Shown here: positions 1 through 64,000 of the stretch, piece by piece | Layout: each line of letters begins with the position of its first letter | How positions within the stretch are numbered: position 1 is the first letter of the stretch | DNA from: an uncultured Actinomycetes bacterium | GTDB lineage: Bacteria > Actinomycetota > UBA4738 > JBBDTT01 | Length of the DNA: 64,000 bases | Direction: 5' to 3' | Assembly: GCA_963742735.1 (NCBI GenBank) | Contig: CAVUMN010000004.1 | Location: 32,001 to 96,000, forward strand | The notes under the pieces: generated by a model | Databases searched by the model: none | The model's input: only the letters and a program-made list of their open reading frames with translations | Told to the model about the DNA's origin: nothing | Translations under genes and position numbers: made by a program

Positions 1-761
1 TCCCCGGGCGGCTCTGTGCCGTCGGCGGCCTGCTCGGCGGCCGCCGCGATCCGCTCGGCGTCGAGCGGGCCTCCGCGCAGCGCGTCCTCGGCCGCGGTGG
101 CGCGCAGCGGCGTGGAGGCCATGTGCGTGAGCCCTATGCGCACGTCCTCGCAGACTCCTCCGGACGCCTTCACGAGCGCCACCACGCCGACCATCGCCCA
201 GTCCTCGGCGCGACGGGTGAACTTCTCGTAGCCCCAGCCGTAGCCGTCCATCGCCGGCACGTTCACGCTCGTGAGCACCTCGCCGGGATCGAGCGTGGTG
301 GTGAGGTAGTCCTGGAACAGGTCGGCCGCCGCAATCTCGCGCTCGCCGCCCGCGCCGCGGGCGGTCACCGACCCGTCCAGCGCGAGCACCACGCCCGGCA
401 GGTCGGACGCCGGATCGCCGTGCGCCAGCGAGCCGCCGATCGTGCCGCGGTTGCGCACCTGCTGATCCGCGATCTGCGCCGCCGCCTTGGCGACGACCCC
501 CAGCTCCTCGCTGTCCTGGAGCGCGGCATGCGTGGTCAGGGCTCCGATCCGCCAGGAGCCGTTGTCGCGCCGCACGCCGCGCAGCTCCTCGATGCCGCCG
601 ATGTCCACCAGCAGCGTCGGCGCCGCCAGGCGCAGCTTCATCAAGGGGAGCAGCGAGTGGCCACCGGCCAACAGCTTGGCGTCCTCGTCGCCTCCCGCCA
701 GGGCGCTCAGCGCCGATTCGACGCTGTCCGCACGCACGTACTCGAACTCAGCGGGGATCAT
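1..761 (-). CDS. coxM: CO dehydrogenase/xanthine dehydrogenase family FAD-binding medium subunit (runs off window edge)
   Basis: Not in the ORF track. Read manually from ATG at 761: [18 protein letters not shown]...AKLLAGGHSLLPLMKLRLAAP...QIRNRGTIGGSLAHGDPASD-like motifs. Overlaps the coxL stop. Confidence 0.9.
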   Translation of the reverse strand, partial: MIPAEFEYVRADSVESALSALAGGDEDAKLLAGGHSLLPLMKLRLAAPTLLVDIGGIEELRGVRRDNGSWRIGALTTHAALQDSEELGVVAKAAAQIADQQVRNRGTIGGSLAHGDPASDLPGVVLALDGSVTARGAGGEREIAAADLFQDYLTTTLDPGEVLTSVNVPAMDGYGWGYEKFTRRAEDWAMVGVVALVKASGGVCEDVRIGLTHMASTPLRATAAEDALRGGPLDAERIAAAAEQAADGTEPPG

Positions 762-3190
762 CCGGCACCTCCTTCGTCCGGGCTGCTGGGGCCGCTGCCG
801 GCGGACCCCTTGCCGTGCTCGCCCAGCGAGGGCGGGCCGCCTCCGTTCCCACCGCCGTGGATCGCCTCCCACACACGCATCGGCGTGAGCGGCATGTCGA
901 TCCAGCTCACGCCGAGCGGCTCGAGCGCGTCGAGCACGGCCGCCGTGACCGCCGGCGTGGCGGCGATGGTGCCCGCCTCCCCGATGCCCTTCACGCCGAG
1001 CGAGTTGACGGGCGACGGCGTCTCGGTGCGGTCGGTCTCGAAGCTCGGCACCTCGGCCGCGGTGGGCAGCGCGTAGTCCACGAAGGTGCCCGTCACGAGC
1101 TGGCCGTCCTCGTCGTAGACGATCTGCTCGTAGAGGGCCTGGCCGATCGCGTGGACGATGCCGCCGTGCACCTGACCGTCGATCAGCATCGGGTTGATCG
1201 CGGGCCCGCAGTCGTCCACCGCCACGTAGCGCACGACCTTGACCTTGCCTGTCTCCACGTCCACGTCCACCACGCAGGCGTGCGCGCCGAACGGGAACAC
1301 GAAGTTCTCCGGGTCGTAGAACGAGTTCTCCTCGAGCCCCGGCTCGATCTCGGTGGGGAGCTCGTTGGGCGGCACGTGGGCCGCGAAGGAGATCTCGGCC
1401 ATGGTCATCGACTTGTCGGGGGAGCCGCGCACCTGGAACTTGCCGTCGGCGAGCTCGATGTCGTCGGGCGAAGCCTCGAGCAGCGCCGCACAGATGCGCT
1501 TGGCCTTCAGCTGCACCTTCTCCGCGGCCTTGGCCACGGCCTCGCCGCCCACCGAGAGCGAGCGCGAGCCGTAGGTGCCCCAGCCCCAGGGCCCCTGGTC
1601 GGTGTCGCCGTGGATCACGTCCACGTTCTCGGGGTCGATGCCAAGCCGGTCGGCTGCGATCTGCGCGAAGCTCGTGTCGAGCCCCTGGCCGTGGGGCGAG
1701 GTGCCCGTGAACACCGTGGCTGAGCCTGACGGGTGCACGCGCACCATGGCGGACTCCCAGAAGGCCGCCTGCAGGCCCACCCCCTGCGGCCCGACGGCGC
1801 GTGAGGGCGCCAGGCCGCACACCTCCACCCAGGTGGAGAAGCCCACGCCGCGGTGGATGCCCTTCTCGCGCAGCTCGGCCTGCTCGCGCCGGAACGCGTC
1901 GAGGTCGAAGTTCTGGAGCAGACGGTCGAGCGACCCGTGGTAGTCGCCGGAGTCGTAGACGATGCCGAGCGGCGTCTCGTAAGGGAACTCCTCCTTGGGG
2001 ATGAAGTTCTTGCGCCGCAGCTCGAGCGGATCCATTCCCAGCTCACGGGCGAGCTTGTCCATTGTCAGCTCGATCCAATAGGTGGCCTCCGGCCGGCCCG
2101 CGCCACGGATCGCGTCGGTGGGCATCTTGTTCGTGAACACGCCCGTGAAGTGCAGGTCGATGGCCGGCAGCTTGTAACAGCCGCCCATCACGGGGAAGCC
2201 GAGCTCGGGGATGAACGGGGTGAGCAGCTGCTGGTACGCGCCGAGGTCGGCCACGATGCGGGCCTTCACTCCGGTGAGCGTGCCGTCCCGCTTCGCGCCC
2301 AGCGTCACGTGCGCTACCTGGTCACGGCCGTGGTGCGAGGTGCTCATGTGCTCCGAGCGCGACTCCGTCCACTTGACCGCCCGGCCCAGGCGCCTGGCCA
2401 GCGCGAGCACGAGAGCCTCCTCCGCGTAGACCTGGAGCTTGGCTCCGAAGCCGCCGCCCACGTCGGGCGCCACCACGCGGATCTTGTCCTCGGGCATGTC
2501 GAGCATCCCGGCCAGCAGCAGACGCGCGATGTGGGGGATCTGGGTGGAGGAGTAAAGGGTGAGGCTCTCCCCGCGCGGCTCGCCGATCGATCCGCGCGGC
2601 TCGATCGGAGCGCCGGAGGTCCGGTGGTTGGACACGCGCTGCTCCACCACCACGTCCGCCTCCGCCAGCGCCGCCGCGATGTCGCCACCGCCCACGGCCC
2701 ACTCGTGCGTCTTGTTCGTGCCGAACTCGTCCCACACGAGCGGCGAGCCGTCCTCGAGCGCCTTCTCCGGGTCAACCACGGCGGGCAGCGCGTCGTACTC
2801 GACGATCACGTCCTCGGCCGCGTCCACCGCCACGTAGCGGTCGACGGCGACCACCACGGCCACCGGGTCGCCCACGTGCTTCACGGCGCCGCGCTTGACC
2901 GGCCAGTGGTCCGGGGTCTTGATCTCCACGCCGGGCGGGTCCCAAGCCATAGGGAGCCCCGACGCGAAGTCGCCGGCGAGGTCCTCGCCCGTGAAGACGG
3001 CCACGACGCCGGGGTGGTCCTCGGCAGCCGACTTGTCGATCGAGACGATCGTGGCGTGCGCCTCCGGCGAGCGGACGATCGCGGCGTGGAGCATGCCCGG
3101 CAGGGCGATGTCGTCCACGTAGTTGGCCCGCCCGGAGATCATCCGGGGGTCCTCCTTGCGCTTCATTGCCTGGCCGACGTAGGTGGTCAT
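758..3190 (-). CDS. coxL: Molybdopterin-binding large subunit, form II CoxL-like molybdo-hydroxylase
   Basis: Starts [16 protein letters not shown]; contains DVGGGFGAK, active-site loop [33 protein letters not shown]. Confidence 0.9.
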
Positions 3191-3672
3191 GCGTGCGCTC
3201 CGCTCTCGGCCGCCGCGAGCACCGCTTTGACGATGTTGTGGTAGCCCGTACAGCGGCAGAGGTTGCCCTCGAGACCGTGGCGCACGTCCTCCTCGGAGGG
3301 ATTGGGGTTGCGCGCCAGCAGGTCGGCCGCGGCCATGATCATCCCGGGCGTGCAGAAGCCGCACTGGAGGCCGTGCTGCTCCCAGAACGCCTGCTGCAGC
3401 GGGTGCAGGGCGCCGTTGCCCTTGGGGGCCATCCCCTCGATCGTCGTGACCTCCGCCCCATCGGCCTGGACCGCCAGCACGGTGCAGCTCTTGACGGCCT
3501 GGCCGTTCAGGTGAACGGTGCAGGCACCGCAGTTGGTCGTGTCGCAGCCCACGTGCGTGCCGGTGAGGCCCAGCTCGTCGCGCAGCCAGTGCACCAGGAG
3601 GAGCCGGGGGTCGACCTCGGCCTCCCGCGTCTCTCCGTTGACGCTCGCCTGCACCGGGACGGTCGTACTCAT
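3187..3672 (-). CDS. coxS: 2x[2Fe-2S] small subunit
   Basis: [28 protein letters not shown] motifs. Confidence 0.95.
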
Positions 3673-3736
3673 CCTTCCTCCCTCGCTCGACTCCTCCTGG
3701 CGCTGATGCTAATCCAACGGGATATCCTCGGTGACC

Positions 3737-4624
3737 ATGCCGGAGAGTCGGACCCGCCAGTTCCGGTACGACGGTCACCGGCTCGTGTACGACGAGTACG
3801 GATCGGGCGACCGGACCGTGCTGCTGCTCCCACCGCTGCTGTTCTCGCGGAAGATCCACCGACCGCTCGCGGAGACGCTGGCCGAGCGCGGTCACCGCGT
3901 CCTTTGTCTCGACCTGCTCGGGCACGGCGACTCCGACCGGCCGCCCGAGATGGGCAACTACTCGATGCAGATCTTCGCGCGCCAGGGGATCGGGCTGCTC
4001 GACCACCTGGACATCTCGCGCGCGGTGGTGGGCGGGCCGTCGCTCGGCGCCAACGCGTCGCTCGAGGTCGCGGCCGCCGCGCCCGACCGCGTACGCGGCC
4101 TCCTGATCCAGATGCCCGTGCTCGACAACGCCCTGCTCGGCTGCGCGCTCGCGTTCACCCCTCTGCTCGTGGGCCTCACCTTCGGGGCGCCGGTGGCGCG
4201 GCTGGCGGGGTTCGGCGCCGGGCTGGTGCCACGCGGGCTATCTCACCTCGGTGACTCGATGCTCGACTGGGTGGCCCAGGATCCGAAGCCCTCGGCGTCG
4301 GTGCTCCAGGGCCTCTTCTTCGGGCGCGTCGCGCCTCCGGCGGACGAGCGCAGGACGATGCGCCAGCCGACGCTCGTGATCGGCCACCGGCGTGACCCGG
4401 TGCATCCGTTCAACGACTCGGACATGCTCATCCACGAGCTGCCGAACGCACGGCTGATCGAGGCCAACTCGATCATGGAACTCTGGACGACACCGGAGCG
4501 CCTGACCGGCGAGATCGTGCCGTTCATCGAGCAGTGCTTCCGCAGCCGCCGGTCCACGGCACCGCGCCGGCCGCCCGGCACGGCCAAGCGCGGCGGCCAG
4601 CCCGCCAGGCGCCGCTCCGCCTAG
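3737..4624 (+). CDS. Alpha/beta fold hydrolase
   Basis: DLLGHGDS motif, nucleophile elbow GPSLG, DPVH acid position. ATG at 3737 follows a TATCCT -10-like hexamer. Confidence 0.85.
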   Translation: MPESRTRQFRYDGHRLVYDEYGSGDRTVLLLPPLLFSRKIHRPLAETLAERGHRVLCLDLLGHGDSDRPPEMGNYSMQIFARQGIGLLDHLDISRAVVGGPSLGANASLEVAAAAPDRVRGLLIQMPVLDNALLGCALAFTPLLVGLTFGAPVARLAGFGAGLVPRGLSHLGDSMLDWVAQDPKPSASVLQGLFFGRVAPPADERRTMRQPTLVIGHRRDPVHPFNDSDMLIHELPNARLIEANSIMELWTTPERLTGEIVPFIEQCFRSRRSTAPRRPPGTAKRGGQPARRRSA

Positions 4625-4660
4625 GCGGATCCGGCCGCCCGATCACTACGCTTCCCCGCC

Positions 4661-5374
4661 GTGTCCAGCAGACGTGAGCAGAAGGAGGCGCTCCGGCGCG
4701 AACGCGAGGAGCGTGAGCGCCAGGCCAAGGCCGCCCAGGCGCGCAAGCGGATGGTGGGCTACGGCGGCGGCTTCGTGCTCGTGCTGGCTGTCCTGGCGGT
4801 GGTGGTCTTCGTGCTCGCCGGCGGCGAAAGCGACTCCGGCAACGTGGATCCGAACGTGCTCCCGAGCGGCGGATCGGTCTCGGAGCAGGAGGAGTTCGAC
4901 CTGACGAAGGCCGCGGCGGCGGCCGGCTGCGAGCTCAAGGACGTGAAGGCGTCCGGTTCCTTCGACCACACCACCGATCCCAGCGAGCGGGTGAAGTACA
5001 ACTCGAACCCGCCGACGTCCGGACGCCACTTCGCCGTCCCGGTGGACGACGGCGCGTACAGCACCTCGCCGACCGACGAGCAGCTCGTGCACAACCTGGA
5101 GCACGGCCGCGTGATCATCTGGTTCAAGCCGAGCCTGCCCAAGGACACCCGCGCGGACCTCAAGGCGCTTTTCGACGAGGACACCTACCAGATGGTCCTC
5201 ACGCCGCGGGCGAAGATGCCCTACCAGGTCGCGGCGAGTGCCTGGAACGGGACTCCCGAGCCGAGCGGCCTCGGCCGGCTGCTCACCTGCGACACCGCCA
5301 CCCCGGAGATGTGGGACGCGCTGCGCGCGTTCCGCGACGAGCACCGCTCGAACGGCCCCGAGCCGGTTCCCTAG
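4661..5374 (+). CDS. DUF3105-like membrane-anchored protein
   Basis: N-terminal TM helix; YNSNPPTSGRH and VHNLEHGRVIIW motifs; C-terminal GPEPVP. Confidence 0.85.
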   Translation: MSSRREQKEALRREREERERQAKAAQARKRMVGYGGGFVLVLAVLAVVVFVLAGGESDSGNVDPNVLPSGGSVSEQEEFDLTKAAAAAGCELKDVKASGSFDHTTDPSERVKYNSNPPTSGRHFAVPVDDGAYSTSPTDEQLVHNLEHGRVIIWFKPSLPKDTRADLKALFDEDTYQMVLTPRAKMPYQVAASAWNGTPEPSGLGRLLTCDTATPEMWDALRAFRDEHRSNGPEPVP

Positions 5375-5467
5375 CGCGCCCCGCGCTGCGAGCGCGCTTG
5401 CAGCAGGCCGTTCTGCACGACATCGCCCGGCCCGCAACCGCACGCCTGGCACCGTGTTCGGTGAGGA

Positions 5468-7204
5468 GTGAAGCGACTGGCCACACTGTGCGTGCCGGGG
5501 ATCGCGCTACTGCTGTTCGTCGTCGCCCCGGCGCTCAGCGCGGAGCGCTGGCAGCCCGATCCCGTCGACTTCGAGCTGGAGCCCGCGCAGACCCAGGTGT
5601 CGGCCGCCCGGAGCGGCCGCGTGCTCTCACCGGCTCTGCGCGCCCCGCGCCGCTTCAACCTGGTCGGGCTGCGCTGGCGTGGCCGCGCCGAGCCGCGCCT
5701 GACCGTGAGGGTGCGGCGCGACGGACGGCCCTGGAGCCGCTGGCAGGCGCTCGACGCCCACGCGGACCACAATCCCGACCCGCGAAGCGGCGAGCGCTCC
5801 GTGGCGGCCTCCGATCCGCTCTGGGTCGGCGAGGCCGACCAGGTGCAGTACGCGCTCAGCCGCCCCGTGCCCGGCCTGCGCCTGCACTTCGTGAACGTGA
5901 ACGGCACCGCCACGGCGGCCGAGCGGGTGACCACCGCCCTGCGGCGCGCGGCCAACACGGCGGTGAGCACCGCGGCGGCTGCTCTCGGGAGCGCCGACGC
6001 CCACGCCCAGGGCGATCAGCCCGCGGTGGTCTCGCGCAGGGAGTGGGGCGCCCGCAAGTGCCCGCCACGGGAAGCGCCCTCGTACGGCGTGGTGCGCGCC
6101 GCCTACGTGCACCACACCGTGTCCCTGAACGACTACTCGCCGGCTGAGGCGCCGGGCATCGTGCTCGCGATCTGCCGCTACCACCGCTACTCGAACGGCT
6201 GGAACGACGTCGGCTACCAGGCGCTGGTGGACAAGTACGGCGTGCTCTACGAGGGCCGGGCCGGCGGCCTCGACAGGCCAGTGCTCGGCGCGCACGCCCA
6301 GGGCTTCAATGCCCAGAGCACCGGGATAGCGAGCATCGGCGACAACAGCTCGGTGGGGCTGTCCGACACGGCGCTCGACGCGCTTGCCGGCTACATCCGC
6401 TGGAAGCTCACGCTTCACGGCCAGCCCCTCAGCGGGCAGACCACGCTCGTGAGCGCCGGCGGCGCCACGAGCCGCTACGGCGGCGGCGCCCGGGTGCGCG
6501 TTCCGCGGGTGCTCGGCCACCGCGACACCAACAGCACCGCCTGCCCGGGGTCGGCTCTCTACTACCAGCTCGACGACCTGCGCGCCCGCGTGTCCACCGG
6601 CGAGCCGCTGCCGGGACTGGCCACGTTCCTGTCCGCGTCGCTGTCGCGCTCGCGGGTCCGGTACCGGCGGGCGGTCACGGTCACCGGCACGCTGACCTCC
6701 AACGAGCTCGCCCCGATCGCCGCGCAGCCGGTGCGCCTGCAGGTGCTGCGCGGCGGGCGCTGGCGCACGCTGGCGGAGCCCGTGACCGACGTGGCCGGCG
6801 CCTGGAGCGCGACCGTGACGCCGCAGGGCACGAGGATCCTGCGCGCCACCTACGCCGGCGACGGGCTCTGGCGGCGCAGCTTCAGCCCGGAGCAGGTGGT
6901 GCGAGTGGTGCCGCTGGTGCAGCTCGACGCCACCTCCGCGCTCGCGGTGCGCGGGCGCCCGGTGGGCGTGCGCGGACACGTGACCCCGCGAAAGCGACGC
7001 GTCTACCAGGTGCTCCAGCAGCGCATCCGCGGCGTCTACAGGCAGGTGGGGGTGCGCTCGGTCCGGGTGCGCTCGGGACGCTTCCGGAGCTCCTTCACGC
7101 CGAGCTTCGCGGGCCTCTACCGCGTGTACGTGCTCGCCGCGGCCGACTCCGCCACCGACCGCGGCCGCTCGCCGCTGCATGTGGTGCGGGTGGCGCGGCG
7201 GTAG
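5468..7204 (+). CDS. Secreted N-acetylmuramoyl-L-alanine amidase (PGRP/Amidase_2) with C-terminal beta-rich domains
   Basis: Signal peptide; VHHT, GWNDVGY, YEGRAGG, GAHAQGFN, GHRD...TACPG Zn-amidase motifs. Confidence 0.9.
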   Translation: MKRLATLCVPGIALLLFVVAPALSAERWQPDPVDFELEPAQTQVSAARSGRVLSPALRAPRRFNLVGLRWRGRAEPRLTVRVRRDGRPWSRWQALDAHADHNPDPRSGERSVAASDPLWVGEADQVQYALSRPVPGLRLHFVNVNGTATAAERVTTALRRAANTAVSTAAAALGSADAHAQGDQPAVVSRREWGARKCPPREAPSYGVVRAAYVHHTVSLNDYSPAEAPGIVLAICRYHRYSNGWNDVGYQALVDKYGVLYEGRAGGLDRPVLGAHAQGFNAQSTGIASIGDNSSVGLSDTALDALAGYIRWKLTLHGQPLSGQTTLVSAGGATSRYGGGARVRVPRVLGHRDTNSTACPGSALYYQLDDLRARVSTGEPLPGLATFLSASLSRSRVRYRRAVTVTGTLTSNELAPIAAQPVRLQVLRGGRWRTLAEPVTDVAGAWSATVTPQGTRILRATYAGDGLWRRSFSPEQVVRVVPLVQLDATSALAVRGRPVGVRGHVTPRKRRVYQVLQQRIRGVYRQVGVRSVRVRSGRFRSSFTPSFAGLYRVYVLAAADSATDRGRSPLHVVRVARR

Positions 7205-7211
7205 GGATGTG

Positions 7212-7796
7212 TCAGTCCCAGCCCTGCCGCAGGGTCTCTGAGTAGAGCCCTCGGCCCGTCAGCAGCAGCCGCGCCGTGCGCGCCAGGATCTTCAGGTCCA
7301 GCAGCAGCGAGCGGTTGTCCACGTACCAGACGTCGAGCTCGATCCGCTCGGGCCAGGGCAGCGACGCCCGCCCGTGCACCTGCGCCCAGCCCGTGATGCC
7401 CGGCTTGACCTCGAGCCGGCGGCGCTGGCGGTCGGTGTAGCGGTCCACCTGCTCCTGGACCGTCGGGCGCGGGCCCACCATGGCCATCTCGCCGCGCAGG
7501 ACGTTCACCAGGTTCGGCAGCTCGTCGAGCGAGAAGCGGCGCAGCATCCGCCCGGCCCGCGTGATGCGCGGATCGCCCTCGAGCACGTAGATCCCGGCGC
7601 CCATCGCCTCGGCTCCGGAAACCATGGTGCGCAGCTTCCAGAGGTCGAACGGCCGGCCGTCGAGGCCCACGCGGCGCTGACGGAACACCACCGGCCCGCG
7701 CGACTCGATCCTGATCAGGATCGCCGCCACGGCGAGCACCGGAGCCGCCACGGCGAGCGCGAGCGCCGCCAGGACCGTGTCGAGGGCCCGGCTCAA
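7212..7796 (-). CDS. Bacterial sugar transferase (polyprenyl-phosphate phosphoglycosyltransferase)
   Basis: KLRTM, DPRIT, SLDELP..NVLRGEM..VGPRP, KPGITGWAQV motifs. Confidence 0.93.
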   Translation of the reverse strand: MSRALDTVLAALALAVAAPVLAVAAILIRIESRGPVVFRQRRVGLDGRPFDLWKLRTMVSGAEAMGAGIYVLEGDPRITRAGRMLRRFSLDELPNLVNVLRGEMAMVGPRPTVQEQVDRYTDRQRRRLEVKPGITGWAQVHGRASLPWPERIELDVWYVDNRSLLLDLKILARTARLLLTGRGLYSETLRQGWD

Positions 7797-7820
7797 GGCG
7801 CACTACCGTTGCGCCCGCGC

Positions 7821-9003
7821 ATGCGGATCCTGTACCTGCACCAGTTCTTCATCACGCGGGCGGGCGTGGGTGGCACGCGCTCATACGAGTTCGCGCGCCG
7901 GTTCGTGGACCGCGGACACGCGGTGCGGATGGTAACCGCGGCCTCCGGCAGCAGCGAGGTGGACGGCATCCAGGTGGTGGGGGCGCGCGGCGGCTACGCC
8001 GACTACGTGAGCGCCACGGCCACCTCCTATCCGCGTCGGATGCTGGCCTTCGCGCGCTTTGCCGTGGCCGCCTCGCTGCACGCATTGCGCGGGCCGCGTC
8101 CCGACGTGGTCTATGCCACCTCGCCGCCGCTCACGATCGCGCTGCCCGCGCTGCTGGCCGCCGCCCGTCACCGCGCGCCGCTGGTGTTCGAGGTGCGCGA
8201 CCTCTGGCCGGAGGCCCCGATCCAGATGGGCGCCCTGCGCAATCCGCTCGCCCGGCGCCTCGCACGCGCGCTCGAGCGCTTCGTCTATCGCGCGCAGCGC
8301 TCGCGTGATCGCCCTCTCGCCGGGCATCCGCGACGGCATCGCTGCGGCCGGCGTGGACCCGGCCCGGATCGTGCTGGCGCCGAACGCCGCCGACCTGGAG
8401 CTTTTCTCCCCGGCGCTCGACCGCGACACCGAACGCGCCCGGCTCGGGCTCGGCAACGGCTTCGTGTGCAGCTACTTCGGCACGCTCGGCGAGGCCAACG
8501 ACCTCTCGCAGGTGGTGCGCGCCGCGCCCCTGGTGGACGGCGTGACGTTTGTGCTCCTGGGCGGCGGCAAGCAGCGCGCGGAGCTGGAGCGCGAGGCGCG
8601 AGCTCTCGGCGCCGGCAACGTGGTCTTCCTGGACCCGACGCCCGACAAGACCACGGTGGCCCGCCTGGCCGCGGCGTCGGACGCTTGCCTCACGATCTTC
8701 AAGGACGTGCCCGTGCTGGCCACCAACTCGCCCAACAAGCTGTTCGACACCTTCGCGGCGGGCCGGCCGGCGATCGTTAACCAGGCCGGCTGGATGCGCG
8801 AGCTCGTGGAGAGCAACGAGGCCGGCCTGTTCGTGCGCCCGGGCGACCCCGGCGATCTGGCCGCCAAGGTCGCCTGGCTGCGCGACCACCCGCGGGAGGC
8901 CGAGCGCTACGGCCGCAACGCGCGCGCGCTGGCGGAGCGGGAGTTCGACCGCGAGGCGCTCGCGGCCCGCGTGCTGGCGGTGCTGGAGGAGGAGGCGGAC
9001 TGA
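7821..9003 (+). CDS. Glycosyltransferase family 4 (WbuB-like), one frameshift near 8290
   Basis: MRILYLHQFF...GGTRSYE and FEVRDLWPE in one frame; SARVIALSPG...TNSPNKLFD in another. One extra base in TAT-CGCGCGC-AGC. Confidence 0.85.
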
Positions 9004-9949
9004 TCGAGCTCTCGTACTGCGTGGTCAACACGAACGGGCGCGAGCACCTGCTGGCCTGCCTTGACGCAATCCGCCGCACGCACCCCGCCGGCGTGGAGCC
9101 ACGAGCTGATCGTGGTCGACAACGCCTCCGACGACGGCTCGGCGGAGGCGGTGCGCTCGGCGCATCCGGAGGCGCGCGCTGATCGCGCTCGAGCTGCGGG
9201 AGGGCAAGGCCGCGAACGACTCGCTGCTGCTGCGCGAGGCGAGCGGCAGCTACTGCCTGCTCCTCAACGAGGACTCCGAGCTCGAGCCCGGCAGCGCACA
9301 GGCGCTGGTGGACGCGCTGGAGGCAGACCCGGCCGCCGCCGTGGCGGGCGCGCAGCTGCTCACGCCGGACGGGCGGCCGACCGCGTGTGCCTGGCGGCTG
9401 CCCGACGCAGGGTGGGCGCTGGCGGCAGCGCTCTTCGCGCACCGCCCCTACGCGGTGCAGAGCAAGGGACGGGACGTGCGCGCGGTCGGCTGGGTGCAGT
9501 CGAGCGCCATGCTCGTGCGCCGCGAGGCCGCGGAGGGCGTGGGGTGGCTCGACCCCGAGTTCTTCGTGTACTCGGACGAGACGGACTTCTGCAGGCGGCT
9601 GACCGACGCGGGCTGGCGGATCCTCTTCGTGCCCGGCGCGCGTGCCGTGCACCACGACCAGCTGTCCACGGACCCCGCGGCTATGGAGCGGCGGATCGTG
9701 GAGTTCCACCGCGGCCGCGACCGCTACTTCCGCAAGCACGGCATGTCCGTGACCCGCCTGCTCTGGACGATCTGCTGGACCTGGGCCTATCTCGTCCGCG
9801 CCGCCGCGGCGCTGGCGCTGCCCGGCCGCGACCCGCACCGCTACCTCCTGCACGCCCGCCAGCAACTGCGGCCGCGGGCCGGCAGCGGGCTGCGCGAGGC
9901 GGCCGACGCGTACAACGCCGGCCGCAACGCGGCGACCGCCGCCCGCTAG
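9000..9949 (+). CDS. Glycosyltransferase family 2 (rhamnosyltransferase-like), two frameshifts near 9100 and 9178
   Basis: Reassembled reading: (CTG)IELSYCVVNTNGREHLLACL...HELIVVDNASDDGS...GKAAND...LLLNEDSE...FFVYSDETDFC. Each break is one extra base. The probable CTG start overlaps the upstream TGA. Confidence 0.8.
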
Positions 9950-9981
9950 CCGGGCCCGCTGCATCTACGCTTCCCGCGCCC

Positions 9982-11520
9982 ATGGAGCATGCGGACCTCG
10001 CCCAAGCAGCAGCGGTCTGCGGCGCGCTCGGATCGGCGCTCGTGCTGCTCGCGCGCGGGCGGCTCGCGCTGCTCGCCGGTCTGGTGGCGCTCGGGCTCGC
10101 CGAGGCGGGCCTGGTGGGAGCGCTGAACGACGGCGGCTTCGACAAGCTCACGAGCCCTGCCGGCGGCGCGGCCGCCCTGGTGGGGCTCGGGCTCTTCGGC
10201 GGGGCCGCCGCGCTGCTCGTCCGCCGTCCGGCGTGGGTGCCACTGGCCGTGCTGGTGGCCGCGCCGTTCCGGCCCCCACTCGACTTCAACAGCTCGAACC
10301 GCTTCTTCGTCTCCGTGGCCGAGGACGGGCGGCTCGGTCGCCTGCTGCCGCTCTACTTCGTGCTGGTGGCCGCCGGCCTGGCGCTCGGCTGGCGGGCACT
10401 GCGCGGGGAGAGCGTGCGCGCGCTGCCTCGGCAGCTGGCCCTGCCGGCTGCGGCGTTCTTCGCATTCGCCTTCCTCTCGCTCCTGTGGGCGGACGACGTG
10501 GAGGCCGGCGCCAACATGCTCACCTTCTTCACGCTGCCGTTCGCCGTCCTGCTCGCCGTGGTGGCGCGCGCCGAGTACCCGGACTGGGCGCCGCGCGCGC
10601 TCGCGGCCGCGGCCATCGCGCTCGCCTGCCTGTTCGCGGCGGTGGGCGTCTGGCAGGCCATCACCCACGACCTCTTCTTCTACGCGCCCAACCTGGCGGT
10701 CTCGAACGCCAACACGGACTTCTTCAGGGTCACCTCGCTGTTCGGCGACCCGAGCCTGTACGGGCGCCACGTGGTGCTCGGCATCGGCGTGGTCCTGACG
10801 CTGTTGGCCACCAGTCGCTCCCGCAACGGCATCCTGCTCGCCGCGCTCGCGCTCATGTGGGCGGGGCTGTTCTTCTCGTACTCGCAGTCGAGCATGGCGG
10901 CGCTGCTACTCGTCACGCTCGCGATCGCCTTCGCGACGGGCGACCGCGGCGTCAGGCGCACGGTCGGGCTGCTCGCGCTCGGCGCCGCGGTCGTCGCGCT
11001 CGGGTTCGGCGCCGTGAAGGTGGTCGGCGGCGAGTCGATCAACCGGGTCACGAGCGACCGCACCGATCGCGTGGAGGACGCGCTCCGGGTGGTGCGCCAC
11101 GATCCGCTGATCGGCGTGGGCATCGGCGGACAGCCACGGGCCAGCCGCCTGCTCACCGGCAGCGAGCGCCCGAACGCGAACTTCGTGTCGCATACCACTC
11201 CGCTCACGGTCACCGCCGAGCTCGGCGTCATAGGGCTCGTGCTCTACGTCTGGCTGTTGGTGGGAGGAGTCGGCTCGATCGCCGAGGTGTACAGATCGCA
11301 GCGCGCGCTCGGACTGGCGCTCGGGGCCTCGCTGCTCGCGCTGTTCGTGCACGCGCTCTTCTACAGCGGCTTCCTCGAGGACCCGCTCACCTGGATGGTG
11401 CTCGCGGTGGCGGCGGGCTGGCTCATGAGGCCCGGGCCCCCCGAGCCGTCGCCGGCCGAGCGCGCCCGGGCGAGGGCGGGCTCGAAGCCGGGTGGCGGCG
11501 TGGCGGCGGCCACCCCATGA
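9982..11520 (+). CDS. O-antigen ligase/polymerase (Wzy_C) family membrane protein
   Basis: Many TM helices; RVTSLFGDPSLYG, SYSQSS, PLIGVGIG, SHTTPLTVTAELGVIG. Confidence 0.85.
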   Translation: MEHADLAQAAAVCGALGSALVLLARGRLALLAGLVALGLAEAGLVGALNDGGFDKLTSPAGGAAALVGLGLFGGAAALLVRRPAWVPLAVLVAAPFRPPLDFNSSNRFFVSVAEDGRLGRLLPLYFVLVAAGLALGWRALRGESVRALPRQLALPAAAFFAFAFLSLLWADDVEAGANMLTFFTLPFAVLLAVVARAEYPDWAPRALAAAAIALACLFAAVGVWQAITHDLFFYAPNLAVSNANTDFFRVTSLFGDPSLYGRHVVLGIGVVLTLLATSRSRNGILLAALALMWAGLFFSYSQSSMAALLLVTLAIAFATGDRGVRRTVGLLALGAAVVALGFGAVKVVGGESINRVTSDRTDRVEDALRVVRHDPLIGVGIGGQPRASRLLTGSERPNANFVSHTTPLTVTAELGVIGLVLYVWLLVGGVGSIAEVYRSQRALGLALGASLLALFVHALFYSGFLEDPLTWMVLAVAAGWLMRPGPPEPSPAERARARAGSKPGGGVAAATP

Positions 11521-12872
11521 GGCACTTCGGCGGCGAGCGGCTCGGGCGCCTCGAAGCCCTCGGCCTGATCACGGTGCTGCTCGCGCTCGTGACCGTGACC
11601 CTTCCCGAGCTCGGTTCGGACCCGTGGCGCTTCCGCCCGGGCGCCGTCGACCCGTCCGGTCCGCTGGCTCCGCTCGTGCGCGCCGCCGGCGAGGAATGGG
11701 ACGTGGGCATCGCCCGCGCCGCGGCCTTCTTGGCCGCGCTCCTGTGCGGGGCGGCGGCGCTGACGCTCCTGCGCGAGCGCACCTGGCCGCGCGCCGCCGG
11801 GATCGCGCTCGTGCTGACGGTGGGCGTGCTGCTCGCGGCGCCCTCCACGCTGCTCCAGCTGGGGCTGCGCGACTCCACCGAGCCGTGGTTCTTCACCAAC
11901 GACTCGACCTACCAGATCGAGCAGAGCGGGGATCTGGTTCTGGACGGCGAGAACCCCTACGGCCACGACTACCGCCGGTCGGGGCTGGAGCGTTTCTACA
12001 CGCGCGACGGAAGCGTGTCCGAGCAGGTGCGCGAGCGCGAGGTCGCGCTGCGGCACTTCGCGTACTTCCCCGGCGCGCCGCTGAGCGCAGCCGCCTGGCG
12101 GGTCCTGCCCGCACCGTTCGACGACTACCGGCTGCTGGTGCTGCTCGCCACCTTGGCCGCGCTGGCCGCCGCGCTCGCGTTCCGCGCGCCGCTCGGCTGG
12201 CGCCTGGCGGTGGGAGCCCTGCTGGTGTGCAACCCGGTGGCGGTGCGCTCGGCGTGGTTCGGTCAGAACGACCCCACGAGCCTCCTCTTCCTCGTGCTCG
12301 CCTTCGCGCTCGTGACCCGCTCGCGCTTCGGCTGGGCCGCGGCGAGCCTGGCGGCCGCGGTGCTGCTCAAGCAGTTCGCGCTCGTGGCGCTGCCGTTCCT
12401 GGTGCTCATGGCCGTGCAGTCGGGCGCCGGGCGCGCTCAGCTCCGGCGCGCGGCTCTGGTCTTCGGCGGCGTGACGCTCGCGGGGGTGCTCCCGTTCTTC
12501 ATCGCCGACCCGGGCGCCTTCTACGACGACACGGTCCGCTACGGCGCCGGCACCTACCGGATCGTGGGCTACGGGCTGTCGGGGATCCTGGTGCGGATCG
12601 GCATCCTCGACGACCGCGACGGGAGCTACCCGTTCGCGCTCTTCGCCCTGCTCACCTGGGTGCCGCTGACCGTCTGGCTGCTGCTGGCTCAGCGCCGCGC
12701 GAGTGACCTGTGGGTCGGCGCCGCGGGCTTCGCGATCTCGATCCTGTGGCTGATGTTCATCGGCCGGACCTTCAACAACTACTACCTGCTCTGGCCGCTC
12801 ACCGGCGCCGCCGTGGCCGTGCTCATCGCGGTCGGCGCTCCCGGAACGCGAACTGCTGCGCCCGACCCGTGA
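11517..12872 (+). CDS. GT-C fold membrane glycosyltransferase (GT87-like)
   Basis: Multi-TM; NDS..Q, GENPY, FAYFPG, GQND, LLKQFA motifs. Confidence 0.75.
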   Translation: MRHFGGERLGRLEALGLITVLLALVTVTLPELGSDPWRFRPGAVDPSGPLAPLVRAAGEEWDVGIARAAAFLAALLCGAAALTLLRERTWPRAAGIALVLTVGVLLAAPSTLLQLGLRDSTEPWFFTNDSTYQIEQSGDLVLDGENPYGHDYRRSGLERFYTRDGSVSEQVREREVALRHFAYFPGAPLSAAAWRVLPAPFDDYRLLVLLATLAALAAALAFRAPLGWRLAVGALLVCNPVAVRSAWFGQNDPTSLLFLVLAFALVTRSRFGWAAASLAAAVLLKQFALVALPFLVLMAVQSGAGRAQLRRAALVFGGVTLAGVLPFFIADPGAFYDDTVRYGAGTYRIVGYGLSGILVRIGILDDRDGSYPFALFALLTWVPLTVWLLLAQRRASDLWVGAAGFAISILWLMFIGRTFNNYYLLWPLTGAAVAVLIAVGAPGTRTAAPDP

Positions 12873-14127
12873 CGTACACGCGGTCCTCGTCCGCCACCAC
12901 CGGGTTGGCGTACTTCCCGCCCGGGAAGCGCCACACCTGACGGCCATTCGACGCGCGCACCGCGTAGGTCCCGTCGGGCCCCTGCTTGACCGACCGCTGG
13001 GCCTCCGATCCGCAGCTCGAGCAGGTGGCGTAGTACACGAGCCCGGACATGACCGTGGGGGCGGCGTGCACGGCGCCCGGCGCCTCGATCTGCCAGTCCG
13101 TGTCGCCCGTGGCGGCGTCGAGGGCATAGAACTTGCCGTCGTAGGTGCCCACGAACACGCGCCGGTTCCAGACCGCGGCCGCGCCGTAGATGTACGAGCC
13201 GAGCGGACGAGCCCAGAGGAGCTTGCCGCTCTTCGCCCCGAACACGTACATCGTGCCGTCGGTGTTGCCGATATACACGCGGCCGTACGCCACCGTGGGA
13301 GTGGCGTAGAAGAACTCCCGCGAGCCGAAGCTGGAGTTGGACTGGGCGCTCCAGCGGAGCTTGCCGGTGCGCGCGTTCAGCGCGTAGAGCGTGCCCCCGT
13401 CGGACGCGATGTAGATCGTGCGCTTCCAGTACGCCGCCGAGGTGTTGACCTCATCGTCCGCCTGGAAGGCCCAGATCCGCCGGCCGGTGCGCGCGTCCAC
13501 GGCGTAGACGTTGTGGTCCCACGAGCCGAAGTAGAGGCGCCCGCCCCGCAGGAGCGGCGAGGACTCGATCGGCTCCGACTTGAAGCGCCAGCGCTCGCGG
13601 CCGGTCTGGGCGTCCCAGGCCACCACGAACCCGTCCGCGCCCGCCTGCCCCTGCTCGCACACCACCGGGTGCATGTAGGACTGGTAGACGAGGCCGTCGC
13701 CGATCGTCGGCGAGGACGCGGCGCAGCGGCGGAGGCTCTTTTTCCAGGACACCTTGCCGGTCTTCGCGTTCAGCGCGAAGAAGAGGCCCTTCTGCTGGGC
13801 CAGGTACACGCGCCCGTAGCCGATGGCGGGCGGGAACTCGAGCGAGTCGTGAGCGTCGATCGACCAGAGGCGCCGGTAGGGCGGCCGGTGCTCGTACGGC
13901 GAGATGTGCGAGCGCTCGGCGTCGTATCCGTAGGTGGGCCACGGGCGCGGGTTCTCGCGCTTCGGCGGTGGCTTGGGCTCCGGCGCCGCGGTGGTGACGA
14001 ACTCCTCGTCCGCGGAGCCGCGCTTCTCGGTGGGCTGGTTCTCGTTGTGGACGTACACGGCCGCCGCAGCTCCTACCGCGAGCACGACGAGCGCGACGCC
14101 CACCAGGAGGCGGCGGCGTCTCAGCAT
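12823..14127 (-). CDS. PQQ-binding-like beta-propeller repeat protein
   Basis: N-terminal TM; WPTYGYD; repeated 'lyAldA.TGk..W' blades. Confidence 0.9.
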   Translation of the reverse strand: MLRRRRLLVGVALVVLAVGAAAAVYVHNENQPTEKRGSADEEFVTTAAPEPKPPPKRENPRPWPTYGYDAERSHISPYEHRPPYRRLWSIDAHDSLEFPPAIGYGRVYLAQQKGLFFALNAKTGKVSWKKSLRRCAASSPTIGDGLVYQSYMHPVVCEQGQAGADGFVVAWDAQTGRERWRFKSEPIESSPLLRGGRLYFGSWDHNVYAVDARTGRRIWAFQADDEVNTSAAYWKRTIYIASDGGTLYALNARTGKLRWSAQSNSSFGSREFFYATPTVAYGRVYIGNTDGTMYVFGAKSGKLLWARPLGSYIYGAAAVWNRRVFVGTYDGKFYALDAATGDTDWQIEAPGAVHAAPTVMSGLVYYATCSSCGSEAQRSVKQGPDGTYAVRASNGRQVWRFPGGKYANPVVADEDRVYVTGRAQQFAFRERRPR

Positions 14128-14173
14128 CGCGCGAAGGATGGCAAAGGCCCCCGGCGGCTCCGGGACGGCGCCG

Positions 14174-15988
14174 TCAGCCGAGGTCGCCGCGACCGGACAG
14201 CAGGGTCCAGATTCTCCGCGTGACGCGCGGTACCTCGACGCTCAGGCGCGCCTCCTCGAGCTCACGCGACCACTGCGGCGTGCCGGTGCGCAGCACCAGC
14301 CCCTCGCCCAGGCGGAAGGCCGTGAAGGCGGGCTGATCGGCCTCGCGGCCCGCCGACACCAGGAGCGGGGCGTCGGGCGGCAGGCTCTCCGAGCGCTCGA
14401 ACAGCGTGAAATCGCCGATCAGGGGGCTGAGGCCGTCGAACAGCCCGAGCTCGTCCTCGAACACGCTGAGCGGCGCCGCGCCGGTGCGCAGCAGGGCCGT
14501 GCGCTCCCCGAACACGTTGGCGGGGCGCGGAGGCTCCGCCGGCCCGAACGACGCGCGGCCGAGGGCCACGTCGCGGCGGAACGCGTCGGCGCCGAACGAG
14601 GCCACCCGTCCGCCCCCCTCGACGTAGCGGCGCAGGCGCTGCCCCAGCGCCGGCGGCAGCCACAGCGCGCCCCCGGCGAACACCACGCCGGGCGCGTTCC
14701 CGAGTGCGGGCCCCTCGTTCCGGGCCAGCGACAGGTCCGTGGTCAGGTCGTAGTCGAGCCCCGCCCGGTCGAGGAAGCGCAGGAGCGGCGCGCTCTCCGA
14801 CCGGAAGCCTCCCGGCAGGGCGCCGCCCGCGAACTCGCGCTCCAGTCGCAACCGCCGCGCCGCGGGGAGCGAGTCCGCAAAGCCGTCGTGGTCGTCGTCC
14901 ACGCGGTTACGGCCCTGCCACGAGAGTGCCGGGAGCACCACGAGCGGCCTCGGCCGGGCCGCCGACCCCGGCGTCTGCGGCAGCCCTGCCACGGCGAGCG
15001 GCCAGACGGCGCGGCGGCGCCCGGCCCGCACGCGCACCAGGTAGACGCCAGTACGCGTCCGCCGCGGCACCCGCACGCGGAACGACCCCCCGATCCGCTC
15101 CCCGCGCACCACGGGGCGCGGCGAGCCCAGCCGCGACAGGACGAACCCGAAGGACCGGTCGAAGGGCCCGACGCGCAGGCGCGCCACCGCGCCGGCGGGG
15201 ATCACGTCGAGCGGCCCGGCGAGGGTGAAGGGCCTGACCGACACGCCAGTTCCCGCCCGGGCGGTGCGTGCGGTCGGCGTGGGCGCCGGGGCCTCGGTGG
15301 GGTTGCCCGCGCGATCGCGCACCTGCACCGTGAACGCGTAGTCGCCCACCGGCGCGACCCTCCCCTCGCGCAGCCGCCCGTCCCAGACGGCACCACGGTC
15401 GCCGCCGCCGCGGAAGCGCAGGACGAGCCGGGGCGGGCCGTCCCCCGTGCGGAAGATCCGGAAGACGGGCGCCTCGTTCGACGGGCCGCTGTATCGCAGG
15501 CGCACTTCGGGGACCTGCCCCGGCTCCCCGGGAGCGATCACGCTCGGGCGGGCGGAGAGGAGCGCCGCCCGCGGCGGCCGGCGATCGACGTTGATCTGCT
15601 TCTGCGAGTCGATCACGCGGCCCTCGTCGCGGCGGAGCACCCGCATCCGGTAGATGCCGTCAGGCACCGGCAGCCCCTCGTCGTCGCGGCCGTTCCAGCG
15701 CACGCGGTGCTTGGCGTCGCCCGCCAGCTCGCGGTTGTTCATGAGCCGGCGCACCTCGTGGCCCTCCTGGTCCATCACCGAGAAAGTGACGCGGGCCGGC
15801 TCCGAGAGGTCGAAGCCCAGCTGGGTGGTGTCCCTCACGCCATCGCCGTTGGGCGAGAAGTTGAGCGGGAACGCGGCGAACCGAAGTACGAGCGCATCCT
15901 CGCTCTTGAGCTGCTGTGTGACGAGGAAGGCGGCGATCGTCGCCACCACGAGCAGCGCGAATACCGCCCGGACGAGGGGCCGTGTCAT
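14174..15988 (-). CDS. Membrane-anchored FlgD Ig-like domain protein with C-terminal N,N-dimethylformamidase beta-subunit-like domain
   Basis: FSPNGDGVRD and WNGRDDEG...PDGIY FlgD-Ig motifs; VVLPALSWQGRN and LLRFLDRAGLDYDLTTD resemble the DMFase-beta family. Confidence 0.65.
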   Translation of the reverse strand: MTRPLVRAVFALLVVATIAAFLVTQQLKSEDALVLRFAAFPLNFSPNGDGVRDTTQLGFDLSEPARVTFSVMDQEGHEVRRLMNNRELAGDAKHRVRWNGRDDEGLPVPDGIYRMRVLRRDEGRVIDSQKQINVDRRPPRAALLSARPSVIAPGEPGQVPEVRLRYSGPSNEAPVFRIFRTGDGPPRLVLRFRGGGDRGAVWDGRLREGRVAPVGDYAFTVQVRDRAGNPTEAPAPTPTARTARAGTGVSVRPFTLAGPLDVIPAGAVARLRVGPFDRSFGFVLSRLGSPRPVVRGERIGGSFRVRVPRRTRTGVYLVRVRAGRRRAVWPLAVAGLPQTPGSAARPRPLVVLPALSWQGRNRVDDDHDGFADSLPAARRLRLEREFAGGALPGGFRSESAPLLRFLDRAGLDYDLTTDLSLARNEGPALGNAPGVVFAGGALWLPPALGQRLRRYVEGGGRVASFGADAFRRDVALGRASFGPAEPPRPANVFGERTALLRTGAAPLSVFEDELGLFDGLSPLIGDFTLFERSESLPPDAPLLVSAGREADQPAFTAFRLGEGLVLRTGTPQWSRELEEARLSVEVPRVTRRIWTLLSGRGDLG

Positions 15989-16034
15989 GGCCGGCGGAAA
16001 CCTAGTGGAGGACCCGGCGAGCGAGAATGCGCGC

Positions 16035-17126
16035 GTGCGGGTGCAGCTGATCGATCCCTCGGGCGACGTGGCGCCCTACGACCACGCCCTCGCCGCGGCC
16101 CTAGCTGGGCGGGGCGCAGACGTGGAGCTCGTGACCTCGCGCTTCGTGCACGGTCCGGCGGCCACACCGGAGGGGTACACCGCCGACCGCCGCTTCTACC
16201 GGCTGGCCACGCGCTTCGGCGCCGAGCGGCCGAGGCTGCGCAGAGCGCTGAAGCTCGCCGAGCACGCGCCCGACATGCTCCTCTACCGGCGCCACGCACG
16301 CCGCGCGGACGTGCGCCACTACCAGTGGCTGCCGCTCCCCGCGCTCGACGCATGGCTCCTTCCTCCCGCCCGGCCACGGGTGCTCACGCTGCACAACGTC
16401 CTGCGAGCGGAGCGGCTCGACCGCCGGCTGCTCGACCGGATGGACGCGCTCGTGGTGCACACCCGGGCGGGCGCGGAGCTCCTCACCGCCCGCCACGGCA
16501 TCCCAGCCGAGCGGGTCAGGACGATCCCCCACGGCGCGTTCGAGCACCTCACGAGCCAGCCCGGCGAGGCGCCGCTGCCGGAGGAGCTGCGCGCGGTGGA
16601 GGGCCCGGTCGTGCTGTGCTTCGGGGTCGTGCGACCGTACAAGGGCGTGGACGTGCTGCTCGAGGCGTTCCGCGACGTGGAGGCGGAGCTGTGGGTGGTG
16701 GGCCGCCCGCTCGGAGAGTCGATGGAGCGGCTCAGGAGGCTCGCGCCGCCGGGGCGCGTGCGCTTCGTGCCGCGCTACGTGAGCGACCGCGAGCTGCCCG
16801 CCTACTTCCGCCGCGCCGATCTCCTCGTGCTTCCGCACCGCCGCGTAGACGTGTCCGGCGTGCTGTTCGCGGGCCTGGCGTTCGGGAAGCCGATGGTGCT
16901 CTCCGACGTGGGCGGCTTCCGCGACGTGGCACTGGAGCACGGCGCCGGGCGGCTCGTGCCGCCGGAGGACCCGGAGGCGCTGGGCCTGGCCATCCGCGAG
17001 CTGCTCGAGGACTCCGGCGCGCGCGAGCATCTGGCCGCGCGCGCTCGGGCTGCGGCCGCGGGGCCGTATTCGTGGGAACGCATCGCCGGGCAGACGCTCG
17101 ACCTCTACAGGGAGCTGATGGCATGA
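16035..17126 (+). CDS. Glycosyltransferase family 4
   Basis: MRVQLIDPSG..PYDHAL; FGVVRPYKG; SGVL..GKPMVLSDVGGF. Start could instead be GTG at 16005. Confidence 0.88.
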   Translation: MRVQLIDPSGDVAPYDHALAAALAGRGADVELVTSRFVHGPAATPEGYTADRRFYRLATRFGAERPRLRRALKLAEHAPDMLLYRRHARRADVRHYQWLPLPALDAWLLPPARPRVLTLHNVLRAERLDRRLLDRMDALVVHTRAGAELLTARHGIPAERVRTIPHGAFEHLTSQPGEAPLPEELRAVEGPVVLCFGVVRPYKGVDVLLEAFRDVEAELWVVGRPLGESMERLRRLAPPGRVRFVPRYVSDRELPAYFRRADLLVLPHRRVDVSGVLFAGLAFGKPMVLSDVGGFRDVALEHGAGRLVPPEDPEALGLAIRELLEDSGAREHLAARARAAAAGPYSWERIAGQTLDLYRELMA

Positions 17127-17902
17127 GGGTCGTGTTCATGGCCAAGAGCAAGCGCTCGGCGGCGCGGGCGCTTGCGTGGCTCGTGGAGAACGGCTGCGAG
17201 GTGCCGGCCGTGGTGGCCTCCGAGCCCGACGAGTGGACCACGGAAGAGCAGCGCGTGGACCTGGTGGCCGCCGAGCACGGGATCCCGCTCCTTGGCGAGA
17301 GCGACCTGTACGGCGCCGCCGAGCGCGGCGAGCTCGGACAGGTGGACCTCGTGGTGTCGTTCCTCTTCTGGAACCGCATCCGCGAGCCGCTGATCTCGCT
17401 CGGGCGACTTGGCTGCATCAACCTCCACCCGGCGCCGCTGCCGGACCTGCGCGGCGTGGGCGGCTACAACGTGGCGCTGCTCGAGGGCCGCGACGAGTGG
17501 GGCGTGTCGTGCCACTTCGTGGACGACCGGATCGACACCGGCGACCTCGTGGAGGTGGAGCGCTTCCCGATCGACTCCGCCGCCGAGACGGCTCTGTCGC
17601 TCGACGTGCTGAGCCAGGAGCGGCTGCTGGCGCTCTTCCAGCGCGTGGTCGAGATCGCCCTGTCCGGAGACGAGCTGCCGCGCGAGCCGCAGGAGGAGGG
17701 CCGCTATGTGTCGCGCGCGGAGCTCGAGGAGCTGCGCGTGGTGCGGCCCGGGGACGATCTCGACCGCAAGCTGAGAGCGTTCTGGTACCCGCCCTGGCCG
17801 GGCGCGGTGGTGGACATCGAGGGCCGCCGGCTGACGCTGGTGGACGACGGGCTGCTTGCCGAGCTGGCGCGCGCTTATCGGGCAGCCGGCGTGGTGCCGT
17901 AG
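17123..17902 (+). CDS. Formyltransferase (Fmt-like, probably a sugar N-formyltransferase)
   Basis: INLHPAPLPDLRG and GVSCHFVDDRIDTGD N10-formyl-THF motifs; coupled to the GT4 by an ATGA overlap. Confidence 0.8.
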   Translation: MRVVFMAKSKRSAARALAWLVENGCEVPAVVASEPDEWTTEEQRVDLVAAEHGIPLLGESDLYGAAERGELGQVDLVVSFLFWNRIREPLISLGRLGCINLHPAPLPDLRGVGGYNVALLEGRDEWGVSCHFVDDRIDTGDLVEVERFPIDSAAETALSLDVLSQERLLALFQRVVEIALSGDELPREPQEEGRYVSRAELEELRVVRPGDDLDRKLRAFWYPPWPGAVVDIEGRRLTLVDDGLLAELARAYRAAGVVP

Positions 17903-17939
17903 CCGGGACACGGCCGCCCGCCGGGAGTACCCTGAGAGC

Positions 17940-20900
17940 ATGAGCGGACTGGCCTGCGCCGCCTGCAGTACCGAGAATCCCGCTGACGCTCGCTTCTGCA
18001 TGGGCTGCGGCGCCGCGCTCGAGCGCGTTTGCCCCTCCTGCTCCACGCCCGCTCCCGGCGCCGCGCGCTTCTGCATGAACTGCGGCGCCGCGCTCGACGG
18101 AACGCCCGCGCCGGCGCCCGTGCCGCAGGTCGAGCGCCCGCCGGAGGAGCGGCGCCAGGTCACGATCCTGTTCGCCGACCTCTCGGGCTACACCGCGGTG
18201 GCCGAGCGGATGGACCCGGAGGCCGTCAAGGGGCTCGTGGACCGCGCCCTGATGCGGCTCGGCGCCGAGGTGGAGCGCTACGGCGGCAACGTGGACAAGT
18301 ACATCGGGGACAACGTGATGGCGCTCTTCGGCGCGCCGGTGGCGCACGAGGACGACGAGGAGCGCGCCGTGCGCGCGGCGCTCGGGATGCAGGCCGCGAT
18401 GACCGAGGTGAACGAGGGGCTGCCGCCGGGAGTGGACTTCCAGCTGCGGGTGGGCATCAACACCGGCGAGGTGATGGCGGGCGCCGTCGGCGAGAGCTAC
18501 ACCGTCACCGGCGACACCGTGAACGTGGCGTCCCGGCTCCAGAGCGCCGCCCGGCCCGGAAGCGTGACCGTTGGCGAGCGGACCATGCGCGCCACCCGCG
18601 GCGCGGTGCGCTACGAGGAGCTCAGCCCGCTCGAGCTGAAGGGCAAGTCCGAGCCGGTGCCCGCCTGGGAGGCGCTGAGCCTGACGGCCACGCACAGCGT
18701 GGGCCGCGCCGCGGCGGCGCACGAGTCGCCGCTGGTGGGCCGCGACAACGAGCTGGTCACGCTCGAGACGCTCTACGAGCGCGTGGTGCGAGAGGGCTCC
18801 CCGCACCTCGTGAGCCTCATCGGCGAGGCCGGCGTGGGCAAGACGCGGCTGCTGCGCGAGTTCGAGCGGGTGCTCGGCGAGCACTCGATCGCTCCCACCG
18901 TGCGTACCGGGCGCTGCCTCCCGTACGGCTCAGGCATCGTCTTCTGGGCGCTTGGCGAGGTGCTGCGCGCCGAGTGCGGGATCGTGGACTCCGACTCGGC
19001 GGAGGAAGCGTGGCGGAAGCTCTCGACCTACGTCGCCGGCCTGTTCGGCAACGGTCGGAGCTCAACGAGCCGGGCGAGCGCGAGGCCGCGCTGATCGGCC
19101 GACTGCTCGGAATCGAGGTGCCGCCGGAGCTGGTGCCGTCCGAGCGCGACCCGGAGCGGCTGCGCGAGGCGTTCTTCTCGGCGCTGCGCATGGGCATGGA
19201 GAAGATGGCCAGCCGCCGCCCGCTGGTGCTGGCGTTCGAGGACATCCACTGGGCCGACGACGGCATGCTCGACGCGATCGAGCACCTCGCCCAGTGGGTG
19301 CGCGCGCCGCTGATGCTCGTCTGCCTCGCGCGTGACGAGCTGCTCGACCGGCGTCCCGGCTGGGGGGCGGGGCGCCGCTCGGCCACGCAGCTGCTCCTCG
19401 ATCCGCTGGCCTCCGAGTACACGCACGAGCTGGTGGCCGCCCTGATCCCCGGCGGCGACGACGTGGTGTCGAAGGTCGTGGAGCGCTCGGGCGGCAATCC
19501 GCTCTTCGCCGAGGAGATGGCGCGCCGGGTGGCCGAGGGCAACCTCGGCGCCGCCGAGCTTCCGGAGACGGTGCAGGCGGTGCTGGCCGCGCGCCTCGAC
19601 GCGCTCGATCCCTTCGAGCGGCGTCTCGTGCAGCAGGCCGCCGTGGTGGGACGAACGTTCTGGGAGGCCTCGCTGGCCCCGCTTGCCGAGGCGGAGGGCA
19701 GGGAGCTCGGCAGGGCGCTCACGGTGCTCCAGGAGAAGGACATCCTCGCCCCCGGCGCCGAGGGCAGGCTCGCGGGCGAGCGTGAGCTCGCGTTCAAGCA
19801 CGTGCTGATTCGCGACGTGGCCTACGGGATGCTGCCCAAGGCGGTGCGCTCGCGGAAGCACTTCGAGGTCGGCGCGTTCATCGAGGAGCGCGCGGGCGAC
19901 CGGACCGACGAGATGGTGGCGCTGCTGGCCGAGCACTACGGCCGCGCGGCGTCGCTCGGCCGCGAGGGCGCCATCGCGGCCACCGAGCTCGCGCCCATGC
20001 GCGAGCGGGCCATGCGCTTCCTGGAGGAGGCCGGCGACGCCGCCGCGCTCCTCTACTCGAACCGCGAGGCCGCCGCCCACTACCGCCATGCGCGCGACGT
20101 GGGCGCCGACCAGGACCTGGCCGTGCGCGTGCGGGTGTCGGAGAAGCTCGGCGACGTGTCCCTCCGGCTGGGTCGCGTGGACGAGGCGATCGGCGTGTGG
20201 CAGGAGTGCCTCGACTGGCACCGCGGGCAGGAGGACCTCGAGCGGGTGGCGGACCTCCACCGCAAGACCGGCGCGGCGCTCTCGCACAAGGGCGAGCGCA
20301 GGTCGGCGATCGAGCACTACCAGCGCGGCATCAACCTGCTCAAGGACGGCCCGCCGCGGATCGAGCTGGTGCGCCTCTACGAGGAGGCGGCTTGGCTCTA
20401 CCTGCACACCGGGGACAACATGCTCGCCATCTACGCCTCGGAGAAGGCGCTGCGGCTGGCCGAGCGGCTCGGCGAGACGCGCGCCGCCAGCCGCGCCCAC
20501 GGCATCTTCGGGCGCGTGTTCGGCCGCATCGGCGACACCGAGAAGGCGCGCCAGAACCTGGAGCGCGCGGTGGAGCTGGCGCGCGGCTCGGACGACGGCG
20601 AGAGCATCCTCGCGCTGTCGGCGCTGGGCCGCCACCTCGAGATCTCCGAGGCGGACATGGACGGCGCCCGCGAGGCCTACCACGAGGCGCTGGCGCTGGC
20701 CGAGCGCGTGGGGATGCTCCCCGCCCAGGTGGAGCTCCACGCCTGGCTCGCGCAGCTGTCCGCCTACTGCGCCGAGTGGGACGACGTGACGCGCTCCACC
20801 GACGCCAGCGCCGAGCTGGCCGAGCGCGAGGGCCTCGTGGGCAAGCTCTGCCTCCCCTACTCGCTCCGAGGGCTCCTGCTCTGGCGCGAGGGCCGCCTCG

Positions 20901-21466
20901 AGGAGGCCACCGTGCTCTTCCATCAGGCGCACGAGCTGGCGGAGCAGGTGGGCTGGTCCGAGATCGCGTTCCAGGCGCTCTTCGGGCTGGCGCTGGCCCT
21001 GCGGGACTCCGGCGACTACGCCAGCGCCGCCGACGCGCTCGACCGCGCGATCGACGTGTGCGAGCGGGCCGGCCTGCTCGCGCAGTCGATCCAGGCCACC
21101 GCCGCGCGCGCCGTGGTCCTGTCCCTCTCCCAGCGCCCCGGGCCGGCCCGCGAGGCCGCCCGCGAGGCCGCCGAGCTGGCCGAGCGGATGCACTACCCGA
21201 TCGGCCGTGCCGCGGCCCTGGAGGCGCGCGGGCTGTCCGCCGAGGACCCCGAGGAGGGAGTGGCCCTGCTCGCCGACGCCGAGACCACCTGGCGCGGGCT
21301 CGGCCGCCCGCTCGAGGCCGCCCGCTGCGGGCTCATGGCCGGCCAGCGGCTCGTGGGCGTCCAGCCCGACCGGGCTCGTGAGCTGCTCGAAGCGGCAGCC
21401 GTAGAGACCGAGCGACTCGGCGTGCCGCACCTGGCCAAGCGGGCGCGGGCACTCGTGCCTGGGTAG
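17940..21466 (+). CDS. Class III adenylate/guanylate cyclase with double zinc ribbon, AAA ATPase and TPR domains; frameshift near 19054
   Basis: CAAC..NP..ARFC x2; ERRQVTILFADLSGYT, KYIGD, GDTVNVASR; Walker A GEAGVGKT; FEDIHWAD. One base missing at AAC-GG-TCG-GAG. Confidence 0.9.
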
Positions 21467-21475
21467 CCAGTCATT

Positions 21476-21795
21476 GCGCGTTCGCTTGTGCTCGCGGGTC
21501 CTGTCTCCGTCGCGTCTCCTCGTTCGAGGACCAAACGACGGTCCTCGCCCGAGAAGTCGCAACGTCGCCACCCGCTCGACAGCACCGCCGGCTGACCAAA
21601 CAACTGCCCTCGTTTAGAGCGCTAAGCGACGACGAACGGAACCCCGGGACGGCCGGTCCCTCATCGCTTTTACAAAAGGGGGGCGTTTCGCTTGTCGAGC
21701 GGGTGGCGACGGCGGCGATTACCGGATCAGTGAGCTTGCGAGCTGAAACGGTGATCGCTGCCGGAGACAGGACCCGCGAGCAGCAGCGACCGCGC
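21476..21795. repeat. Intergenic element: two inverted copies of a ~95-105 nt hairpin motif (nested inverted repeats)
   Basis: Perfect 21-bp inverted repeat 21489-21509/21762-21782, extending imperfectly to 21476/21795. Perfect 19-bp inverted repeat 21563-21581/21693-21711. Each unit has its own 50-53 nt hairpin between the arms. Confidence 0.9.
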
Positions 21796-22997
21796 TAGGG
21801 CGTCTGGTCGGCACCCGCAACCACGACCACACCAGCGTCGCCTGCGAGCGCCTGTGTCTCTGCATCGATCGCCTCGCGCTGCGGGATCTTCAGCCGCCGG
21901 CTCACCACCACGGCCTCGCGCCTGTGGCCGCTCGCGTAGAGGACCACCGACTCCGCGCGCTGCTGCTCCTGGTTGTCCGCGTTCCCGAGCGTGCCGAGGT
22001 CGAAGCCCAGCCGCTCGACCTCGTCGCCGATCCCCGCCGCCAGGCCGGGCTCGAGCGTTCCGTTCAGGACGGCCACGGTCACGTCCGCGGGGTTGACCGC
22101 CTGGCCGCCGTTGCCCTGACGTCGCCCGCGTCGTGCGGTGTCCTCCGAGCCACTTCCACCGGCGTTGCTGGTCGCGGGCTCGGAGTCGTCTCCTGTCAGC
22201 TGCGAGACGGCGAACGCCGCGCCGCCGCCGAGCACGAGCACGCCGGCCACGGCCAGCACGACGATCCTGGACCGGGTGAGCCCGCCCTCGCGGGCGGCGC
22301 CGGCCGACGGCGGGATGATCGCGGTGGGCTGCGGTGTGGGCCGCGCGAGAGGATCGGGGCGGGAGAAGCGTGGCGGGGTCGGCGGAGTCGGGCGCGCCTG
22401 TCCCGCGGGCGTGGCGGGCCGCGCCGCGGACGGCACGGCCACGGGAGGCGGTGGCTGGCCGGCGGGCTTGTCGGTGGCGGGCGCCTGGGTGTCGCCGGGC
22501 GCGGCGGGAGTGCCCTGCTGCACCGCCGGCGCCGGGGGCGCCGTTCCGGCGGCCGCCTGGGGCGCGCCGGACTGCTGAGCCTGGCCGGCGGGCGAGGGCG
22601 TCTTGTCCGCGTCGTCGCCGGCCGCGGGCTCGGGCGTGCCTCCGTCAGCGGGGCCCTGCTTGCCCTGGCCGGCGGGCGTGGCTGCTCCCGGCCCGCCGGG
22701 GCGCTCCGCCGTGGCTGCGGCGGCCACTGCCGTGGCGGGCCGCGCTCCGGCCGCTGCTGCCACTGCCGGAGCGGGAGCGGCGGGCACCTGGGGCGGTCCC
22801 GAAGGCGTCTGTGATGGCGTGCCCGGCTTGACCGGAACCGCCGCCCCGGCCGGCGTGGGCACCGAGGGCGGGGTGCCTGCCGGCTTGGCCTGAGGCTGCG
22901 CCACGACCCGCTGGGGGACCGCGGTGGCGGGCTGCGCCGCGCGCTCGGGCGCTCGTCCGGCCCATTCGCGCAGCCGCTTCACATCTCGCGCCTGCGC
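21795..22997 (-). CDS. LytR C-terminal domain protein with long Pro/Ala-rich region; N-terminus missing
   Basis: C-terminal VTVAVLNGTLEPGLAA...VVVVAGAD LytR_C domain, preceded by a TM helix. Coherent sequence begins at AQARDVKRLREWAGRAPER with no start codon. Confidence 0.75.
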   Translation of the reverse strand, partial: AQARDVKRLREWAGRAPERAAQPATAVPQRVVAQPQAKPAGTPPSVPTPAGAAVPVKPGTPSQTPSGPPQVPAAPAPAVAAAAGARPATAVAAAATAERPGGPGAATPAGQGKQGPADGGTPEPAAGDDADKTPSPAGQAQQSGAPQAAAGTAPPAPAVQQGTPAAPGDTQAPATDKPAGQPPPPVAVPSAARPATPAGQARPTPPTPPRFSRPDPLARPTPQPTAIIPPSAGAAREGGLTRSRIVVLAVAGVLVLGGGAAFAVSQLTGDDSEPATSNAGGSGSEDTARRGRRQGNGGQAVNPADVTVAVLNGTLEPGLAAGIGDEVERLGFDLGTLGNADNQEQQRAESVVLYASGHRREAVVVSRRLKIPQREAIDAETQALAGDAGVVVVAGADQTP

Positions 22998-23059
22998 AGC
23001 GCCCCGGCCGGGGCGGGGATCAGGAGCAGGAGCACGAGGAGGAGCGAGGCGCGTCTCAC
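22998..23059 (-). other. 5' fragment (signal peptide only) of a secreted protein, cut at the probable junction
   Basis: GTG at 23059 reads MRRASLLLVLLLLIPAPAGA-L, then continues out of frame into the LytR_C gene and stops. Confidence 0.55.
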
Positions 23060-23096
23060 CCGGGTCGAGTTCTGCGCGCGTGCGAGACTCTCCTGT

Positions 23097-23621
23097 ATGG
23101 CGCACTTCGCGGTCACCGCGATCGGAGCCGACCGCCCTGGCATCGTGGCGGCGCTCACGGGTGCCCTCCACGGCCTGGGCGGCAACCTGGAGGACGTCTC
23201 CTCGACGATCCTGCGCGGCCACTTCGCGACGATGCTCGTGGTCGACGCGCCGGGCGACGCGGACGGGATCCGCTCGGCGCTCGAGGACGCGGCGGGCCCC
23301 CTGGGCGTGCAGGTCCACGTGGCCGACGTCGAGGCCGGCGCGCCCGAGCGCCCGCGCGCCACGCACGCGCTCACCGCGTACGGGTCGGACCGCCCGGGGA
23401 TCGTCTCGGGCCTGACCGCGCTGCTGGCCGAGCGCGGGGTGAACATCACCGACCTCTCCTGCCGGCGCACCGGTGGGGGCGAGCCGATCTACGTGATGGT
23501 GGCCGAGCTCGCGCTGCCGGATGGCGTCGACGTCGCCGAGCTGGAGGCCGCCATCCGCGAGACGGCGGCGGGCATCGGGGTCGACGTGAGCTTCGGGCCC
23601 GTCGAGGTCGAGACCCTCTAG
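23097..23621 (+). CDS. Tandem ACT-domain protein (GcvR-like)
   Basis: Two G.DRPGIV ACT repeats. Confidence 0.88.
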   Translation: MAHFAVTAIGADRPGIVAALTGALHGLGGNLEDVSSTILRGHFATMLVVDAPGDADGIRSALEDAAGPLGVQVHVADVEAGAPERPRATHALTAYGSDRPGIVSGLTALLAERGVNITDLSCRRTGGGEPIYVMVAELALPDGVDVAELEAAIRETAAGIGVDVSFGPVEVETL

Positions 23622-23623
23622 CG

Positions 23624-24124
23624 GTGGGCGTCCGCGACGTGCGGCGCTACCCCGACCCGGTGCTCAAGCGACCCGCCGAGCCGGCCGGTGAGCTCACCGA
23701 CGCCCACCGCGCGCTGGTCCGGGACCTGGTGGACACGATGCGCGCCGGCCCGGCCACCGTCGGCCTGGCCGCGCCGCAGATCGGCGAGAGCGTCCGGGCC
23801 TTCGTCCTGGACGTGACCGGCCACCCGCGGGCGGAGGACGCCCACGGCCTGGTGGCCCTGTTCGACCCCGAGATCCTCGAGGCGGGCGACCCCGACGTCC
23901 TTCGTGAGGGATGCCTGTCGGTCCCCGACCTCACCGCCAACGTCCGCCGCGCCCGGCGCGTGGTCGTGCGGGGCGTGGACCCGAAGGGCCGGAACCGCGA
24001 GTACGAGATGCGCGGGTTCGAGGCTCGCGCGCTGCTGCACGAGGTGGACCACCTCGACGGCATGCTGATCCTCGACCGGGTGACGGCGGGATCGGACCTG
24101 TTCCCCCGGAAGGTGTATCGGTAG
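23624..24124 (+). CDS. def: Peptide deformylase
   Basis: GLAAPQIG, EGCLS, HEVDH motifs. Confidence 0.95.
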   Translation: MGVRDVRRYPDPVLKRPAEPAGELTDAHRALVRDLVDTMRAGPATVGLAAPQIGESVRAFVLDVTGHPRAEDAHGLVALFDPEILEAGDPDVLREGCLSVPDLTANVRRARRVVVRGVDPKGRNREYEMRGFEARALLHEVDHLDGMLILDRVTAGSDLFPRKVYR

Positions 24125-24131
24125 CGAGCGC

Positions 24132-25349
24132 CTACAGGCGCTCCAGGATCATCGCCATCCCCTGCCCGCCGCCGACGCACATCGTCTCCAGCCCGATCTG
24201 CTTGTCGTGGAACGCGAGCGAGTTCACCAGGGTCGAGGTGATCCGGGCCCCGGTCATGCCGAAGGGATGCCCGACGGCGATCGCCCCCCCGTTGACGTTC
24301 AGCTTGTCGGGGTCGATCTTCAGGTCCTCGGCCGAGGGGATCACCTGGGCGGCGAAGGCCTCGTTGATCTCCACCTGGTCGACGTCCTCGATCGTCATCC
24401 CGGCGCGGGCCAGGGCCTCGCGCGAGGCCTCCACCGGGCCGAGGCCCATGATCTCGGGCGACAGCGCGGTGATGCCGGTGGACACCACGCGCGCGAGCGG
24501 CTTGATGCCCAGCTCGTTGGCTCGGGTGTCGCTCATGACGATGACCGCCGCGGCCCCGTCGTTGAGGGGACAGCAGTTCCCCGCGGTGACGGTGCCGTCC
24601 GGCCGGAACACCGGCTCGAGCTGCGAGACCTTCTCCAGGGTCGTCCCCGCGCGGGGCCCGTCGTCTTTGTCGACGACCGTCCCGTCGGGGAGCGTCACCG
24701 GGGTGATGTCGCTCGGCCAGAACCCGCTGGCGATGGCGTCCTCGGCGCGGTTCTGGCTGCGGACGCCGAACTCGTCCTGCATCTCGCGGGTGATGCCTCG
24801 GAGCTGCGAGACGTTCTCGGCCGTCTGCCCCATGGCGATGTAGACGTCGGGGATCTTCTCGTCCTCGCGGGGGTCGTGCCACGTCTCGGCGCCGGCCTCC
24901 TCCCGGGACTTGGTGCGGGCCATGGCCTCCTCGAAGACCGGGTTCATGGTGTCCGGCAGGGTGTCGGACGAGCCCTTGGCGAACCGGCTCACGCACTCGA
25001 CCCCGGCGGAGATGAACACGTCGCCCTCCCCCGCCTTGATCGCGTGAAAGGCCATGCGGGTGGTCTGCAGGCTCGAGGAGCAGTAGCGAGTGATGGTGGT
25101 GCCGGGCAGGTGGTCCATGCCCAGCAGGACCGCGACCACGCGTCCCATGTTGAAGCCCTGCTCGCCGCCGGGGAGACCGCACCCGAGCATGAGGTCCTGG
25201 ATCTCGGTCGGGTCGAGCTCGGGGACCTTGCCGAGCGCCGCGCGGATCATCTGCACGACCAGGTCGTCGGGCCGGATCGTCGAGAGCGAGCCCTTGAACG
25301 CCCGGCCGATCGGCGAACGGGCGGTGGCCACGATGACTGCCTCAGGCAT
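24132..25349 (-). CDS. Acetyl-CoA C-acyltransferase (thiolase)
   Basis: MPEAVIVATARSPIG, RYCSSS, NEAF, GHPFG, CVGGGQG; GGAGG RBS. Confidence 0.95.
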   Translation of the reverse strand: MPEAVIVATARSPIGRAFKGSLSTIRPDDLVVQMIRAALGKVPELDPTEIQDLMLGCGLPGGEQGFNMGRVVAVLLGMDHLPGTTITRYCSSSLQTTRMAFHAIKAGEGDVFISAGVECVSRFAKGSSDTLPDTMNPVFEEAMARTKSREEAGAETWHDPREDEKIPDVYIAMGQTAENVSQLRGITREMQDEFGVRSQNRAEDAIASGFWPSDITPVTLPDGTVVDKDDGPRAGTTLEKVSQLEPVFRPDGTVTAGNCCPLNDGAAAVIVMSDTRANELGIKPLARVVSTGITALSPEIMGLGPVEASREALARAGMTIEDVDQVEINEAFAAQVIPSAEDLKIDPDKLNVNGGAIAVGHPFGMTGARITSTLVNSLAFHDKQIGLETMCVGGGQGMAMILERL

Positions 25350-25416
25350 TGGAACCTCCTCGATCGAGAACGGGATGTCGCCGCAGCCGGACCCTATACC
25401 GGGATGCGGTTCGCGA

Positions 25417-25995
25417 TCACCGGTCGTCCTCGAGGGGCCCGTAGGGGACCTCGATCGTGCCGGCCAGGTGGAGCAGGCGCCCGGTCTCGGGAAGGCTCGA
25501 CGCGAGGACGCTCGCGCACAGATGGTCGTCGCCGAGCTCGGTGATCTCCAGCGTGACCTCGTCGCCGGTGCCCTCCAGGCCGAAGGACGACGTGATCGAA
25601 CGGTCCTGGTCACGGCGAGAGACGTCGAGGTTCACGCCGTCCCGGCCGCTGGTGTACTCCCGCGCCTCGGGGGCTTCGCCGTCGAGGGGCACGAGCATCG
25701 CCACCGACACCAGGTCCTCCGGCTGCGCGCCGCCAAGGTCGAAGGCCTGGGAGCCGAACACCACGTGGAGGTCGCCGTCGGCGTCGACGTAGGCGCCGCC
25801 GCCCCGGGCCACGAACGTGTCGTCGATGGGACCCCGGTCGGCCTCGAGCGCGATCGTGACGGTGTCGGCGCACCCGGTCCCGCCGGTGGTCTCCCGCGCA
25901 TCTGGGCCCCCGCCGTCCTCCCCGGTGCACGCGCCCAGCGCCAGGACCAGGGCGGCCAGGCCGTAGGCGAGGCCGAGCCTTCGATGCCGCCTCAT
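25417..25995 (-). CDS. Hypothetical lipoprotein
   Basis: MRRHRRLGLAYGLAALVLALGA-C lipobox; overlaps the stop of the upstream FMO. Confidence 0.7.
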   Translation of the reverse strand: MRRHRRLGLAYGLAALVLALGACTGEDGGGPDARETTGGTGCADTVTIALEADRGPIDDTFVARGGGAYVDADGDLHVVFGSQAFDLGGAQPEDLVSVAMLVPLDGEAPEAREYTSGRDGVNLDVSRRDQDRSITSSFGLEGTGDEVTLEITELGDDHLCASVLASSLPETGRLLHLAGTIEVPYGPLEDDR

Positions 25996-27158
25996 CGGGG
26001 CGATGCGTTGGCCGGTTCGGCCGAGCGAGCCGCCGACCGGCGCGCGCGGGCGACCGCGCGGCCCAGGCGACGGGCGTCGATGCCGATCTCGCGCAGGTTC
26101 CCGCTGATCGGGTTGGTGAACCCGATGAAGTGCAGGTTCGGCGCGCCGGGGTGGGTGCGCTCCGCGTGCACGACGGGCCGGCCGGTTTCGGCGACCAGAC
26201 CGTGGTCGCCCACCAGCGGCTCGAGCCCTCGGCGGAAGCCGGTAGCGGCGAGGACCGCGTCGGGCCGCACCCGTTCGCCCCCGGCGAGCAGGACGTCCGG
26301 CCCGTCGAAGCCCTCGACCGCCCCGACCACGCGGACGCGGCGCTTCTTGAGCAGCCCGATCAGGCCGACGTCGAGGATCGGGACCATGTCCCGCTTGATC
26401 CGGGTGTACATCCCGCCCCGCGGCGGCGGCATCCCGTACGGCGTCAGGTCGCCCACCGTCATCCGCTGAACCCCCGCGGCCAGCCGGTCCACCAGCCGCG
26501 TCGGCAGGTGCCGGATGAGGATCCCGGTGATCTGTGACGGGAACCCCCGCACGTCGCGGCGCAGGATGTTCGGCGGCGTCCGCACCGAGATCATCACGTC
26601 CGCCGCGCCCCCATCGACCAGGTCCACGCAGATCTCGGCGCCGGAGTTCCCGGTCCCCACCACCAGGACGTCCTTGCCCCGGTACGGCTCGGCGTTGCGG
26701 TAGTCGTAGGAGTGGATCAGCTCGCCGGTGAACGTCTCCCGTCCGGGCCAGTCCGGAAGCACCGGGTCGCGGTTGAACCCGGTGGCGACCACCACGATCC
26801 GGGCGGCGATCGGCTTGCCGTCGGTCTCCACGACCCAGTCGTCGCCGTCGCGAACCAGCCGGCGGGCCTCGACGCCGGTCCGAACGTCGAGTCGGTGGTG
26901 TCGCGCGTACCGCTCCAGGTAGCGAACCACGCCGTCGCGCGAGACCCACTTGCCCTCGCGGCGGTCGATGGCCAGCCCCGGCAGGCCCGAGAGCCACCTG
27001 ACCGTGTGCAGGTGCAGTCGCTCGTAGTGCCGCCGCCAGCTCGAGCCGATGGAGTCGCGCTCCAGGACCAACGGCCGGATGCCGCCGCCGCGCAGCGTGG
27101 CCGCCGCGGCGAGCCCGGCCGGCCCTCCGCCGATGACCACCGCCTCGGCATGCTCCAT
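25992..27158 (-). CDS. Flavin-containing monooxygenase
   Basis: GGGPAG, VATG, FTGELIHSYDY FMO motif, GTGNSG. Confidence 0.92.
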   Translation of the reverse strand: MEHAEAVVIGGGPAGLAAAATLRGGGIRPLVLERDSIGSSWRRHYERLHLHTVRWLSGLPGLAIDRREGKWVSRDGVVRYLERYARHHRLDVRTGVEARRLVRDGDDWVVETDGKPIAARIVVVATGFNRDPVLPDWPGRETFTGELIHSYDYRNAEPYRGKDVLVVGTGNSGAEICVDLVDGGAADVMISVRTPPNILRRDVRGFPSQITGILIRHLPTRLVDRLAAGVQRMTVGDLTPYGMPPPRGGMYTRIKRDMVPILDVGLIGLLKKRRVRVVGAVEGFDGPDVLLAGGERVRPDAVLAATGFRRGLEPLVGDHGLVAETGRPVVHAERTHPGAPNLHFIGFTNPISGNLREIGIDARRLGRAVARARRSAARSAEPANASPR

Positions 27159-27169
27159 CCCGTTCGCGC

Positions 27170-28501
27170 TCACGGGCCGGCCAGCGCGAACACCCGCCAC
27201 TCGCCGGGGACGCCCTTCAGCGCGTGCTCGCCGCGGTCCTCGAACTCCAGGCCGCCCCCGGCGACGAGGTCCTTCACGGTCGAGGACACGAACACCTCGC
27301 CGGCCCCGGCCAGACTCGCGATCCGGGCCCCGATGTGGACGGCGATCCCCTGGACGTCGTCGCCCGAGAGCTCGATCTCGCCGGTGTGCACCCCGGCCCG
27401 GATCTCCAGGCCGATCGTGCGAACGGACTCGCCGGCGGCGCGGGCGCACTCGACGGCGCGCCGCGGGGAGTCGAACGTCGCCAGGAAGCCGTCGCCGGCG
27501 GTGTGGACCTCGCGACCGCCGTACCGGTCGAGCGCGTCGCGGAGGAGCCGGTGATGTCCCTCCAGCAGCTCGCGCCAGTCGCGGTCGCCCAGCTCCGCCG
27601 CACGCTCCGTGGACCCGACGATGTCGGTGAACAGCACCGAGGACAGCACCCGGTCGTGCCGGGGGGGCGGGCGGGTCCCGGTCAGGAACGCCTGAACCTC
27701 GTCGGCGACCTCGTCGACGTCGGCCGAGATGATGGTCGTCCCGGTCCCCGAGAGCTCGACGAGTTTGCCGTCCGGCACCGCCGCCTCCAGCGCGCGGGCG
27801 TTGCGGATCGGCAGGATCGTGTGCGCGGTCTTGTGCAGGACCAGGACCGGCGCCTGGACCGAGGCGAGGCGATCGGTGACGTCCCACCCCATCGTCATCA
27901 TCATGAAGGCCTGGAAGGGGATGCCGCTCGCCGCGGCGCGGTTGTACCGGCGGAACCAGGCGCGGAACCCCGGATCGTCGAGGCGGTCGGGCGCCACGAT
28001 GGACAGGTGGGCGTCAAGATCGATGTCCTCGTTGGCCGCGGCCATCCGTTGGAGGACCTCGACGTCGACGCCGAGGTCGTCCGATTCGGAGCGCATGAAC
28101 CGCATCGGCGTCTCGTAGGCCACGACGGCGCGGATCCGCTCCGGATGCGTCGCCGCGAACGCGAGCGCGAGCATGCCCGCGTCGATGGTCCCCATCAACG
28201 CCGCGCGCTCCGAGCCGGCCGCGTCCATCACGATGCCGAAGTCCTCGACCTGGTCGTCGAAGATCGGGAGCCCCTCGAGAGGGTCGGACATGCCCATGCC
28301 CCGGCGGTCGAACCGGATGAGGCGGGCGAACGCCGAGAGCCGTTCGAAGAGGCGGCGGAACCGTTGGTCCTCCCACGCGATCTCCAGGTGGGCCACCGCG
28401 CCCTGCATGAGGACCAGGTCGACCTCACCCGCGCCGGTGACCTGGTAGGCGATGTGGACGCCGTCCGGGGCGAGCGCGTACTGGGTCTCCGGCGGTTGCA
28501 C
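27170..28501 (-). CDS. Alpha/beta-hydrolase-fold plus class III cyclase fusion (LipJ-like)
   Basis: HIAYQVTG, FDRRGMGMSD; LFTDIVGST, GDGFLATFD, GVHTGEIE, VHIGAR. Confidence 0.9.
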   Translation of the reverse strand: MQPPETQYALAPDGVHIAYQVTGAGEVDLVLMQGAVAHLEIAWEDQRFRRLFERLSAFARLIRFDRRGMGMSDPLEGLPIFDDQVEDFGIVMDAAGSERAALMGTIDAGMLALAFAATHPERIRAVVAYETPMRFMRSESDDLGVDVEVLQRMAAANEDIDLDAHLSIVAPDRLDDPGFRAWFRRYNRAAASGIPFQAFMMMTMGWDVTDRLASVQAPVLVLHKTAHTILPIRNARALEAAVPDGKLVELSGTGTTIISADVDEVADEVQAFLTGTRPPPRHDRVLSSVLFTDIVGSTERAAELGDRDWRELLEGHHRLLRDALDRYGGREVHTAGDGFLATFDSPRRAVECARAAGESVRTIGLEIRAGVHTGEIELSGDDVQGIAVHIGARIASLAGAGEVFVSSTVKDLVAGGGLEFEDRGEHALKGVPGEWRVFALAGP

Positions 28502-28584
28502 GACGGGGGCAGGCTACCGCTCCCGCCGGATGGCCGGAACGCCGATGGGGCATAGGTGTCCTACGCTTGCTCCAGGAGGCATCC

Positions 28585-30225
28585 ATGGGCCAGAAGGCGT
28601 CGGACCTCTTCGTCGAGTGCCTCGAGGCCGAGGGCGTGCGTCAGGTCTTCGGCATCCCCGGCGAGGAGACGCTCGACCTGAGCGAATCAATGTCCCGGTC
28701 GTCGATCGAGTTCGTCCCCGTCCGCCACGAGCAGGGCGGCGGCTACATCGCCGACGTCTTCGGCCATCTCACCGGCCGCGCCGGCGTGTGCCTGGGAACG
28801 CTCGGCCCGGGAGCCACCAACCTGGTCACGGCGGTGGCCGACGCCTTCCTCGACCGGGCGCCGCTGGTGGTCCTCACCGGCCAGACGGGCCTGGAGCGCA
28901 TGCACAAGGGCTCGCACCAGTTGCTGGACGTCCTCGCCCTCCTGAAGCCGATCACGAAGTGGAACGCGCGGATCAGCGATCCCGCGACGATCCCGGAGGT
29001 CGTGCGCAAGGCCTTCAAGCTGGCCGAGGCTGAGCGGCCCGGTCCCACGCACATCGAGCTCCCCGAGGACGTGATGGGCGCGCCGGCGGAGGGCTCGCCG
29101 CTGCCCCGCACCCTCACCCCTCGAACGCAGCCACCCGAGGACGACATCGCCGCCGCGGCCGCCATCCTGGACGGCGCGACGCACCCGGTGGCTCTGGCCG
29201 GTAACGGCGCGGTCCGCGGGGGAGCGGCCGAGGCCCTGCGCGCCTTCTCCGAGACCACAGGCATCCCCGTGGCCGAGAGCTTCATGGGCAAGGGGCTCAT
29301 GCACCCGGACGACCCCCTGGCGCTGGGCGCCGTCGGCCTGCAGGCGGGCGACTACCGGCTCGCGGGGTTCGACCGCGCCGACGTCGTGGTGACCATCGGC
29401 TACGACCTGGTCGAGCACGACCCCCGCTTCTGGAACCCGGACGGCCGCAAGACGATCGTGGTGGTGGACACCGTCCCGGCCGAGATCGACGAGCACTTCC
29501 TCCCCAAGATCGAGCTGGTGGGCGACGTGGTCCACACGCTCGGCGCGCTCGCGGCGGCGAGCGGCAGCCGGTCGCGGGAGGGCGGGGATCCCGGGCTGCG
29601 CGACGTGATCCGGCGACGGATGGAACGCCTGGAGCACGAGCCCGCCTCGCCCATGCGGCCTCCGCGCGTCCTCAACGCGATCCGTGGAGCGCTTGGACCG
29701 GCCGACATCCTGGTCTCCGACGTCGGTCTCCACAAGCTCTGGATCGGCCGCCTGTACCCGGCGTACGAGCCGAACACCGTCCTCATCTCCAACGGGCTCG
29801 CCGGCATGGGCTTCGCGGTCCCCGGAGCGATCGGGGCCAAGCTCGCGCGACCCGACCGGCGGGTGGTCGCGGTGAGCGGAGACGGAGGCTTCCTCATGAA
29901 CGTCCAGGAGCTCGAGACGGCGAAGCGGCTCGGCACCCCGTTCGTCAACGTCGTCTGGGAGGACGGCACGTTCGGTTCGATCGCGTGGAAGCAGCGCAAG
30001 CGGTTCGGCGCCAGCTTCGGGATCGAGTTCGGCAATCCCGACTTCGTCAAGCTGGCGGAGTCCTTCGGCCTGCCCGCGTGGCGGTGCGAGACCATCGACG
30101 ACTTCGTGGACCGGCTGGACGAGGCGCTCGGCCTGGACGTCCCCTCGGTCGTCGTGGTGCCCATCGACTACACCCTGGACCTGGCCATCTTCGAGGAGCT
30201 CGGCGAGGAGATCGTCGCCACGTGA
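28585..30225 (+). CDS. ThDP-dependent enzyme, acetolactate synthase-like (possible 2-oxoglutarate decarboxylase)
   Basis: FGIPGEE, RHEQ, TLGPGATN, GDGGFLMN ThDP motif; GGAGG RBS. Confidence 0.88.
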   Translation: MGQKASDLFVECLEAEGVRQVFGIPGEETLDLSESMSRSSIEFVPVRHEQGGGYIADVFGHLTGRAGVCLGTLGPGATNLVTAVADAFLDRAPLVVLTGQTGLERMHKGSHQLLDVLALLKPITKWNARISDPATIPEVVRKAFKLAEAERPGPTHIELPEDVMGAPAEGSPLPRTLTPRTQPPEDDIAAAAAILDGATHPVALAGNGAVRGGAAEALRAFSETTGIPVAESFMGKGLMHPDDPLALGAVGLQAGDYRLAGFDRADVVVTIGYDLVEHDPRFWNPDGRKTIVVVDTVPAEIDEHFLPKIELVGDVVHTLGALAAASGSRSREGGDPGLRDVIRRRMERLEHEPASPMRPPRVLNAIRGALGPADILVSDVGLHKLWIGRLYPAYEPNTVLISNGLAGMGFAVPGAIGAKLARPDRRVVAVSGDGGFLMNVQELETAKRLGTPFVNVVWEDGTFGSIAWKQRKRFGASFGIEFGNPDFVKLAESFGLPAWRCETIDDFVDRLDEALGLDVPSVVVVPIDYTLDLAIFEELGEEIVAT

Positions 30226-31688
30226 TCACGCACGAGGACGAGCGCCGGGTCGTCGACGGGGTCCCCAAGCAGCTGCTGATCGGCGGGACGTGGCGGGACG
30301 CCGACGCCGGTGCGACGCTGGCCGTCGAGGACCCCTCCACCGGCGAGACGCTCTGCCAGGTCGCCGACGCCTCGCCCGCGGACGGCGCCGCGGCCCTGGA
30401 CGCGGCGGTGGCGGCCCAGCCGGGGTGGGCGGCGACGCCTCCCCGGGAGCGCGGCGAGATCCTGCGCGCCGCGTACGAGGAGATCACCAAGCGAGTGGAC
30501 GACCTCGCCGTGCTGATGACGCTCGAGATGGGCAAGCCCGTCGGCGAGTCGAAGGCCGAGGTGGCCTACGCGGCGGAGTTCCTTCGATGGTTCTCCGAGG
30601 AGGCCGTGCGCATCGACGGCCGCTACGCGACGGCCCCCGACGGGACGAGCCGGCTCCTGGTCATGCTCCAGCCGGTCGGGCCGTGCCTGCTCATCACCCC
30701 GTGGAACTTCCCGATGGCCATGGGCACGCGCAAGATCGGCCCGGCCATCGCCGCGGGCTGCACCATGGTGATCAAGCCGGCGGCGCAGACGCCGCTGTCG
30801 ATGCTCGCGCTGGCCGAGATCCTGAAGGGCTGCGGCCTCCCCCCCGGGGTCCTGAACCTGGTCACCACGTCGTCCTCCGGCGAGGTGATGGAGCCGCTCA
30901 TCACGGACGGGCGAGCCCGCAAGCTCTCGTTCACCGGCTCGACCGAGGTCGGCCGAAAGCTCATGGCCCAGGCGGCCGACCAGGTCCTGCGCATCTCGCT
31001 CGAACTGGGGGGCAACGCGCCGTTCCTGATCTTCGACGACGCAGACCTGGACGCCGCGGTCGAGGGCGCCCTGATCGCGAAGATGCGCAACATCGGCGAA
31101 GCGTGCACGGCGGCGAACCGCTTCCACGTGGCCGAGGGCGTCGCCGGCGAGTTCGCCGAGCGGCTGGGAAGCCGCATGGGCGCCATGAAGCTCGGGCGCG
31201 GGACCGAGGACGGCGTCCAGGTCGGCCCCCTCATCGACGCCACCGCGCGCGAGAAGGTCTCGGACCTGGTCGCCGACGCGCTCGCGAAGGGCGCCCGGGC
31301 CGTGGTGGGCGCCGAGCCCCCCGGCGGGCGCGGCTACTTCTATCCGCCGACGGTCCTCGCCGAGGTGCCGCCGGATGCACGCATGCTGAAGGAGGAGATC
31401 TTCGGGCCGGTCGCGCCGGTGACCACGTTCGCGTCCGAGGAGGCCGCCGTGGCGGCGGCCAACGACACGGAGTTCGGCCTGGTCGCCTACGTCTTCACCC
31501 GCGACATCAAGCGCGCGTTCCGCGTGGTCGAGGGCCTGAAGTTCGGAATGGTCGGCCTCAACCAGGGGCTGGTGTCGAACCCGGCCGCCCCGTTCGGGGG
31601 CGTGAAGCTCTCGGGCATCGGCCGCGAGGGCGGCCGCGAGGGGATCCTGGAGTACCTCGACGTGAAGTACGTCGCGATGAACGTCTGA
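30222..31688 (+). CDS. gabD: NAD(P)-dependent succinate-semialdehyde dehydrogenase
   Basis: ITPWNFP, SFTGST, LELGGNAP, KMRNIGEACTAANR, EEIFGP; GTGA overlap with the upstream gene. Confidence 0.9.
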   Translation: MITHEDERRVVDGVPKQLLIGGTWRDADAGATLAVEDPSTGETLCQVADASPADGAAALDAAVAAQPGWAATPPRERGEILRAAYEEITKRVDDLAVLMTLEMGKPVGESKAEVAYAAEFLRWFSEEAVRIDGRYATAPDGTSRLLVMLQPVGPCLLITPWNFPMAMGTRKIGPAIAAGCTMVIKPAAQTPLSMLALAEILKGCGLPPGVLNLVTTSSSGEVMEPLITDGRARKLSFTGSTEVGRKLMAQAADQVLRISLELGGNAPFLIFDDADLDAAVEGALIAKMRNIGEACTAANRFHVAEGVAGEFAERLGSRMGAMKLGRGTEDGVQVGPLIDATAREKVSDLVADALAKGARAVVGAEPPGGRGYFYPPTVLAEVPPDARMLKEEIFGPVAPVTTFASEEAAVAAANDTEFGLVAYVFTRDIKRAFRVVEGLKFGMVGLNQGLVSNPAAPFGGVKLSGIGREGGREGILEYLDVKYVAMNV

Positions 31689-31706
31689 TCCGGTCCGGGG
31701 CGTGGG

Positions 31707-33512
31707 TCAGACGGCGCGCTGCTGCGTTGCCGTCGTGCGGACGAACGTGGCCGTCACGCCGGTCGTCCCCGAGACGGTGAGGGTGCACGACGTGGCCGTG
31801 CCGCAGCTCGCCGCGGCGCCGCCCCACTGGGAGAACACCCAGCCGGTCACGTTGATGATGTTGAGGGTGACGCTCGTCGGCGAGGGATAGTTCTCGGTGC
31901 AGTCGGCGCCGCACCGGATCAGCAGGTCGGTGGATCGCACGGTGCCGTTCCCGGTCTTGGTGACGGTCAGCACGTTGCCTGACGAGGACTGCACAGTGTA
32001 GTCGCGCGTCACCGTCGTGTCGTTCGCGGCGTTGTCCGTCGCGGTGACCGTGAACGTCTGCGGGCCAACGGTTGAGGTATTGATCGCCTGGCCGTTCGGC
32101 ACCGTCCCGGTGCACGACGCCAACCCCGAGCCACCGGCCTCGTCGGCGCACGAGTAGTTCGCGTTGACGGTCGAGCCCTGCACGTAGGAGGCGTTCTGGG
32201 CGGGGTGGACGATCGTGACGGTCGGGTCCGTCGTGTCCGGCACCGGCGGGGCGGTGGCCGAGGTGAACAGCTGCGCGTTCCCCGCGGCCTCCGGGGCGGT
32301 GACCTGTCCGTTCAGGACGATGAAGTCGCCGCGCCCGTCGTGGTTGTAGTCGATGCTCTCGCCGAAGTCCCCGATGCCCTTCTTGGCGTTCGTGGGCCCC
32401 GGGACGGAGACGACGGTCCACGACGAGCCGTTGCCGTTGTTCTGCAGCAGGACGTCGGGGGCGTTGCCAGCCGAACCGGTGTCGCCGTCGACCACCAGGA
32501 CGTCGATGTCGCCGTCGCCGTCGAAGTCACCGGTGGGAACCGACCGGCCCTCCTTCGTGTCGTAGCTCTTCACGACAGCCCCGAACTTGGTGGCGCCCTG
32601 GAGGCGGATGCTGGCGAAGCCCGCGGTGACGTACGCGATGTCGGGCTTCCCGTCGTTGTTGAAGTCGGCGAACGACGCCGCGGCGAACCGCCCCCGCTTG
32701 TCCGCGAGGCCGAGGACCTTGGCGATGTCGGTGAACTTGCGCGTTCCGGGCGAGGCCCCCGGGACGTTGCGATACACCCGCAGCCAGAGCTCGGAGCAGA
32801 CCACCAGGTCTTCCCAGCCGTCGCTGTCGATGTCCACCCGCTCGGCGCAGAACGCCCGTTCCTCAAGCGTGATGCCGTACTCCGGGGCGTCGCGGAAGCC
32901 CGTTCCGCCCTCGTTCTCGAAGAACCGGTTCGGGGACGGGAACTCGTCCTGGCGATCGTCGATATTGCCGACGAACAGGTCGGGATAGGCGTCGTCCCGC
33001 TTGATGTCGACGAACGTGACGAAGCGGCCCCGGCCGTAGGCGTCCACGGCGCCGTACGTATCCACCATGTCGGTGAAGTGGCCGTCGGCCCCCTGGATCC
33101 ACACCTCGTTCTCCTTCACCGCGGTGCCGTAGCCCGCACCGATGCTGCAGTAGATGTCCAGACGAGTGTCGGCGTTGATGAGGCCCCAGTCGCAGTCGTG
33201 GCGGTCCCGGTCCGGCCGCTCGGGTCGGCCCGGCAGCACCTGCCACAGCGAAAAGGTGCCGTCCTGGTCGTTCACGTAGATGTCGCCGTGGTAGCCGTGA
33301 CGGACGATCAGCACGTCGTCCCAGCCGTCGTTGTTGAAGTCCCCGACGTTCGCGCTCCACGTCTTCGACGGCTGCGAGATCCCGGCAGAGATGGCCGCGT
33401 CGTTCACCGTGACCACCGCCGTGCCGGACCCGGCCGGCGCGAGGGCCAGCGCGATGATCGCGACCGCGACGGGCGCGGCGAGCCGCCGGAGCATGTGTCG
33501 AGTTGTCCCCAT
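31707..33512 (-). CDS. Secreted FG-GAP/VCBS repeat protein with C-terminal Ig-like and InlB B-repeat-like domains
   Basis: Signal peptide; repeated D.(N/D).DG..D Ca-binding motifs; C-terminal LTVTKTGNGTV...FSQWGG...C...C. Confidence 0.8.
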   Translation of the reverse strand: MGTTRHMLRRLAAPVAVAIIALALAPAGSGTAVVTVNDAAISAGISQPSKTWSANVGDFNNDGWDDVLIVRHGYHGDIYVNDQDGTFSLWQVLPGRPERPDRDRHDCDWGLINADTRLDIYCSIGAGYGTAVKENEVWIQGADGHFTDMVDTYGAVDAYGRGRFVTFVDIKRDDAYPDLFVGNIDDRQDEFPSPNRFFENEGGTGFRDAPEYGITLEERAFCAERVDIDSDGWEDLVVCSELWLRVYRNVPGASPGTRKFTDIAKVLGLADKRGRFAAASFADFNNDGKPDIAYVTAGFASIRLQGATKFGAVVKSYDTKEGRSVPTGDFDGDGDIDVLVVDGDTGSAGNAPDVLLQNNGNGSSWTVVSVPGPTNAKKGIGDFGESIDYNHDGRGDFIVLNGQVTAPEAAGNAQLFTSATAPPVPDTTDPTVTIVHPAQNASYVQGSTVNANYSCADEAGGSGLASCTGTVPNGQAINTSTVGPQTFTVTATDNAANDTTVTRDYTVQSSSGNVLTVTKTGNGTVRSTDLLIRCGADCTENYPSPTSVTLNIINVTGWVFSQWGGAAASCGTATSCTLTVSGTTGVTATFVRTTATQQRAV

Positions 33513-33741
33513 GGGGCGTTTTTCTACTTTCAGGTGAGAAATGCCAGTGGAACACTCAGGCGCGGGAGATGTCAATACTCCGGGCTCGGACGCCGATCGG
33601 CTCCCGAGACTACTCCGTGGCACCGGCTTGACCACAGAGAATCGGAGGTGGGTGACTCCCGGCGCCTCGATCAGCCGAGTCAGCTCGGGCACGACCTGAC
33701 CGGTCTCGAACGGCTCGAACAGCCGGACGCCTCGGCCGACG

Positions 33742-34098
33742 TCATCGCCTCGTCTCGGCGATCCGGGCCTTGATGAGCTTCTTCACCAGGGCGGCGGGAA
33801 GCGAGCCGCCGACTGGGAACCGGATGGTCCCCTTGCTCAGCGAGTAGCCCTCGAGCTCGGCCGCGAACGGGGCCAGGGCGGTCCCGCTCATCACGAAGAA
33901 GGAGCAGTGCTTCGCGGCGGCGCCGAACCCGACGAGCGGCGTCGTGCCGAGCTTGTAGGTCGGGATCCGGTAGCTGATCGTCTCCACGGCCTCGGGCACC
34001 GCGGCCCGGATCGTCCTCCGAAGCTTCTCCAGGCTCCCCCGCTGGTCGGTCGGCAGCCCCGCCAGATACTCGTCGACGTCTCGCGCAGGACCGTTCAT
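33742..34098 (-). CDS. DUF1801/YdhG-like protein
   Basis: DVDEYLAGLP...LEKLRRTIRAAVPEAVETISYRIP...KGTIRFP. Confidence 0.85.
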   Translation of the reverse strand: MNGPARDVDEYLAGLPTDQRGSLEKLRRTIRAAVPEAVETISYRIPTYKLGTTPLVGFGAAAKHCSFFVMSGTALAPFAAELEGYSLSKGTIRFPVGGSLPAALVKKLIKARIAETRR

Positions 34099-34177
34099 CG
34101 AGTCGTCGAGCGTACGACTCCATCCACACGAGGCCGACAGCCGGTTTCGCACGGCGCCGACCGGGAAGGTGGCATGT

Positions 34178-34870
34178 ATGACCAAGCTCGCGATGGAGCG
34201 GTCGGTCCGCATCCCCGTCGCCGATCGAGTGACGGTCGAGGGCGACCTCGCCGTACCCGAAGGCGCCACGGGGCTGGTGGTGTTCGCCCACGGAAGCGGC
34301 AGCAGCCGGCACAGCCCGCGCAACCGCGCGGTCGCCGCGGGCCTTCGCGACCGCGGCCTGGGGACGCTGCTCGTCGACCTGCTCACGCCGGAGGAGGAAG
34401 CCGCCGACGACCGGACGGGGCGCCTCCGCTTCGACATCGACCTGCTCGCCGGACGGCTGGAGGCGGCCGCGGCCTGGCTCGCCACACGGGACGAAGCTCG
34501 CGGGCTCGGCCTCGGGTACTTCGGGGCCAGCACCGGCGCGGCGGCCGCTCTGGTCGCGGCGAGCCGGCATCCCGAGGGCGTCCGGGCCATCGTCTCTCGT
34601 GGCGGGCGACCCGACCTGGCCGGCGACCGGCTCGAGCATGTCCGCGCGCCGACGCTGCTGATCGTCGGCGGGCGCGACGAGATCGTCATCGAGCTGAACC
34701 GCGAGGCCCACCGGCGCCTGCGCGTCGAGCGCCGGCTGGAGATCGTGCCCGGTGCGACCCACCTGTTCGAGGAGCCGGGCGCGATCGAGGCGGTCGCCCG
34801 GCTGGCCGGCGACTGGTTCGAGCATCACCTCGCGGCTCCGGACCGCGCGAGCGAGGGCGCCCGGCTCTGA
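34178..34870 (+). CDS. Dienelactone hydrolase-like alpha/beta hydrolase
   Basis: FAHGSGSSRHSPRN, GYFGASTGA, VSRGGRPDLA, GATHLFEE. Confidence 0.9.
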   Translation: MTKLAMERSVRIPVADRVTVEGDLAVPEGATGLVVFAHGSGSSRHSPRNRAVAAGLRDRGLGTLLVDLLTPEEEAADDRTGRLRFDIDLLAGRLEAAAAWLATRDEARGLGLGYFGASTGAAAALVAASRHPEGVRAIVSRGGRPDLAGDRLEHVRAPTLLIVGGRDEIVIELNREAHRRLRVERRLEIVPGATHLFEEPGAIEAVARLAGDWFEHHLAAPDRASEGARL

Positions 34871-34888
34871 GAAAGAGAGGAGAGGACG

Positions 34889-35095
34889 ATGTGCTACACG
34901 TGCGGATGCAAGCTCCCTTATGAGGACCACGGCGACCCGGCGAACATCGTCGAGGACCACCTGACGAAGGCCGGCCAGACCGAGACGATCGGCAAGGCCG
35001 GGGTCAAGGCGGCGAAGGACAACCTGATGGAGCTGCTGGAGCTTCAGCGGGCAGCCGGCGACATGGAGAACCCCAAGCAGGACTACAACAGCTGA
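34889..35095 (+). CDS. Small Cys/His-rich hypothetical protein
   Basis: Strong purine-rich RBS (GAGGAGAGGA); MCYTCGC...DHGD; typical high-GC codon use. Confidence 0.8.
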   Translation: MCYTCGCKLPYEDHGDPANIVEDHLTKAGQTETIGKAGVKAAKDNLMELLELQRAAGDMENPKQDYNS

Positions 35096-35104
35096 CCGAG
35101 TCGG

Positions 35105-35713
35105 CTAGAGCCGTTCCTCGCTGCCCTCCTCGAGGGCCTCGGCGGCGAACAACGACTCGATCCGGCGGTCGGGTATCAGCCACATCAGGGCGACGAACAC
35201 GTAGAGGCCGACGGCGATCCATCGGTTCAGGAAGGCCATCGCGATGCCCGCGACGTAGAGCGCCGGCGAGAGCTTCCCCTTCAGGTCGCGGCCGAGGGCG
35301 GCGCGCAGGGGCGAGCCGGGCTCGTGCTCCGCGAGGATGACCGACTGGAGGATGTAGTACGCGATTGCCGACATCAGCATCACGACCCCGTACGTCGCGG
35401 TCGGCTCGGGGGCGAAGTCGCTCTCGCCCATCCATGCCGTCACGAACGGCGTGAGCGAGAGCCAGAACAGCAGGTGCAGGTTCGCCCACAGGACCCCGCC
35501 GTGCACGCGCTTCGTCGTCGCGATCAGGTGGTGGTGGTTGCTCCAGTAGATCCCCAGGAACACGAAGCTCAGCAGGTACACCAGGAACTTGGGAACGAGC
35601 GGCGTGAGCGCCTCCCAGCTCGCCTCGTGGGGGATGCTCAGCTCGAGCACCATGATCGTCATGATGATGGCGATCACGGCATCGCTGAACGCCTCGAGGC
35701 GCGCCCGGGTCAC
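35105..35713 (-). CDS. TMEM175-family potassium channel
   Basis: RLEAFSDAVIAIIMTIMVLEL and YW.NHH signature. Confidence 0.92.
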   Translation of the reverse strand: MTRARLEAFSDAVIAIIMTIMVLELSIPHEASWEALTPLVPKFLVYLLSFVFLGIYWSNHHHLIATTKRVHGGVLWANLHLLFWLSLTPFVTAWMGESDFAPEPTATYGVVMLMSAIAYYILQSVILAEHEPGSPLRAALGRDLKGKLSPALYVAGIAMAFLNRWIAVGLYVFVALMWLIPDRRIESLFAAEALEEGSEERL

Positions 35714-35738
35714 GCCCCCATCATTCCACCCCGGCGTC

Positions 35739-36221
35739 CTACCGGAGCGTCGCCAGGTACTCCTCGAGGCGGTCCCACGTCTCGGCGGCGCCCTCCTGCA
35801 TCCCGGACTCGAGGACCGCGTCGCGGACCTCGATCGAGCCGAGGTACGCCGTCGCGGTGAGCGTCGTCACCCCGTCGTGCTCCTCGAACGTGACCGTCTC
35901 CGGGCCGGGCTCGCTGCGGAACCCATCCGGCTGCTCGAACCCGAAGGTCCACGAGATCTCGTTCGGCCGGTCGATCTTGGTGTACTCGCCGAAGAAGACG
36001 ATCCGCTGGCCGTCGCCCTCGTGGACGATCCGCCACGCCCCGCCCTCGCGGAAGTCGATCGAGCACTCGTAGGTCTCGTACTTGCGGGGCCCCCACCAGT
36101 TCTTCATGTGCTCGCACGAGGTGTGCGCCTCGAAGACCAGCTCCTTCGGTGCCTTGAAGGACCGCGTCATCACGATCTCGGTGTCCGATGGCGTGGCCAC
36201 GGTCATCTCGTCAATCCCCAT
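35739..36221 (-). CDS. SRPBCC/AHSA1-family protein
   Basis: EIVMTRSFKAPKELVFEA, WWGP, SGMQEGAAETWDRL. Confidence 0.9.
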   Translation of the reverse strand: MGIDEMTVATPSDTEIVMTRSFKAPKELVFEAHTSCEHMKNWWGPRKYETYECSIDFREGGAWRIVHEGDGQRIVFFGEYTKIDRPNEISWTFGFEQPDGFRSEPGPETVTFEEHDGVTTLTATAYLGSIEVRDAVLESGMQEGAAETWDRLEEYLATLR

Positions 36222-36567
36222 CTGCCCGCTCCTTTCCTCGGCCCTGGAGCTCCTCCAGGTACTCGCCCAGTCGCTCGTACCGCTCGTCCCAGAACCGCCG
36301 GTAGCGCTCGGCCCACTCGGCGACGTCCTTGAGCGGCCCGGCCTCGAGCCGCGCGGGCCGCCACTGCCGCTCCCGGCCTCGCGCGATGAGCCCGGCGCGC
36401 TCCAGCACCTTCAGGTGCTTCGAGACGGCCGGCTGACTGATCGCGAACGGCTCCGCCAGCTCCGTCACGGAGGCCTCCCCCGCCGCCAGACGGGCCAGGA
36501 TCGCCCGCCGGGTGGGATCGGCCAGCGCCGCAAACGTCCGGTCCAGCTGCTCGGTCTCCGTCGCCAT
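36211..36567 (-). CDS. ArsR/SmtB-family transcriptional regulator
   Basis: FAALADPTRRAIL, SQPAVSKHLKVLERAGLI. Confidence 0.93.
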   Translation of the reverse strand: MATETEQLDRTFAALADPTRRAILARLAAGEASVTELAEPFAISQPAVSKHLKVLERAGLIARGRERQWRPARLEAGPLKDVAEWAERYRRFWDERYERLGEYLEELQGRGKERADGD

Positions 36568-36574
36568 CAAACCC

Positions 36575-36625
36575 TCCGGTTATATAACTGGACGGTAATC
36601 TACGGCCCGCCCGCGCCGCTGTCAA
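36575..36625 (-). promoter_or_regulatory. Sigma70-type promoter and palindromic operator of the ArsR-SRPBCC operon
   Basis: TTGACA (36620-36625), 17-bp spacer, TAGATT (36597-36602). Near-perfect palindrome TCCAGTTATATAACCGGA (36575-36592) just downstream. Confidence 0.8.
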
Positions 36626-36713
36626 GCGGGGAAGCGCCGTTTCCATGCCCTCCGGGCACATCGGGCGATGACATACTCGCGACCGGCGAGCCCATCGCCT
36701 TCGATGAGGTGTG

Positions 36714-36971
36714 ATGCAGGCCAAGACGGGTTCCGAAACGACGTCCGACGCCACGATCCTCACGTTCCTTCGTGATGAGGGCATCGGCGGAATCGCCGTG
36801 CACATCGCCCAGCGGGTGATGTCGGCGGCGGACCCGGGCCGGATCCTGGTGTCGCGGACCGTGAAGGACCTCGTGGTCGGCTCGGGCATCGAGTTCGAGG
36901 ACCGGGGCGCCCACCAGCTGAAGGGCGTGCCCGGCGAGTGGGCCCTCTACGAGGTGACCGGAACCCCCTGA
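36714..36971 (+). pseudogene. Mini-ORF encoding only the C-terminal half of a class III cyclase domain
   Basis: GIGGIAVHIAQRVM...ILVSRTVKDLVVGSGIEFEDRG..LKGVPGEWALYEV, nearly identical to the C-terminus of 38520-39869; GAGGTG RBS. Confidence 0.7.
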
Positions 36972-36973
36972 CG

Positions 36974-38509
36974 ATGCGTCTGGTGCTCTGGCACGGGTGG
37001 CTGCTCGAGGGGTCGGGGTCCAACGTGTACACGGCGCGGCTCGCGGAGGCCCTGCGGGCCGCCGGTCACCACGTGCTCATGCTGTGCCAGGCGGCGGCGA
37101 GCGCCTTGCCGTTCGTGGATGGGGTGGGAACCGTCTCCGCCGACGGGGTCTCTGTCATCGAGCCGACCGGCGCCGCCCCGGCGGCAGGCCGGCTGACCGT
37201 GCTCCGGCCGCTGATGGGTTCGCTCCTGCCGGTCTTCGTCCTCGATGAATACGAGGGTTTCGAGGTGAAGCGGTTCGTCGACCTCACCGACGACGAGCTC
37301 GCCGGCTACCTGCGGCGAAACGCCGACGCCCTCCGCGTGGCCGTCGAATGGCACGGCTCGGACATCGTGGTCGCCGGTCACGCCGTTCCCGGACCCTCGG
37401 TCGCCCTCCTGGCGCTCGGGCCCGGGCGGTACGTTGCGAAGGTGCACGGGAGCGACCTCGAGTACGCCGTGCGGAAGCAGCCGCGGCTGCGCGAGCTCGC
37501 CCGCGAGGGCCTGGAGGGGGCCGTCGCCGTGACGGGCCCAACGGAAGACGCCCTGCGCCGTACCGTCGAGCTCTTCCCGGCGGTGCGCGACCGGGTGGTC
37601 GTGATCTCGCCGGGCGTGGATCCCGAGAGGTTCCGGCCGGTCCCCCGCGCCGAGGGCCTCCTCACCGCCGTCGAACGGCTGGATGCCGACCCGCGGACCG
37701 TCCACGGGCGCCCCTCGGCGCTGGACCGGGACGTGGCGCGGGCCGTGGAGACACGCGACGCGGCGGAGCTCGATCGGATCGCGGAAGGGTACGACCACGA
37801 CGCTCCGGACCCGGACGCCGCCGACCGGCTGCGGGCGCTCGCCCCCCGGGCCGAGCCCCTCGTCGGGTACCTCGGCAAGCTCATCCCGCAGAAGGGGGTC
37901 GAGCTCTTCCTTCAGTCCCTGGCCGGCCTGGGCGGACCCGGGGCGCACGGGCTCGTCATCGGCTTCGGCTCGTTCCGCGAATGGCTCGTCGCGTTGACGG
38001 ACGCGCTGGACCGGGGCGACGCCGAGGCGGTTGACTGGCTTCGGGAGGTGTCGCCGATGCAGCTCGAGCTCTCCCCCGAGGCGGTGCGCGCCGCGGCGGG
38101 GTTCGCGTCTCGCGTCACGTTCACCGGCCGGCTCGACCACTCGGTCGCGCCCGAGGTGCTGGCCGCCCTCGAGGTGCTGGTCGTGCCGTCCACGCTTCCG
38201 GAGGCGTTCGGGATGGTGGCCGCCGAGGGCGCGGCGGCGGGAGCGCTGCCCATCGTGGCCCGCCACAGCGGCCTGGCCGAGGTGGCGGCCGCCCTGGAGA
38301 CTGCGGTGGAGCGCCCCGGGTGGTTCTCCTACGAGCCGGGGCCGGGCGCCGTGGGGAGGCTCACGACGGGGATCGAGCGGCTGCTCACGATCCCGAACGC
38401 CGAGCGCGAGGAGCTCAAGCAGGCCGTGAGCGACTTTGCGCGCGCACGGTGGACGTGGGACGGAGCGGCCCGAGCCATCCTGGAGGCGGCTTCGCGACCC
38501 CACCCGTAA
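36974..38509 (+). CDS. Glycosyltransferase family 4
   Basis: HGWLLEGSGSNVY, HGSDL, YLGKLIPQKG, EAFGMVAAEG. Confidence 0.88.
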   Translation: MRLVLWHGWLLEGSGSNVYTARLAEALRAAGHHVLMLCQAAASALPFVDGVGTVSADGVSVIEPTGAAPAAGRLTVLRPLMGSLLPVFVLDEYEGFEVKRFVDLTDDELAGYLRRNADALRVAVEWHGSDIVVAGHAVPGPSVALLALGPGRYVAKVHGSDLEYAVRKQPRLRELAREGLEGAVAVTGPTEDALRRTVELFPAVRDRVVVISPGVDPERFRPVPRAEGLLTAVERLDADPRTVHGRPSALDRDVARAVETRDAAELDRIAEGYDHDAPDPDAADRLRALAPRAEPLVGYLGKLIPQKGVELFLQSLAGLGGPGAHGLVIGFGSFREWLVALTDALDRGDAEAVDWLREVSPMQLELSPEAVRAAAGFASRVTFTGRLDHSVAPEVLAALEVLVVPSTLPEAFGMVAAEGAAAGALPIVARHSGLAEVAAALETAVERPGWFSYEPGPGAVGRLTTGIERLLTIPNAEREELKQAVSDFARARWTWDGAARAILEAASRPHP

Positions 38510-38519
38510 GGTCCTCGCC

Positions 38520-39869
38520 GTGAGGAAGCAACCGGAGACGACGTACGCGAAGACCGACCAGGGGTACGTCGCCTATCAGGTCTTCGGCGACGGACCGCTC
38601 GACATCGTCCTCATCCCGAGCTGGGCGACGAACGTCGACGTGATGTGGGAGGAGCCGTCGCTCGCACGGTATCTCGACCGGCTCGCCTCGTTCGGCCGCG
38701 TGATCTGCTTCGACAAGCGTGGAAGCGGGGTCTCCGATCCCGTCCCCCTGTCTTCGCTCCCCACGCTGGAGCACTGGCTGGACGACCTTCGTGTCGTCAT
38801 GGACGCGGTGGGCTCGGACCGGGCCGCCCTGATCGGCGATACCGAGGGCGGGCCAATGGCCATGCTGTTCGCCGCGACGTTTCCGGAGCGAGTGACCGGC
38901 CTGGCGCTGATCAACACGTTCGCTCGAATCCTGCGCGATGACGACTATCCGATCGGCTTCCCCGATGAGCCCATTCCCAGGATGCGGGAGTGGTACGAGA
39001 GCACCTGGGGGAGTCCGCAGTTCCTGGATGACCTCATCCCCGGCGCCGCCACGGATGACCGGTTCCGCTCGTGGTACGCGCGCTACTTGCGGCTGGCCAT
39101 GGGGCGCGCCCAGTCCACCGCGCAGTACTGGGACGCGGTGACGCGCTTCGACGTCCGAGCCGTCCTGGCGAGCATCCGCGTCCCCACGCTCGTCCTGACC
39201 CGGGCCGAGGCGAGATGGCATCGGGCCTCCTACGGCCGATACCTCGCCGAGCACATCTCGGGCGCGAAGTACGTGGAGCTTCCGGGAGCGGTCACGGTCC
39301 CGTTCCACGGGGGAGACTTCGACCCGATCCTCGACGAGGTCGAGGAGTTCCTCACCGGGACCCGGGCGGCCCCCGTGAGCGACCGCGTGCTGGCCACGGT
39401 GATGTTCACGGACATCGTCGGCTCGACCGAGCGGGCGGCCGACGCAGGCGACGACCGCTGGCTCGCGCTGCGCGACCGGCACGACGCTCTGGTCCGAGGG
39501 TCGCTCCAACGGTACCGAGGACAGGAGGTGAAGACGATGGGCGACGGGTTCCTGGCAACGTTCGACGGGCCCGGCCGCGCGGTGACGTGCGCGGCGGAGA
39601 TCGCCGAGGGCGTGCACGGCCTGGGCATCGACGTTCGCGTGGGGTTGCACACCGGCGAGGTCGAGCTGCGAGGCGCGGACATCGGCGGGATCGGCGTCCA
39701 CATCGCCCAGCGGGTGATGGCGGCGGCCGACCCGGGCCGGATCCTCGTGTCGCGGACGGTCAAGGACCTGGTGGTCGGGTCCGGGATCGAGTTCGAGGAC
39801 CGCGGCTCCCGCGAGCTCAAAGGCGTCCCCGGCGAATGGGCCCTTTACGAGGTGACCCAGGTCCCCTAG
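38520..39869 (+). CDS. Alpha/beta-hydrolase-fold plus class III cyclase fusion (LipJ-like)
   Basis: VAYQVFGDG, FDKRGSGVSD; MFTDIVGST, KTMGDGF, GLHTGEVE, VHIAQR. Confidence 0.9.
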   Translation: MRKQPETTYAKTDQGYVAYQVFGDGPLDIVLIPSWATNVDVMWEEPSLARYLDRLASFGRVICFDKRGSGVSDPVPLSSLPTLEHWLDDLRVVMDAVGSDRAALIGDTEGGPMAMLFAATFPERVTGLALINTFARILRDDDYPIGFPDEPIPRMREWYESTWGSPQFLDDLIPGAATDDRFRSWYARYLRLAMGRAQSTAQYWDAVTRFDVRAVLASIRVPTLVLTRAEARWHRASYGRYLAEHISGAKYVELPGAVTVPFHGGDFDPILDEVEEFLTGTRAAPVSDRVLATVMFTDIVGSTERAADAGDDRWLALRDRHDALVRGSLQRYRGQEVKTMGDGFLATFDGPGRAVTCAAEIAEGVHGLGIDVRVGLHTGEVELRGADIGGIGVHIAQRVMAAADPGRILVSRTVKDLVVGSGIEFEDRGSRELKGVPGEWALYEVTQVP

Positions 39870-40762
39870 GTCAGGGCCGGGAGCGGAGGGCTGAACTCGA
39901 GCGCGACGGACGGCTCGTTGCCGGGGATCTCGTCCTCGGGCCACGTGGCGGTCGCGGTGTAGGCAACGCCGTCGAGCACCAGGTCGACCTCGTAGGTGAA
40001 CGGGCCCGGACCCAGGTCCGCCGCGGCCAGTCCGCGCTCGTCGGGGCCGTCCCAGTAGACGGTGCCGACGGGCCAGCACGACTCCTTCGCCCGGGTGGCG
40101 TCGAAGGTGACCGCTCCGCCGCCCGCCTCTCGCACCGTGATCGTTGCCGAGGCTTCGCCGGGCGTGGCCGCCAAGTTGGTCAGCATCAGCTCGACGCCGT
40201 AGCTGTCGACCCCGCCGTCGTGATCGGCGAGGACCGCGAGGCGGGCGTCGGGCTCGGCCAGCGGCCCGTCCGCCGGGGTGGTCCAGCGGAAGCTCACGGC
40301 CAGGTCGCCAACACCCTGGCCGGTCAAGGTCACGTCGTACGTGTCGGCGAACCCGGCCGGACGCAGGAGGAAGGTTCCGTCCGCGCGCGGCTCGAGGTCC
40401 ACCGCCTGCTCGCGTCCGCACCGCTTTCCGGCCGGCGTGAACGTCGCCCCGAAGGTCCACCCCTCGAGCGAAAACTCCACGATCACCTCGGAGGGGTCGC
40501 CGACGTCCGGAAGGGGCTCGCGCGGCGCGCCGTCGACGCACGCGTTGAGGTAGCAGTAGCTCCATGCTTCCAGCTCGAACGAGCCGCCCGCGTACCGAAC
40601 CGTGACCGCCGGTGGGGACTCGTACTCGGACCCGAGCTCACGCTCCTCCCCGGCGGGCGAGGGCCCCGTGCTCGGTCCCGCTCGAAGCGAGTCATCGAGC
40701 CGGGCGCACGCGCCGAGCAGCAGGAGCGCGGCCACGACCGCGACCCATCGCAGCATCCTCAT
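39866..40762 (-). CDS. Hypothetical lipoprotein
   Basis: Lipobox LLLGA-C; WSYCY...CVDG segment. Confidence 0.75.
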   Translation of the reverse strand: MRMLRWVAVVAALLLLGACARLDDSLRAGPSTGPSPAGEERELGSEYESPPAVTVRYAGGSFELEAWSYCYLNACVDGAPREPLPDVGDPSEVIVEFSLEGWTFGATFTPAGKRCGREQAVDLEPRADGTFLLRPAGFADTYDVTLTGQGVGDLAVSFRWTTPADGPLAEPDARLAVLADHDGGVDSYGVELMLTNLAATPGEASATITVREAGGGAVTFDATRAKESCWPVGTVYWDGPDERGLAAADLGPGPFTYEVDLVLDGVAYTATATWPEDEIPGNEPSVALEFSPPLPALT

Positions 40763-40798
40763 GGCCCTTCGACGTTCCGGCGACCCGGTGCGTTCCCG

Positions 40799-42559
40799 TC
40801 AGGCGCCCGTGCGGATCGGCACGAACACCGTGGAGGGGTAGCTCGGACCGACCAGCAGCTCGCTCGGAAACGCGCCGTCCTGGGACACCACCTTCCGGGT
40901 GTCCGCGGACTGGACGAGCAGCCCCAACCGGTGTCCGGCCGCGAGCCGGTATGACGACGGCCAGATCTCGACGTCGAGCCTGTAGGGCTCGCCGGGGACC
41001 AGCGACTCCGGGCGGTCGTGGGGGTGCCAGAGGTACGGGCGCCGCGGATCCACGCGCCGATGGGAGGCCTTCAGCCACCCGCGGGCGATCACCCGGGTCG
41101 CATCGGGTCCCACGTCGACCAGCCGGACCACCCAGTCGGCGTCCGTCCACTGGCTCGTGGCCCACAGCCGCGCGCGGACTGAGCCCGTCACCACGGCGGC
41201 CTCCTCGAGGACCGGGCCGAGGAACGCCGCGGCGGCCGCGTCCAGCCGCTGGTCCTTCGGGTCGTTGTACGGGTTCGCCCCCGCGACGGCGTCGTGCGTG
41301 ACCGACGCCGCTCCGGTCGCCTCGACCGGGACGCCCGGGACGGGGACCGACGCATCGCTCTCGCACCTCGTGGCGAGCGTCCCTCGGATCGGCCAGGGCG
41401 CCTCCGCGGACGGCGCCTCGCCGCCGGGGCCGCACAGGGCGAGCGCCGCATCGCGGTGGGGCGGCGGCCAGGACCGGAAGCTCCGCCACTCGCCGTTCCA
41501 CGGCCCGAAGGTCGCGGTCGACGACGGGTCCACGTCGAACACGCGAACGGGAGGGACCTTCGCGAACTTCGCCCGCATCCGCCGGGGGTCGGGCGTGCGC
41601 AGGAAGATGTCGAACCACCGAACCGAGTCCGCGAGCAGGAGCTCGAGGGGCTCGTCGCCCGCCCCGCCCAGGTGCCCCCAGGGCCCCAGGACGAGCGCCT
41701 TGTGGCGCGAGCCGGCCGTCAGGTAGCCGAGCGCCGCGGCGCGCGGATAGATGTCGTCCCAGCCGGACCAGAACAGCGCGGGAACACGGATCCGCTCCGC
41801 GTGCAGGGTGCGCTCCCGCCAGTAGCTGTCGTACAGCCGGTGTGCGGCCCCAATGGCCAGCGTGCCGAGGCCTTCCGCCTGCGCGGACGGATCGACCGCG
41901 CTCCTGGCGGCCCGTTCGGGCGACGCCTCCGGCCCCGGCTTGACCAGGGCATGGAAGGCGAGCCAGCCGACCAGCCCCGTGTCCTCCGACGCCTGCATCC
42001 CGCCGGGGAAGAACACGTCCCGGTACGGGTCGTTGAACGAGGACGCGGGGACGATCGCCCGCAGGTGCGGTGGCCGCATGGCCGCCACCAGAGCCGCCAT
42101 GTTCCCGGGGTAGGAGTAGCCCCACATGCCGATCCGGCCGTCGCTCCACGGCTGCAGCGCCGCCCACTCGACGGCGTCGTACCCGTCGCGGACCTCGCGC
42201 CGAGAGGACAACCCGTACGCGCCGTTCGACGCGCCGCTGCCGCGGATATCCACGAGCAGCCCCGCGAAGCCGGCCTCGGCGAACCTCGCCATGGCCCCGC
42301 GCTCGAACCGGGTCGGGTCGTCCTTGCGGTACGGGAAGTACACGACGATCGTCGGCAGCGGCGCGCGCACGACGCCGTCCACGGCCGGCTGGTACAGGTC
42401 CCCGTAGAGCTCGCCCCCCGAGGACATGGGGATCGCCAGGTCGCGCGTGCGAACCACGGTCACCGTCGCGGCCGGCGCCGGGGCGGCGGGGACGACCGAC
42501 ACGAGCAGCGCCAGGACGAGCGTGGTCAGCAGCGCGCGCGAATGCCGATGCAGACGCAT
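40799..42559 (-). CDS. Secreted CocE/NonD family serine hydrolase
   Basis: DIRGSGASNG, GMWGYSYPG, GWDD, GPWGH, C-terminal GHRLGLLV. Confidence 0.9.
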   Translation of the reverse strand: MRLHRHSRALLTTLVLALLVSVVPAAPAPAATVTVVRTRDLAIPMSSGGELYGDLYQPAVDGVVRAPLPTIVVYFPYRKDDPTRFERGAMARFAEAGFAGLLVDIRGSGASNGAYGLSSRREVRDGYDAVEWAALQPWSDGRIGMWGYSYPGNMAALVAAMRPPHLRAIVPASSFNDPYRDVFFPGGMQASEDTGLVGWLAFHALVKPGPEASPERAARSAVDPSAQAEGLGTLAIGAAHRLYDSYWRERTLHAERIRVPALFWSGWDDIYPRAAALGYLTAGSRHKALVLGPWGHLGGAGDEPLELLLADSVRWFDIFLRTPDPRRMRAKFAKVPPVRVFDVDPSSTATFGPWNGEWRSFRSWPPPHRDAALALCGPGGEAPSAEAPWPIRGTLATRCESDASVPVPGVPVEATGAASVTHDAVAGANPYNDPKDQRLDAAAAAFLGPVLEEAAVVTGSVRARLWATSQWTDADWVVRLVDVGPDATRVIARGWLKASHRRVDPRRPYLWHPHDRPESLVPGEPYRLDVEIWPSSYRLAAGHRLGLLVQSADTRKVVSQDGAFPSELLVGPSYPSTVFVPIRTGA

Positions 42560-42619
42560 GAATATCGAGCTTTCGACAGTGATCGCCCGGACGCCTGCCG
42601 ACGTGTCCGAAGCCGGGCC

Positions 42620-44047
42620 TCAGGCTGCCGGGGAGATGTTGCGGTTCACGCGGAACAAGTTGCCGGGGTCGTACTCCGCCTTGACGCGCTGGAGGCGCTC
42701 GTAGTTGTCGCGATAGGCATCGGCGGTCCGGCCCGCATCGTCCTCGGCCAACTGGAAGTTGACGTAGTTCCCGCCGGTCGAGAACGGCCGAATAGCCTCC
42801 CACGCATCCCGGGCCCAGGCCACGTGTGCGTCCGGGCTGGTGCCCGGCGGCCATGTGCCGGAGAAGCCGCTGACGTACCGGGCGTCGCGATTGCCGACCG
42901 CCCCGTCGTCGTCATCGCGCTCGTTCAGCGCGCCGGCCAGGTGGAAGATGATCGACTGCGACAGCGGCGAAGTCACCCTCAGGCCACCGTCGCGGAAGGT
43001 GTCGAGGAACTCGGGCGGAAGGCCCGGCAGGAACTCAGTCTTCCAATAGCGGTGCAGACCGTGGGGCTCCAAGGCGTTGAGCATCGACTGTTGTGCCGCG
43101 TACGGCTTCTCGGTGATGAGGTCGACGATCGGGTCCCCGAGCGCGCGAATCGCGGCGAGGTCGGCCTCCGCGTCTGCGCCGCTGTGGCACACGATCATCG
43201 TGCTGACGGGCTTGCCGTGCCACTCCTGGGGCAGGAACGGGGCCGGCGGGGCGAGTCGCACGGTCGTGGCGGCGGTCAGCTCGCGCGGCGCCGACTCGGT
43301 GAGCGCGCGGTAGGTGGCGAGCACGTCGTCGGCCCGGTCGGCGCTCCACATGATGAGCCCGCCGGTGATCGTCGGGCCGACCTCGTGCAGGCGAAACGAG
43401 AACCGGGTGACCACGCCGAAGTTGCCGCCCCCACCCCTGAGCGCCCAGAACAGCTCGGCGTTCTCGTCGCGGCTCGCGGTCCGGATTTCGCCGTCCGCGG
43501 TGACGATCTCGACCTCCTGGAGGTTGTCGACCGCCCAGCCGAACCGGCGCGTCAGGTAGCCGAAGCCACCCCCCAGCGTCAGGCCGGCGACGCCGGTCTC
43601 GGACACGAACCCGAGCACCGTCGCCAGCCCGTGCTGCTGGGTCGCCTCGTCGACGTCCTTGAGCAAACATCCCGGCCCGACGTGTGCGACCTTGGCGTCA
43701 GGATCGACGGCGACGTTCCGCATGCGGGACATGTCGAGCGTAAGGCCGCCCTCGACCATCGAGGTTCCGGCGATGTTGTGTCCACCGCCCTTGACACTCA
43801 GCAGCAGGCCGCGTTCGCGCGCGAAGCTGACGGCCTCGCTGACGTCGCGGACCGAGGTCGGCTGCAGGACGAGGGCGGGGGTGGTGGCCGCCGTGCCGTT
43901 CCAGATCAGCACGGCATCGTCCCAGCCCTCGTCGCCCTCACGGAGCAACGAACCCTTGACTCGCGCATCCAGGTCGTCGAGCTGGCTCGAGGCCAGGCTG
44001 ACGTGACCGCCCTCGAGCCCCGCCATCTCGATGGCTCCCGCGCTCAT
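42620..44047 (-). CDS. FAD-binding oxidoreductase (BBE-like)
   Basis: VKGGGHN, GVAGLTLGGG, LFWALRGGGGNFGVVT, YVNF, KAEYDPGNLF. Confidence 0.93.
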   Translation of the reverse strand: MSAGAIEMAGLEGGHVSLASSQLDDLDARVKGSLLREGDEGWDDAVLIWNGTAATTPALVLQPTSVRDVSEAVSFARERGLLLSVKGGGHNIAGTSMVEGGLTLDMSRMRNVAVDPDAKVAHVGPGCLLKDVDEATQQHGLATVLGFVSETGVAGLTLGGGFGYLTRRFGWAVDNLQEVEIVTADGEIRTASRDENAELFWALRGGGGNFGVVTRFSFRLHEVGPTITGGLIMWSADRADDVLATYRALTESAPRELTAATTVRLAPPAPFLPQEWHGKPVSTMIVCHSGADAEADLAAIRALGDPIVDLITEKPYAAQQSMLNALEPHGLHRYWKTEFLPGLPPEFLDTFRDGGLRVTSPLSQSIIFHLAGALNERDDDDGAVGNRDARYVSGFSGTWPPGTSPDAHVAWARDAWEAIRPFSTGGNYVNFQLAEDDAGRTADAYRDNYERLQRVKAEYDPGNLFRVNRNISPAA

Positions 44048-44195
44048 CGCCGCCTCCTTGCAACGCCGATCATCATGCTCCAAACGGTCTGAAGGGCTTC
44101 GAAAGGCCGCGAAGAGGAGCAGTGGAGGTGAGGGGACTGCTTCCTAAACCGTGAATAGGCCCGCCTGGTTCGCGCCCCCACCGCCATCTATGACC

Positions 44196-44689
44196 TCACT
44201 GCATCTCGTCCAAGATCTTGAGGAATTCCTGTTTCGATATACGATCCCCGACGACGCCGTAGCGCACACAGGGGATCATCTCTTCTTCCCAGGATGCAAT
44301 GGCTCGGTCTTCGTTCTCGTAGAAGGAGGCCGTTGCTGTATGCCCGCGGACCTCGACCATCTGCGTTTCGGTTGGGTTCGGCCCGCATCGATCGCAAATC
44401 CCCCAGCCACTAAAGTCAGCCCTCGTCCAGCTTGGTCAGAACTCTCGTAGCGGACCACGACCTGGTGGTAGTCGTCGGACATCTCCACGATCTCTCGGGA
44501 ATCCTCCTGCAGATCCGCCGGCAGAAACCCAAGGTGGAGTTCGGGGCAAGCACGACGGCTTGGGGCCTTCTGGCTGGTCGCGGCGGGCGAGGACGGCCGT
44601 ACGGGGGGATCGCCACTTCCCGTGCAGGCCGCCATGAGTACCAAGCCCACGACAGCAGCGCGGCCCCCGGCGCTCGGAGGAACGACCAT
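44196..44689 (-). pseudogene. Frameshifted lipoprotein within the islet
   Basis: MVVPP...LVLMAA-C lipobox. After about 44400 the protein-like reading continues in another frame (PTETQMVEVRGHTA...IASW...ISKQEFLKILDEMQ*). Confidence 0.55.
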
Positions 44690-44801
44690 TCGATCGCCCT
44701 GCGGCCCTGCTTCAAGTTCACGGTAGCCTGAAGCCGTGAGGCATGTCTCCGCTCCTCTGAGCGCCAGGCATGGATCACCGGACACGAGGACGGGACCGGC
44801 T

Positions 44802-46181
44802 GTGGACGGAGACGGGCCGAAGGATAACGATCGTCCGAAGTCACGGCTCCGGGCGCCCTGGTCCCAGACCGAACGGCGGATACCTCGTTCGATCGTGCAG
44901 CCACTGCAATCTTTCCTTTCGACGGAGCGCGCGGGGGCCATCCTGCTGCTGGCAGCCGCCGTGGCGGCGTTGGCGTGGGCCAACTCCCCCTGGAACGAGA
45001 GCTACGACCGCCTGTGGGCCACCCCCCTGACCATCAGGCTCGGGTCCTGGTCGGTTTCGGAGGACCTGCGCCATTGGATCAACGACGCCCTGATGGCCGT
45101 CTTCTTCTATGTCGTCGGTCTGGAGATCAAGCGGGAGCTGGTGACCGGTGAGCTGCGCGACCGGCGCGCCGCGGTCCTTCCCATCGTGGCGGCGCTCGGT
45201 GGAATGGTCGTGCCCGCGCTCCTCTACCTCGCCTTCAACGCGGGGGGCGAGGGAGCGAACGGGTGGGGAGTGCCCATGGCTACCGACATCGCCTTCGCGG
45301 TTGGGGTGCTGGCCATCGTCGGCAAGGGGTTGCCAGGGAGTCTGAAGGCCTTCCTGCTCACCCTCGCCATCGTGGACGACATCGGGGCCATCGTGGTCAT
45401 CGCCATCTTCTATTCGGGTGGCGTCGCCATCGTGCCGCTGGGACTGGCCCTGGCGGGGCTCGGCCTGATCGTGGTCCTGCAACGGCTCGAGGTCCGATGG
45501 ACCGTCGTGTACGTGGTCCTGGGCATTGCCGTGTGGCTTGCGACGTTCGAGTCCGGCGTGCACGCCACCATCGCCGGGGTGGCGCTGGGGCTGATGACAC
45601 CGGCTACCCCATTCCAGCGTCCTCGAGCGGTGAGCGACGAAGCACGACGCGTCGCGGATCAGACCATGGACGATCCCGCTCCGCCCGACGCGGATGCCGA
45701 CAGCTGGCTCTCCCTGGCGGCGCTGTCCCGAGAAGCCGTTTCCCCACTGGCCCGGGCGGAGCACCTGCTCCACCCGTGGACGAGCTACCTGGTGATCCCG
45801 CTGTTCGCCCTGGCCAATGCGGGCGTGTCGCTCGGCGGTGCGGCCCTGCGGAGCGCCCTGACCTCCCCGGTAGCCGTCGGGATCGTGATGGGCCTCGTTC
45901 TGGGGAAGACCTTGGGCATCGGCCTCACCACGCTCGCGGCAACTCGAACCGGGCTCGCCCGGCTGCCCGAAGGCGTTACGCACCTCCACCTCTTGGGTGT
46001 GGCCGCGATCGCGGGCATCGGGTTCACCGTGTCCTTGTTCATCACCGGACTTGCCTTCCGTGATCCCGCCGTTCAGGCCGCCGCCAAGGTGGGCATCCTG
46101 GTCGCATCGGTGCTTGCCGGGTGCCTCGGATCGATCATCTTGATCCTGGCGCGGCGATCCGCCAGCGGTGCCCGGGACTGA
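44802..46181 (+). CDS. nhaA: Na+/H+ antiporter NhaA
   Basis: WINDALMAVFF, GLEIKRE, PMATDIAF, LAIVDD, GIGFTVSLFI. Start uncertain. Confidence 0.95.
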   Translation: MDGDGPKDNDRPKSRLRAPWSQTERRIPRSIVQPLQSFLSTERAGAILLLAAAVAALAWANSPWNESYDRLWATPLTIRLGSWSVSEDLRHWINDALMAVFFYVVGLEIKRELVTGELRDRRAAVLPIVAALGGMVVPALLYLAFNAGGEGANGWGVPMATDIAFAVGVLAIVGKGLPGSLKAFLLTLAIVDDIGAIVVIAIFYSGGVAIVPLGLALAGLGLIVVLQRLEVRWTVVYVVLGIAVWLATFESGVHATIAGVALGLMTPATPFQRPRAVSDEARRVADQTMDDPAPPDADADSWLSLAALSREAVSPLARAEHLLHPWTSYLVIPLFALANAGVSLGGAALRSALTSPVAVGIVMGLVLGKTLGIGLTTLAATRTGLARLPEGVTHLHLLGVAAIAGIGFTVSLFITGLAFRDPAVQAAAKVGILVASVLAGCLGSIILILARRSASGARD

Positions 46182-46194
46182 AGGGGTCGGTGCG

Positions 46195-47688
46195 ATGGCT
46201 CGGCGCTCGACGCTGAGGCCGGAGCGCAGCTCCGAGACGCGGATGCGGGTGCTCTCGCGGCTTGGGCGATGGCTGGTGGTTGCCGCAGTGGGACTCGCCG
46301 GCGGGTGGGTCGGTCTGAGCCTCCTGGGGGTCGATCGTCAAACGCTTGGACCCTTCACGGTGGCGCTGCAGACCCGTCCGGGGTACCCCGCCACCGTGTT
46401 CGCGCTTCCTCCGCTCGGCCGGATCGAAGCCTCGACCCATCGTTCGCCCCTGAAGCTGAGCGTCACGCTGCGGGCCATCGATCCCGATGAGCTGCAGGCC
46501 GCGTTGCGCGGCTCCTCGATTGAGGAGGTGACGGCGCGCCTGCAGCGAGACGTACCGGGCATCGTTCGATCCCACGCCCTGCGCAGCTTCGGAGCGGTCG
46601 GAGCGGGCGCGCTCGCCCTGTCCATCCTGGTCTTTCGGAAGCGCTGGCGACGGGTGGTGGCCGCGACGGCCGTGAGTGGCGGGACGTTCCTGGCCCTCGC
46701 GCTCCTGGCGCTCGCGAGCTATCGGCCGGCCGCCTTCCTCGAGCCCACGTTTCACGGCTCGCTTCAGCTCGCGCCTCCACTGATCGGGTCCCTCGAAGCG
46801 GCCGGTACCAGGATCGACGAGTTTCGCGAGGCACTCGAGCGGCTGGTTGGAACGGCGACGCACGCCTACTCGGTCGTGACGAACACGCAACCCGCGTCCG
46901 GCGCCACCGTGATCCTCCACGTGACGGATCTGCATTCCTCCCAGCTCGGGATCGACTTCGTCCAGAACGTGGCGACCAGCTTCGACGTCGATGCGGTGGT
47001 GGACACGGGAGATCTCACCGCGTTCGGCACACCGCTCGAGGCCGCGGTGCTCAGCCAGATCCGGAACCTGGGCCGTCCCTACGTGTTCGTGCGCGGGAAC
47101 CACGACACGGCGGCCGTCGACCGAGCGATCGAGCGGCTCCCGGAGGGCGTGGTCCTCGACAACGAGGAGACCACCATCGAGGGCGTACGGATCTACGGAG
47201 CGCCGCACCCCGTCGAGCGGGCCTCCGAAGGCACCATCCCGGACCAGGAGTTCGCGAGCCGCGTGTCCGAAGCCGGTCGAGATCTCGCCGATCGTATCGG
47301 CACGCTTTCGGAGCCGCCCCAGATCCTGCTCGTGCACGACGACCGGATGGCCGAGGCTTCGGCCGGCCTGGTTCCGCTCGTGCTGAGCGGGCACTTCCAC
47401 CATCACGGAGAGCGCGAGCTCGGCGGCACGATCTACCTTCGAGGCGGCGCCGCCTCCGGCGGTGGGCTCCTCGAGCCGTTCTCGCCGCAGGACGTCAACC
47501 TCCTGTCCGTGGAAGTGATCTACATCGAGGAAGGGCGACTCGTCGCCTACGACACGATCCAGTTCGATGTCGTGGCCGAGGAGGTGACCGTTCGGCGCCA
47601 CCTGGTCGCCGCGCTGCCGGAGACGTCGCCAACCCCGGCGGCCGCTGATTCTGCAAGGTCGTCTTTTTCGCCGCAACGATCGCCGTAG
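46195..47688 (+). CDS. Membrane-anchored calcineurin-like metallophosphoesterase
   Basis: TM segments; DLH, GD, GNHD, VHD, GHFH motifs. Confidence 0.88.
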   Translation: MARRSTLRPERSSETRMRVLSRLGRWLVVAAVGLAGGWVGLSLLGVDRQTLGPFTVALQTRPGYPATVFALPPLGRIEASTHRSPLKLSVTLRAIDPDELQAALRGSSIEEVTARLQRDVPGIVRSHALRSFGAVGAGALALSILVFRKRWRRVVAATAVSGGTFLALALLALASYRPAAFLEPTFHGSLQLAPPLIGSLEAAGTRIDEFREALERLVGTATHAYSVVTNTQPASGATVILHVTDLHSSQLGIDFVQNVATSFDVDAVVDTGDLTAFGTPLEAAVLSQIRNLGRPYVFVRGNHDTAAVDRAIERLPEGVVLDNEETTIEGVRIYGAPHPVERASEGTIPDQEFASRVSEAGRDLADRIGTLSEPPQILLVHDDRMAEASAGLVPLVLSGHFHHHGERELGGTIYLRGGAASGGGLLEPFSPQDVNLLSVEVIYIEEGRLVAYDTIQFDVVAEEVTVRRHLVAALPETSPTPAAADSARSSFSPQRSP

Positions 47689-47778
47689 GCGTGACCAACG
47701 ACCCACACGAGGCTCGGAGGCGAAGAAGGGCGACACTCACGCGGAGAACGGCTTGGCAGAGCCAAGCAAGCCAAGCTG

Positions 47779-47852
47779 TGGAGGTGAGGGGATTTGAACC
47801 CCTGGCCTCTGCAGTGCGAGTGCAGCGCTCTACCGGACTGAGCTACACCCCC
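47779..47852 (-). tRNA. tRNA-Ala(CGC)
   Basis: GGGGGTG/CACCTCC acceptor stem with G3:U70; anticodon arm CTGCA-CTCGCAC-TGCAG; GTTCAAATC T-loop; CCA not encoded. Confidence 0.97.
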
Positions 47853-47877
47853 CAAGACGGCCGAGTGTAGCGGAGGC

Positions 47878-48390
47878 TCAGCTCCGGCCGGCCTGGCCCA
47901 TGCGGAACCGGACCCAGTACAGCTGGGCGGCGTCGGAGGCGGCCGGGTCGAGCGAGGCAAGGATCGTGTACAGATCGCCGTGGTGGGCCACCTCGTGGAG
48001 CAGCACGTGCATGAGGATGTCGCCGACCGTCGTCGTGAACTCTCGCTTCGGCAGATGCACCGGCTCCTGCCATCGCGGGATCCACTCCCGGAAGCGCGCG
48101 CGGACCTCCTGCCCTCGATCCAGGATGCTGTCCATGTCGGGAAACCGCTCGGGCACGTAGATCTCGGCCTCGAGGTCGACGTCGCGGCCCACGATGTCGA
48201 CCTCCATCCAGTCCTCCTCGACCATGACCACGTGGATCACCGTGTCGCGTAGCGAGCCGTGGCCGACGGGCGCGGCGCCCGCGGTGATCGGGCGGTCCCA
48301 GCCGCCCGGGGGCACCATCGCCCACGCTCGCCGCAGACGCTCGCGCCAGGCCTCGGTGTAAGCGCAGAGATCGAGGAGCGCGGCTTCCAT
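47878..48390 (-). CDS. DinB-family protein
   Basis: SLRDTVIHVVMVEEDW and HVLLHEVAHHGD His triad. Confidence 0.85.
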   Translation of the reverse strand: MEAALLDLCAYTEAWRERLRRAWAMVPPGGWDRPITAGAAPVGHGSLRDTVIHVVMVEEDWMEVDIVGRDVDLEAEIYVPERFPDMDSILDRGQEVRARFREWIPRWQEPVHLPKREFTTTVGDILMHVLLHEVAHHGDLYTILASLDPAASDAAQLYWVRFRMGQAGRS

Positions 48391-48392
48391 CG

Positions 48393-48902
48393 TCAGGAGG
48401 TCGCTCGCGCGCCGAGTCCGGACGCGAGCCGCATTTCCTGTCCTCCACGCCAGAGCTGAAAACCGATGGGGAGGCCGCCACTTCGCACCACCAGCCGACC
48501 TCCTCCGAGCCATCCCGGTCGCCACCGTTCCAGCTGGAGTACGCCGCGTTCGTAGGCCCCGACGAGCTCGGCGGAGGGTCGCCCGGAGTATCGGGCCCCT
48601 AGGAGCAACAAGCGGCGGTCGGTCAGAACGAGGTGAACCACCCGCCCGAAGACCCACTGCCACAGGCCGAGGGCGATGGCGAAAGCAACGCCGGTGACGA
48701 CCGAGTCCAGGATGGTTCGCTCGGCTCCGGTGTATCGGCGGTAGCCAGCCAGAACGCCTACGAGGGCGGCCGCAGGGAGGAGTGCGGCCCATAACGGGAA
48801 CCCCTTGACCCCGGACGCGGTCGCCTGAATCTCTTCGCCTGGCTGCAGGTGGGTGCTGACGGCCTCGTGTACCTGTTGGTTCCTTCGTTCCAAACGCCCC
48901 AC
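48393..48902 (-). CDS. Hypothetical membrane protein
   Basis: Two TM segments; LVLTDRRLL PH-like motif; GAGG RBS. Confidence 0.6.
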   Translation of the reverse strand: MGRLERRNQQVHEAVSTHLQPGEEIQATASGVKGFPLWAALLPAAALVGVLAGYRRYTGAERTILDSVVTGVAFAIALGLWQWVFGRVVHLVLTDRRLLLLGARYSGRPSAELVGAYERGVLQLERWRPGWLGGGRLVVRSGGLPIGFQLWRGGQEMRLASGLGARATS

Positions 48903-48908
48903 CCTCGC

Positions 48909-49532
48909 CTACCCGTCCTCCGCGTGGCGCTCGAGGGCGTCGCGGAGGTCCTTCTGCACGAGCGAGGTGGTCAGGTCGCCCCGCGTCTTCTCCAGGATGC
49001 TTCGCGCGACGTCGGTGATCCGGCGGAGGTTGCCGGTGATCGCGTCGGGATAGTCCATCGAGACGAGCACGTGATACACGTCCTCCATCGCGCCGAGCAG
49101 GCGCTCGCCCTCCTCGGCCTCGCCGCGGCGCAGCAGGTCCAGGATCGCCCGCCGGCCCTCGCCGATGGCCTCGGCCATCCCGTTCAGATACGGCGCCAGC
49201 CCCACCTTCAGGTCGTCGGGCCCGGGGAACTCGGCCCCGGTGACGATGGCCGCGGTCAGCCGCGCCTCCACGTACTCCTTCTCGGCGTCGGCCAGGAACC
49301 CGGCGTGGCGGATCTCCGGGTGCGCCGACAGGGCCTGGTCGGCCTCGCGGACGGCCTCCTCGGCCTCGGACATGAGGCGCGAGGCGTCGTCCATCTCGCC
49401 ACGGTGGATGGCCCGGATGGCGTTCGCGCTCGAGCGGATGGCCCGGCGGGACGCCGACAGCCCGATCTCGCGGGCGGCCATGACCTCGTCGAAGCGACGA
49501 TGGAACTCGTCGGAGAGCCCGCTCAGGTCCAC
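48909..49532 (-). CDS. Translin/TRAX-family protein
   Basis: ARE...SR..IR.SA.AI.AIHRG, EKEYVEA, YLNGMAEAIGEGRR, LRRITDVARSILEKTRGD. Confidence 0.85.
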   Translation of the reverse strand: MDLSGLSDEFHRRFDEVMAAREIGLSASRRAIRSSANAIRAIHRGEMDDASRLMSEAEEAVREADQALSAHPEIRHAGFLADAEKEYVEARLTAAIVTGAEFPGPDDLKVGLAPYLNGMAEAIGEGRRAILDLLRRGEAEEGERLLGAMEDVYHVLVSMDYPDAITGNLRRITDVARSILEKTRGDLTTSLVQKDLRDALERHAEDG

Positions 49533-49551
49533 GCGGGCAACGTTACAGGGG

Positions 49552-50097
49552 CTAGCGGGCGGCGTAGACCCGGACGTTCGAGGGCATCTCGAACGCGGGC
49601 TCGAGCAGCTGCGAGGCGGCCCGGCGGCGCTGGAGGATCCGAAGCTCGTTCTCCAGGATCTCGGGCTCCTCGTAGACCGGGACGGCCCGTTTCGGGGCGT
49701 TCGCCACGTCGGCCTCGAACTGGGCCTTCAGCTTCAGGAGCATCGCCATGTAGGCGACCAGGAGCCCGGCGATGAGCGCGGACCCGATCCACATGAGCCG
49801 GAGCGGCGGGAACAGGCCGATGAGCGTCACGATCCCGAGGGCCTCGATCATGACCGTGAACACGGCACGGCGACGATCGCGCGCACGGACGTACGCACGG
49901 GCGCCGGAGCCAAGGAATCGTTCGTCCTTGCTGGGTACCAGGACCCACCGACCGGGGTGCTGTTCGGTGTCTGCGAGCATCTGCAAGCCTCGGTTGAAAT
50001 CCCTGACGCTTTCGCGGGGTGACGTTCCTCGATGTGGGGGCGTGAGGAGCAGGGCTACCCAGATGATGCCCAACCCGCCAAGAAAAAGCCAGTCCAA
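49552..50097 (-). CDS. Membrane protein, positional analogue of actinobacterial SepX/GlpR
   Basis: TTG start after GGGGAGAGG; N-terminal TM, ARDRRR and two TM helices; lies downstream of moeA and upstream of tRNA-Ala. Confidence 0.55.
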   Translation of the reverse strand: MDWLFLGGLGIIWVALLLTPPHRGTSPRESVRDFNRGLQMLADTEQHPGRWVLVPSKDERFLGSGARAYVRARDRRRAVFTVMIEALGIVTLIGLFPPLRLMWIGSALIAGLLVAYMAMLLKLKAQFEADVANAPKRAVPVYEEPEILENELRILQRRRAASQLLEPAFEMPSNVRVYAAR

Positions 50098-50226
50098 CGG
50101 CCTCTCCCCCAGTGGTCGTCTTCCCGGTCCGACCCCTACATCTAGGCCGCGCTCGACGCTAGCACCCAACATGTGGTGCTTCAAACATCTCGGAACAATT
50201 TGTAAACAGGCGGGAAACGGCCGGGA

Positions 50227-51474
50227 TCAGCGCTCCAGGGGCCGGAACACCATGACCCGGGCCTCCTCGCCCGCGCGCAGGCGGGCCCGCCCGGCGGGCA
50301 CCAGGGCCAGGCCGTTCGCGCCGGCCATGGCGGCCAGCCTCGTTGCGGATCGCTCGCCGATCGCGGCGGCCCGCCACCTGCCGGCCTCCATCCACACCCG
50401 GACCCGGGCGAACCGGGCCCGATCGGCGGCCCCGGCGACGTCGCCCGCGAGCTCGGCCCGGACCTCGGGCCGGAACAGGTCACGGCGGCCCATCATCTTG
50501 AGCAGGGCGGGGCGGACGAACACCTCGAACGAGGTGAACACCTCCGCGGTGTCGCCCGGGAGCCCGAACAGGGGCTTGCCCTCGAAGGCCCCGACGGCGA
50601 TGGGCGCCTGCGCGCCCACGTCGACCGGGAGGGCCTCCACCTGGCCGCGGCGGAAGAGGGCAGCCCGCAGGATGTCGCCGGCGCCCGCCGAGCGGCCGGC
50701 GAGCAGGTACAGGTCCACGGTGGCCTGGTGGCTGAGCAGGGCCTCCTTCAGCGCCTCGATGTCGTCGGGGACGATGCCTCCCAGGTACGGGACGGCCCCG
50801 ACCTCCTTCAGCGCCGAGTACAGGGTGAGGCTGGTCGCGTCGCGGGTTTGGCCCAGGGTGGCCGCGCGGCCCGGATCGACCAGGCCGTCACCCGTCGCCA
50901 GCACCACCACGCGCGGGCGGGGATAGACGAGGGCGCCCATCCGGCCGGAGGCGGCGAGCAGGGCCAGCTCGGGCGGTCCCAGCTTGCGCCCCGCCGGGAT
51001 GAGGGTCTGGCCGGCGCGGAGGTCCTCGCCCGCGGGCTGGATGTTGGAGGCGGGCGGCCAGGAGTGGAGCACCCGGACCGTCTCCCCCTCGAGCACCGCG
51101 TCCTCCAGCGGGACCACCGTGTCGGCCCCGGAGGGGACGATGGCGGTGGCCCCGATCCGGATCGCCTCGCCCCATCCGACGGTCCCCTCGGGGGCCCGTC
51201 CGGGGAGGGCCCGTCCGGCGAGCGTCAGCGTCGCCGGAAGCCCGGTCGAGGCGCCGTGCACGTCCGAGGCCCGGACCGCGAAGCCGTCGATGCGCGCGGA
51301 CGCGAACTCCGGGACGCTGACCTCGGCCTGGATCTCGGTGGCCAGGACGCAGCCGGTCGCCTCCTGCAGCGGCAGCTCGATCGGCGCCATCTCCTCCAGG
51401 CGATCGAGCAGGGTCTGCCGGGCCTCGTCGACGTTCGGCAAGCGAATGGGCGCACGGGCGGGTTCGAAGGCCAT
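50227..51474 (-). CDS. moeA: Molybdopterin molybdotransferase MoeA (gephyrin-like)
   Basis: ARIDGFAVR, GADTVV, GEDL, LATGDGL, LFGLPG. ATG at 51474 follows TACGAT; 51483 is an alternative start. Confidence 0.9.
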   Translation of the reverse strand: MAFEPARAPIRLPNVDEARQTLLDRLEEMAPIELPLQEATGCVLATEIQAEVSVPEFASARIDGFAVRASDVHGASTGLPATLTLAGRALPGRAPEGTVGWGEAIRIGATAIVPSGADTVVPLEDAVLEGETVRVLHSWPPASNIQPAGEDLRAGQTLIPAGRKLGPPELALLAASGRMGALVYPRPRVVVLATGDGLVDPGRAATLGQTRDATSLTLYSALKEVGAVPYLGGIVPDDIEALKEALLSHQATVDLYLLAGRSAGAGDILRAALFRRGQVEALPVDVGAQAPIAVGAFEGKPLFGLPGDTAEVFTSFEVFVRPALLKMMGRRDLFRPEVRAELAGDVAGAADRARFARVRVWMEAGRWRAAAIGERSATRLAAMAGANGLALVPAGRARLRAGEEARVMVFRPLER

Positions 51475-51521
51475 CGCACCCATCGTAAGCGGGCGGTTCC
51501 GGGTAGGCCGGGAGCGCGCGG

Positions 51522-52400
51522 CTAGATCAGCCGTTCCCGCTGGACCAAGTCGGCGAGGAACGCGCGGAACTCCTTGGACAGGTCCTCCCGGCGGATCGCG
51601 ATCTCGACCGTGGCCCGCAGGTAGTCGAGCTTCTTGCCGATGTCGTACCGGGTGCCCTCGAACACCAGCGCGTACACGGCCTGCTCCTGGGCGAGCAGGT
51701 TGATCGCGTCGGTGAGCTGGACCTCCCCGCCGGCGTCCGGTGCGACGGTCCGGATCGCGTCGAAGATCTCCGGGGTCAGCACGTAGCGGCCGATCGCGGC
51801 GAGGTTGGAGGGCGCCTCCGCGGCCGCCGGCTTCTCCACGATGTTCACGATCCGGGCCAGGCCGTCCTCAACGAACTCGGGGTTCACCGCGCCGTACAGG
51901 GAGATCTCGCCGCGGGGGACCTCCTTCACCGCGATCACGCTCCGGCCGTAGCGCTCGTACACGTGGATCATCGCCTCCAGCAGGGTGGCGTCGGGATCGA
52001 TGATGTCGTCGCCCAGCAGCACCGCGAACGGCTCGCCGGCAACGTGGGGCTCGGCCACCTGGACGGCCGCCCCGAGGCCGAGAGGGTCGCGCTGGCGGAT
52101 GTAGTGGATCGCCGCCATCTCGGTGATCGCCCGGACCTCCTTCAGCAGGTCGTGCTTGCCCTTCTGCTCCAGGTGGTGCTCGAGCTCGAAGGAGCGGTCG
52201 AAGTGGTCCTCGAGGGTCCGCTTGCCGCGGCCGGTGATGATCAGGATGTCCGAGATGCCGGCCCGGACGGCCTCCTCGACCACGTACTGGATCGCCGGCT
52301 TGTCGACGATCGGGAGCATCTCCTTGGGCTGCGACTTGGTCGCGGGAAGGAATCGCGTGCCCAGCCCGGCGGCGGGGATCACCGCCTTTCTCACGTTCAT
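51522..52400 (-). CDS. galU: UTP--glucose-1-phosphate uridylyltransferase
   Basis: KAVIPAAGLGTRFLPATK...KEMLPIVDKP. Confidence 0.97.
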   Translation of the reverse strand: MNVRKAVIPAAGLGTRFLPATKSQPKEMLPIVDKPAIQYVVEEAVRAGISDILIITGRGKRTLEDHFDRSFELEHHLEQKGKHDLLKEVRAITEMAAIHYIRQRDPLGLGAAVQVAEPHVAGEPFAVLLGDDIIDPDATLLEAMIHVYERYGRSVIAVKEVPRGEISLYGAVNPEFVEDGLARIVNIVEKPAAAEAPSNLAAIGRYVLTPEIFDAIRTVAPDAGGEVQLTDAINLLAQEQAVYALVFEGTRYDIGKKLDYLRATVEIAIRREDLSKEFRAFLADLVQRERLI

Positions 52401-52462
52401 CCCGATCGCCCCCCTCGGCGGCAGGGGGCGAGTCTAGCTCCCTGGATCGGCGCTGGGGAGGG

Positions 52463-54349
52463 TCAAGATTCGGCCGGGACCACCCGGTCGCGGCCGCCGC
52501 GCTTGGCCCGGTACAGGGCCCGGTCGGCGGCGCGCATCAGGTCGGCCGACGTGTAGCCGTCCTCGGGGTAGGTGGCCACGCCGACGCTGACGGTCACCGT
52601 CCGGCGGGCGTCACCCTTGCCGTACGGCGTCTCGCCCACCACGGCCCGAACCTTCTCGGCCACCGTGAGCGCGCCCTTGCGGCCGGTCTCCGGCAGCACG
52701 ATCGTGAACTCCTCGCCGCCGTAGCGGGCCAGGGTGTCGATCTGCGAACGGATCGAGCGCTGGATGCGCCGGGCCATCTCGGACAGGACCTCGTCGCCGG
52801 CCTCGTGACCCAGGCGGTCGTTGACCTCCTTGAACCGGTCCAGGTCGAGCATCAGGACGGAGAACGGGCGCTCGAAGCGCTGGGACCGCTCGACCTCCTT
52901 GGCCAGGGCGGCGTCCAGGGACCGGCGGTTCCAGGCCCCGGTGAGCGGGTCGGTGGTGGCCAGGCGCTCGGTCTCCTCGTGCAGGTAGACGTTGTCGATC
53001 CCCACCGAGGCCTGGGCGGCGAACGAGGAAAGCGTGGCCAGGTCGTCGCGGTTGAACGGGGCCACGCCCCGTCCGTAGAGGGCCAGGACGCCGATGACCT
53101 CGCCCTCCCGGACGAGCGGGACGGCCAGCGCGGTGCCCCGGACCGGCTCCGGCGCGACCGGGGAGGCGTCGTCGTCCGGTGCCAGCAGGGGGATCGCGCG
53201 CGCGATGGCGGCCCCGGCCAGGCCCTCGCCGAACTTGAGGCGCACGGAGGAGGGAGAGAAGCCGTGCATGACCCGCGCCCGGATCTCGCGGCGACGGCCC
53301 GACCGCAGGTAGACCGCGCCGGCCTCGGCGCCCAGCGTGACCGCGGCGGTGTCCAGCACCACCGCGAGCATGCCGTTCAGGTCGTGGGTGGCCGAGAGCG
53401 TCTCGCCGAGGCGCTCCATGCCCTTGCGGAGCTCGTCGCGGGAGGTGCGGAGCTCGCCGACGTAGCGGCGAAGGTCGCGGGTCACGGTGTTGAAGGCCGC
53501 TCCGAGCGCGCCGATCTCGTCGCGGGCGTCGGCCGGCACGCTGGCGTCGAGGTCGCCCCGGGCGATGGCCAGCGCGTCGCGGGACAGACGCTGGACGGGC
53601 CGGGCGATCGTGCGCGCCAGCAAGTAGCCAAGGGCCGCGGCCACCAGCACGCCCAGGATGAGCAGCGGGAGGATCGGAGCGCCGCCGGCCGGCAGCTCGG
53701 CCACGAGCAGGACGCCCGAGGCGACCGCGCGCTCGAGCGGGAGGAACAGTCCCCGCGCGCCGCCGACGTCGACGACCCCGCCGCGGCGCGGGCTGACGTC
53801 GGGCACGGGCTCGATGGTCGAGGCGACGGGACGGCCCTCGGCGAAGACGACGCCCTGGACCCCGAAGGACTCGAGCATCGTGCGGTCGAGGAAGAAGCCA
53901 CCGCGAACCACGCCGCCCTCGGCGATCGTGATCCGGCCCTCAGCGACCGCGCCGGGGACGGGTTCCTCGCGCCCGATCAGGTCCTCGACCCGCAGACCAG
54001 GGAGGTACGAGGCCTCACCCAGGGACGCGCGCGGAGCGCCCTGTGTCGAGAGGACGATCAGGTAGTCGAGCTCGGCGGCCGAACGCACCGAGGAAAGGTC
54101 GGGAAGGGTCTGGGCCGCGACCGCGGCGCCCGCCACCAGGCGGGTCAGCCTGCGGGCCTCGTCGACGCGGTCCTGAACGGCGGCGCTGAACGCCGGGGCG
54201 CTGGCCTGCAACCTACTATCGGCCTGCTCGCGGGCCTGACGGTCCCCGAGTGTCTGGACGAACACGCCGGCGACGGCAAGGGGGATCACCACGATCGCCA
54301 TGAAGAAGATCGTGAGACGCGTGCTCAGCGTGACGGGTCGGATTCCCAT
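52463..54349 (-). CDS. Membrane diguanylate cyclase (HAMP-GAF-GGDEF)
   Basis: Two TM helices, HAMP (DEIGALGAAFN), GAF, DLDRFK, RYGGEEF. Confidence 0.93.
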   Translation of the reverse strand: MGIRPVTLSTRLTIFFMAIVVIPLAVAGVFVQTLGDRQAREQADSRLQASAPAFSAAVQDRVDEARRLTRLVAGAAVAAQTLPDLSSVRSAAELDYLIVLSTQGAPRASLGEASYLPGLRVEDLIGREEPVPGAVAEGRITIAEGGVVRGGFFLDRTMLESFGVQGVVFAEGRPVASTIEPVPDVSPRRGGVVDVGGARGLFLPLERAVASGVLLVAELPAGGAPILPLLILGVLVAAALGYLLARTIARPVQRLSRDALAIARGDLDASVPADARDEIGALGAAFNTVTRDLRRYVGELRTSRDELRKGMERLGETLSATHDLNGMLAVVLDTAAVTLGAEAGAVYLRSGRRREIRARVMHGFSPSSVRLKFGEGLAGAAIARAIPLLAPDDDASPVAPEPVRGTALAVPLVREGEVIGVLALYGRGVAPFNRDDLATLSSFAAQASVGIDNVYLHEETERLATTDPLTGAWNRRSLDAALAKEVERSQRFERPFSVLMLDLDRFKEVNDRLGHEAGDEVLSEMARRIQRSIRSQIDTLARYGGEEFTIVLPETGRKGALTVAEKVRAVVGETPYGKGDARRTVTVSVGVATYPEDGYTSADLMRAADRALYRAKRGGRDRVVPAES

Positions 54350-54430
54350 CGATTGCGGCCCCTTTGAACCGGTTCGGGAGGCTTCGTACCTCTATCTCGG
54401 CCGCGGACGTCCAAAACTTTACTCGCGACC

Positions 54431-55018
54431 GTGAGCGATACCCGGGACGTCGCGGCGGCCAAGGCGGAGTTGCGCTCGGCGATGCGGGCCGCGCGGGCCG
54501 CCGTCCCCGAGGCCGAGCGCGTCCGACTGGCCGCCTTCGTCGAGGAAGCCCTGTTCGCGCTCCCCGAGGTCGCCGGCGCCCGGACCGCCCTGCTCTTCTA
54601 CGCGTTCGGCTCGGAGATCCCCACGGTGTCGATGCGCGAGCGGTTCCTGGAGGGGGGAACGCGGCTGCTGCTGCCCTACCTGGCGCACGGCGCGATGGAG
54701 GCCGCCGAGGTCCTGCCCGGCGACGTGCTGTCGCGCACCGACTACGGGCCCAAGGAGCCGTCGAACCGGGTGGCCGTCGACCCCGAGCAGGTGGATCTGG
54801 TCGTCACGCCCGGGCTGGCGTTCGACCGCGAGGGCCGCCGCCTGGGCTACGGCGGCGGCCACTACGACCGATTCCTCGAGCGCGCCCGGCCCGAGGCGCT
54901 GCGGGTGGGAGTGGGGTTCTCGCTGCAGCTGATCGACCAGGTTCCCGATGAGCCGGGCGACCAGCGGCTGCACGTCGTCGTCACCGACGACGAGACGGTC
55001 CTCGTCGGGAAGCGGTGA
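54431..55018 (+). CDS. 5-formyltetrahydrofolate cyclo-ligase
   Basis: KAELR; PGLAFDREGRRLGYGGGHYDRFL. Confidence 0.93.
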   Translation: MSDTRDVAAAKAELRSAMRAARAAVPEAERVRLAAFVEEALFALPEVAGARTALLFYAFGSEIPTVSMRERFLEGGTRLLLPYLAHGAMEAAEVLPGDVLSRTDYGPKEPSNRVAVDPEQVDLVVTPGLAFDREGRRLGYGGGHYDRFLERARPEALRVGVGFSLQLIDQVPDEPGDQRLHVVVTDDETVLVGKR

Positions 55019-55050
55019 GGCTCGGAACGCGTTCTATCATTCGAAACGAG

Positions 55051-55374
55051 ATGCCCACCTACGAGTACGTCTGCACGAGCTGCGGCCAGCACGTCGAGGT
55101 CTTCCAGCGCATCGGGGAGGACTCGCTGACCGAGTGCGGCGTGTGCGGGGGGAGGCTGCGCAAGGTCTTCCACCCCGCCGGCATCCTGTTCAAGGGCTCG
55201 GGCTTCTACGCCACCGACAGCCGCAAGTCCTCGAAGGCCGGCTCGAGGTCCGGGGACTCCGGGTCGAAGTCGAGCGAGTCGTCGTCCTCGTCCTCCGAGA
55301 AGTCCTCCGAGACGAAGACGTCCGAGTCGAAGTCCGACTCGAAGGCGCCCCCACCGAAGGAGAAGTCGGCCTGA
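55051..55374 (+). CDS. FmdB-family zinc-ribbon protein with Ser/Lys-rich tail
   Basis: MPTYEYVCTSCG...CGVCGG...FKGSGFYATD. Confidence 0.93.
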   Translation: MPTYEYVCTSCGQHVEVFQRIGEDSLTECGVCGGRLRKVFHPAGILFKGSGFYATDSRKSSKAGSRSGDSGSKSSESSSSSSEKSSETKTSESKSDSKAPPPKEKSA

Positions 55375-56168
55375 GCACCGCCGACATCGGCATCTTCGGA
55401 GGCTCCGGGTTCTACTCGTTCCTCGAGGACGCCGAATCGGTCGAGGTCGACACCCCGTACGGCAAGCCCTCGGCGCCGTTCGTCGTCGGCGAGATCGGCG
55501 GCCGGCGAGTGGCGTTCCTCCCCCGCCACGGGACGAAGCACGAGTTCCCGCCCCACCGCGTGCCGTACCGGGCGAACCTGTGGGCGATGAAGGAGCTCGG
55601 GGTCAGGCGGATCATCGGCCCGTGCGCGGCCGGATCGCTCCAGACGCACGTGGAGCCGGGCCACTTCGTGATCTGCGACCAGCTGGTGGATCGGACGACC
55701 GGCCGGCCCGACACCTTCTACGACGGCCCCGAGACGACGCACATCAGCTTCGCCGACCCGTACTGCCCGACGATGCGCGAGGTGGCGATCGCCCAGGCTC
55801 GCGAGCACGGCATCCAGGTCCACGACTCGGGGACGGTGGTGACCATCCAGGGCCCACGGTTCTCGACGCGCTCGGAGTCGAACTGGTTCCGCGCGCAGGG
55901 GTGGGAGGTCATCAACATGACCCAGTACCCGGAGGCCCTCCTGGCCCGCGAGCTGGAGATCTGTTACGCGAACGTCTCGCTGATCACCGACTACGACGTC
56001 GGCCTCGGCGACGAGGTGCCGCCCGTCACCCACGAGGCCGTGATCGAGGTCTTCAACGCGAACAACGCGCGCCTGCGCGAGCTGCTGTTCGCGATGGTGC
56101 CGGCGTTCCCCGAGGAGCGGACCTGCCCGTGCGCCACCGCCCTGGAGGGGGCGCGGTTCGAGGTCTGA
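55371..56168 (+). CDS. mtnP: S-methyl-5'-thioadenosine phosphorylase
   Basis: IGIFGGSG, TPYG.PS, PRHG, GPRFST..ES, INMT..PE, TDYD. Probable CTG start after AAGGAG. Confidence 0.92.
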   Translation: MSTADIGIFGGSGFYSFLEDAESVEVDTPYGKPSAPFVVGEIGGRRVAFLPRHGTKHEFPPHRVPYRANLWAMKELGVRRIIGPCAAGSLQTHVEPGHFVICDQLVDRTTGRPDTFYDGPETTHISFADPYCPTMREVAIAQAREHGIQVHDSGTVVTIQGPRFSTRSESNWFRAQGWEVINMTQYPEALLARELEICYANVSLITDYDVGLGDEVPPVTHEAVIEVFNANNARLRELLFAMVPAFPEERTCPCATALEGARFEV

Positions 56169-56248
56169 AGCGTGTCAGTGGGTCGCGCTAGGGTCGCGGC
56201 CGAACCTCGACACGACCATCACGTCCTCCCCCGGACGGGAGCGACGCC

Positions 56249-56878
56249 ATGCGCCGCAAGGCATCCCGAGCGTCCCGACGGCTGACCGCCGCGGCGGTCG
56301 TCCTGGCACTGGCCGGCGGGCTGGCGTTTCAGCGCTACGCCGCGGACCTGGAGCGGCGGGCACGCCCGGGTGGGCCCCTCACGGCCGTGATCGTGGCCGC
56401 CCGTGAGCTGCCCCGGGGCCACGCGCTCGAGCCGCGAGACCTCGAGGAATCCACCCTGCCCCGCGACTTCGCCCCTCCGGGGGTGGTGACGTCGGTCGCC
56501 GGAGCGGTCGGCCTGCGGCTGCTCGCGCCGATCGCGGCGGGCGAACCCCTGACGCGATCCCGGCTGGGCCCATCGGGCGGGCCGGTCGCCGCATTCGTCC
56601 CGCCGGGGCTGCGGGCGATCTCCGTCACGACCTCGCTGCCGGCCGGGTCGGTGGCCGTCGACGATCGCGTCGACGTGCTGGCGACGTTCGCGACCGGGGC
56701 GCCGCACACCGAGACGGTCGTCGCCGAGGCGCCGGTGCTGTCGGTCCTTCGGGCCGACGACGCGTACGAGGGCGCGGGTCTCGTGCTGATCCTGCTCGTC
56801 TCGCCCGAGGACGCCGAGCGGCTCGCGTACGCCCGTGCGTTCGCCGACCTGTCGGTGGCGATCGCCCCGGGCGGCTAG
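56249..56878 (+). CDS. cpaB: Flp pilus assembly CpaB/RcpC (SAF domain) protein
   Basis: TM helix; VIVAARELPRG SAF domain; PGLRAISV...DRVDVLAT. Confidence 0.8.
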   Translation: MRRKASRASRRLTAAAVVLALAGGLAFQRYAADLERRARPGGPLTAVIVAARELPRGHALEPRDLEESTLPRDFAPPGVVTSVAGAVGLRLLAPIAAGEPLTRSRLGPSGGPVAAFVPPGLRAISVTTSLPAGSVAVDDRVDVLATFATGAPHTETVVAEAPVLSVLRADDAYEGAGLVLILLVSPEDAERLAYARAFADLSVAIAPGG

Positions 56879-58230
56879 GAGAGGCCGACCCGGAGGATGC
56901 CCGCCACGGCGGCCACCCCGATCACCCACAGGATGTTCAGCTTGAATCGCCACAGGGCGACGAAGCTCGCCACGGCGACGATCGCCGAGAACGGATCGAC
57001 GGAGCCGAGCACGGGGACGGGGATCGCCCCGCCGGCGAACTCGACGTCGCGAACCCGGTCGAACAGCGACCGGATCGCGAAGGTCACGGCGAGATTCGCG
57101 ATCACGCCCACGACCGCCGCGGTGATCGCGGACACGACCCCGTTGAAGGCACGGCTGCCTCGCAAGCGCTCGATGTAGGGAGCTCCCAGGAACACCCAGA
57201 GGAACGACGGCGCGAAGGTTGCCCACGTGGTGACGGTCGCCCCGATCACCCCGGCCAGGAGCGGGTCGAGCCCGCCCGGGTTGCGATACGCGGCCACGAA
57301 GCCGACGAACTCGGTGACCATGATCAGCGGCCCCGGGGTGCTCTCGGCCAGGCCGAGTCCGGTGACCATCTCCGCCTGGGTGAGCCAGCCGAACTGCGCG
57401 ACCGCCGCCTGGTTCAGGTAGGCGAGGACCGCGTACGCCCCGCCGAACGTGACCATCGCCGCCTGCGAGAAGAACACCGCCTCCTGCCCGAGGACGTCCG
57501 GCGCGTCCGGGAACAGCGCGACCGCGGCAAGCGGCAGCATCCATATGGCGAGGCCGGTCAGAAGGACCCGCGCCGTGCGGGCCGGGCCCGAGGCGGTGTG
57601 ACGCGCGTCGACCACGTCGTCGCGGAGGGCGGGCGCAGCCTCGCCGGAGCCCTCCTCGGGGAGGGCGAAGACGTCCGGCCTCGAGCGGCCCCCGATCAAC
57701 CCGATCACCCCGGCGGCCACGACGATGAGCGGGAACGGGGCGTGAACGACGAAGATCGCGACGAACGCCCCGAGAGCCAGCGCGGCGAGGGCCGGATGGC
57801 GCAGGACCCGCCGGCCGATCCGGATGCCGGCCGCGGCGATGATCCCAACCACCGACGCCTGGAGGCCGGCGAACAGCCCGGCCACCACGTCGACGTCGCC
57901 GTGGACGACGAACGTCCAGGACAACCCCATGATCAGGAAGAAGGCCGGCAGGACGAAGCCGATCCCGGCGAGCAGCCCGCCCTTGACCCGATGCAACAGC
58001 CACCCGATGTAGATCGCGAGCTGTTGCGCCTCGGGCCCTGGGAGCAGCATGCAGAAGTTGAGGGCGTGCAGGAACCGCGTCTCGCTGACCCAGCGCCGCC
58101 GTTCGACGAGCTCCTCGTGCATGACGGCGATCTGCCCAGTCGGACCGCCGAAGTTGATGAACCCGAGCTTGATCCAGAAGCGAGCCGCGTCCCGGAACGC
58201 AACGCCGTGATCGGGGGTCGTCTCGGGCAT
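56875..58230 (-). CDS. chrA: Chromate efflux transporter (CHR, long-chain)
   Basis: KLGFINFGG, LPGPEAQQ, TFGGAYA, ESTPGP. Confidence 0.93.
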   Translation of the reverse strand: MPETTPDHGVAFRDAARFWIKLGFINFGGPTGQIAVMHEELVERRRWVSETRFLHALNFCMLLPGPEAQQLAIYIGWLLHRVKGGLLAGIGFVLPAFFLIMGLSWTFVVHGDVDVVAGLFAGLQASVVGIIAAAGIRIGRRVLRHPALAALALGAFVAIFVVHAPFPLIVVAAGVIGLIGGRSRPDVFALPEEGSGEAAPALRDDVVDARHTASGPARTARVLLTGLAIWMLPLAAVALFPDAPDVLGQEAVFFSQAAMVTFGGAYAVLAYLNQAAVAQFGWLTQAEMVTGLGLAESTPGPLIMVTEFVGFVAAYRNPGGLDPLLAGVIGATVTTWATFAPSFLWVFLGAPYIERLRGSRAFNGVVSAITAAVVGVIANLAVTFAIRSLFDRVRDVEFAGGAIPVPVLGSVDPFSAIVAVASFVALWRFKLNILWVIGVAAVAGILRVGLS

Positions 58231-58276
58231 GCGGCGCAGTATGCCCCGATGGACGCGCTGTTAAGGTCCGGTGGCG

Positions 58277-58447
58277 ATGGCCAAGAGCGCGCCCTACCCG
58301 CTGGACGGGGCCACCGAGGAGGAGCGCGAGATCCTCGCGCAGGTGGCCGAGATCCTCAGGAAACTCCAGTTCGGCACGATCGTGCTCGTCGTGCAGGACG
58401 GCAAGGTCGTGCAGATCGAGATGGCGGAGAAGTTCCGGCTTCGTTGA
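58277..58447 (+). CDS. Small DUF2292/YezD/OscA-family protein (56 aa, not in ORF track)
   Basis: MAKSAPYPLDGATEEEREILAQVAEILRKLQFGTIVLVVQDGKVVQIEMAEKFRLR*, with the L.FG.I...VQDGKVVQIE..EK.R signature. Confidence 0.85.
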   Translation: MAKSAPYPLDGATEEEREILAQVAEILRKLQFGTIVLVVQDGKVVQIEMAEKFRLR

Positions 58448-58517
58448 GCGTGGGTTGGTTGACGGCGCCGGGATGAGTCCCCAGGGTTCGCGCCAGCAAG
58501 GCTGACCAGAGAACGGA

Positions 58518-58554
58518 GGCCGCGACACATTCGTGTCGCGGCCGTTTGCTTTTT
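58518..58554 (+). terminator. Intrinsic terminator/attenuator between the DUF2292 gene and crp
   Basis: 11-bp stem GGCCGCGACAC-ATTC-GTGTCGCGGCC followed by GTTTGCTTTTT. Confidence 0.8.
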
Positions 58555-58598
58555 CCGGGAGGGATTCGCAAGGTCCCGGGCGGCGTACGCTTTCGGGG

Positions 58599-59345
58599 AT
58601 GGCCACCGAGAGCGTGCCGAACGAGAACCCGATCACGAAGCTCCGCCGCGAGCAGGAGGTCGACGAGCGCGTCGAGCTGCTCGGGCAGGCGCCGCTGTTC
58701 TCGGTCCTGCGCGGCGAGGACATGCGCGATCTGGCCGACAAGTTCCACGTGGTCCGGTACCGCCGAGGCGAGGTGATCTTCCGCGAGGGCGAGCCGGCCG
58801 AGCGCCTGTTCGTCATCGCCGACGGGCGGGTGAAGCTGACGATCACCTCGCCCGCGGGGCAGGAGCTGATGATCGCGGTCCTGGGGCGGGGGCAGATCTT
58901 CGGCGAGCTCGCGATCGTCGACCGCGGCCTGCGCGAGATGGACGCGCGCGCCATGGAGGACGTCATGCTGTTCTCGCTGGCCAGCGACCAGTTCTGGATG
59001 ATCATCGAGGGCCGGCCCGCGCTCGCGCGGCGGCTGCTGGAGCTGATGGGCCGGCGTCTGCGCCGCGCCGACCAGGCCACGCAGGACCTGGTGTTCTTCG
59101 ACGCCCCGACGCGCCTCGCGCGCAAGCTGCTCGAGCTGGCCGAGGAGCACGGCGAGCCCGCCGACGGCGGCGGCGTGCGCATCGAGAGCCGCGTCACCCA
59201 GGAGGAGATCGCGCAGATGATCGGCGTGTCGCGGGAGAGCGCCAACCGGCTGATCTCCTCGTTCGCCGGCCGCGGCTGGATCGACTGGAACGACGGCAAC
59301 CCCATCGTCCTGAAGCCCGAACAGCTGATGCGCCGCGCCCGCTGA
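58599..59345 (+). CDS. CRP/FNR-family transcriptional regulator (cNMP-binding)
   Basis: IFREGE...LFVI..GRVK, IFGELA, RLARKLLELA, TQEEIAQMIGVSRESANR HTH. Confidence 0.93.
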   Translation: MATESVPNENPITKLRREQEVDERVELLGQAPLFSVLRGEDMRDLADKFHVVRYRRGEVIFREGEPAERLFVIADGRVKLTITSPAGQELMIAVLGRGQIFGELAIVDRGLREMDARAMEDVMLFSLASDQFWMIIEGRPALARRLLELMGRRLRRADQATQDLVFFDAPTRLARKLLELAEEHGEPADGGGVRIESRVTQEEIAQMIGVSRESANRLISSFAGRGWIDWNDGNPIVLKPEQLMRRAR

Positions 59346-59348
59346 CGG

Positions 59349-60584
59349 ATGGAGCGGATCGACGCCGTCGTCGTCGGTGCGGGACAGGCCGGCCTCGTCA
59401 CCAGCTACGAGCTCACGGCGCGGGGCATCGACCATGTGGTCCTGGAGCGAGGCCGGATCGGCGACTCCTGGGCGCGGCGGTGGGACTCGTTCACCCTGGT
59501 TTCGCCGGCGTGGTGGACGAACCTCCCGGGACGACCTCGCGACGAGGAGGGGACCGCAAAGGGTGAGGCCTTCTTGCCTCGCGACGAGATCGTCGCGATG
59601 TTCGAGGACTACGCGAGGGGCTTCGACGCTCCGATCCGGGAGGCCGTCGAGGTCCGGCGCCTGCGTCCCGTGGACGAGGGATTCGTCGTCGAAACCTCCG
59701 AAGGCGACCTCTCGGCCCGCGCCGCTGTCGTCGCCACCGGATCCTTCCGCCGCCCCTTCCGGCCGCCGGGATCCGAGGATCTCCCGGCTGGGCTTCCCCA
59801 GATCGACGCCGACCACTACCGGAACTCCGACGGCCTCCCTGACGGAAAGCTGCTGATCCTCGGCGGCGCCCAGACCGCCTGCCAGATCGCCGAGGACCTC
59901 GTCGCGGCCGGCCGCGAGGTAGTCGTTGCCACCGGGCGCGTCTTCTCGGGGCCGCGGCGTATCGGCGACCACGACCTGTTTTGGTGGATCGTGGAGACCG
60001 GATTCGCCGAGCAGCCTGTCGAGGCACTGGACTCACCCCTGGCCCGCCTGTTCGCGAATCCGATCGCCACCGGAAGAGACGGCGGGCACGACCTCAGCCT
60101 GTTCACGCTGCGCGAGGCGGGCGTTGAGATCCTGGGCCGGTTCGTCGGCGCGGACGGCTCGGCTGCGGCCTTCGCCGACGACGTCCCGGCGAGCCTCGCG
60201 TCGGGTGAGGAGTTCCTCATGAAGTTCCGCGGCATGATCGAGCGGACGGCGAATGAGAAGGGCATTCCACAGCCCGATCTGCCCCCTCCGGCGGTGTGGA
60301 CCACTCCGACCCGCACATCCCTGGACCTCACCGGGTTCGGAGCGGTCGTGCACGCCTCGGGGTTCCGGCCCGACTACGGGTCCTGGATCGAGGTCGCCGG
60401 CGGGTTCGACGAGCATGGCTTCCCCGTGCAGCGCGACGGGGCAAGCCTCGCCGCCGACGGTCTGTACTTCGTCGGCACGCACTTCCTTCGCAAGCGCAAG
60501 TCGTCGCTGCTGTGGGGCGTCGGAGAGGACGCCGCGATCGTGGCCGGCGCCCTCGCCACTCGGCTCGGCGCCGCCGCGCGGTAG
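59349..60584 (+). CDS. Flavin-dependent oxidoreductase/monooxygenase
   Basis: GAGQAG, RWDSFTLVSP.W, VATG, QIAEDL, S.LLWGVGEDA. Confidence 0.88.
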   Translation: MERIDAVVVGAGQAGLVTSYELTARGIDHVVLERGRIGDSWARRWDSFTLVSPAWWTNLPGRPRDEEGTAKGEAFLPRDEIVAMFEDYARGFDAPIREAVEVRRLRPVDEGFVVETSEGDLSARAAVVATGSFRRPFRPPGSEDLPAGLPQIDADHYRNSDGLPDGKLLILGGAQTACQIAEDLVAAGREVVVATGRVFSGPRRIGDHDLFWWIVETGFAEQPVEALDSPLARLFANPIATGRDGGHDLSLFTLREAGVEILGRFVGADGSAAAFADDVPASLASGEEFLMKFRGMIERTANEKGIPQPDLPPPAVWTTPTRTSLDLTGFGAVVHASGFRPDYGSWIEVAGGFDEHGFPVQRDGASLAADGLYFVGTHFLRKRKSSLLWGVGEDAAIVAGALATRLGAAAR

Positions 60585-60585
60585 G

Positions 60586-61371
60586 TCAAACCGCGGGTGC
60601 GCGAAGCAGGAACGAGATGACCCCTCCCTTGCCCTTCAATGCAACGCTCCCCCGCGGCTCGAGCTGGAATCCGTCGCCGAGGGCCTGCGCGACGACGTCC
60701 GACACGTGGATGCCGTTCGGCTCACTGGAGGACTCCAGCCGGCTCGCGACATTCACCGTGTCGCCCCAGACGTCGTAGACGAACTTGCGGGTCCCGATCA
60801 CGCCGGCCACCGCGGGACCCGAGTGGATGCCGATGCGGATTCGCCAGTCTCGGCCCGTGGACTCGTTCAGCCGTCCGACGGCCTCCACCATCCCCAGGGC
60901 CAGCTCGGCGATCGCCGTCACGTGATCCTCCCGGGTTCCGGGGAGCCCCGCCACCGCGAGGTACGCGTCGCCGATCGTCTTGATCTTCTCGACCTCGAAC
61001 CGCTCGCACAGCGAATCGAACTCGGAGAACAGCCGGTTGAGCTCTGTGACCAGCTCGTGGGGCTCGAGGTCCGAGGACAGCGCGGTGAATCCCACAAGGT
61101 CGCTGAACAACACCGTCACGGAGTCGAACCGGTCGGCGATGGTCTCCTCGCCCGCGCCGAGTCGGTCGATGATCGGCTGGGGCAGGATGTTGAGCAGCAG
61201 CGAGTGCGAGCGGGCCCGCTCCTCATCGAGCTCCTTCATCACACTCGACAGCAGCTTGGAGGTGGAGTCCTGCATCTCCTCCATCTGGCGCACGTTGGCG
61301 TCCAGCCGCGCGAGCCTTCGCGCGAGCGCGCGGTTCTCCTTCTGCAGGTCCTCGAGGGAGGGCTCGTCCAT
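60586..61371 (-). CDS. Class III adenylate cyclase with N-terminal coiled coil
   Basis: LLLNILP signalling helix, LFSDLVGFT, EKIKTIGDAY, YDVWGDTVNVASRLES. Confidence 0.92.
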   Translation of the reverse strand: MDEPSLEDLQKENRALARRLARLDANVRQMEEMQDSTSKLLSSVMKELDEERARSHSLLLNILPQPIIDRLGAGEETIADRFDSVTVLFSDLVGFTALSSDLEPHELVTELNRLFSEFDSLCERFEVEKIKTIGDAYLAVAGLPGTREDHVTAIAELALGMVEAVGRLNESTGRDWRIRIGIHSGPAVAGVIGTRKFVYDVWGDTVNVASRLESSSEPNGIHVSDVVAQALGDGFQLEPRGSVALKGKGGVISFLLRAPAV

Positions 61372-61382
61372 GCCGGCGGCCG

Positions 61383-62549
61383 CTACTCCGACCCGAGCAG
61401 CACCGCGACCATGGTCTCGTTGTGGAAGCGGGTGGGCGCCCCCGCATCGAGCGGCGCGATCTCCCCGAGGCAGTACGCGCCGGCGATCGGAAGGTCCCCG
61501 AACTCCGTCCGCGCGATCTCGAGCTCGCGGCCGGCGCGCGTGCCCAGCACCGCCTTTCGCACGGCGCACGCGAACAGCAGCGCGGCCCCGGGCGTGGACC
61601 CCTCCGGGAACGCCTTGATCGCTCGCCGGAACGCCGAATGCGTACCGTCGAAGATCGCCTCCGTCGCCGCCACGGCGAGCTGCACTCGCGCTCCCTCCTG
61701 CAGACCGCCGGGCACGCGCAGAACGCCGAGTGGGAGGTCCTCCGACAGGAGCGCGACGCGCAGGAAGAACCCCTCCCCGTCGCCCTCGTGCACCGCCAGG
61801 GGGGTCGCGGAGGAGGGCACGCCGCCCGCCCCCAGATAGCGCTCGTAGAAGGCGAGGGCGGATTCGCCGTCGATCTCGGACACGGTGTCGTGCGCCGACA
61901 TCGTGACCACACCGATCTTCCCCACCGGCTGCCAGCCGGCGTCCACGCCGAACGAGTGCACGAGCGGCCCCGAGAACAGCAGCACGGGGACGGCGTCCTC
62001 GAGTACCCGGCCGTTGAAGAACTCCTTGGCGCCGATGGCGGCGGGCGGTCCGAGCGTCCCCGAGATGGCCCCTCCGCCGATGATGCTCACCTCGTCGCCG
62101 AGCTCCGTCCGGAGGGCTTCCAGGATCTGCGGTGGCAACCCCGCGACCGAGGGTGTCGTGATGCACAGGACGGGCTCGAGGGCCGACCCCGAACGCGCCT
62201 CTTGGACCGCCGCACGAACGGCCGCCTCATGGTCCTGGCTCACGTTCGTCCCGAGGCCGGCACGGATGTCCACCGAGTCCGTCACGAAGAGCGCCAGGGC
62301 CACCGAGTCCTCCAGGTAGCCCATGCCCGAGGACATCTCGCCCATCGTCGAGGAGCCGATGAGCTGGATCCCGGGATAGGCGGTCGCCACGGCGGCGACG
62401 ACGATCTCCGGATCGGTTTCGTACGCGCAGAACAGGAGACCGGCCGACGGTGTTGCGCCGCCGAGGTCGACTTCGCACTGCGCGAGCACCGAGGCGGCGG
62501 CCTCTCCGGCGTCGACCTCGTTGCTGTGCCCGACCACCATCCGGAACAT
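61383..62549 (-). CDS. FIST N/C domain protein (NosP-like sensor)
   Basis: LIGSSTMGE, IIGGGA, GWQPVG, SEIDG..A, FACAVRK, GAYCLGEIAP, FHNET. Confidence 0.9.
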   Translation of the reverse strand: MFRMVVGHSNEVDAGEAAASVLAQCEVDLGGATPSAGLLFCAYETDPEIVVAAVATAYPGIQLIGSSTMGEMSSGMGYLEDSVALALFVTDSVDIRAGLGTNVSQDHEAAVRAAVQEARSGSALEPVLCITTPSVAGLPPQILEALRTELGDEVSIIGGGAISGTLGPPAAIGAKEFFNGRVLEDAVPVLLFSGPLVHSFGVDAGWQPVGKIGVVTMSAHDTVSEIDGESALAFYERYLGAGGVPSSATPLAVHEGDGEGFFLRVALLSEDLPLGVLRVPGGLQEGARVQLAVAATEAIFDGTHSAFRRAIKAFPEGSTPGAALLFACAVRKAVLGTRAGRELEIARTEFGDLPIAGAYCLGEIAPLDAGAPTRFHNETMVAVLLGSE

Positions 62550-62573
62550 TGCCCCGAGCCTACCGCGGCTCCA

Positions 62574-62589
62574 TGTGCGGTAGGTCACA
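62574..62589. promoter_or_regulatory. CRP-type binding site
   Basis: TGTGC-GGTAGG-TCACA, 9/10 match to TGTGA-N6-TCACA, in the divergent intergenic region between the FIST and halogenase genes. Confidence 0.7.
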
Positions 62590-62725
62590 CCCCCAGAGTG
62601 CGGACGTTCACGGGGCGTTCGTGAGCGTGACCGGGCGGCGGGCCGCGCTCGTCGCGATACCCTTCTGCCCGATCCGGTGGTCCTCGCCTCGGGCCACCAC
62701 GTCCGCCCTCACGACAGGAGCCTCG

Positions 62726-64000
62726 ATGACCGACGAGACCACCGAACCCCAGCTCGACGCCGACGTGATCGTGATCGGCGGCGGCCCCGCCGGCGCCACC
62801 ATCTCCGGCTACCTGGGCCGCGCCGGCTACAAGGTGATCACGCTCGAGCGCGACATCCACCCGCGCGAGCACGTCGGCGAGTCGCTGGTCCCGGCCACGA
62901 ACATCGTCACCCACGACCTGGGCTTCTGGCCGAAGATGGAGCAGATGGGCTGGGTCGTGAAGCCCGGTGCCTCCTGGACCGGATTCAAGGGCGGCGTCGG
63001 CTCGGAGTTCGTCGTGACGTTCGCCGAGGTCCCGCAGGACATCCCGAACCCCGACTACACGTACCACGTCGACCGCGCCGTCTTCGACGCGATGTTCCTG
63101 AAGCACGCCCAGGAGCTCGGCGCGAACGTGGTCGAGGGGGCGTACGTGAACAAGGTGCTGTTCGAGGGGGACCGTGCGGTCGGCGTTCTGGCCACCGTCG
63201 CCGGCAAGAAGATCGAGCTGCGCTCCAAGTTCGTGGTCGACGCGAGTGGCCGCCGCACGGTCATCGGCAAGCAGCTGAACCTGCGCGAGAAGGACCCGCA
63301 GTTCAACCAGTTCGCCATCTACTCCTGGTTCAAGGGCGTGAAGGCTCCGACGGAGAAGACGAAGGACTACATCCACGTGCACTTCCTGCCCATCGAGCGC
63401 GGCTGGGTGTGGCACATCCCGATCTACGAGGACGCGACGAGTGTCGGCGTGGTCGTGGAGAAGAAGGAGTTCCAGAAGTCCGGCAAGACCCACGAGGAGT
63501 TCTTCAACGAGGTCGTGCAGCTCTCGAAGAACACCGTCCACGCCCTGGAGGGCGCCGAGCGGATCAGGCCGTTCTGGATCGAGGCCGACTACTCCTACAA
63601 GATCGAGAAGTTCACCGGGCCCGGCTGGATGCTCGTCGGCGACGCGGCGCGGTTCGTCGACCCGATCTTCTCCTCCGGCGTTTCGGTGGCCATGCGCTCG
63701 AGCCAGTTCGCGTTCGCCGCGATCGAGGCCGTTCTGAAGGGCGAGCGGACCGAGGACGACGCCCTCGGCGAGTACGACGAGACGATCCAGCGCGGAACCC
63801 AGATCTGGTACGAGTGGATCACGCTGTACTACAAGATGCAGTCGCTGTTCACGCGGTTCTCCGCGAAGAAGGAATACAAGAAGGACATCCAGCAGCTGCT
63901 CCAGGGCGAGGTCTTCGACAAGGGCGCGATCAAGGTCATCGACCGGATGAAGGCCGCCGTCAAGGCGATCGAGGAGACCGAGGGTCACCTGATGCAGCAG
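62726..64000 (+). CDS. Flavin-dependent halogenase (runs off window edge)
   Basis: Not in the ORF track. AGGAG RBS, ATG at 62726; GGGPAG, PREHVGES, VVKPGA (catalytic Lys position), WVWHIP, GDAARFVDPIFSSGV. Confidence 0.85.
   Translation, partial: MTDETTEPQLDADVIVIGGGPAGATISGYLGRAGYKVITLERDIHPREHVGESLVPATNIVTHDLGFWPKMEQMGWVVKPGASWTGFKGGVGSEFVVTFAEVPQDIPNPDYTYHVDRAVFDAMFLKHAQELGANVVEGAYVNKVLFEGDRAVGVLATVAGKKIELRSKFVVDASGRRTVIGKQLNLREKDPQFNQFAIYSWFKGVKAPTEKTKDYIHVHFLPIERGWVWHIPIYEDATSVGVVVEKKEFQKSGKTHEEFFNEVVQLSKNTVHALEGAERIRPFWIEADYSYKIEKFTGPGWMLVGDAARFVDPIFSSGVSVAMRSSQFAFAAIEAVLKGERTEDDALGEYDETIQRGTQIWYEWITLYYKMQSLFTRFSAKKEYKKDIQQLLQGEVFDKGAIKVIDRMKAAVKAIEETEGHLMQQ

Follow-up and report, generated by a model that had tools for sequence, protein, structure and literature searches.

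An inverted hairpin pair as a probable dimer of a non-autonomous palindromic repeat dispersed in Thermoleophilia-type actinobacteria

INTRODUCTION

The described repeats that come closest in kind to the element analyzed here are the Rickettsia palindromic elements (RPE). These are hairpin-forming sequences of ~100–150 bp that make up ten families with many in-frame insertions (PMC10969869), that are without a known transposase, and that lie both in intergenic DNA and, unusually often, in frame in unrelated housekeeping genes, to which they add a peptide (PMC10969869, PMC3733652). We rank next the CGTC-tagged REPs of Di Nocera et al. (2013), which include RPE-4 and RPE-6, have no dedicated transposase, occur as intragenic units and are mostly head-to-head dimers; they have 8–9 bp stems, 4–5 nt loops and a CCA tail and were reported from five phyla, with no mention of Actinobacteria in the paper (PMC3733652). 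The REP, REPIN and BIME sequences are multicopy extragenic palindromes that are often arranged head-to-head, have stems that vary in sequence among subfamilies but keep their pairing, and include occasional intragenic copies (PMC3733652, PMC3116915, PMC2817692). Our search of open-access full text and bioRxiv found no literature on such repeats in Thermoleophilia.

Other kinds of inverted or structured elements have hallmarks of their own. MITEs have terminal inverted repeats and a target-site duplication, along with a parent IS that has the same ends. A kink-turn has a 3-nt bulge followed by tandem G.A/A.G pairs, and its opposite strand has no additional unpaired bases. Integron attC sites combine an R-box core (GTTRRRY / RYYYAAC) with a basal stem, an asymmetric unpaired region, and a variable terminal hairpin.

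Here, we analyze a pair of inverted, hairpin-forming units in a 64,000-nt stretch of DNA from an uncultured Actinomycetes bacterium (the whole stretch is called the window below). A preliminary description, made from the sequence alone, had interpreted the pair as a possible REP/REPIN-like mobile repeat, a protein-binding RNA, or a small ribozyme, and our results support this interpretation in part. We conclude that the window feature is probably a single dimer belonging to a family of non-autonomous palindromic repeats that is dispersed among Thermoleophilia-type actinobacteria.

RESULTS

The window element is a head-to-head dimer between convergent stop codons

The element and its parts are listed in Table 1. 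As the preliminary description had stated, there are two outward-facing, inverted units with identical 19- and 21-nt arms and unlike but foldable middles, on which the sequence, a repeat finder, and folding agree. The pair occupies the gap between two convergent stop codons, also as described, one ending a plus-strand ORF with TPR and AAA_16 matches and the other a minus-strand ORF with a LytR_C match. The 19-nt arm, TGTCGAGCGGGTGGCGACG, is 100% complementary between the units by both sequence and repeat finder. The identical 21-nt CGGAGACAGGACCCGCGAGCA is included in the outer inverted repeat, whereas the middles of the two units, 53 nt in unit A and 50 nt in unit B, have no sequence relation.

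Likeness to other copies corrected the extent of the pair: the repeated unit is the whole pair with its spacer, a non-coding, multicopy composite of ~305 bp. A TAG or TAA lies at, or ≤~6 nt from, the B end in all four composite loci of genome G298 (L216, L217, L218, and L219). Within the spacer, we found two weak terminator-like sites, one per strand (21665–21685 on the plus strand and 21620–21606 on the minus strand), against 0.3 expected. The spacer folds no better than its shuffles (z 0.3 and 0.2), and the idea that it is structured was withdrawn for this reason. Both window units are in the orientation that is commonest elsewhere, such that the mRNA of the neighboring gene would bear the pyrimidine-loop strand.

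The preliminary description had recognized no named family, and Rfam 15 likewise gave no match on the element (21000–22300, E up to 10) and none on two related loci. Across the whole window, only a minus-strand tRNA gene at 47779–47852 reaches the gathering score of an Rfam family.

Table 1. Positions of the composite element, its parts, and the adjoining stop codons in the window
Feature	Position	Strand	Remarks
Composite element	21484..21788		Head-to-head dimer: unit A + spacer + unit B; limits based on similarity to three further copies from genome G298
Outer inverted repeat	21476-21509 / 21762-21795		34 nt, 91% complementary
Unit A	21489..21581	-	Sequence, repeat finder, fold; covariance model 52 bits, E 2.3e-11
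Unit A 5' arm	21581-21563	-
Unit A P1	21575-21570 with 21499-21494	-	GCGGGU paired with ACCCGC
Unit A loop	21569-21565 opposite 21507-21500	-	GGCGA opposite GAGACAGG
Unit A variable hairpin P2	21564-21508	-
Spacer	21582..21692		111 nt; sequence kept among four composite copies
Unit B	21693..21782	+	Sequence, repeat finder, fold; covariance model 56.7 bits, E 1.5e-12
Unit B 5' arm	21693-21711	+
Unit B P1	21699-21704 with 21772-21777	+	GCGGGU paired with ACCCGC
Unit B loop	21705-21709 opposite 21764-21771	+	GGCGA opposite GAGACAGG
Unit B variable hairpin P2	21710-21763	+
TAG stop of ORF 18029..21466	21464..21466	+	17 nt before composite; TPR / AAA_16 regulator-like
TAG stop (CTA on +) of ORF 21795..23366	21795..21797	-	LytR_C domain protein; adjoins B end

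The units belong to a dispersed family

A search of relatives for the arms, which the preliminary description had proposed, uncovered further copies. The pattern GGGTGGCGA-N35-65-GAGACAGGACCC was run over public genomes, one per species, and both arms with a gap of 35–65 nt were found in at least 129 stretches, nearly all of them from MAGs of Solirubrobacterales, Thermoleophilaceae, or "Actinomycetes" by record title, where shown. Hairpins are present in 129 of the 133 units in these stretches; the four loci left out (L012, L025, L075, and L079) are hairpin-less between the arms and have titles that name other phyla. A 61-nt core was found in 102 of the 127 units (among the 129) that have 45 nt of flank, and identical stems reappear at unrelated loci in different genomes.

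A covariance model (R1) was built on 88 units with distinct stems. With 150 candidates scored per genome, the model matched at least 24, 29, 17, 40, and 12 times in five carrier genomes, and close (-,+) pairs of units are common in all five. Among the preliminary readings, the undescribed REP/REPIN-like mobile repeat is supported.

One carrier genome, G298, holds a locus (L017) that is near-identical to the window and has the composite at four loci, one of which is the window's counterpart. The order is unit B(-), a spacer of ~127 nt, and unit A(+), and the three other composites align to the window from ~21484 to 21788 with 83.6–88.7% identity over 304–320 nt. Solitary unit B also occurs in this genome (L220–L222). 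At L220 (G298:C9), two direct copies of unit B (598–672 and 1582–1656) lie 984 nt apart, one apparently within and one just past a gene that, by eye, reads like the C-terminal OB-fold end of an error-prone DnaE2-type polymerase.

Outside the assembled genomes, the plasmid and phage collections searched for the element gave no match, and among the public sequencing runs that share words with the element none is RNA, the share being ≤0.15 of the words in all. Contigs assembled from four soil runs gave only short pieces, one of which (224 nt) covers the unit A stem, the spacer, and the unit B stem (21526–21745). A 393-nt contig from soil run X2 matches the window at 21182–21467, one base past the stop of the TPR gene, and then runs for ~107 nt unlike the window; this contig may come from a relative that lacks the element. 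In genome G237, the start of an rplB-like gene (L232:1501–1557) resembles the unit A stem (window 21512–21570), with 85% identity across 59 nt that includes perfect stretches of 19 and 15 nt, and we judged this match to be probably chance or low complexity in hairpin-prone coding sequence.

A constant base module lies under a hairpin of free sequence

Folded as RNA, the GGGUGGCGA strands of the two window units gave -61.3 and -66.5 kcal/mol (z -4.4 and -5.3), and 0/200 shuffles were as good; their opposite strands gave -43.1 and -49.6 kcal/mol (z -1.7 and -2.5). The predicted fold is the one given in the preliminary description, in which P1 (GCGGGU/ACCCGC) closes an internal loop of GGCGA versus GAGACAGG beneath a long hairpin, P2.

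The further claim that structure is kept without sequence was upheld in an alignment of the units (A1), where standard pairs fill 97.7% of 1496 pair cells. The covariation score of A1 is 0.374, compared with 0.095 in shuffled alignments (0/500 as high) and 0.03–0.06 with the 3' partner slid. Eight of the 17 pairs are altered on both sides, the three outer pairs of P1 flip from C-G to G-C in 29, 13, and 22 sequences, and the base of P2 is altered on both sides in 35–48 sequences. The four composite copies likewise differ by compensatory changes in unit A, such as CGAGGACC/GGUCCUCG versus CAAGAACC/GGUUCUUG. An outer stem between the flanks (P0), suspected by eye, received no support from RNAalifold.

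Since the invariance of the arms in A1 (GGGTGGCGA and GAGACAGGACCC) was imposed by the search pattern, the true constants can be read only from 20 weaker covariance-model matches, which were fetched free of the arm constraint. Constant in these variants are N5-GGGU, G(G/A), the C...G pair that opens P2, (A/G)CAGG, and ACCC-N5, whereas ordinary pairs take the place of the tandem G-A of the window units. The tandem G-A part of what had been called an invariant loop does not extend to the wider family. P2 sorts into several unrelated classes, with stems of 15–25 bp nested in P1. What defines the family is therefore the fixed base module, above which the hairpin is free in sequence.

The unit strand, which carries the purine loop, is the stabler one in 117/127 units. 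Among 120 unique units, we counted 99 G.U pairs versus 18 A.C 1x1 mismatches, both counts being inflated by subfamily inheritance or founder effects, and the strand that wobble pairing favors is mostly antisense to host genes.

Copies inside genes use one reading frame per orientation

The flanks of the units resemble coding sequence on the strand opposite the unit. Reading frame R1, with the peptide ...AGPVSD-(~11 variable residues)-SSPP(A/T)..., is open across the unit in 122 of 124 units and stays open for ≥150 nt on either side in 48. A GC-phase filter for placement inside a gene was too strict (9/124) and was replaced by a Pfam scan of the unit-spanning ORFs (143, i.e., 146 less 3 duplicates), of which 45 have matches at E 1e-5 or better. 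Domains flank or cross the unit in 13 R1 ORFs and lie N-terminal to it in 5, and they lie on either side of the unit in 4 ORFs of frame F1, which has the opposite orientation and reads GGDD...SETGP. This amounts to strong in-gene support for 22/124 units (18 R1 and 4 F1). The five Pfam hits in other frames (three in F2 and two in R0) are all solely C-terminal of the unit. Beyond the 22 strongly supported cases, 23 ORFs, including FtsZ, ParA, S9, and NuoC, have a domain solely C-terminal to the unit, which may lie within an N-terminal extension or leader in such cases.

The in-frame hosts are an Lhr-type helicase, two E2 acyltransferases, DnaX, S1, S2, a PHP-domain polymerase, and a DHODH subunit. 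Units sit between the lipoyl and E3-binding domains of the E2 acyltransferases, between domain III and the C-terminal domain of DnaX (in either orientation), and in the protein tails of S1 and S2. As judged from the translated ORFs, many in-frame copies would add predicted peptides to housekeeping proteins. The minority orientation is exemplified by L223:523–583 (G295), where a RibD-like ORF carries the unit, in the sense orientation, in its C-terminal region and reads AGGDD...SETGPA there. With respect to gene arrangement, the gene downstream of the unit is on the opposite strand in 50/76 cases, on the same strand in 19/76, and unclear in 7/76.

One protein loop is empty or filled among related species

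To illustrate the occupancy of a single site, we compared the Lhr loop between TLERL and RIGLSAT in 80 species. The loop is short (9–19 residues) in 22 species, holds the window-type family with full arms in 6, and holds a sister element sharing only the GGGTCCTGYC...CCACCC arms in 9; it contains other inserts, many of them another palindromic repeat (GEGSADKQRGGSGDPSPD type), in 41 and is without a motif in 2. Remnants that keep the outer parts and have lost the hairpin occur at L170 and L197, and in orthologous E2 linkers the stem variant differs between species. The Lhr and E2 patterns fit repeated gain, loss, or replacement and are a poor fit with a fixed functional RNA. Because the presence and absence are across species, such patterns could also result from a combination of old insertions and deletions, and no recent transposition event was seen in this comparison.

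The second palindromic in-frame insert of the Lhr loop is unrelated to the window family; it encodes GEGSADKQRGGSGDPSPD / GGSSPDNSRGGSGEDPP-like peptides, has an 18-bp perfect stem, and is present at L143, L144, L146, L199, and ~37 more loci. The Lhr loop is a hot spot that several families of hairpin repeats occupy.

The window copy is single in its genome and lies in a shared block

The window assembly (G000) comprises 3.08 Mb in 5 contigs and is 88.9% complete. It holds both arms together only at the two window units, according to exact arms and a whole-file fuzzy scan, and the covariance model matched only these two units among the best 150 of 5554 candidates scored. Of 293 further genomes in the class to which the window belongs, none has the exact arms, and the covariance model had no match in 150 genomes of the class under stricter filters (23 candidates scored each); these tallies take in G283, G258, and G010, which are flagged unpublished.

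Window positions 1–22996 (G000:C4:1–54996) are collinear with G298:C21:110647–165679. Sequence identity is 99.4–99.5% along ~41 kb of this block and 88.5% in its first 13.6 kb, against 66–73% in the other parts of the two genomes that were compared. The block begins at the contig end and breaks inside ORF 21795..23366(-), and the element is 1.2 kb inside it. Since at least 55 kb are near-identical to a contig of a multi-copy carrier, the window copy probably came with the block, in what would be a horizontal transfer from the carrier lineage, or else the contig is chimeric. An empty orthologous site, which the preliminary description had proposed to look for, was not found for the window's own composite. 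No close relative holds the locus at the DNA level, and nothing in G000 closely matches the sequences that flank the G298 copies. In the part of the block outside the window, G000:C4:18263–21567 has many offset self-matches of ~75% to G298:C21, a pattern that suggests a long, internally repetitive gene or array.

No transposase tested is common to the carriers

A linked HUH/RAYT or IS200-type transposase, for which the preliminary description had proposed a search, did not emerge in the five carriers, three of which are single chromosomes. Y1_Tnp (PF01797) was found in 0/5 of them, with matches in 6/14 known genomes in a control search, and OrfB_IS605 also in 0/5. DEDD_Tnp_IS110 and DDE_Tnp_1 were each found in 1/5 and rve in 3/5, and as such none of the five Pfam families tested is common to all carriers. 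A target-site duplication suspected by eye received no support from a comparison of flanks, the best flank-to-flank mean identity being 0.44 over 127 units. No parent IS or autonomous element with matching ends was seen, and two gene-sized intervals between inverted units, considered as candidates for autonomous elements, hold ribD, and a lyase or nuoD.

DISCUSSION

The repeats described here are a new REP/RPE-like hairpin repeat family. The family resembles RPE in its dispersed hairpins, in its in-frame genic copies that add a peptide, and in having no known transposase. In-frame insertion that leaves unrelated protein genes unbroken, a hallmark of RPE, is seen in the family (22/124 units) but not in the intergenic window units. 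The likeness is one of kind, and sequence homology with RPE is unlikely given the GC content and phylum, the window family being found in high-GC actinobacteria. It further differs from RPE in its constant basal stem and asymmetric purine loop under a free hairpin, in the use of one frame per orientation, and in the head-to-head dimer with a conserved spacer that recurs as a composite. With the CGTC-tagged REPs, it shares orphan palindromes, intragenic units, and head-to-head dimers.

The many dispersed copies and the inverted pairs (in all five carriers, with four composites in G298) are as expected of REP/REPIN sequences. However, REP/REPIN palindromes carry an unpaired GTAG (or CGTC) tetranucleotide as a tag at one end, whereas the units here have no GTAG, and their sole CGTC is not terminal but spans the base of P2 and the loop of the opposite strand. 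REP/REPIN stems are 5–13 bp long, whereas those of the window family are 15–25 bp and lie inside a second stem, and REP/REPIN sequences have a RAYT/Y1 (IS200-type) transposase gene, which they typically flank and whose Pfam family is in none of our five carriers. In addition, since its two units have different stems, the window dimer cannot form one long REPIN hairpin. The composite is also similar to a MITE in its size of ~305 bp, its inverted ends (34 nt, 91%), and its non-coding, multicopy nature, but no direct repeat in the flanks exceeds 0.44 mean identity (127 units; the composite ends are fuzzy), and its inverted repeats are kept as hairpins of unlike sequence, not as matching protein-binding sites.

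The features of the fold invite an explanation at the RNA level, namely a functional structured RNA reused many times per genome as a 3'-UTR stabilizer or terminator, an antisense sRNA, or a K-turn-like protein-binding RNA. Such a role is suggested by the strong, strand-biased fold, by the conserved purine loop with, in the window copies, a tandem G-A beside a 3-nt bulge, by the many copies (both window ones included) just past stop codons, by the preponderance of downstream genes on the opposite strand, and by the two terminator-like spacer sites. Nevertheless, the better-folding strand is mostly antisense to the neighbor or host gene, both orientations occur within coding sequence, and one protein loop is empty or filled among related species; moreover, the tandem G-A is missing from the covariance-model-found variants, and Rfam has no match at E up to 10. 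The window units also depart from a kink-turn, with GGC-GA on one strand and 6 extra bases (GACAGG) on the other. Given genic copies in either orientation, presence and absence at the same site, and at least 12–40 matches per carrier, we consider a dedicated RNA of this kind unlikely, contrary to one of the preliminary readings. The same observations count against the other, a small self-cleaving ribozyme carried by the repeat, to which we attach almost no credence: although the repeat is multicopy and structured and its internal loop is conserved, no ribozyme model in Rfam 15 matches, the conserved part is only a 2x5 loop, and sense-strand cleavage would destroy the mRNAs of the in-frame genic copies.

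Selection could instead act on the protein, with the repeat kept for flexible Gly/Ser/Pro/Asp-rich linkers (AGPVSD...SSPPA or GGDD...SETGP) and the palindrome being incidental. All 22 of the 22 strongly supported genic units do use one frame per orientation, both peptides are hydrophilic, and it is in linkers and tails that multidomain proteins host the units. We nonetheless regard this explanation as quite improbable, as the window copies and many more are intergenic, the middle peptide is free to vary while base pairing is retained, conservation is at the nucleotide level with compensatory stem changes on two arms, and the hairpin is kept equally in the intergenic and genic copies seen here. 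A folded recombination site similar to attC, which would serve a tyrosine or other site-specific recombinase and mark gene cassettes, would match the constant basal stem, the asymmetric unpaired region, the variable terminal hairpin, the strand-specific fold, and the place after stops. However, the GTTRRRY / RYYYAAC core is absent from both window units, and copies lie within essential genes and are scattered rather than arrayed, which leaves such a site very improbable indeed.

A dispersed selfish repeat, by comparison, is well supported, and we infer how it might spread from the arrangement of its parts. Each unit is predicted to be a nested hairpin, in which GGGU/ACCC and five variable pairs form an outer stem. 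This stem closes a purine-rich, asymmetric internal loop with G(G/A) on the 5' side and (A/G)CAGG on the 3' side, beside a C-G pair and below a long hairpin of free sequence. The constant base module could be the recognition handle for a putative trans-acting, structure-specific DNA enzyme that acts on the folded single strand, and the long hairpin would be a generic structural requirement. We propose that the stems are wholly different between subfamilies yet always paired because the module is what would be recognized and the hairpin would serve this generic need alone. Copies would then last only where they do little harm: just past stop codons, where they often stand head-to-head between convergent genes like the window pair, and in disordered protein linkers, where each orientation is read in a single frame.

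A more far-reaching version, which we regard as doubtful but worth stating, is that the base module (N5-GGGU, G(G/A), C...G, (A/G)CAGG, ACCC-N5) is the handle of an undescribed, strand-specific hairpin-DNA mobilization system that operates without classical transposases. In such a system, a host or orphan enzyme would copy folded single strands into new sites; in an alternative form, the host would exploit the system as a builder of protein linkers and gene-end structures.

For the dispersed repeat family itself, the consequences are more immediate. Selfish DNA inside protein-coding genes, known chiefly from Rickettsia, now extends to abundant soil actinobacteria, and a basal stem and purine loop that stay constant beneath the free hairpin provide a clean signature by which every copy can be found. 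The elements reshape the linkers of core proteins (E2, DnaX, Lhr, S1, S2, and probably FtsZ and ParA) as well as convergent gene ends. Gene calling, indel-based markers, and structured-RNA searches in these genomes will be misled as a result. The five carriers have no RAYT, TnpB, IS110, DDE_Tnp_1, or rve gene in common. If an undescribed hairpin-DNA mobilization were indeed at work, a superfamily whose sister families share only the module would represent a new class of mechanism, beyond another REP.

Follow-up and report, generated by a model that had tools for sequence, protein, structure and literature searches.

A hairpin linked to the small protein DUF2292 as a candidate on-switch of sulfur and phage genes, with a putative relic copy in front of a crp gene

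Introduction

In the antiterminators of the BglG/SacY/LicT type, a protein dimer stabilises a small imperfect hairpin (RAT) that partly overlaps a terminator, which turns expression on (available part of PMC12591593). ANTAR proteins (EutV, NasR, AmiR) are also dimers, which act on short hairpins located before terminators in many phyla (available part of PMC3369931). The pan motif is a simple stem with a conserved unpaired A on both sides, is often found in tandem and in several phyla, and its proposed binder is a dimeric protein (available part of PMC2864571).

We analysed a locus that shares features with all three. The window (the whole 64,000-nt stretch of DNA analysed here) carries a gene for a 56-aa DUF2292 protein, followed by a hairpin, a terminator and a crp gene. 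As in the BglG/SacY system, the putative antiterminator hairpin overlaps the 5′ arm of the terminator (58518–58521 in the window), and a bound dimer may stabilise it. Unlike that system, the protein is a stand-alone one of a 50–60 aa kind, without a CAT or PRD domain in the window copy (PF10055 being its only match), the hairpin is different and has no Rfam RAT match, and the genes concerned are sulfur and phage genes instead of sugar operons, with apparent action on translation too. Some DUF2292-linked hairpins occur in tandem, as in ANTAR systems. ANTAR, however, depends on a pair of hairpins whose loops have six bases (A1, G4), whereas the hairpins described here are mostly single with variable 4–5 nt loops, conservation lies in the stems and a GA/A internal loop, the protein is modelled as a helix plus a beta-hairpin, and the ANTAR domain PF03861 is absent from the window protein. 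The pan motif differs in that it precedes pantothenate genes; we found no Rfam pan match in the window or at 12 canonical loci, and no link to DUF2292 is described in the available part of PMC2864571. The DUF2292 switch, thus compared, probably resembles a protein-stabilised antiterminator of the BglG/RAT kind extended to translation, and falls outside every described family tested.

OscA, and YezD of Bacillus subtilis, belong to the same Pfam family as the window protein. In Pseudomonas corrugata, oscA is co-transcribed with the gene of a sulfate-binding protein, is induced by chromate and is required for chromate resistance; the available parts of the two reports (PMC2996968, PMC3596284) give neither a molecular function nor an RNA element for OscA. 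The gene yezD is listed among sulfur genes (available part of PMC3862929). In Bacillus methanolicus, 'PyrR' sites have been placed behind SAM riboswitches and also behind T-boxes (available part of PMC4342826), and we weighed these as a possible earlier sighting of the hairpin. Our literature search, which is provisional as subscription journals lie mostly outside its coverage, returned no account of the hairpin or of the molecular function of DUF2292, and a term search of the supplements of PMC6429828 found no mention of the motif. Since the available text of a 2025 review of RNA-binding antiterminators (PMC12591593) contains neither 'sulfur' nor 'cysteine', a sulfur-specific antiterminator family would be new.

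Results

The locus in the window

The upstream neighbour of the DUF2292 gene, in divergent orientation, is chrA, which encodes a chromate efflux transporter (56875–58230, minus strand; TIGR00937, 225.8 bits against a cut-off of 171.7; PF02417) and is possibly a member of a former sulfur-starvation cluster at the locus. A second link to chrA was seen in a Ca. Kuenenia record (L193/L312) with the order DUF2292, chrA, motif, porin gene; outside the window the DUF2292–chrA adjacency was found in one genome among 208 loci tested. The gene of 56 codons that the sequence-only reading had picked out is indeed DUF2292/YezD/OscA-like (ORF 58277–58447, plus strand; PF10055, 55.7 bits against a Pfam cut-off of 22). 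A possible -10 box, TAAGGT (58262–58267, plus strand), lies 9 nt 5′ of its ATG, and comparable boxes were found by eye 6–8 nt 5′ of the start in the DUF2292 genes of relatives; judging from these letters, the window gene may be leaderless or almost so. A -10-like box can be seen by eye before chrA too, 7 nt 5′ of its ATG (58231–58245, minus strand), and three genes at the locus, chrA included, appear leaderless.

As that reading had stated, 151 nt separate the stop codon of the ORF from the ATG of crp (58599), and they contain the motif at 58501–58520 and a strong terminator with its 5′ arm starting within the motif. A leader promoter-like site (58459–58487, plus strand) combines a -35 element TTGACG (58459), a 17-nt spacer and a -10 element CAGGGT (58482). 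The hairpin (58500–58521, plus strand) has a lower stem in which 58500–58503 pair with 58518–58521, a GA/A internal loop, and an upper stem that is down to two C–G pairs. The intrinsic terminator (58518–58554, plus strand) has an 11-bp stem (58518–58543), the first four bases of which double as the 3′ strand of the lower stem of the motif, and a U-rich tail (the scan called 2 sites against 0.5 expected); at −23.0 kcal/mol it is close to the median of 44 copies, −23.7 kcal/mol. Behind it lie crp, encoding a CRP/FNR family regulator (58599–59345, plus strand; PF00027, PF13545), and, starting 3 nt after crp, a gene for a flavin-dependent oxidoreductase (59349–60584, plus strand; TIGR04046, 279 bits, below the cut-off of 498; PF13738). 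The rest of the window (60586–64000) holds an adenylate-cyclase-like ORF (by eye), a FIST-domain gene and a flavin halogenase-like gene, the company that crp orthologs keep.

The host genome (G000), assigned to Actinomycetota by the names of homologs, measures 3.08 Mb and is 88.9% complete. In a public DNA run, a contig of 217 nt matches 58430–58646 with zero differences, so an assembly slip is an unlikely cause of the odd motif copy, the run being possibly the source sample. A consensus promoter scan of 57500–59500 returned no site, its rule being too strict for boxes such as those above.

The same reading had also seen a structured leader, GGCG...CGCC enclosing GGGA-TGAG-TCCC. The letters are there (58464–58494); as a conserved RNA feature, however, we rejected it, given that it sits in the promoter spacer, its counterpart is not conserved, and it would fall mostly outside the leader transcript. 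The spacers of the promoter-like sites have no fold in common, and the whole 166-nt region does not fold better than its shuffles (z −1.34).

A conserved hairpin with compensatory changes

Copies of the motif were collected with a regular expression that admits all nine combinations of inner-stem halves. It gave 91 distinct matches, and the inner stems are complementary in 86 of them (GG/CC in 52, AG/CT in 29, GT/AC in 5). The computed structure, based on 75 aligned copies (alignment A3; 16 of the 91 matches were left out as chance or near-duplicate), has two stems, a lower one with at most 6 bp and an upper one with 4 bp, separated by an internal loop in which GA faces A; the upper stem ends in a loop of 4–5 nt. 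The consensus is YY-GA-CCRG-loop-CYGG-A-RR, with compensatory changes. In this alignment 91.2% of cells are paired, against 24–46% in slid controls, two-sided changes occur in 7 of 10 pairs, and the covariation score was reached by none of 500 shuffles, which is not to be read as a probability because the sequences are related. A C–G pair that is invariant in Actinomycetota is replaced in other phyla by U–A in 4 and by U–G in 3 of the 58 copies with fully paired upper stems.

Rfam 15 gave no match over the window motif up to E 5, nor over the motif at 12 canonical loci up to E 1; the same tool recovered SAM riboswitches in neighbouring leaders. We noted tandem copies at three loci (L089:3214–3320, L050:1684–1774 and L113:482–568), and at L089 a terminator-class copy is immediately followed by a copy of the translation class described below.

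Two expression platforms

A terminator-like hairpin begins within the last GG of the motif in 44 of 86 copies, two of which (L071 minus strand, L131) probably belong to the second class below, compared with a mean of 6.8 and a maximum of 12 after shuffling; for this and the energy analyses five of the 91 matches had been dropped as chance or near-duplicate. The overlap, which the sequence-only reading had proposed as a check, is thus well above the shuffled level. Offset controls of 10–30 nt gave overlap in 1–8 of the 86 copies, and an offset of −6 gave 31 because the same hairpin is caught. Since the lower stem overlaps the terminator base, the two forms are mutually exclusive; the terminator form is favoured by a median of 6.6 kcal/mol, and protein binding could make up this difference. 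A further pairing suggested for the window, AACGG with CCGTT at the terminator base, is possible there, but we rejected it as a conserved antiterminator: it is seen in 1 of the 44 copies, the window's own.

A Shine-Dalgarno sequence lies within 100 nt in 37 of the other 42 copies. In 29 of these 37 it can pair with the 5′ flank of the motif, and this pairing beats that of shuffles by 2 kcal/mol or more. In this second class, the same strand serves either to close the motif or to cover the ribosome-binding site. The closed motif would be the ON state in both classes. In Pseudomonadota the motif has no terminator behind it. Of the 44 terminator-class copies, 36 have a promoter-like site 8–24 nt 5′ of the motif; none of 154 shifted controls has one.

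The hairpin accompanies DUF2292

Among 60 relatives, 25 carry DUF2292 and all 25 have a match to the motif model (E < 0.001), 15 of them having supplied sequences to that model and ten none. A strong match was found in 1 of the 35 negative relatives (G041, 68% complete) and weak ones in four more; absence of DUF2292 here means absence in a single-protein search, confirmed by the family model for 13 genomes. Two unpublished genomes are counted in these tallies, G006 among the positives and G030 among the negatives with a weak match. Of 80 metagenome loci around close DUF2292 homologs, 51 have the strict motif, as do 15 of 29 loci from relatives at the order level; no locus of either set has the reversed pattern. 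The distance from a strong copy to a DUF2292 gene is at most 1 kb in 15 of 55 cases, up to 10 kb in 21 and more than that in 1; a further 17 copies are on other contigs and 1 is in a genome without DUF2292. With 36 of the 55 within 10 kb, shared clusters explain part of the co-occurrence, which partly reflects shared ancestry as well.

We then considered other phyla. In a sample of 251 Bacillota genomes (the phylum of a Rummeliibacillus record), DUF2292 is present in 38. A canonical match, meaning a Watson–Crick upper stem and a 4–5 nt loop beginning with A (a filter derived from the actinobacterial set, counted by eye), was found in 18 of these 38 against 1 of 213 negative genomes; unfiltered matches number 23 of 38 against 41 of 213. 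The strict pattern is missing in 20 of the 38 positive genomes, and some Bacillota without a pattern match carry variants that it misses (L319, L320). A canonical hairpin with a terminator also occurs in a Bacillota genome (G428) without a PF10055 match, at L344:1500–1522; the ORF downstream of it has no NCBIfam match.

A pattern scan of a species collection gave at least 120 loci, with a DUF2292 gene in 16 among those listed. A terminator is present in 29 of the 121 matches listed, and 82 of the 121 have neither terminator nor DUF2292 and are mostly chance. The listed records bear names which we take to be those of members of Bacillota, Desulfobacterota, Planctomycetota, Pseudomonadota, Gemmatimonadota, Chloroflexota, Verrucomicrobiota and Actinomycetota. 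The claim of the sequence-only reading that motifs of this kind are found after DUF2292 genes in other phyla as well was borne out.

In Pseudomonadota, the motif was found in 7 of 9 new DUF2292 loci, one of the others having a looser variant and one (L366) none. Where oscA precedes the sulfate-binding protein gene sbp, the hairpin lies mostly between the two genes; it is lacking in 1 of 6 such loci of Pseudomonadota (L366). These oscA–sbp loci (L359–L361, L363, L365, L366) also have a conserved AT-rich stretch 5′ of the promoter region, which is possibly, at a guess, where a sulfur regulator of the LysR type binds the DNA.

Sulfur genes and phage genes behind the hairpin

The 27 downstream ORFs of the relatives (one G006 protein included) comprise 16 sulfate-type binding proteins, 2 SsuA-like proteins and 1 TauE, with 8 giving no match. 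Across phyla, where five doubtful terminator calls were excluded, 19 of 35 downstream ORFs have a Pfam match. These are cysteine synthases (CysK), CysH, a Cys/Met PLP enzyme, SsuA-like and NlpA lipoproteins, SrpI encapsulin, porins, TonB receptors and, twice, DUF2292 itself; Sat, CysD and CobA are likewise found among downstream genes, and one RNase E/G is probably a chance match. At three Bacillota loci (L319, L320, L323; about 1235–1700) a SAM-I riboswitch lies 5′ of the DUF2292 gene. The order there is SAM-I riboswitch, DUF2292, hairpin with terminator, which makes two stacked RNA controls, and at L319 cysH is the next gene after the hairpin and terminator.

The DNA pattern also found loci in viral contigs, where a protein-centred scan with the actinobacterial alignment had found nothing. 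Of 69 viral loci, 29 have a terminator, and a DUF2292-like match is present at 16 of these 29 versus 1 of the 40 without; 9 of 11 phage DUF2292-like ORFs tested score above the Pfam cut-off. The phage ORFs downstream (20 tested out of 30) include three terminase small subunits, one portal, one major head and one head-tail adaptor protein, together with five transcription regulators, three members of one unknown family and six without a match. At five phage loci (L371, L372, L417, L423, L433) DUF2292, hairpin and terminator stand before a phrog_36 transcription regulator, and L423 has two DUF2292 copies upstream.

The DUF2292 protein is predicted to form a homodimer

The window protein is intact, it has relatives that are 80–84% identical to it, and it keeps all of the conserved residues G33, G42, V44, E48, K52 and R54. 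With 38.9 bits against a cut-off of 85, it is below the threshold of the OscA equivalog NF033785, and its gene is followed by crp rather than by the sulfate-binding protein gene of the OscA context. Its predicted fold is a helix (14–29) followed by a beta-hairpin (33–51), at pLDDT 85.

When modelled in two copies, the protein gave a homodimer scoring 0.56, against 0.01 for the best of three controls (pLDDT 80; contact agreement between runs at least 97%). In calibration, 20 of 30 solved pairs passed the mark, as did 1 of 23 single chains. In the predicted interface the first strands are antiparallel and the helices pack together. K52 and R54, which are not listed at the interface, and the open face of the sheet would in this model be candidate RNA contacts. 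Natural tandem fusions of about 110–125 aa are confidently folded in prediction. Such two-domain proteins, of 95–131 aa in alignment A4 (P0170, P0177, P0187, P0218 and others), have a conserved C-terminal G-x-x-G-[DE]-G-I tail.

Neither a PDB sequence search nor Foldseek found solved relatives, and the ESM Atlas gave no usable match. VIA-align returned no clear match either, the best Z being 3.3 with the monomer model and 4.7 with the tandem model; the structure searches establish neither likeness to a known fold nor a new fold.

The window copy and the control of crp

The window motif lacks one base of the common form that shares its loop (L067, L070, L071), and is otherwise identical to it. 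No other hairpin of the 44 is as weak (−8.4 kcal/mol, the median being −13.9), and the motif model R1 gives the window copy 25.5 bits, compared with 33–51 for strong copies. The first base of the leader -10 element is T in 30 of 31 copies and C in the window alone. In 27 of the 44 copies a start codon lies within 3–16 nt of a Shine-Dalgarno sequence behind the terminator; the window has the Shine-Dalgarno-like GGGAGG (58557–58562, plus strand) and no start, and these letters are probably left from a gene that once stood behind the terminator. In the host genome (G000, 88.9% complete) we found neither of the usual targets (PF13531, PF13379). Nor was a second strong copy of the motif found genome-wide (150 of 5190 candidates scored) or near cysH, cysK and metC homologs.

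The crp orthologs of five relatives are 55–86% identical; none has DUF2292 nearby or the motif (best 15.2 bits), and those of two relatives adjoin halogenase-like genes. In the congener G001, crp is found between FIST and halogenase homologs, with chrA on another contig, and no DUF2292 gene, motif or terminator was found upstream of it in this 61% complete genome. The 7 nt that precede it are the same as in the window, and TAGGCT lies 6 nt before an in-frame GTG. The window counterpart is a -10-like box, TACGCT (58586–58591, plus strand), 7 nt 5′ of the crp ATG. As the box is shared with G001, a leaderless promoter of its own is the most likely arrangement for crp, and we read these letters as probably such a promoter; its -35 is poor. 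A crp gene beside DUF2292 was found at 0 of 80 metagenome loci and 0 of 208 further loci, and among L002–L055 at none except the window's own duplicate.

The sequence-only reading had taken the motif and terminator to gate a crp operon, unless crp had a promoter of its own after the terminator. A -10-like box was found at that place, conserved in the congener that is without the leader, and crp homologs are absent from all 80 metagenome DUF2292 loci. The wider proposal, an antitermination system in which DUF2292 or a partner binds the motif, is well supported by comparison (covariation, overlap with the terminator, co-occurrence in genomes, copies in phages), with binding as its putative step; the gating of crp is not. 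The window copy probably does not gate crp, and looks like a weakened, displaced leftover of a switch, which may provide a secondary sulfur-dependent input into crp.

An active switch, recruited to put crp and the oxidoreductase under sulfur control with or without a crp promoter, is in our view unlikely. It would account for the survival of the promoter-like site, of all invariant bases and the 4-bp lower stem of the motif, and of the terminator, for a terminator–antiterminator gap of 5.3 kcal/mol, which is within the normal range (median 6.6), and for the intact DUF2292 protein, and the adjacent chrA can belong to sulfur-starvation clusters. However, the pairing of crp with DUF2292 recurs nowhere else in the loci surveyed, the motif is missing from all five crp orthologs, the window copy has several independent signs of decay, and crp is preceded by its own conserved -10-like box.

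Discussion

The small protein and the hairpin are probably a real and undescribed system. Building on the computed structure, terminator overlap, co-occurrence, gene context and dimer model, we marginally favour an on-switch that works through a DUF2292 dimer and the hairpin, the window copy being a relic and crp being transcribed mainly from its own promoter; the binding, its direction and the sensing are the putative steps. The promoter would fire about 7–10 nt 5′ of the hairpin, the candidate RNA binding site. When the factor is absent, the strong terminator, about 6–7 kcal/mol more stable, would form or, in the second class, the helix that hides the ribosome-binding site. A DUF2292/YezD/OscA dimer would bind the GA/A internal loop and the flanking stems and keep the lower stem shut, so that the base of the terminator beside the U tract would be lost or, in the second class, the Shine-Dalgarno sequence would be freed. 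The switch would serve sulfur-starvation genes in bacteria and late genes in phages. What conveys the signal is probably the abundance of DUF2292 protein, which may be set by a SAM riboswitch 5′ of its gene in some Bacillota; in some Actinomycetota the motif before the DUF2292 gene itself would give positive feedback. The window, on the same reading, would hold the DUF2292–promoter–hairpin–terminator head of a sulfate/sulfonate transporter operon, the genes of which are gone, and a rearrangement would have placed crp behind the orphaned leader.

The hairpin could instead be a switch for a small sulfur metabolite or for another protein, with DUF2292 as a co-regulated passenger, which we consider quite unlikely. 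Its strong link to sulfur genes, the frequent position of DUF2292 inside the regulated clusters, and the motif in genomes without a DUF2292 match (Bacillota G428 and the relative G041, 68% complete) would fit, and very small terminator-embedded aptamers do exist, the HMP-PP riboswitch reportedly being one. However, the neighbouring genes vary between phyla while the motif–DUF2292 pair stays, and phages retain motif, terminator and DUF2292 before head and packaging genes that have no link to sulfur. The retention of the pair in phages without sulfur genes favours a protein–RNA partnership over a metabolite riboswitch. Furthermore, 22 nt with a single internal loop is very small for a metabolite pocket.

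It is improbable that DUF2292 loads on the hairpin to modify RNA polymerase, as lambda N does at nut, or that it blocks Rho or a nuclease. Such action would suit the phage late-gene context and the motif without a terminator in Pseudomonadota and some other phyla. It is at odds with the start of the terminator, which is fixed inside the motif and rarely recovered at offsets of 10–30 nt, and with the second class, in which the motif competes with an anti-Shine-Dalgarno helix; both classes fit direct structural competition. Classical attenuation, in which the small ORF would be a leader peptide and a stalled ribosome would control the terminator, is hardly credible: ORF, hairpin and terminator do stand in series here and in many Bacillota, but a promoter-like site lies between the stop codon and the motif, the DUF2292 gene is often 3′ of the motif, on the opposite strand or kilobases off, and its protein is a conserved folded domain.

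Returning to the on-switch of dimer and hairpin, its broadest form is one on which we are evenly divided: that DUF2292/YezD/OscA proteins are minimal RNA-binding activators, shared across phyla and with a fold unmatched in the PDB, the dimers of which, through one 22-nt hairpin, exert a so far unrecognised master control of sulfur starvation at the post-transcriptional level in at least seven phyla, and which phages have taken over for their late genes. The window copy itself is of lesser weight, and is best used as a natural weak allele. What the family as a whole gains is a testable function for a widespread small protein and for an RNA element missing from Rfam. If the proposal is true, a 56-aa protein and a 22-nt site would make a very compact tool for gene control, a plug-in switch serving both termination and translation, and a phage protein could cross-activate the sulfur genes of its host.
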